A DNA stretch of 8,639 nucleotides from Candidatus Iainarchaeum sp. (GCA_028693335.1 JAQUVR010000022.1:1-8639), one strand, 5' to 3'; positions 1 through 8,639 are shown, counted from the first letter of the stretch. Notes: a model not told the origin generated them from the letters alone. Made by a program: numbers and translations.

Positions 1-1
1 T

Positions 2-481
2 GATAATTATGTAAATTTAGGTAATAATTCTGTATTTAATATAACAGATCAAGTAACATTATCTATTTGGATGAAAATGGATGGATATACAGATTATGAT
101 ACCTTCTTTTGGAAGACAAATTCAGGGATATTAGGAGACTTAGGTAATTATGGTTTAAGTATGACTAATTCTCAAAAAGGGCGTTTTGTTATTGGTAGTG
201 TATACGCTATTTCTACTTTGGCTTTTCCAATAAATACCTGGATACACATGGTTGGAACATATGATGGTAATTATCTACGATTATATAAAAATTCTGATAT
301 CGCAACTAATCCCGTTGCTAACACTGAAAATATAAAAATAAGTGTTCAAAGTTTAACTTTGGGAATAAGAAAGTACAATTCTACTTTTGGTTATCCTTCA
401 AATGCAATAATAAGAGATGTTCAAATATATAATAAGGCATTAAGTCCAAAAGAAGTTAGATTGCTTTATACTATGAGATAA
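2..481 (+). CDS. 5'-truncated protein (open to the window edge) with a C-terminal LamG / concanavalin-A-like lectin domain (Laminin_G_3 type)
   Basis: Frame 2 is open from nt 2, upstream of the track's ATG at 71 ('DNYVNLGNNSVFNITDQVTLSIWMKMD...'). It carries classic Laminin_G_3 signatures: 'TLSIWMK', 'NTWIHMVGTYDGNYLRLYKN', 'LTLGIRK' and the terminal 'IRDVQIYNKALSPKEVRLLY'. Stop codon is TAA at 479-481. Confidence 0.85.
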   Translation, partial: DNYVNLGNNSVFNITDQVTLSIWMKMDGYTDYDTFFWKTNSGILGDLGNYGLSMTNSQKGRFVIGSVYAISTLAFPINTWIHMVGTYDGNYLRLYKNSDIATNPVANTENIKISVQSLTLGIRKYNSTFGYPSNAIIRDVQIYNKALSPKEVRLLYTMR

Positions 482-688
482 TTTTACACTAATTATTGGA
501 CAAATAATTTTTGCTATTTTGTTGAAAAACAAAATTTAAAACTAAAAACCCTTAAAATTCACTTTTTTTGTCTGTAACTCCTTTTAAAACCTATCACAAA
601 TAGATTTAAATATTGTATGTATTAACAATATCTTTATATTTCCTTTAATATTAAAAAATTGGGGAAGGAAAAAGTTGTCTTTGATAAA

Positions 689-696
689 GGGGTGAT
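689..696 (+). promoter_or_regulatory. Shine-Dalgarno-like site (GGGGTGAT) 5 nt upstream of the ATG at 702
   Basis: GGGGTGAT is complementary to the archaeal 16S rRNA 3' end (...GAUCACCUCC). GGTGAT occurs only about three times in the window, and two of those sit just upstream of intergenic ATGs. Confidence 0.45.
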
Positions 697-701
697 ACAC
701 C

Positions 702-749
702 ATGGCAGCAGCAAAAAAGAAAAAAGCAGCACCAGCAAAAAAGAAATAA
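702..749 (+). CDS. Candidate 15-aa Lys/Ala-rich micro-protein (MAAAKKKKAAPAKKK)
   Basis: ATG at 702 and TAA at 747-749. A strong SD lies upstream, the ORF is a local GC-rich island in AT-rich intergenic DNA, and multiple T-tracts follow directly. It is too short for the ORF track, and the peptide is low complexity. Confidence 0.3.
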   Translation: MAAAKKKKAAPAKKK

Positions 750-750
750 G

Positions 751-800
751 TTTCTTTAATTATTTTTTTTATTTTAATTATTTTTTCCTTTTTTTTAATT
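751..800 (+). terminator. Cluster of oligo-T tracts (archaeal-type intrinsic termination signals)
   Basis: Runs of T8, T6 and T8 lie within 50 nt of the micro-ORF stop. The 13-nt motif 'ttaattatttttt' appears twice (757-769 and 775-787). The region is very AT-rich, so specificity is limited. Confidence 0.35.
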
Positions 801-905
801 TTTAATACTTTTTCTTTACTAAAAATATATCTGGTTTTAAATGTTTGCTAGTATTATATACTTATTAATAGTTTAATAATATTTTAGTCTTTTTATAAAA
901 AAGAC

Positions 906-911
906 GGTGAT
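906..911 (+). promoter_or_regulatory. Shine-Dalgarno-like site (GGTGAT) 7 nt upstream of the ATG at 919
   Basis: Same anti-16S motif as at 689-696, with appropriate spacing to the start codon. Confidence 0.45.
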
Positions 912-918
912 TTGGGCT

Positions 919-1065
919 ATGATGAAATATGAAAGAAAAATGTGTAATAATTGTAAATTATCTACACTACATAGAGTAGATGATGAAACTGGAGAAAGTG
1001 TTTGTCTAAAATGTAATAATGAACCAGTAAAAGTTAAAGATTTTAGATTTAAAACAAGATATTAA
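919..1065 (+). CDS. 48-aa stand-alone zinc-ribbon protein resembling the TFB/TFIIB N-terminal Zn-ribbon
   Basis: Translation is MMKYERKMCNNCKLSTLHRVDDETGESVCLKCNNEPVKVKDFRFKTRY, a CxxC-x16-CxxC arrangement. 'D.ETGE.VC.KC' resembles the TFB ribbon (compare the Pyrococcus-type 'CPACES..LIYDPERGEIVCAKCG', quoted from memory). An SD lies upstream and T-tracts follow the TAA at 1063-1065. Not in the ORF track. Confidence 0.6.
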   Translation: MMKYERKMCNNCKLSTLHRVDDETGESVCLKCNNEPVKVKDFRFKTRY

Positions 1066-1074
1066 TTTATCTCC

Positions 1075-1087
1075 TTTTTCTTTTTTT
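1075..1087 (+). terminator. Oligo-T tracts (T5 C T7) after the zinc-ribbon ORF
   Basis: 'tttttcttttttt' begins 10 nt after the stop codon. Confidence 0.35.
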
Positions 1088-1097
1088 AATAAATAAC

Positions 1098-1106
1098 TTT
1101 TTATAA
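1098..1106 (+). promoter_or_regulatory. TATA-like box (tttttataa) centred about 26 nt upstream of the ATG at 1129
   Basis: The spacing fits an archaeal TATA-to-TSS distance and implies a leaderless or near-leaderless mRNA. No SD motif lies in between. Confidence 0.35.
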
Positions 1107-1128
1107 CTTTTTTAACACATGAATTTGT

Positions 1129-1920
1129 ATGCCAGACACTAAAAAATACAATGAAATGATTTTATTAGTTCATCCTCTATTTTCAGTAATTTATGGACCA
1201 GTTATTAATTCTGTTTTAAATACTAAACATAATGAGCTTTCTGAATATATAATAGATAAGGGTATCTATAATCAAAAACCAAGAACAGAAGAAGAAATTA
1301 TAGCATTTATACAAAACAGTAAAGCTTTGCAAACAAGATTAAAAAAATCACTAGCTGAATATGGTAGAAGATTATTAGAGTATAAAAAGAAACCAAATAC
1401 AATGGTTATTATTTTTAAAGCATATAATCCAATAACAGTAGATAAAATTAACGATCTAGAACTATCTAGATTAGGAAATGATGAAAAAAGAAAAAGGTAT
1501 GAAACTGCTGAAACTATTTTTCAAAATATTTATGATAGTTTAACTAATAGACTTATAAATTTTGCAAAAAGAGAACTTGGAGAGGAAAGAGTTATTGTTA
1601 GTGATTATTTTTTTGAAAGATCTAAAAGTCCAATAACACCAAGACTAGTATCAAAATTAGAACCAAAAATAAAATTAAGATCTTTTGGCGAATATTCAAA
1701 TCGTTGTGTAGAAGAATGGGGAGAATCTGTTTATTTAGAATTATTTAAGCGAGGTATTAGATCTGACTTTAAAGTAATTAGATCATCTTCAATTGTTTCA
1801 GAAACAGAAAAACCACATAAAGAGATTAATGATAGATTTTTGTTTGGACATGATAGACGTGTACAAAGAGAAAGAGAAAAAAAACAAAAATTAAGACTAA
1901 GAAAACATTTTGTAAAATAA
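1129..1920 (+). CDS. Hypothetical 263-aa soluble protein with a basic C-terminal tail; family not recognised
   Basis: Long ORF with protein-like composition, no TM segment, and a Lys/Arg-rich C-terminus ('RRVQREREKKQKLRLRKHFVK'). I cannot assign a family from motifs. Confidence 0.7.
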   Translation: MPDTKKYNEMILLVHPLFSVIYGPVINSVLNTKHNELSEYIIDKGIYNQKPRTEEEIIAFIQNSKALQTRLKKSLAEYGRRLLEYKKKPNTMVIIFKAYNPITVDKINDLELSRLGNDEKRKRYETAETIFQNIYDSLTNRLINFAKRELGEERVIVSDYFFERSKSPITPRLVSKLEPKIKLRSFGEYSNRCVEEWGESVYLELFKRGIRSDFKVIRSSSIVSETEKPHKEINDRFLFGHDRRVQREREKKQKLRLRKHFVK

Positions 1921-1921
1921 T

Positions 1922-2395
1922 TTAGAATAAATCTTTAAATTCTTCAATAACTTTTAACATAGTTTCTTCTTGATCTTTAAATAATAACCAGTCTTTAAAG
2001 TTATCTTTATTGAACCATTTAATATCAGATATTTCTTCTGGTTGTAATTTAAACTTATAATTTTTAGTAGTTATTTTTACAATAAATATATGTCTTTCTT
2101 GACCATCAAACCAGATCTTTGTTTCTTTAAATTTTTTTTCACTCATGTATTTTGGCCAATCATATTTGTCTATATATTTACTTTTTCCAAGAATTTCTAA
2201 AGTATTAGGATCTATACCCAGTTCTTCATTTAGTTCTCTTTTTAGGGTTGTTATTAGATCTTCATTATTTTCAACACCGCCAGCAGGAATCTTCCAATAA
2301 TCTGGTTCTGATGGATCTTCTTTTGTTGCAAGAACCATTAAAAATTCTTTATTTTCGTTTATAATAAAAGCTGATACTCCTATTCTATAATTCAT
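1922..2395 (-). CDS. Nudix hydrolase (157 aa)
   Basis: Perfect Nudix box GX5EX7REUXEEXGU in 'GGVENNEDLITTLKRELNEELGI'. Size is typical of single-domain Nudix enzymes. Confidence 0.9.
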   Translation of the reverse strand: MNYRIGVSAFIINENKEFLMVLATKEDPSEPDYWKIPAGGVENNEDLITTLKRELNEELGIDPNTLEILGKSKYIDKYDWPKYMSEKKFKETKIWFDGQERHIFIVKITTKNYKFKLQPEEISDIKWFNKDNFKDWLLFKDQEETMLKVIEEFKDLF

Positions 2396-2417
2396 ATTTT
2401 ATCTAAATGAGATAATC

Positions 2418-2430
2418 TTTTTAAATATAA
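2418..2430 (-). promoter_or_regulatory. TATA-like box about 29 nt upstream of the Nudix start codon (2395, minus strand)
   Basis: 'ttttaaatataa' in the 106-nt divergent intergenic region. Spacing is consistent with a leaderless transcript. Confidence 0.3.
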
Positions 2431-2468
2431 CAGATTTATTAAAAAATACAAAAAAACTTTCTAATAGA

Positions 2469-2480
2469 TTTTATAAATAT
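2469..2480 (+). promoter_or_regulatory. TATA-like box (ttttataaatat) about 27 nt upstream of the ATG at 2502
   Basis: Position and sequence fit an archaeal TATA. No SD lies between it and the ATG. Confidence 0.35.
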
Positions 2481-2501
2481 AAAAATATTTAAAATTTATT
2501 T

Positions 2502-4907
2502 ATGAAAGGTTTTGGAATAATTATTTTATTTATTTTTATTCTTTTAACTGGTTGTGTTTATTCTTTTGAATATAACGATGTTAGAGAAATAACCATAAAT
2601 GATTCCTTTTTTGATCTAAATATTTTCATAGATTTTGGTTATTATAAGATATCTGATTCTAATAATCAAGTAATAGATCAATATAATCTTTTTGAAAACA
2701 TTGATCTAAATCAGATTGTATTTAATATAGATTCAATAGATCATAGAGAAAAAGAATATAATTTAGTTATAGATGAAAATATTGATCTAAGAGAAAAAGA
2801 TTTTTACTTTGATCTTAACAATTTAACTATTACTGGATCTTTAAAAAAAGTTTTTGATTTAAATTTAGAGATTACTAATTTTTATAAAAAAGAAGATCTT
2901 TTATTTATAATTTCTGACACTAATCTTTTTGTTTATAGATATGAAGATAAGGAATACAGATCTATTTTTAGAATTGACACTAATCAAACAATTTACAATT
3001 TAGAATATTTATTTTATTTAGATAAGAACTATTTATTTTTAGCAAACGGATCAAATGGAGTTGGGATCTATGAAATTGATTTTAATTCTTCAGAAATTGC
3101 ACTAAATCTTGGACGGGCTGTTTTTTCATTTGATGGTTTTGATTATGATACTAGTTATATTTATTTTTTAGAGAGTGCTCACAGTGGATCTTATTTGTTT
3201 TCTTTTGTAACTAATTTAATTCAATTGCGATATGTTTTATATGATTTGAATGGATTGATAAATAATAACAATTATATCGAAAATGGTTTTATTCTTGGTG
3301 GTGCATTCTTTCCACAAACTATTTGGCACAATCAAGATCTAAACAGATTAATTATTCCTCTTAAAAATTCAACAAACACAGGAAAAATAGACTTTATAGA
3401 TGAGCCATCAGGATTAGCTATCTTTTCTAGTGGACAATTTTTAGGAATCTATAAGGACCTAGATTCCTTGTCTAATAAGGCTTTTTCTCTTAACACAGAT
3501 AAATTAAATGTCTATAACAAAGATTCAATCGGTGGACCAACATCTCCAATAAAAACATTAGATCTAAATTACTCTGCAAGATCTTTTACAATTAATAAAG
3601 ATCAAAATAGATTCTTTGTTCTTTTTGATAATAATATTCAAATTTTTGATTATAATTATGAAGATAATAATTTTTTATTATTTAAAACCATTTCAGAAAT
3701 TAACACAGATCTAAATAAAATAGTTTACAATAATAATTCTTTGATTATTACAGAAGACCAGAATTTTACAAAAATAAGTTTAGATCATAATTATTCTTTA
3801 AGTTTTTTTATCCCATTTCCAAAAATAAATGATCTTTCTATTACTCCTCAAAATATCAATTATTCTTTGTATAATTCTTTTTTAGGAGATCTGAATTTTT
3901 CTTTTATAATAGAAGACTATAATATTCTAAAAAACGACTCTAATTTTTTACCATTATCTTTTGATCTTAACCTTACAAATGAAAACAAATCTATATCTAT
4001 TCTAAATGATCAAAATATAGATAATAATATTTGTACTAATGTAGACCTTACTACTAAAAGTTGTAATGTTGTGTTTAATATTAAAACTATTAATAATATC
4101 CATAATCTTACAAACGGACAATATCAATTAAAATTAATAACAAATAACATTTATTCAACACCATTAAACTTTGATCTGACTCATTCAACTGGTGGTTCGG
4201 GTGGATCAAGTGGTTCTGGTTCAGCTCCATCAACAAGTCAACCAAAAACAGATTTTTCTCCTAACAAATATACTGAAATCTTAGACTTATTAAAATTAAA
4301 CTATTTTCAACAAAAGCAATTATTTGAAAGATATTTATTAAATTTTCCAAATCTTAATTTTGATCTTAATTTTTCTGATATCAATTTTTCTAAAAATTAT
4401 GATCTTTTGCTAGATAATTATAATAATTTACCTAAACTAAAAATAATTGACATAAATTATTCACAGAAAGATCCTTTTTTTAATAATGAAGATTATTCTT
4501 TTGTTTCTTTTAATAATAAAAAAATAACACAATTATTAGTAATTTCAGATACTAACAAAGAATATTTGTTTGTTGAAATTGATAACAATAACGATCAATT
4601 AATTCTTGATCATTTTCCTTATTTTGTTATTGCAAAAACTAGTTTTCCAATAACTAGATTTGATAATAATTTTATTTATATAGAATCTAATCTAAATTAT
4701 TTGGTTAATATAAGTTATAAAGACCAAGTTAGTTTTAATACCATAAAAATAGAAAAAATTTCTAGAAATAAAGAAATTCTAGAAAAAGAAATAATTTATA
4801 AAGAAGAAAATGAAAAAACTAATAATAATAAATTAATCTATATTGGCGCAAGTATATTTTTACTATTTTTTCTTGCTTTTAGATTTAGGGGTAGACTTTT
4901 TTACTAG
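2502..4907 (+). CDS. 801-aa Asn-rich secreted/surface protein: lipobox-type signal peptide, beta-propeller-like (LVIVD-like) repeats, Gly/Ser linker, C-terminal TM anchor
   Basis: N-terminus 'MKGFGIIILFIFILLTGC' is a signal peptide ending in an L-T-G-C lipobox. 'YLFLANGSNGVGIYEID' resembles the LVIVD propeller-repeat motif, and several strand-turn-strand blade-like segments follow. 'STGGSGGSSGSGSAPSTSQP' is a linker. The C-terminus 'LIYIGASIFLLFFLAFRFRGRLFY' is a TM helix plus basic stop-transfer. There are many NxS/T sequons. Confidence 0.85.
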   Translation: MKGFGIIILFIFILLTGCVYSFEYNDVREITINDSFFDLNIFIDFGYYKISDSNNQVIDQYNLFENIDLNQIVFNIDSIDHREKEYNLVIDENIDLREKDFYFDLNNLTITGSLKKVFDLNLEITNFYKKEDLLFIISDTNLFVYRYEDKEYRSIFRIDTNQTIYNLEYLFYLDKNYLFLANGSNGVGIYEIDFNSSEIALNLGRAVFSFDGFDYDTSYIYFLESAHSGSYLFSFVTNLIQLRYVLYDLNGLINNNNYIENGFILGGAFFPQTIWHNQDLNRLIIPLKNSTNTGKIDFIDEPSGLAIFSSGQFLGIYKDLDSLSNKAFSLNTDKLNVYNKDSIGGPTSPIKTLDLNYSARSFTINKDQNRFFVLFDNNIQIFDYNYEDNNFLLFKTISEINTDLNKIVYNNNSLIITEDQNFTKISLDHNYSLSFFIPFPKINDLSITPQNINYSLYNSFLGDLNFSFIIEDYNILKNDSNFLPLSFDLNLTNENKSISILNDQNIDNNICTNVDLTTKSCNVVFNIKTINNIHNLTNGQYQLKLITNNIYSTPLNFDLTHSTGGSGGSSGSGSAPSTSQPKTDFSPNKYTEILDLLKLNYFQQKQLFERYLLNFPNLNFDLNFSDINFSKNYDLLLDNYNNLPKLKIIDINYSQKDPFFNNEDYSFVSFNNKKITQLLVISDTNKEYLFVEIDNNNDQLILDHFPYFVIAKTSFPITRFDNNFIYIESNLNYLVNISYKDQVSFNTIKIEKISRNKEILEKEIIYKEENEKTNNNKLIYIGASIFLLFFLAFRFRGRLFY

Positions 4908-5150
4908 AACTTTTTTTTTAACCACTGGCTTTTTAATAACTTTTTTGGTTGCTGGCTTTGTTACTTTCTTTGCTACTGGTTTTTTGGTTATTACTTTCTT
5001 AGCAACTGATTTTTTAGCAACAACTTTTTTAGCAACTGGTTTTTTAGTTGTCTTTTTTTCTAATTTTTCTAGTTCAATTTCTAAATCTCTCAAGATTTCT
5101 TCTAGTTTTTTTTCTTCTTTTGTTTTGATTGTTGGTTTTTTTGTTGTCAT
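4863..5150 (-). CDS. 95-aa coiled-coil plus Lys-rich histone-H1-like repeat protein (possible nucleic-acid-binding protein)
   Basis: Taking the second Met of the track ORF gives 'MTTKKPTIKTKEEKKLEEILRDLEIELEKLEKK' followed by KKPVAKK-type repeats ('TKKPVAKKVVAKKSVAKKVITKKPVAKKVTKPATKKVIKKPVVKKK'). A TATA-like box lies about 28 nt upstream of this ATG. The opposite-strand ORF (4843..5193) is a Phe/Leu-rich mirror image of the Lys codons. Confidence 0.6.
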   Translation of the reverse strand: MTTKKPTIKTKEEKKLEEILRDLEIELEKLEKKTTKKPVAKKVVAKKSVAKKVITKKPVAKKVTKPATKKVIKKPVVKKKVLVKKSTPKSKSKKK

Positions 5151-5173
5151 AAAAATAATAAACAATAATAAGA

Positions 5174-5183
5174 TTTATATATT
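5174..5183. promoter_or_regulatory. Single near-palindromic TATA-like element (tttatatatt) shared by divergent genes
   Basis: It lies in a 53-nt intergenic spacer, with its centre about 28 nt from the minus-strand ATG (5150) and about 26 nt from the plus-strand ATG (5204). Confidence 0.35.
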
Positions 5184-5203
5184 ATTATGCTGATAGTATT
5201 TTT

Positions 5204-6004
5204 ATGTTAAACATAGTAATAATTATCTTTTTAATTTTGGGTTTTTCTGTTTTGTGGTTTTATTTGATTTTTACAACCTATAATAAATACAGAATTAGAC
5301 ATTTAATAAAAGATACTCCAACATCAAAAATAAGATCTGCAGCTATTGGTTTAGTTGAACTTAATGGAAAGGTTATTGCTGATAAATATCTAGAAACACC
5401 TTTTTCTAAACAAAATTGTGTTTATTATGAATATTTAAAACAAGTTTTTTATAGAACAGATAAATCAGCTGGCTGGAGAACACTAGCTCATGAAAAGAAA
5501 CATATAGATTATTATATTTATGATGATACTGGCAAAATAAAAGTAAAAGCTGATGAAGTAAAATATGTTGTGAGTCCAAAAATTGCAAAACTGGTTTTAG
5601 CTCCAAGATTTAGTGTAAAACAGATTTTTGAAATATTAAAAAATCCAATAATTACTCCAGAACAACAAGGTTCTATAGAAAATAAGGAAATTAAAGATAT
5701 TGAAATAAAAAATGGAAAAGTTAATGAATTTGGTTATTATTATCCCGGAGATCTAAGAATAATTGAAAGATTTTTAGAACCTGATAATCAAGTTTATGTT
5801 ATTGGAACTCTTGGTAATGAAGATAATAGTGATCAACATATAATAAAAAAAGGAAAATATGAAAAAACTTGTTTTGTTTCAGATAGTTCTGAAGAACAGA
5901 TATTAAAAAAATATAATCTTGAGTTTATTTTGTTGTTAATAGTTACAATTATTATAACTTCTTTACCATTAATATATATATTAAAATTAATTATAAGTGG
6001 TTAA
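5204..6004 (+). CDS. GIDE-domain membrane protein (MUL1/GIDE 'E3 ubiquitin ligase'-family core domain flanked by two TM helices)
   Basis: N-terminal TM 'IVIIIFLILGFSVLWFYLIF' is followed by 'TPTSKIRSAAIGLVELNGKV...ETPFSKQNCVYYEY', which matches the prokaryotic GIDE-domain signature as I remember it ('TS.IRSAAQGYVEL.G...aP.S...CV.Y'). Later motifs are 'IYDDTGKIKV' and 'VYVIGTL', then a C-terminal TM 'FILLLIVTIIITSLPLIYIL'. Confidence 0.8.
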   Translation: MLNIVIIIFLILGFSVLWFYLIFTTYNKYRIRHLIKDTPTSKIRSAAIGLVELNGKVIADKYLETPFSKQNCVYYEYLKQVFYRTDKSAGWRTLAHEKKHIDYYIYDDTGKIKVKADEVKYVVSPKIAKLVLAPRFSVKQIFEILKNPIITPEQQGSIENKEIKDIEIKNGKVNEFGYYYPGDLRIIERFLEPDNQVYVIGTLGNEDNSDQHIIKKGKYEKTCFVSDSSEEQILKKYNLEFILLLIVTIIITSLPLIYILKLIISG

Positions 6005-6006
6005 AT

Positions 6007-6564
6007 ATGTTGCTAATTGTTGAATTATTTGTTTTTTTGTTAATTGTTTTAGTTTTATTTATTTTTTATATAATTTTTATTTATAACTCCTTAGTAAGAT
6101 TAAAAAATAATATTACAAAAGCATGGAGCAATATAGAAGTTTTATTAAAACAAAGATATGATGAGCTTCCAAAGTTAATTGATACTGTTAAGGGTTACAC
6201 AATACATGAAAAATCAGTATTAACTGATCTGATAAAAATAAGATCTGACTACAAAGGTGCAAAAGATATTCATGATATTGCAGAAATTAATGATAAAACA
6301 GATGATTTGATTAAAAAATCTTTTCTTGTTTTTGAAAAATATCCAGATCTAAAAGCAGATGGTAATTTTTTAAAACTTCAAAAAAGAATTTCTGAAATTG
6401 AAAATATGATTTCTGATAGGCGTGAATATTATAATGATGTTGTAACCATCTACAATACTAGAATTGAGCAAATACCATATAATCTTATAGCAAATTCATT
6501 AAAATATAAGCCAAAAGATCTATTTGTTGCAAATGATTCTGAGAAAAAGAATATTAGGATCTAA
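6007..6564 (+). CDS. lemA: LemA family membrane protein (185 aa)
   Basis: N-terminal TM helix followed by the hallmark LemA motif 'YNSLVRLKNNITKAWSNIEVLLKQRYDELPKLIDTVKGYTIHEK..L', with 'RREYYNDVVTIYNTRIEQIPYNLIA' near the C-terminus. The start codon lies 2 nt after the upstream stop, so the two genes form an operon. Confidence 0.93.
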   Translation: MLLIVELFVFLLIVLVLFIFYIIFIYNSLVRLKNNITKAWSNIEVLLKQRYDELPKLIDTVKGYTIHEKSVLTDLIKIRSDYKGAKDIHDIAEINDKTDDLIKKSFLVFEKYPDLKADGNFLKLQKRISEIENMISDRREYYNDVVTIYNTRIEQIPYNLIANSLKYKPKDLFVANDSEKKNIRI

Positions 6565-6579
6565 TATATATATTTATAA
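6564..6579 (+). promoter_or_regulatory. AT-alternating TATA-like element (atatatatatttataa) upstream of the pilin-like gene
   Basis: It begins at the last base of the LemA stop codon and is centred about 34 nt upstream of the ATG at 6606. A T6 tract (6581-6586) lies in between and could also terminate the LemA transcript. Confidence 0.3.
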
Positions 6580-6605
6580 CTTTTTTGTCTTTTTATTTTC
6601 TTATT

Positions 6606-8033
6606 ATGCTTTTTAAAAGATCTATCTCCCCATTGATCGCAACAATTTTATTAATAGTTGTCTCAGTAATATTGATCACTGTTGTTTTAACCTGGGCAAA
6701 AGGCTTTACACAAAGCACAACTAACAAAGCCACAGATCTTTTAGATCAATCCAAAGAAATTCCAAGAACTGGTGTTTTTTGGCAAACTTCTCTTTTAGGA
6801 GATCAATTGATTTTAAGAAATCAAATTAATGATGATATTGAGATTAAGGGTTATAAGATCTTATCAACTGATTATAATTCAGATTATTTTTGGCTAAATA
6901 GTTATAGGCCTTTAGAAACTAATATAACTTTTAGTCCATCAACCTTAACTCCAATCACTTTAGTTTGTGTACCAACTAATAAATTTTATTTAGAATTAAT
7001 AGATATCAATGATCAATCATATACTTTAGAGATCAACCCAATAAACAACAGATCATTTACTAGTTGTAATACTTTTAATGTACCTTTGTGGGAGTTTGAA
7101 GAATTGGATGGTTCTTATACAATAAATACATTTACAAAATCTTCTGGTAATTTAATTAATAATGGAACTTTTGATTTGGATACCGGTTGGAATAAGAGTG
7201 GTGATGTTCTTCCGACAATATCTGGAGGCACAGCCAATTTTAACAATTTAAATAACAATGGTTATTTTTATCAAACAAATGTGGTTCAAAATAATAAAAA
7301 ATACAGAATTTCTTTTGATGTTATTAATTATTCTTCGGGTCAATTATATCTTCGTGTTGCTGGACCCAATAGTCAACAACATGCATTAATTATTGACGAT
7401 GATGGGCATTATGATGTTGATGTTTATGTTGGAGTAGATGTTGTTTATGCAGACACATCAATTAGGTTTTATGCTTTGAGTGCTGGTAATGGTTTTGTGG
7501 GTTCAATAGATAATATCTCTGTTATTGAAATAGATCCATTAGAAACAATAACAGATGGAACCAAATATCTAGAATCAATTATTACAGGAAACCTTTTAAT
7601 TCCAAGTCCGACAGTTTATGGGACCTGGGAATTTGATGTTTTTACAAATGTTGGATCTTATTCTTCTTTTTTTCTAAGTAATTCTGATTTAACAACAGAA
7701 GGTTATTCAATTGATTTTGGATATAGAATAAGATTATATCGTTTTTCTGGTCCGGTTGTGTTATTTTATACAGATCCAAGTTTTCCAATGAAAAACAATA
7801 CTTGGTATAAATTTAAAATAATTAGAAAAACAAATGGAGAATTTACTGTATTAATAAAAGGTGCAAATTTATCATCAACTCCAAATTATGGTGGTTGGTA
7901 TTTAGTGCCCACAAATAATGGGATAAACCCAATTATAGATAACACACACCAATCATTTACTAACTTGATATTGATTTTAAGGGCAAATGATAGAATTGCA
8001 AACATAAAAATTAGTCCGGAGATTGATCAATGA
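6606..8033 (+). CDS. Archaeal type IV pilin-like protein (class III signal peptide / Pilin_N-type N-terminus) fused to a Cys-pair module, a CBM-like jelly-roll and a ConA/LamG-like domain
   Basis: The start is moved from the track's TTG (6585) to the in-frame ATG at 6606, giving 'MLFKRSISPLIATILLIVVSVILITVVLTW', the canonical archaeal pilin N-terminus (short basic leader, then 'SP.IATILLI' hydrophobic helix). 'NLINNGTFDLDTGWNKSG ... FVGSIDNISVIE' follows the start/end pattern of CBM4_9 / galactose-binding-like modules. 'GTWEFDVF ... GYSIDFG.RIRLYR ... NTWYKFKIIRKTNGEFTVLIKG ... RIANIKI' is ConA-like. Confidence 0.85.
   Translation: MLFKRSISPLIATILLIVVSVILITVVLTWAKGFTQSTTNKATDLLDQSKEIPRTGVFWQTSLLGDQLILRNQINDDIEIKGYKILSTDYNSDYFWLNSYRPLETNITFSPSTLTPITLVCVPTNKFYLELIDINDQSYTLEINPINNRSFTSCNTFNVPLWEFEELDGSYTINTFTKSSGNLINNGTFDLDTGWNKSGDVLPTISGGTANFNNLNNNGYFYQTNVVQNNKKYRISFDVINYSSGQLYLRVAGPNSQQHALIIDDDGHYDVDVYVGVDVVYADTSIRFYALSAGNGFVGSIDNISVIEIDPLETITDGTKYLESIITGNLLIPSPTVYGTWEFDVFTNVGSYSSFFLSNSDLTTEGYSIDFGYRIRLYRFSGPVVLFYTDPSFPMKNNTWYKFKIIRKTNGEFTVLIKGANLSSTPNYGGWYLVPTNNGINPIIDNTHQSFTNLILILRANDRIANIKISPEIDQ
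6615..6682 (+). repeat. Copy 1 of a 68-nt direct repeat (pilin signal-peptide/helix coding cassette)
   Basis: By hand alignment, 59 of 68 nt are identical to 8042-8109 ('aaaagatct.t.tccccattgatcgc.acaat.ttattaatagttgt....gtaatattgatca.tgt'). The rest of the two genes is much more diverged at the DNA level. Confidence 0.8.
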
Positions 8034-8639
8034 TGTTACACAAAAGATCTGTTTCCCCATTGATCGCCACAATATTATTAATAGTTGTAAGTGTAATATT
8101 GATCAGTGTAATATTAATTTGGGGAAAAGAATTTATTACAGATACAACAAATACAACAAATAATTTATCAGATTTAAAAAATTTTGAATCTAATAAAGGT
8201 GTTTTTTGGTTTAATTCTATAAATGGAAATAAGATTTTTATAAAGAATACTACTAATAAAAATATAACTCTTAAAGGATATTCTATTATTTCAACAGAAC
8301 ACACTGGTTCTTGGACAAATAATTTTTATCCATTACAAGAAAACATTAATTTTTCAGAATATTCTCAATCTCAAATAGAAATAATTTGTGTTCCTGATAA
8401 TCGTTTTGTTTTGGATCTGATTGATATTAATAATAATCATTATCTTTTAGATATACCAATTACTGGAAACAGAGAATTCATTCCTTGTGATTACTATTCT
8501 GTTCCTTTTTGGTTATTTTCTGGAGATCTCGATAATTATTCAATAAATCAAATAGAAATTAATTCAGGAAATCGTGTTTTAAATGGAGGCTATCTTAATT
8601 CAACAGATTGGATTGATAGTGATGAAGATGGAACTCCAG
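8030..8639 (+). CDS. Second pilin-like paralogue, 3'-truncated by the window edge
   Basis: Not in the ORF track because no stop codon is reached. ATGATG at 8030 overlaps the upstream TGA (8031-8033) as caATGAtg. The frame is open for 203 codons: 'MMLHKRSVSPLIATILLIVVSVILISVILIW...GVFW...LKGYSIIS...IEIICVPDNRFVLDLIDINNNHYLLDI...FIPCDYYSVPFWLF...'. It is collinear with the N-terminal ~170 aa of the upstream gene. Confidence 0.85.
   Translation, partial: MMLHKRSVSPLIATILLIVVSVILISVILIWGKEFITDTTNTTNNLSDLKNFESNKGVFWFNSINGNKIFIKNTTNKNITLKGYSIISTEHTGSWTNNFYPLQENINFSEYSQSQIEIICVPDNRFVLDLIDINNNHYLLDIPITGNREFIPCDYYSVPFWLFSGDLDNYSINQIEINSGNRVLNGGYLNSTDWIDSDEDGTP
8042..8109 (+). repeat. Copy 2 of the 68-nt direct repeat
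   Basis: See copy 1. Same orientation, 1,427 nt downstream. Confidence 0.8.

Follow-up and report, generated by a model that had tools for sequence, protein, structure and literature searches.

Candidate modular type IV pilin-like surface adhesins encoded in tandem by the DPANN archaeon Candidatus Iainarchaeum

This analysis indicates, with a probability of roughly 0.6, that the products of two overlapping genes of a Candidatus Iainarchaeum MAG, hereafter genes A and B, are surface adhesins of this DPANN archaeon, built as modular type IV pilin-like proteins. The genes were studied in a stretch of 8,639 nucleotides (the window), of which they occupy the last part. Judging from their sequences and from predicted structures, proteins of the A/B type probably make up a set of adhesins displayed on the surface or on pili, and represent the archaeal counterpart of the bacterial "modular pilins". 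The MAG encodes at least 7 members of the family, and its affiliation agrees with the initial annotation, which had taken the sequence for that of a small DPANN-like archaeon.

Genes A and B and their surroundings

Gene A extends from position 6606 to 8033 on the plus strand, from an ATG at 6606 to a TGA at 8031-8033. It encodes 475 aa, matching the approximately 475 aa given for the full-length copy in the initial annotation. Gene B (8030 to 8639, plus strand) begins with the ATG at 8030 and is open at the end of the window, where 203 aa of its product are seen. The adjacency of the two genes and the ATGA at 8030-8033, shared between the stop of A and the start of B, can be read from the sequence as they had been described. 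A and B would be co-transcribed and translationally coupled via this ATGA. A second ATG of gene B is found at 8033, and GGAG at 8018-8021 (plus strand), 8 nt upstream of the ATG at 8030, may serve as a Shine-Dalgarno sequence for gene B. About 34 nt upstream of the ATG of gene A lies TATATATATTTATAA (6565-6579, plus strand), a possible TATA box that would give gene A a near-leaderless mRNA; in a genome with 76% A+T, such a match is a weak indication. A longer reading frame of gene A, starting at TTG 6585, is unlikely because the alignment places the start at M-x-x-K-R-S in all homologues.

The products of A and B are 45% identical over 195 aa (BLASTP, E 6e-50), and the DNA of positions 6615-6746 is 73% identical to that of positions 8042-8173. 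This resemblance is far beyond chance, and A and B are paralogues. The shared module, previously estimated at about 130 aa, measures about 195 aa. The motifs attributed to both proteins are all present: KRS[IV]SPLIATILLIVVSVIL, GVFW, [IL]KGY.I[IL]S, CVP.N[KR]F.L[ED]LIDIN, a second Cys and VP[LF]W.F. In addition, NLINNGTFDLDTGW...SIDNISVIE was found in A and VLNGGYLNSTDW in B. Gene B corresponds to NCBI PHU47_01655 (P0068). The homologue P0014 (497 aa), the N-terminus of which is 96.5% identical to gene B across the 202 visible residues, has a three-part architecture like that of gene A, and B is therefore a full paralogue.

At the 5' edge of the window, positions 2-481 (plus strand) encode the 3' part of another, third member of the family. 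Over aa 206-364 of P0033, the C-terminal 159 of its 364 aa, this ORF shows 100% identity, and it passes the Laminin_G_3 (PF13385) gathering cut-off of 27.6 bits with 72.6 bits (E 5e-20). P0033 itself starts with a pilin-type N-terminus, MLSKRSISPLIATILLIVVSVIL..., followed by Laminin_G_3, so the member is of the pilin N-module plus Laminin_G_3 type. With regard to overlapping loci, only L014 extends the left edge of the window, and L015 carries just the gene B homologue; look-ups of the exact proteins of gene A, P0005, P0030 and P0003 yielded no record. A tRNA scan and an Rfam scan of the window were both empty.

The pilin-type N-terminus and head

The evidence supports the view, put forward in the initial annotation, that A and B begin with N-termini of the type known from archaeal type IV pilins, or class III signals. 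Both pass a FlaFind-like rule, which asks for [KR][GAS] and then a stretch of about 22 hydrophobic, uncharged residues, with MLFKRS preceding ISPLIATILLIVVSVILITVVLTW in A and MMLHKRS preceding VSPLIATILL... in B. The Ser at position -1, which falls outside the original FlaFind pattern and to that extent weighs against the pilin reading, is replaced by Ala in the homologues P0012 and P0013. The predicted leader peptide of gene A, MLFKRS, is encoded at 6606-6623 (plus strand). A prepilin peptidase of the PibD/FlaK type would remove this basic leader after Ser6, between KRS and ISP; cleavage at this site is suggested by the motif and by the alignment of 'ISPLIATILLI' of gene A with 'VSPIIATILLI', the experimentally determined mature N-terminus of the solved Cuniculiplasma pilin 8REY (PMC12448462). 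The only hydrophobic segment of the protein covers aa 4-35. A long N-terminal helix spans aa 7-50 (6624-6755, plus strand; predicted as helix 9-48/50), and its hydrophobic part, aa 7-33, is near-identical across all paralogues.

The curated profiles for such N-termini are narrowly missed: A and B score 23.0 and 18.9 bits with Pilin_N (PF07790; cut-off 25.2) and 18.1 and 17.1 bits with TIGR02537 (cut-off 20). Pilin_N is nonetheless matched at E <= 0.01 by 11 of the 15 family members, and the family profile matches solved archaeal pilins (8fk7_A at E 1.9e-5, as well as 8rey_M and 8gi2_A). Sub-threshold HMM matches, and the tendency of hydrophobic helices to attract spurious ones, leave room for a generic uncleaved type II anchor or an ordinary Sec signal, whose pilin likeness would reflect hydrophobic composition. 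We consider this very improbable, as the conserved motif KR[SA][ILV]SP[LI]IAT can be aligned to solved pilins position by position, a fragment 95% identical carries PF07790 in the precomputed JGI/Pfam annotation, and the predicted helix and head match archaeal T4P subunits better than any other fold of the PDB.

Downstream of the helix, a pilin head (aa 56-165; 6771-7100, plus strand) with the invariant residues Cys121 and Cys154 is modelled as a small beta-sandwich. The AlphaFold model of the N-module (pLDDT 78.8, pTM 0.60) comprises helix 9-48 and strands 58-178 and shows the long N-terminal helix packed on a beta-sandwich head that defines the pilin fold; the model of full-length gene A is only moderate (pLDDT 66, pTM 0.38), and TM-scores to pilins are 0.36-0.46, two points that weigh against the pilin reading. 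In the PDB, Foldseek places the N-module closest to archaeal T4P subunits and archaellins (8fk7_A at E 4e-6, 8q30, 6nav, the archaellins 9eq7 and 5tfy, and 8fj5). The near-invariant helix and the small, disulfide-capable head would constitute a pilin module. This module may allow a machine consisting of a T2SSE ATPase and a T2SSF platform to extract the protein from the membrane, after which the protein would sit on a type IV pilus, either as its tip or at intervals over its length, or on a short stalk.

The class III signal could, however, be an export and anchor device only. The processed proteins would then stay in the membrane or in a short non-pilus assembly, in a membrane-tethered or bindosome-like display, and their CBM/ConA-like domains would capture polysaccharides or other ligands. 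An exhaustive phmmer search of 1.84 billion representative proteins speaks for this possibility, as it returned only 23 relatives of the head module, none of them below 203 aa, and no stand-alone major pilin with this head. As a query, aa 1-175 retrieved only fragments of the same modular family, and the 42-aa N-terminus retrieved three short fragments, with no stand-alone pilin in either case. In these genomes, the same N-terminus is fused to unrelated extracellular domains (an FGE-sulfatase, an RCC1 propeller and a PF07581 domain) and so may be a signal for display in general; PibD, moreover, processes substrate-binding proteins besides pilins (PMC4858521). Mere anchoring would nevertheless make needless a conserved head that matches assembled archaeal pilins. 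It is also at odds with the almost invariant hydrophobic helix of the paralogues, a feature that is near-invariant in the filament-forming PilA paralogues of Haloferax as well.

The genomic context bears on both readings. Pilus machinery, which the initial annotation had proposed looking for, lies near arrays of the family in related genomes, with no pilus biogenesis gene in the window itself. The L005 array is 3.4 kb from a T2SSE gene and two T2SSF genes, which argues against simple anchoring, and in L016 a T2SSE gene is located 0.8 kb from the family member P0016. In Ca. Forterrea, 6.3 kb separate the homologous array from a prepilin peptidase gene (Peptidase_A24). The arrays of the window, of L001 and of Forterrea have no directly adjacent assembly genes, which speaks for a display device. 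Type IV pili have been reported in Diapherotrites reference genomes (PMC8561730). On balance, we regard display without a pilus as rather unlikely, and retain the modular pilin-like adhesin as the preferred reading.

The jelly-roll domains and their diversification

The remainder of gene A consists of a hypervariable, CBM4/9-like middle jelly-roll (aa 181-305; 7146-7520, plus strand), a conserved linker, 'EIDPLETITDGTKYLE' (aa 306-325; 7521-7580, plus strand), and a C-terminal ConA/LamG-like jelly-roll (aa 326-475; 7581-8030, plus strand) recognized by Foldseek in both the PDB and BFVD. The CBM4_9-like and LamG-like domains announced in the initial annotation thus hold at the level of fold, with two beta-sandwiches of the CBM/ConA-lectin fold; at the level of sequence, gene A remains below the Pfam cut-offs. 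CBM_4_9 (PF02018; gathering cut-off 25.9) reaches 17.2 bits with the full protein and 19.8 bits with the isolated domain, and is matched by just 2 of 15 homologues. Laminin_G_3 does not match the C-terminal domain of gene A and gives only 17 bits with P0012 (cut-off 27.6); the paralogues of about 365 aa, in turn, reach this cut-off. No Pfam family was found at its cut-off on the isolated domains of gene A, and the HMM matches of the protein (Pilin_N, TIGR02537, CBM_4_9 and LamG) are all below the curated cut-offs.

In Foldseek, the middle domain resembles CBMs (4xup, 8xmz, 2c26), and the best PDB match is 4jqt_A (putative glycosyl hydrolase BT3469), aligned over 440 columns. This fold match is the sole basis of a possible DUF1080-like identity. 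Further matches include laminin and neurexin LG domains, ERGIC-53, CBM22 tandems and a porphyran CBM, as well as phage tail, adhesin and receptor-binding proteins. Fold alone therefore suggests glycan binding by the domains of gene A. A flexible linker would present the two jelly-rolls, whose ligand may be a surface molecule of a partner cell or of a substrate and would most likely be a glycan. Invariant features of the C-terminal domain are the YG.WEFD motif and the ...GDRIANIK..PEI end, and the invariant residues E342, D344, Y373, Y401 and R407 could form a putative sugar-binding site. The count of Asn-X-Ser/Thr sequons equals expectation and is uninformative on glycosylation.

The same invariant acidic residues also raise the question of whether the proteins are surface-displayed enzymes, with a catalytic C-terminal ConA-like domain and a CBM-like domain that targets the polysaccharide. 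Motifs of the ExDxxE type are catalytic in GH16-like jelly-rolls, Glu342 and Asp344 within YG.WEFD are invariant, CBM plus catalytic module is a common architecture, and 4jqt_A bears the annotation quoted above. The third acidic residue is, however, missing at the GH16 position (WEFDVFT, WEFDLYK), and no glycoside hydrolase family is matched by sequence. By sequence comparison, moreover, the nearest relatives of the two-domain cassette are unannotated viral proteins and phage tail proteins, not enzymes. An enzymatic role is accordingly improbable, and binding is the function we favour for the modular pilin-like proteins.

The cassette forms the end of proteins of 600-1000 aa on 33 IMG/VR viral contigs, and for the C-terminal domain Foldseek gave the BFVD entry A0A0F7L6G0 (E 2e-16). 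Viral proteins share with A the homologous middle and C-terminal domains (24-40% identity, tblastn E down to 4e-31), their C-terminal position and modular exchange. In contrast to A, viral proteins have no pilin N-terminus, and those of IMG/VR begin with a different LamG-like region. The phage tail proteins (phrog_5939 with phrog_30593) have only the middle domain in common with A, which is homologous to their tail protein domain. A PHROGs search with five viral cassette carriers and the L021 neighbours gave no useful annotation. A Methanosarcinales MAG encodes this cassette behind another class-III-like N-terminus (KGQAALEFL...), and the cassette or extra modules also occur in bacteria and viruses without the pilin part.

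Gene A has 14 full-length homologues with 34-95% identity. Mean pairwise identity is 77% for aa 1-33, 63% for the head, 23% for the middle domain, 66% for the linker and 40% for the C-terminal domain; the linker is thus well conserved although it is flanked by two much more variable domains. The paralogues are mosaic, as exemplified by A and P0003 of the same MAG, with breakpoints between the middle and C-terminal domains, and both this identity profile and the breakpoints make the linker a likely recombination junction. L001, L002, L004 and L005 each contain an array or arrays with 3-6 paralogues. The diversifying array envisaged in the initial annotation is hence borne out by the hypervariable middle domain and the mosaic paralogues, and sequence comparison supports a diversifying set of paralogues whose domains appear to be swapped at conserved linkers. 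DGR-type diversification was rejected, as neither a near-identical, template-like repeat of the variable domain nor an RT was present among the ORFs of the window; the variation looks like domain exchange. Several paralogues per genome, together with exchange of middle and C-terminal domains at linkers, would generate a repertoire of specificities.

Relation to known systems and significance

Gene A comprises a pilin module, a short linker and functional modules of non-pilus type, the composition by which Raynaud et al. (2021) define a modular pilin. The initial annotation knew of no characterised example with this architecture. This statement has to be restricted to archaea: no characterised archaeal modular pilin of this architecture was found in the literature searched, but bacterial modular pilins with lectin modules have been characterised, such as PilC of S. 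sanguinis, which consists of a pilin, an Ig-like and a ConA-like lectin module (PMC9934059). PilB of the same species combines a pilin module with vWA (PMC8179133, PMC9934059). The survey of modular pilins, in which archaea go unmentioned, lists pilin plus PF13385 among the commonest bacterial architectures (PMC8179133), and the paralogues of about 365 aa in the A family have exactly this composition.

Like A, the bacterial proteins combine a class III signal with a small pilin module that leads, via a short linker, to bulky modules of the ConA-like lectin superfamily. The bacterial proteins and A are also similar in size (about 53 kDa for mature PilC and 475 aa for A), and both they and A/B are encoded alongside other pilin-like genes. 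In contrast, the A/B module is archaeal, with a Pilin_N/archaellin-like N-terminus and a beta-sandwich head, and has no sequence relation to IPR012902. Furthermore, A carries two tandem jelly-rolls that recur in viral proteins and are reshuffled from paralogue to paralogue; one of the two is hypervariable.

With the solved archaeal pilins (Pyrobaculum calidifontis 8FK7, Sulfolobus Aap 8Q30, S. islandicus 6NAV and Cuniculiplasma CdiPB 8REY), A/B have in common the motif at the N-terminus, an alpha-1 helix of great length and a small head built as a beta-sandwich. Those pilins are single-module major subunits of 130-165 aa, whereas the module of A carries about 300 extra residues, and the A/B head family comprises a few dozen proteins, none of them stand-alone. 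The sugar-binding proteins of the Sulfolobus bindosome (PMC4858521; bioRxiv 10.64898/2026.04.22.720090) resemble A in placing a class III signal on large extracellular binding domains, and A/B may share their dependence on PibD-type processing. They are, however, ABC-transporter substrate-binding proteins with no pilin head; A/B keep a pilin-like head and carry a payload of lectin-fold cassettes.

How ultrasmall DPANN archaea recognize surfaces or partner cells and attach to them is largely obscure, and most of their surface proteins are annotated as hypothetical. The A/B family is compact and recognisable, with a lineage-specific pilin module and exchangeable lectin-fold cassettes, and provides annotators with a naming rule for a set of hypothetical proteins. 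It extends to archaea the "modular pilin" principle, which has been established experimentally only in bacteria. That the payload domains are shared with viral proteins suggests that viruses and cellular adhesins exchange binding modules. The variable part of the proteins lends itself to expression and to tests on glycan arrays. We tentatively suggest, as a doubtful rather than a likely proposition, that Iainarchaeial DPANN reshuffle virus-shared, pilin-borne binding cassettes at the linkers and thereby change the surface or glycan that their pili grab. If true, such cassette reshuffling would be an archaeal, pilus-based analogue of the cassette switching of phage tail fibres and would offer a direct molecular handle on the partner or host specificity of DPANN archaea.

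Two adjacent genes with a pilin-like N-terminal module

The initial annotation described tandem, overlapping genes with pilin-type N-termini in a DPANN-like archaeon, and this arrangement was confirmed. Gene A (plus strand, ATG at 6606 to TGA at 8031-8033) encodes 475 aa, and the start of gene B (ATG at 8030, plus strand) overlaps its stop codon in ATGA. Gene B continues beyond the window end, and its partial product matches, without a difference, the NCBI entry PHU47_01655 (partial) of Candidatus Iainarchaeum sp. All the motifs quoted originally were found in both proteins, and the source lineage, Iainarchaeota (Diapherotrites), lies inside DPANN/Nanobdellati. The two products are paralogues (E 6e-50, 45% identity across 195 aa), with 73% DNA identity between 6615-6746 and 8042-8173. 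Given that codons 1-33 comprise 20 identical codons, 6 synonymous differences and 7 non-synonymous ones, the N-terminus is maintained by selection on the protein and not by very recent copying. The window (8639 bp, G+C ~24%) is so A+T-rich that a TATA-like run (6565-6579), ~34 nt 5' of the gene A start, and a GGAG 8 nt 5' of the gene B start carry little evidential weight.

Formal membership of a pilin family was not reached by gene A at the HMM cut-offs of Pilin_N (23.0 bits, just under the curated 25.2) and TIGR02537 (18.1, just under 20), and the UpsA match was weak. Pilin_N was matched by 11 of 15 homologues at E <= 0.01. When the family profile was compared with all PDB sequences, archaeal type IV pilus subunits ranked first, led by 8fk7_A from Pyrobaculum (E 1.9e-5) and followed by 8rey_M and the Natrinema pilin 8gi2_A. 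In Foldseek searches with the N-module model, the top-ranking PDB folds were likewise type IV pilus subunits of archaea and archaellins, with 8fk7_A (E 4e-6) ahead of 8q30 (Aap), 6nav, 9eq7, 5tfy and 8fj5. As motif, family profile and predicted fold all point to archaeal pilins, we accept the designation of archaeal type IV pilin-like module at these three levels. 8REY is the CdiPB pilin of Cuniculiplasma divulgatum, whose mature protein lacks the first 11 residues (PMC12448462). The ISPLIATILLI segment of gene A aligns with VSPIIATILLI at this mature N-terminus, and peptidase cleavage is therefore predicted between KRS and ISP. Position -1 is serine in most members and alanine in homologues P0012 and P0013, which suits a small-residue cleavage site.

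The anatomy of the protein was derived from an alignment of 15 full-length sequences and two AlphaFold models, one of the full protein (pTM 0.38, pLDDT 66) and one of the N-module (41 sequences, pTM 0.60, pLDDT 78.8). A basic leader, MLFKRS, precedes a long helix (aa 9-48), the hydrophobic part of which is almost invariant (mean pairwise identity 77%), and a head formed by a small beta-sandwich (aa 56-165, 63% identity), in which Cys121 and Cys154 are invariant. The middle jelly-roll domain (aa 181-305) is hypervariable, with a mean identity of 23% and a median of 17%. The conserved linker EIDPLETITDGTKYLE (66% identity) connects it to the C-terminal jelly-roll (aa 326-475, 40% identity), in which YG.WEFD is invariant and the end ...GDRIANIK.TPEI is conserved. 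P0011 and P0013 carry an additional ~130-aa insertion within the C-terminal domain (alignment A1 columns ~500-650), a nested extra module that opens with a second CBM-like 'NGDFE...' motif.

Paralogue arrays and apparent domain exchange

Further paralogues with the same locus-tag prefix are P0003 (481 aa), P0005 (467 aa), P0048 (431 aa) and P0030 (364 aa, LamG), and a partial ORF at the 5' edge of the window (2-481, plus strand, Laminin_G_3 E 5e-20) equals the C-terminal 159 aa of P0033 at 100% identity, a 364-aa protein with the family N-terminus. The family therefore numbers seven or more in this genome, and three of these members lie inside the window. Tandem arrays of the same kind are present in related genomes, at L001 (six members, with abutting or overlapping starts), in Ca. 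Forterrea multitransposorum (three members of 494, 445 and 617 aa), at L004 (three) and at L005 (three, then LemA). Database names of all members are 'hypothetical' or generic ('LamG domain-containing', 'flagellin-like').

Nearest neighbours computed domain by domain revealed mosaics, in keeping with the diversifying paralogue set proposed initially. P0007 and P0010 are identical (100%) in the middle domain and 94% identical in the N-module, with unrelated C-domains; P0009 and P0011 have middle domains 99% alike and do not share the C-domain. In gene A and P0003, which come from one MAG, the N-modules are 94% identical and the other two domains differ. The breakpoints fall at conserved linkers. 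As neither a DGR-like template repeat nor a reverse transcriptase is present in the window, the variation looks like domain exchange and not like mutagenic retrohoming.

The pilin module is joined to Laminin_G_3 alone in ~40 proteins of ~365 aa, to LamG plus the cassette (the middle and C-terminal domains of gene A) in P0015 (681 aa), and to a PF07581 domain in P0066. The helix alone, without the head, precedes an FGE-sulfatase domain (PF03781) in P0055 and P0063 and an RCC1 propeller at L017 (15251-17467, 738 aa). A near-identical N-terminus, SPLIATILL[IV]VV..., is found in these archaea on very different extracellular domains. Diversity-generating retroelements usually target one of these folds, the FGE-sulfatase / C-type-lectin-like fold.

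Payload domains in archaea, viruses and bacteria

By sequence, CBM_4_9 was sub-threshold on the middle domain (17-20 bits vs 25.9), and the C-terminal domain of gene A had no above-threshold match. Foldseek matched the two domains, over 440 aligned columns, to the chain 4jqt_A (BT3469, putatively a glycosyl hydrolase), and also to CBM22 tandems, a porphyran-binding CBM, ERGIC-53, galectin, laminin/neurexin LG domains and the CBM-like domains of Vip3 toxins. The proposed fusion of a pilin-type N-terminus to binding-fold domains holds, in that the predicted jelly-rolls match CBM and lectin structures, and these domains may bind glycans. That the ConA-like domain is instead an enzyme is very improbable, as this has no support in the sequence and GH16-type sites have a third acidic residue that is missing from the WEFD motif.

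Among predicted viral structures, the best match was an uncharacterised marine-virus protein (22% identity, E 2e-16); next came tail proteins, adhesins, receptor-binding proteins and LamG-like jelly-rolls. Distant matches from the first database search, aligned to aa ~165-320 (P0052, P0057, P0058, P0062, P0064 and P0067), are phage tail proteins (phrog_5939), also with phrog_30593, the family weakly matched by the gene A middle domain. An IMG/VR scan identified 33 viral contigs (L018-L050) encoding the cassette or the C-terminal domain alone, the matches showing 24-40% identity and E down to 4e-31. The match lies at or near the protein C-terminal end in 11/11 viral contigs examined. The carriers, for instance L021 4321-7317 and L018 4273-6936, are uncharacterised proteins that finish in ...GGSGTNPVTDNTYTTSNYFV.DLDAGDRIANI...GIEV; the nine examined whose full-length ORF is unambiguous have 600-1000 aa and begin with a conserved MAKIF..F.KGSL.D. 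Neither these viral proteins nor most of their neighbours belong to a PHROGs family. Among bacteria, the C-terminal domain is carried by secreted proteins of Ignavibacteria, Bacteroidota, Peribacteria and Saccharibacteria.

In a Methanosarcinales MAG, a 472-aa protein (L009 9386-10801, contig CAZJQL010000001.1) matches gene A aa 195-474 (E 4e-18, 26% identity). Its cassette is preceded by a different N-terminus, MDNKGQAALEFLTTYGWAFLIILVMVGG (also recorded as MDNKGQAALEFLTTYGW..., of euryarchaeal-looking class III type), which has no Pfam score and which we take to resemble the euryarchaeal KGQ-type class III signal. If this reading is right, the cassette was joined at least twice to pilin-type N-termini.

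Possible pilus incorporation or tethering, and known modular pilins

The window, without a pilus gene among its ORFs, encodes in order the LamG member, a 263-aa unknown, NUDIX, an 801-aa secreted protein, a GIDE-like protein with LemA, A and B. In Ca. Forterrea multitransposorum, a Peptidase_A24 gene lies 6.3 kb 3' of the array. L005 has a T2SSE ATPase and two T2SSF platform genes 3.4 kb beyond its array and LemA, a two-platform-gene layout described for archaeal TFF systems in DPANN (bioRxiv 10.64898/2026.04.22.720090), and at L016 a 770-aa T2SSE lies 0.8 kb from family member P0016. Type IV pili have been reported for Diapherotrites reference genomes (PMC8561730).

Several further features of these loci were observed. 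At its N-terminus, the L005 T2SSE (7090-8790) carries a ferredoxin-like 4Fe-4S dicluster domain, a fusion that is unusual in secretion or pilus ATPases. Two small genes between T2SSE and P0016 (L016 9230-9822) resemble, by eye, a RelE/YoeB-type toxin and its antitoxin; with Abi and AAA-ATPase genes close by, this suggests a mobile or defence-rich region. A LemA-family gene is found beside or near the array in three different genomes: immediately 5' of gene A (6007-6564, paired with the GIDE-like membrane protein at 5204-6004), immediately 3' of the L005 array (3812-4366) and one gene from the L001 array (15638-16192), which may reflect a functional link or simply synteny. The Asn-rich 801-aa protein (2502-4907, plus strand) has no Pfam or NCBIfam match. 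Its hydrophobic N-terminal signal ending in LLTGC (lipobox-like), Gly/Ser-rich internal linker STGGSGGSSGSGSAPSTSQP, C-terminal transmembrane segment and basic tail FRFRGRLFY make it probably a surface protein. Two antisense ORFs overlap at 4843-5193 (plus) and 4863-5165 (minus), and either strand may be coding; the minus-strand ORF encodes 100 aa, Lys-rich, with KKPVAKKV-type repeats and a weak HC2 / histone H1-like match. A 30-nt periodic repeat occupies 4963-5049.

When 1.84 billion representative proteins were searched exhaustively by phmmer with the head module (aa 35-175), only 23 relatives emerged, all of at least 203 aa and most of 350-780 aa, and two word-indexed searches gave fragments only; accordingly, the head was not found in any stand-alone major pilin of that set. 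If the proteins join a pilus, its shaft would be built from a different pilin. The main rival explanation is that they form short stalks or stay tethered to the membrane, as proposed for Sulfolobus bindosome proteins; we regard it as rather unlikely. Our preferred reading, more likely than not, is that of modular type IV pilin-like adhesins, which may be incorporated into pili and may serve in host recognition.

Among characterised systems, the modular pilins of Streptococcus sanguinis come closest: PilC, which combines a pilin with Ig-like and ConA-like lectin domains, binds glycans and sits at the pilus tip, and PilB is a pilin with vWA (PMC9934059, PMC8179133). Pilin plus PF13385 was among the commonest bacterial architectures in a survey that nowhere mentions archaea (PMC8179133), a comprehensive archaeal type IV pilus census makes no mention of lectin- or LamG-fused pilins (PMC4858521), and our literature searches found no paper joining DPANN, laminin G and pilin. 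The modular-pilin principle is therefore already known, and what is new is that it takes an archaeal form whose head is lineage-specific, together with a hypervariable cassette shared with viruses and mosaic paralogue arrays.
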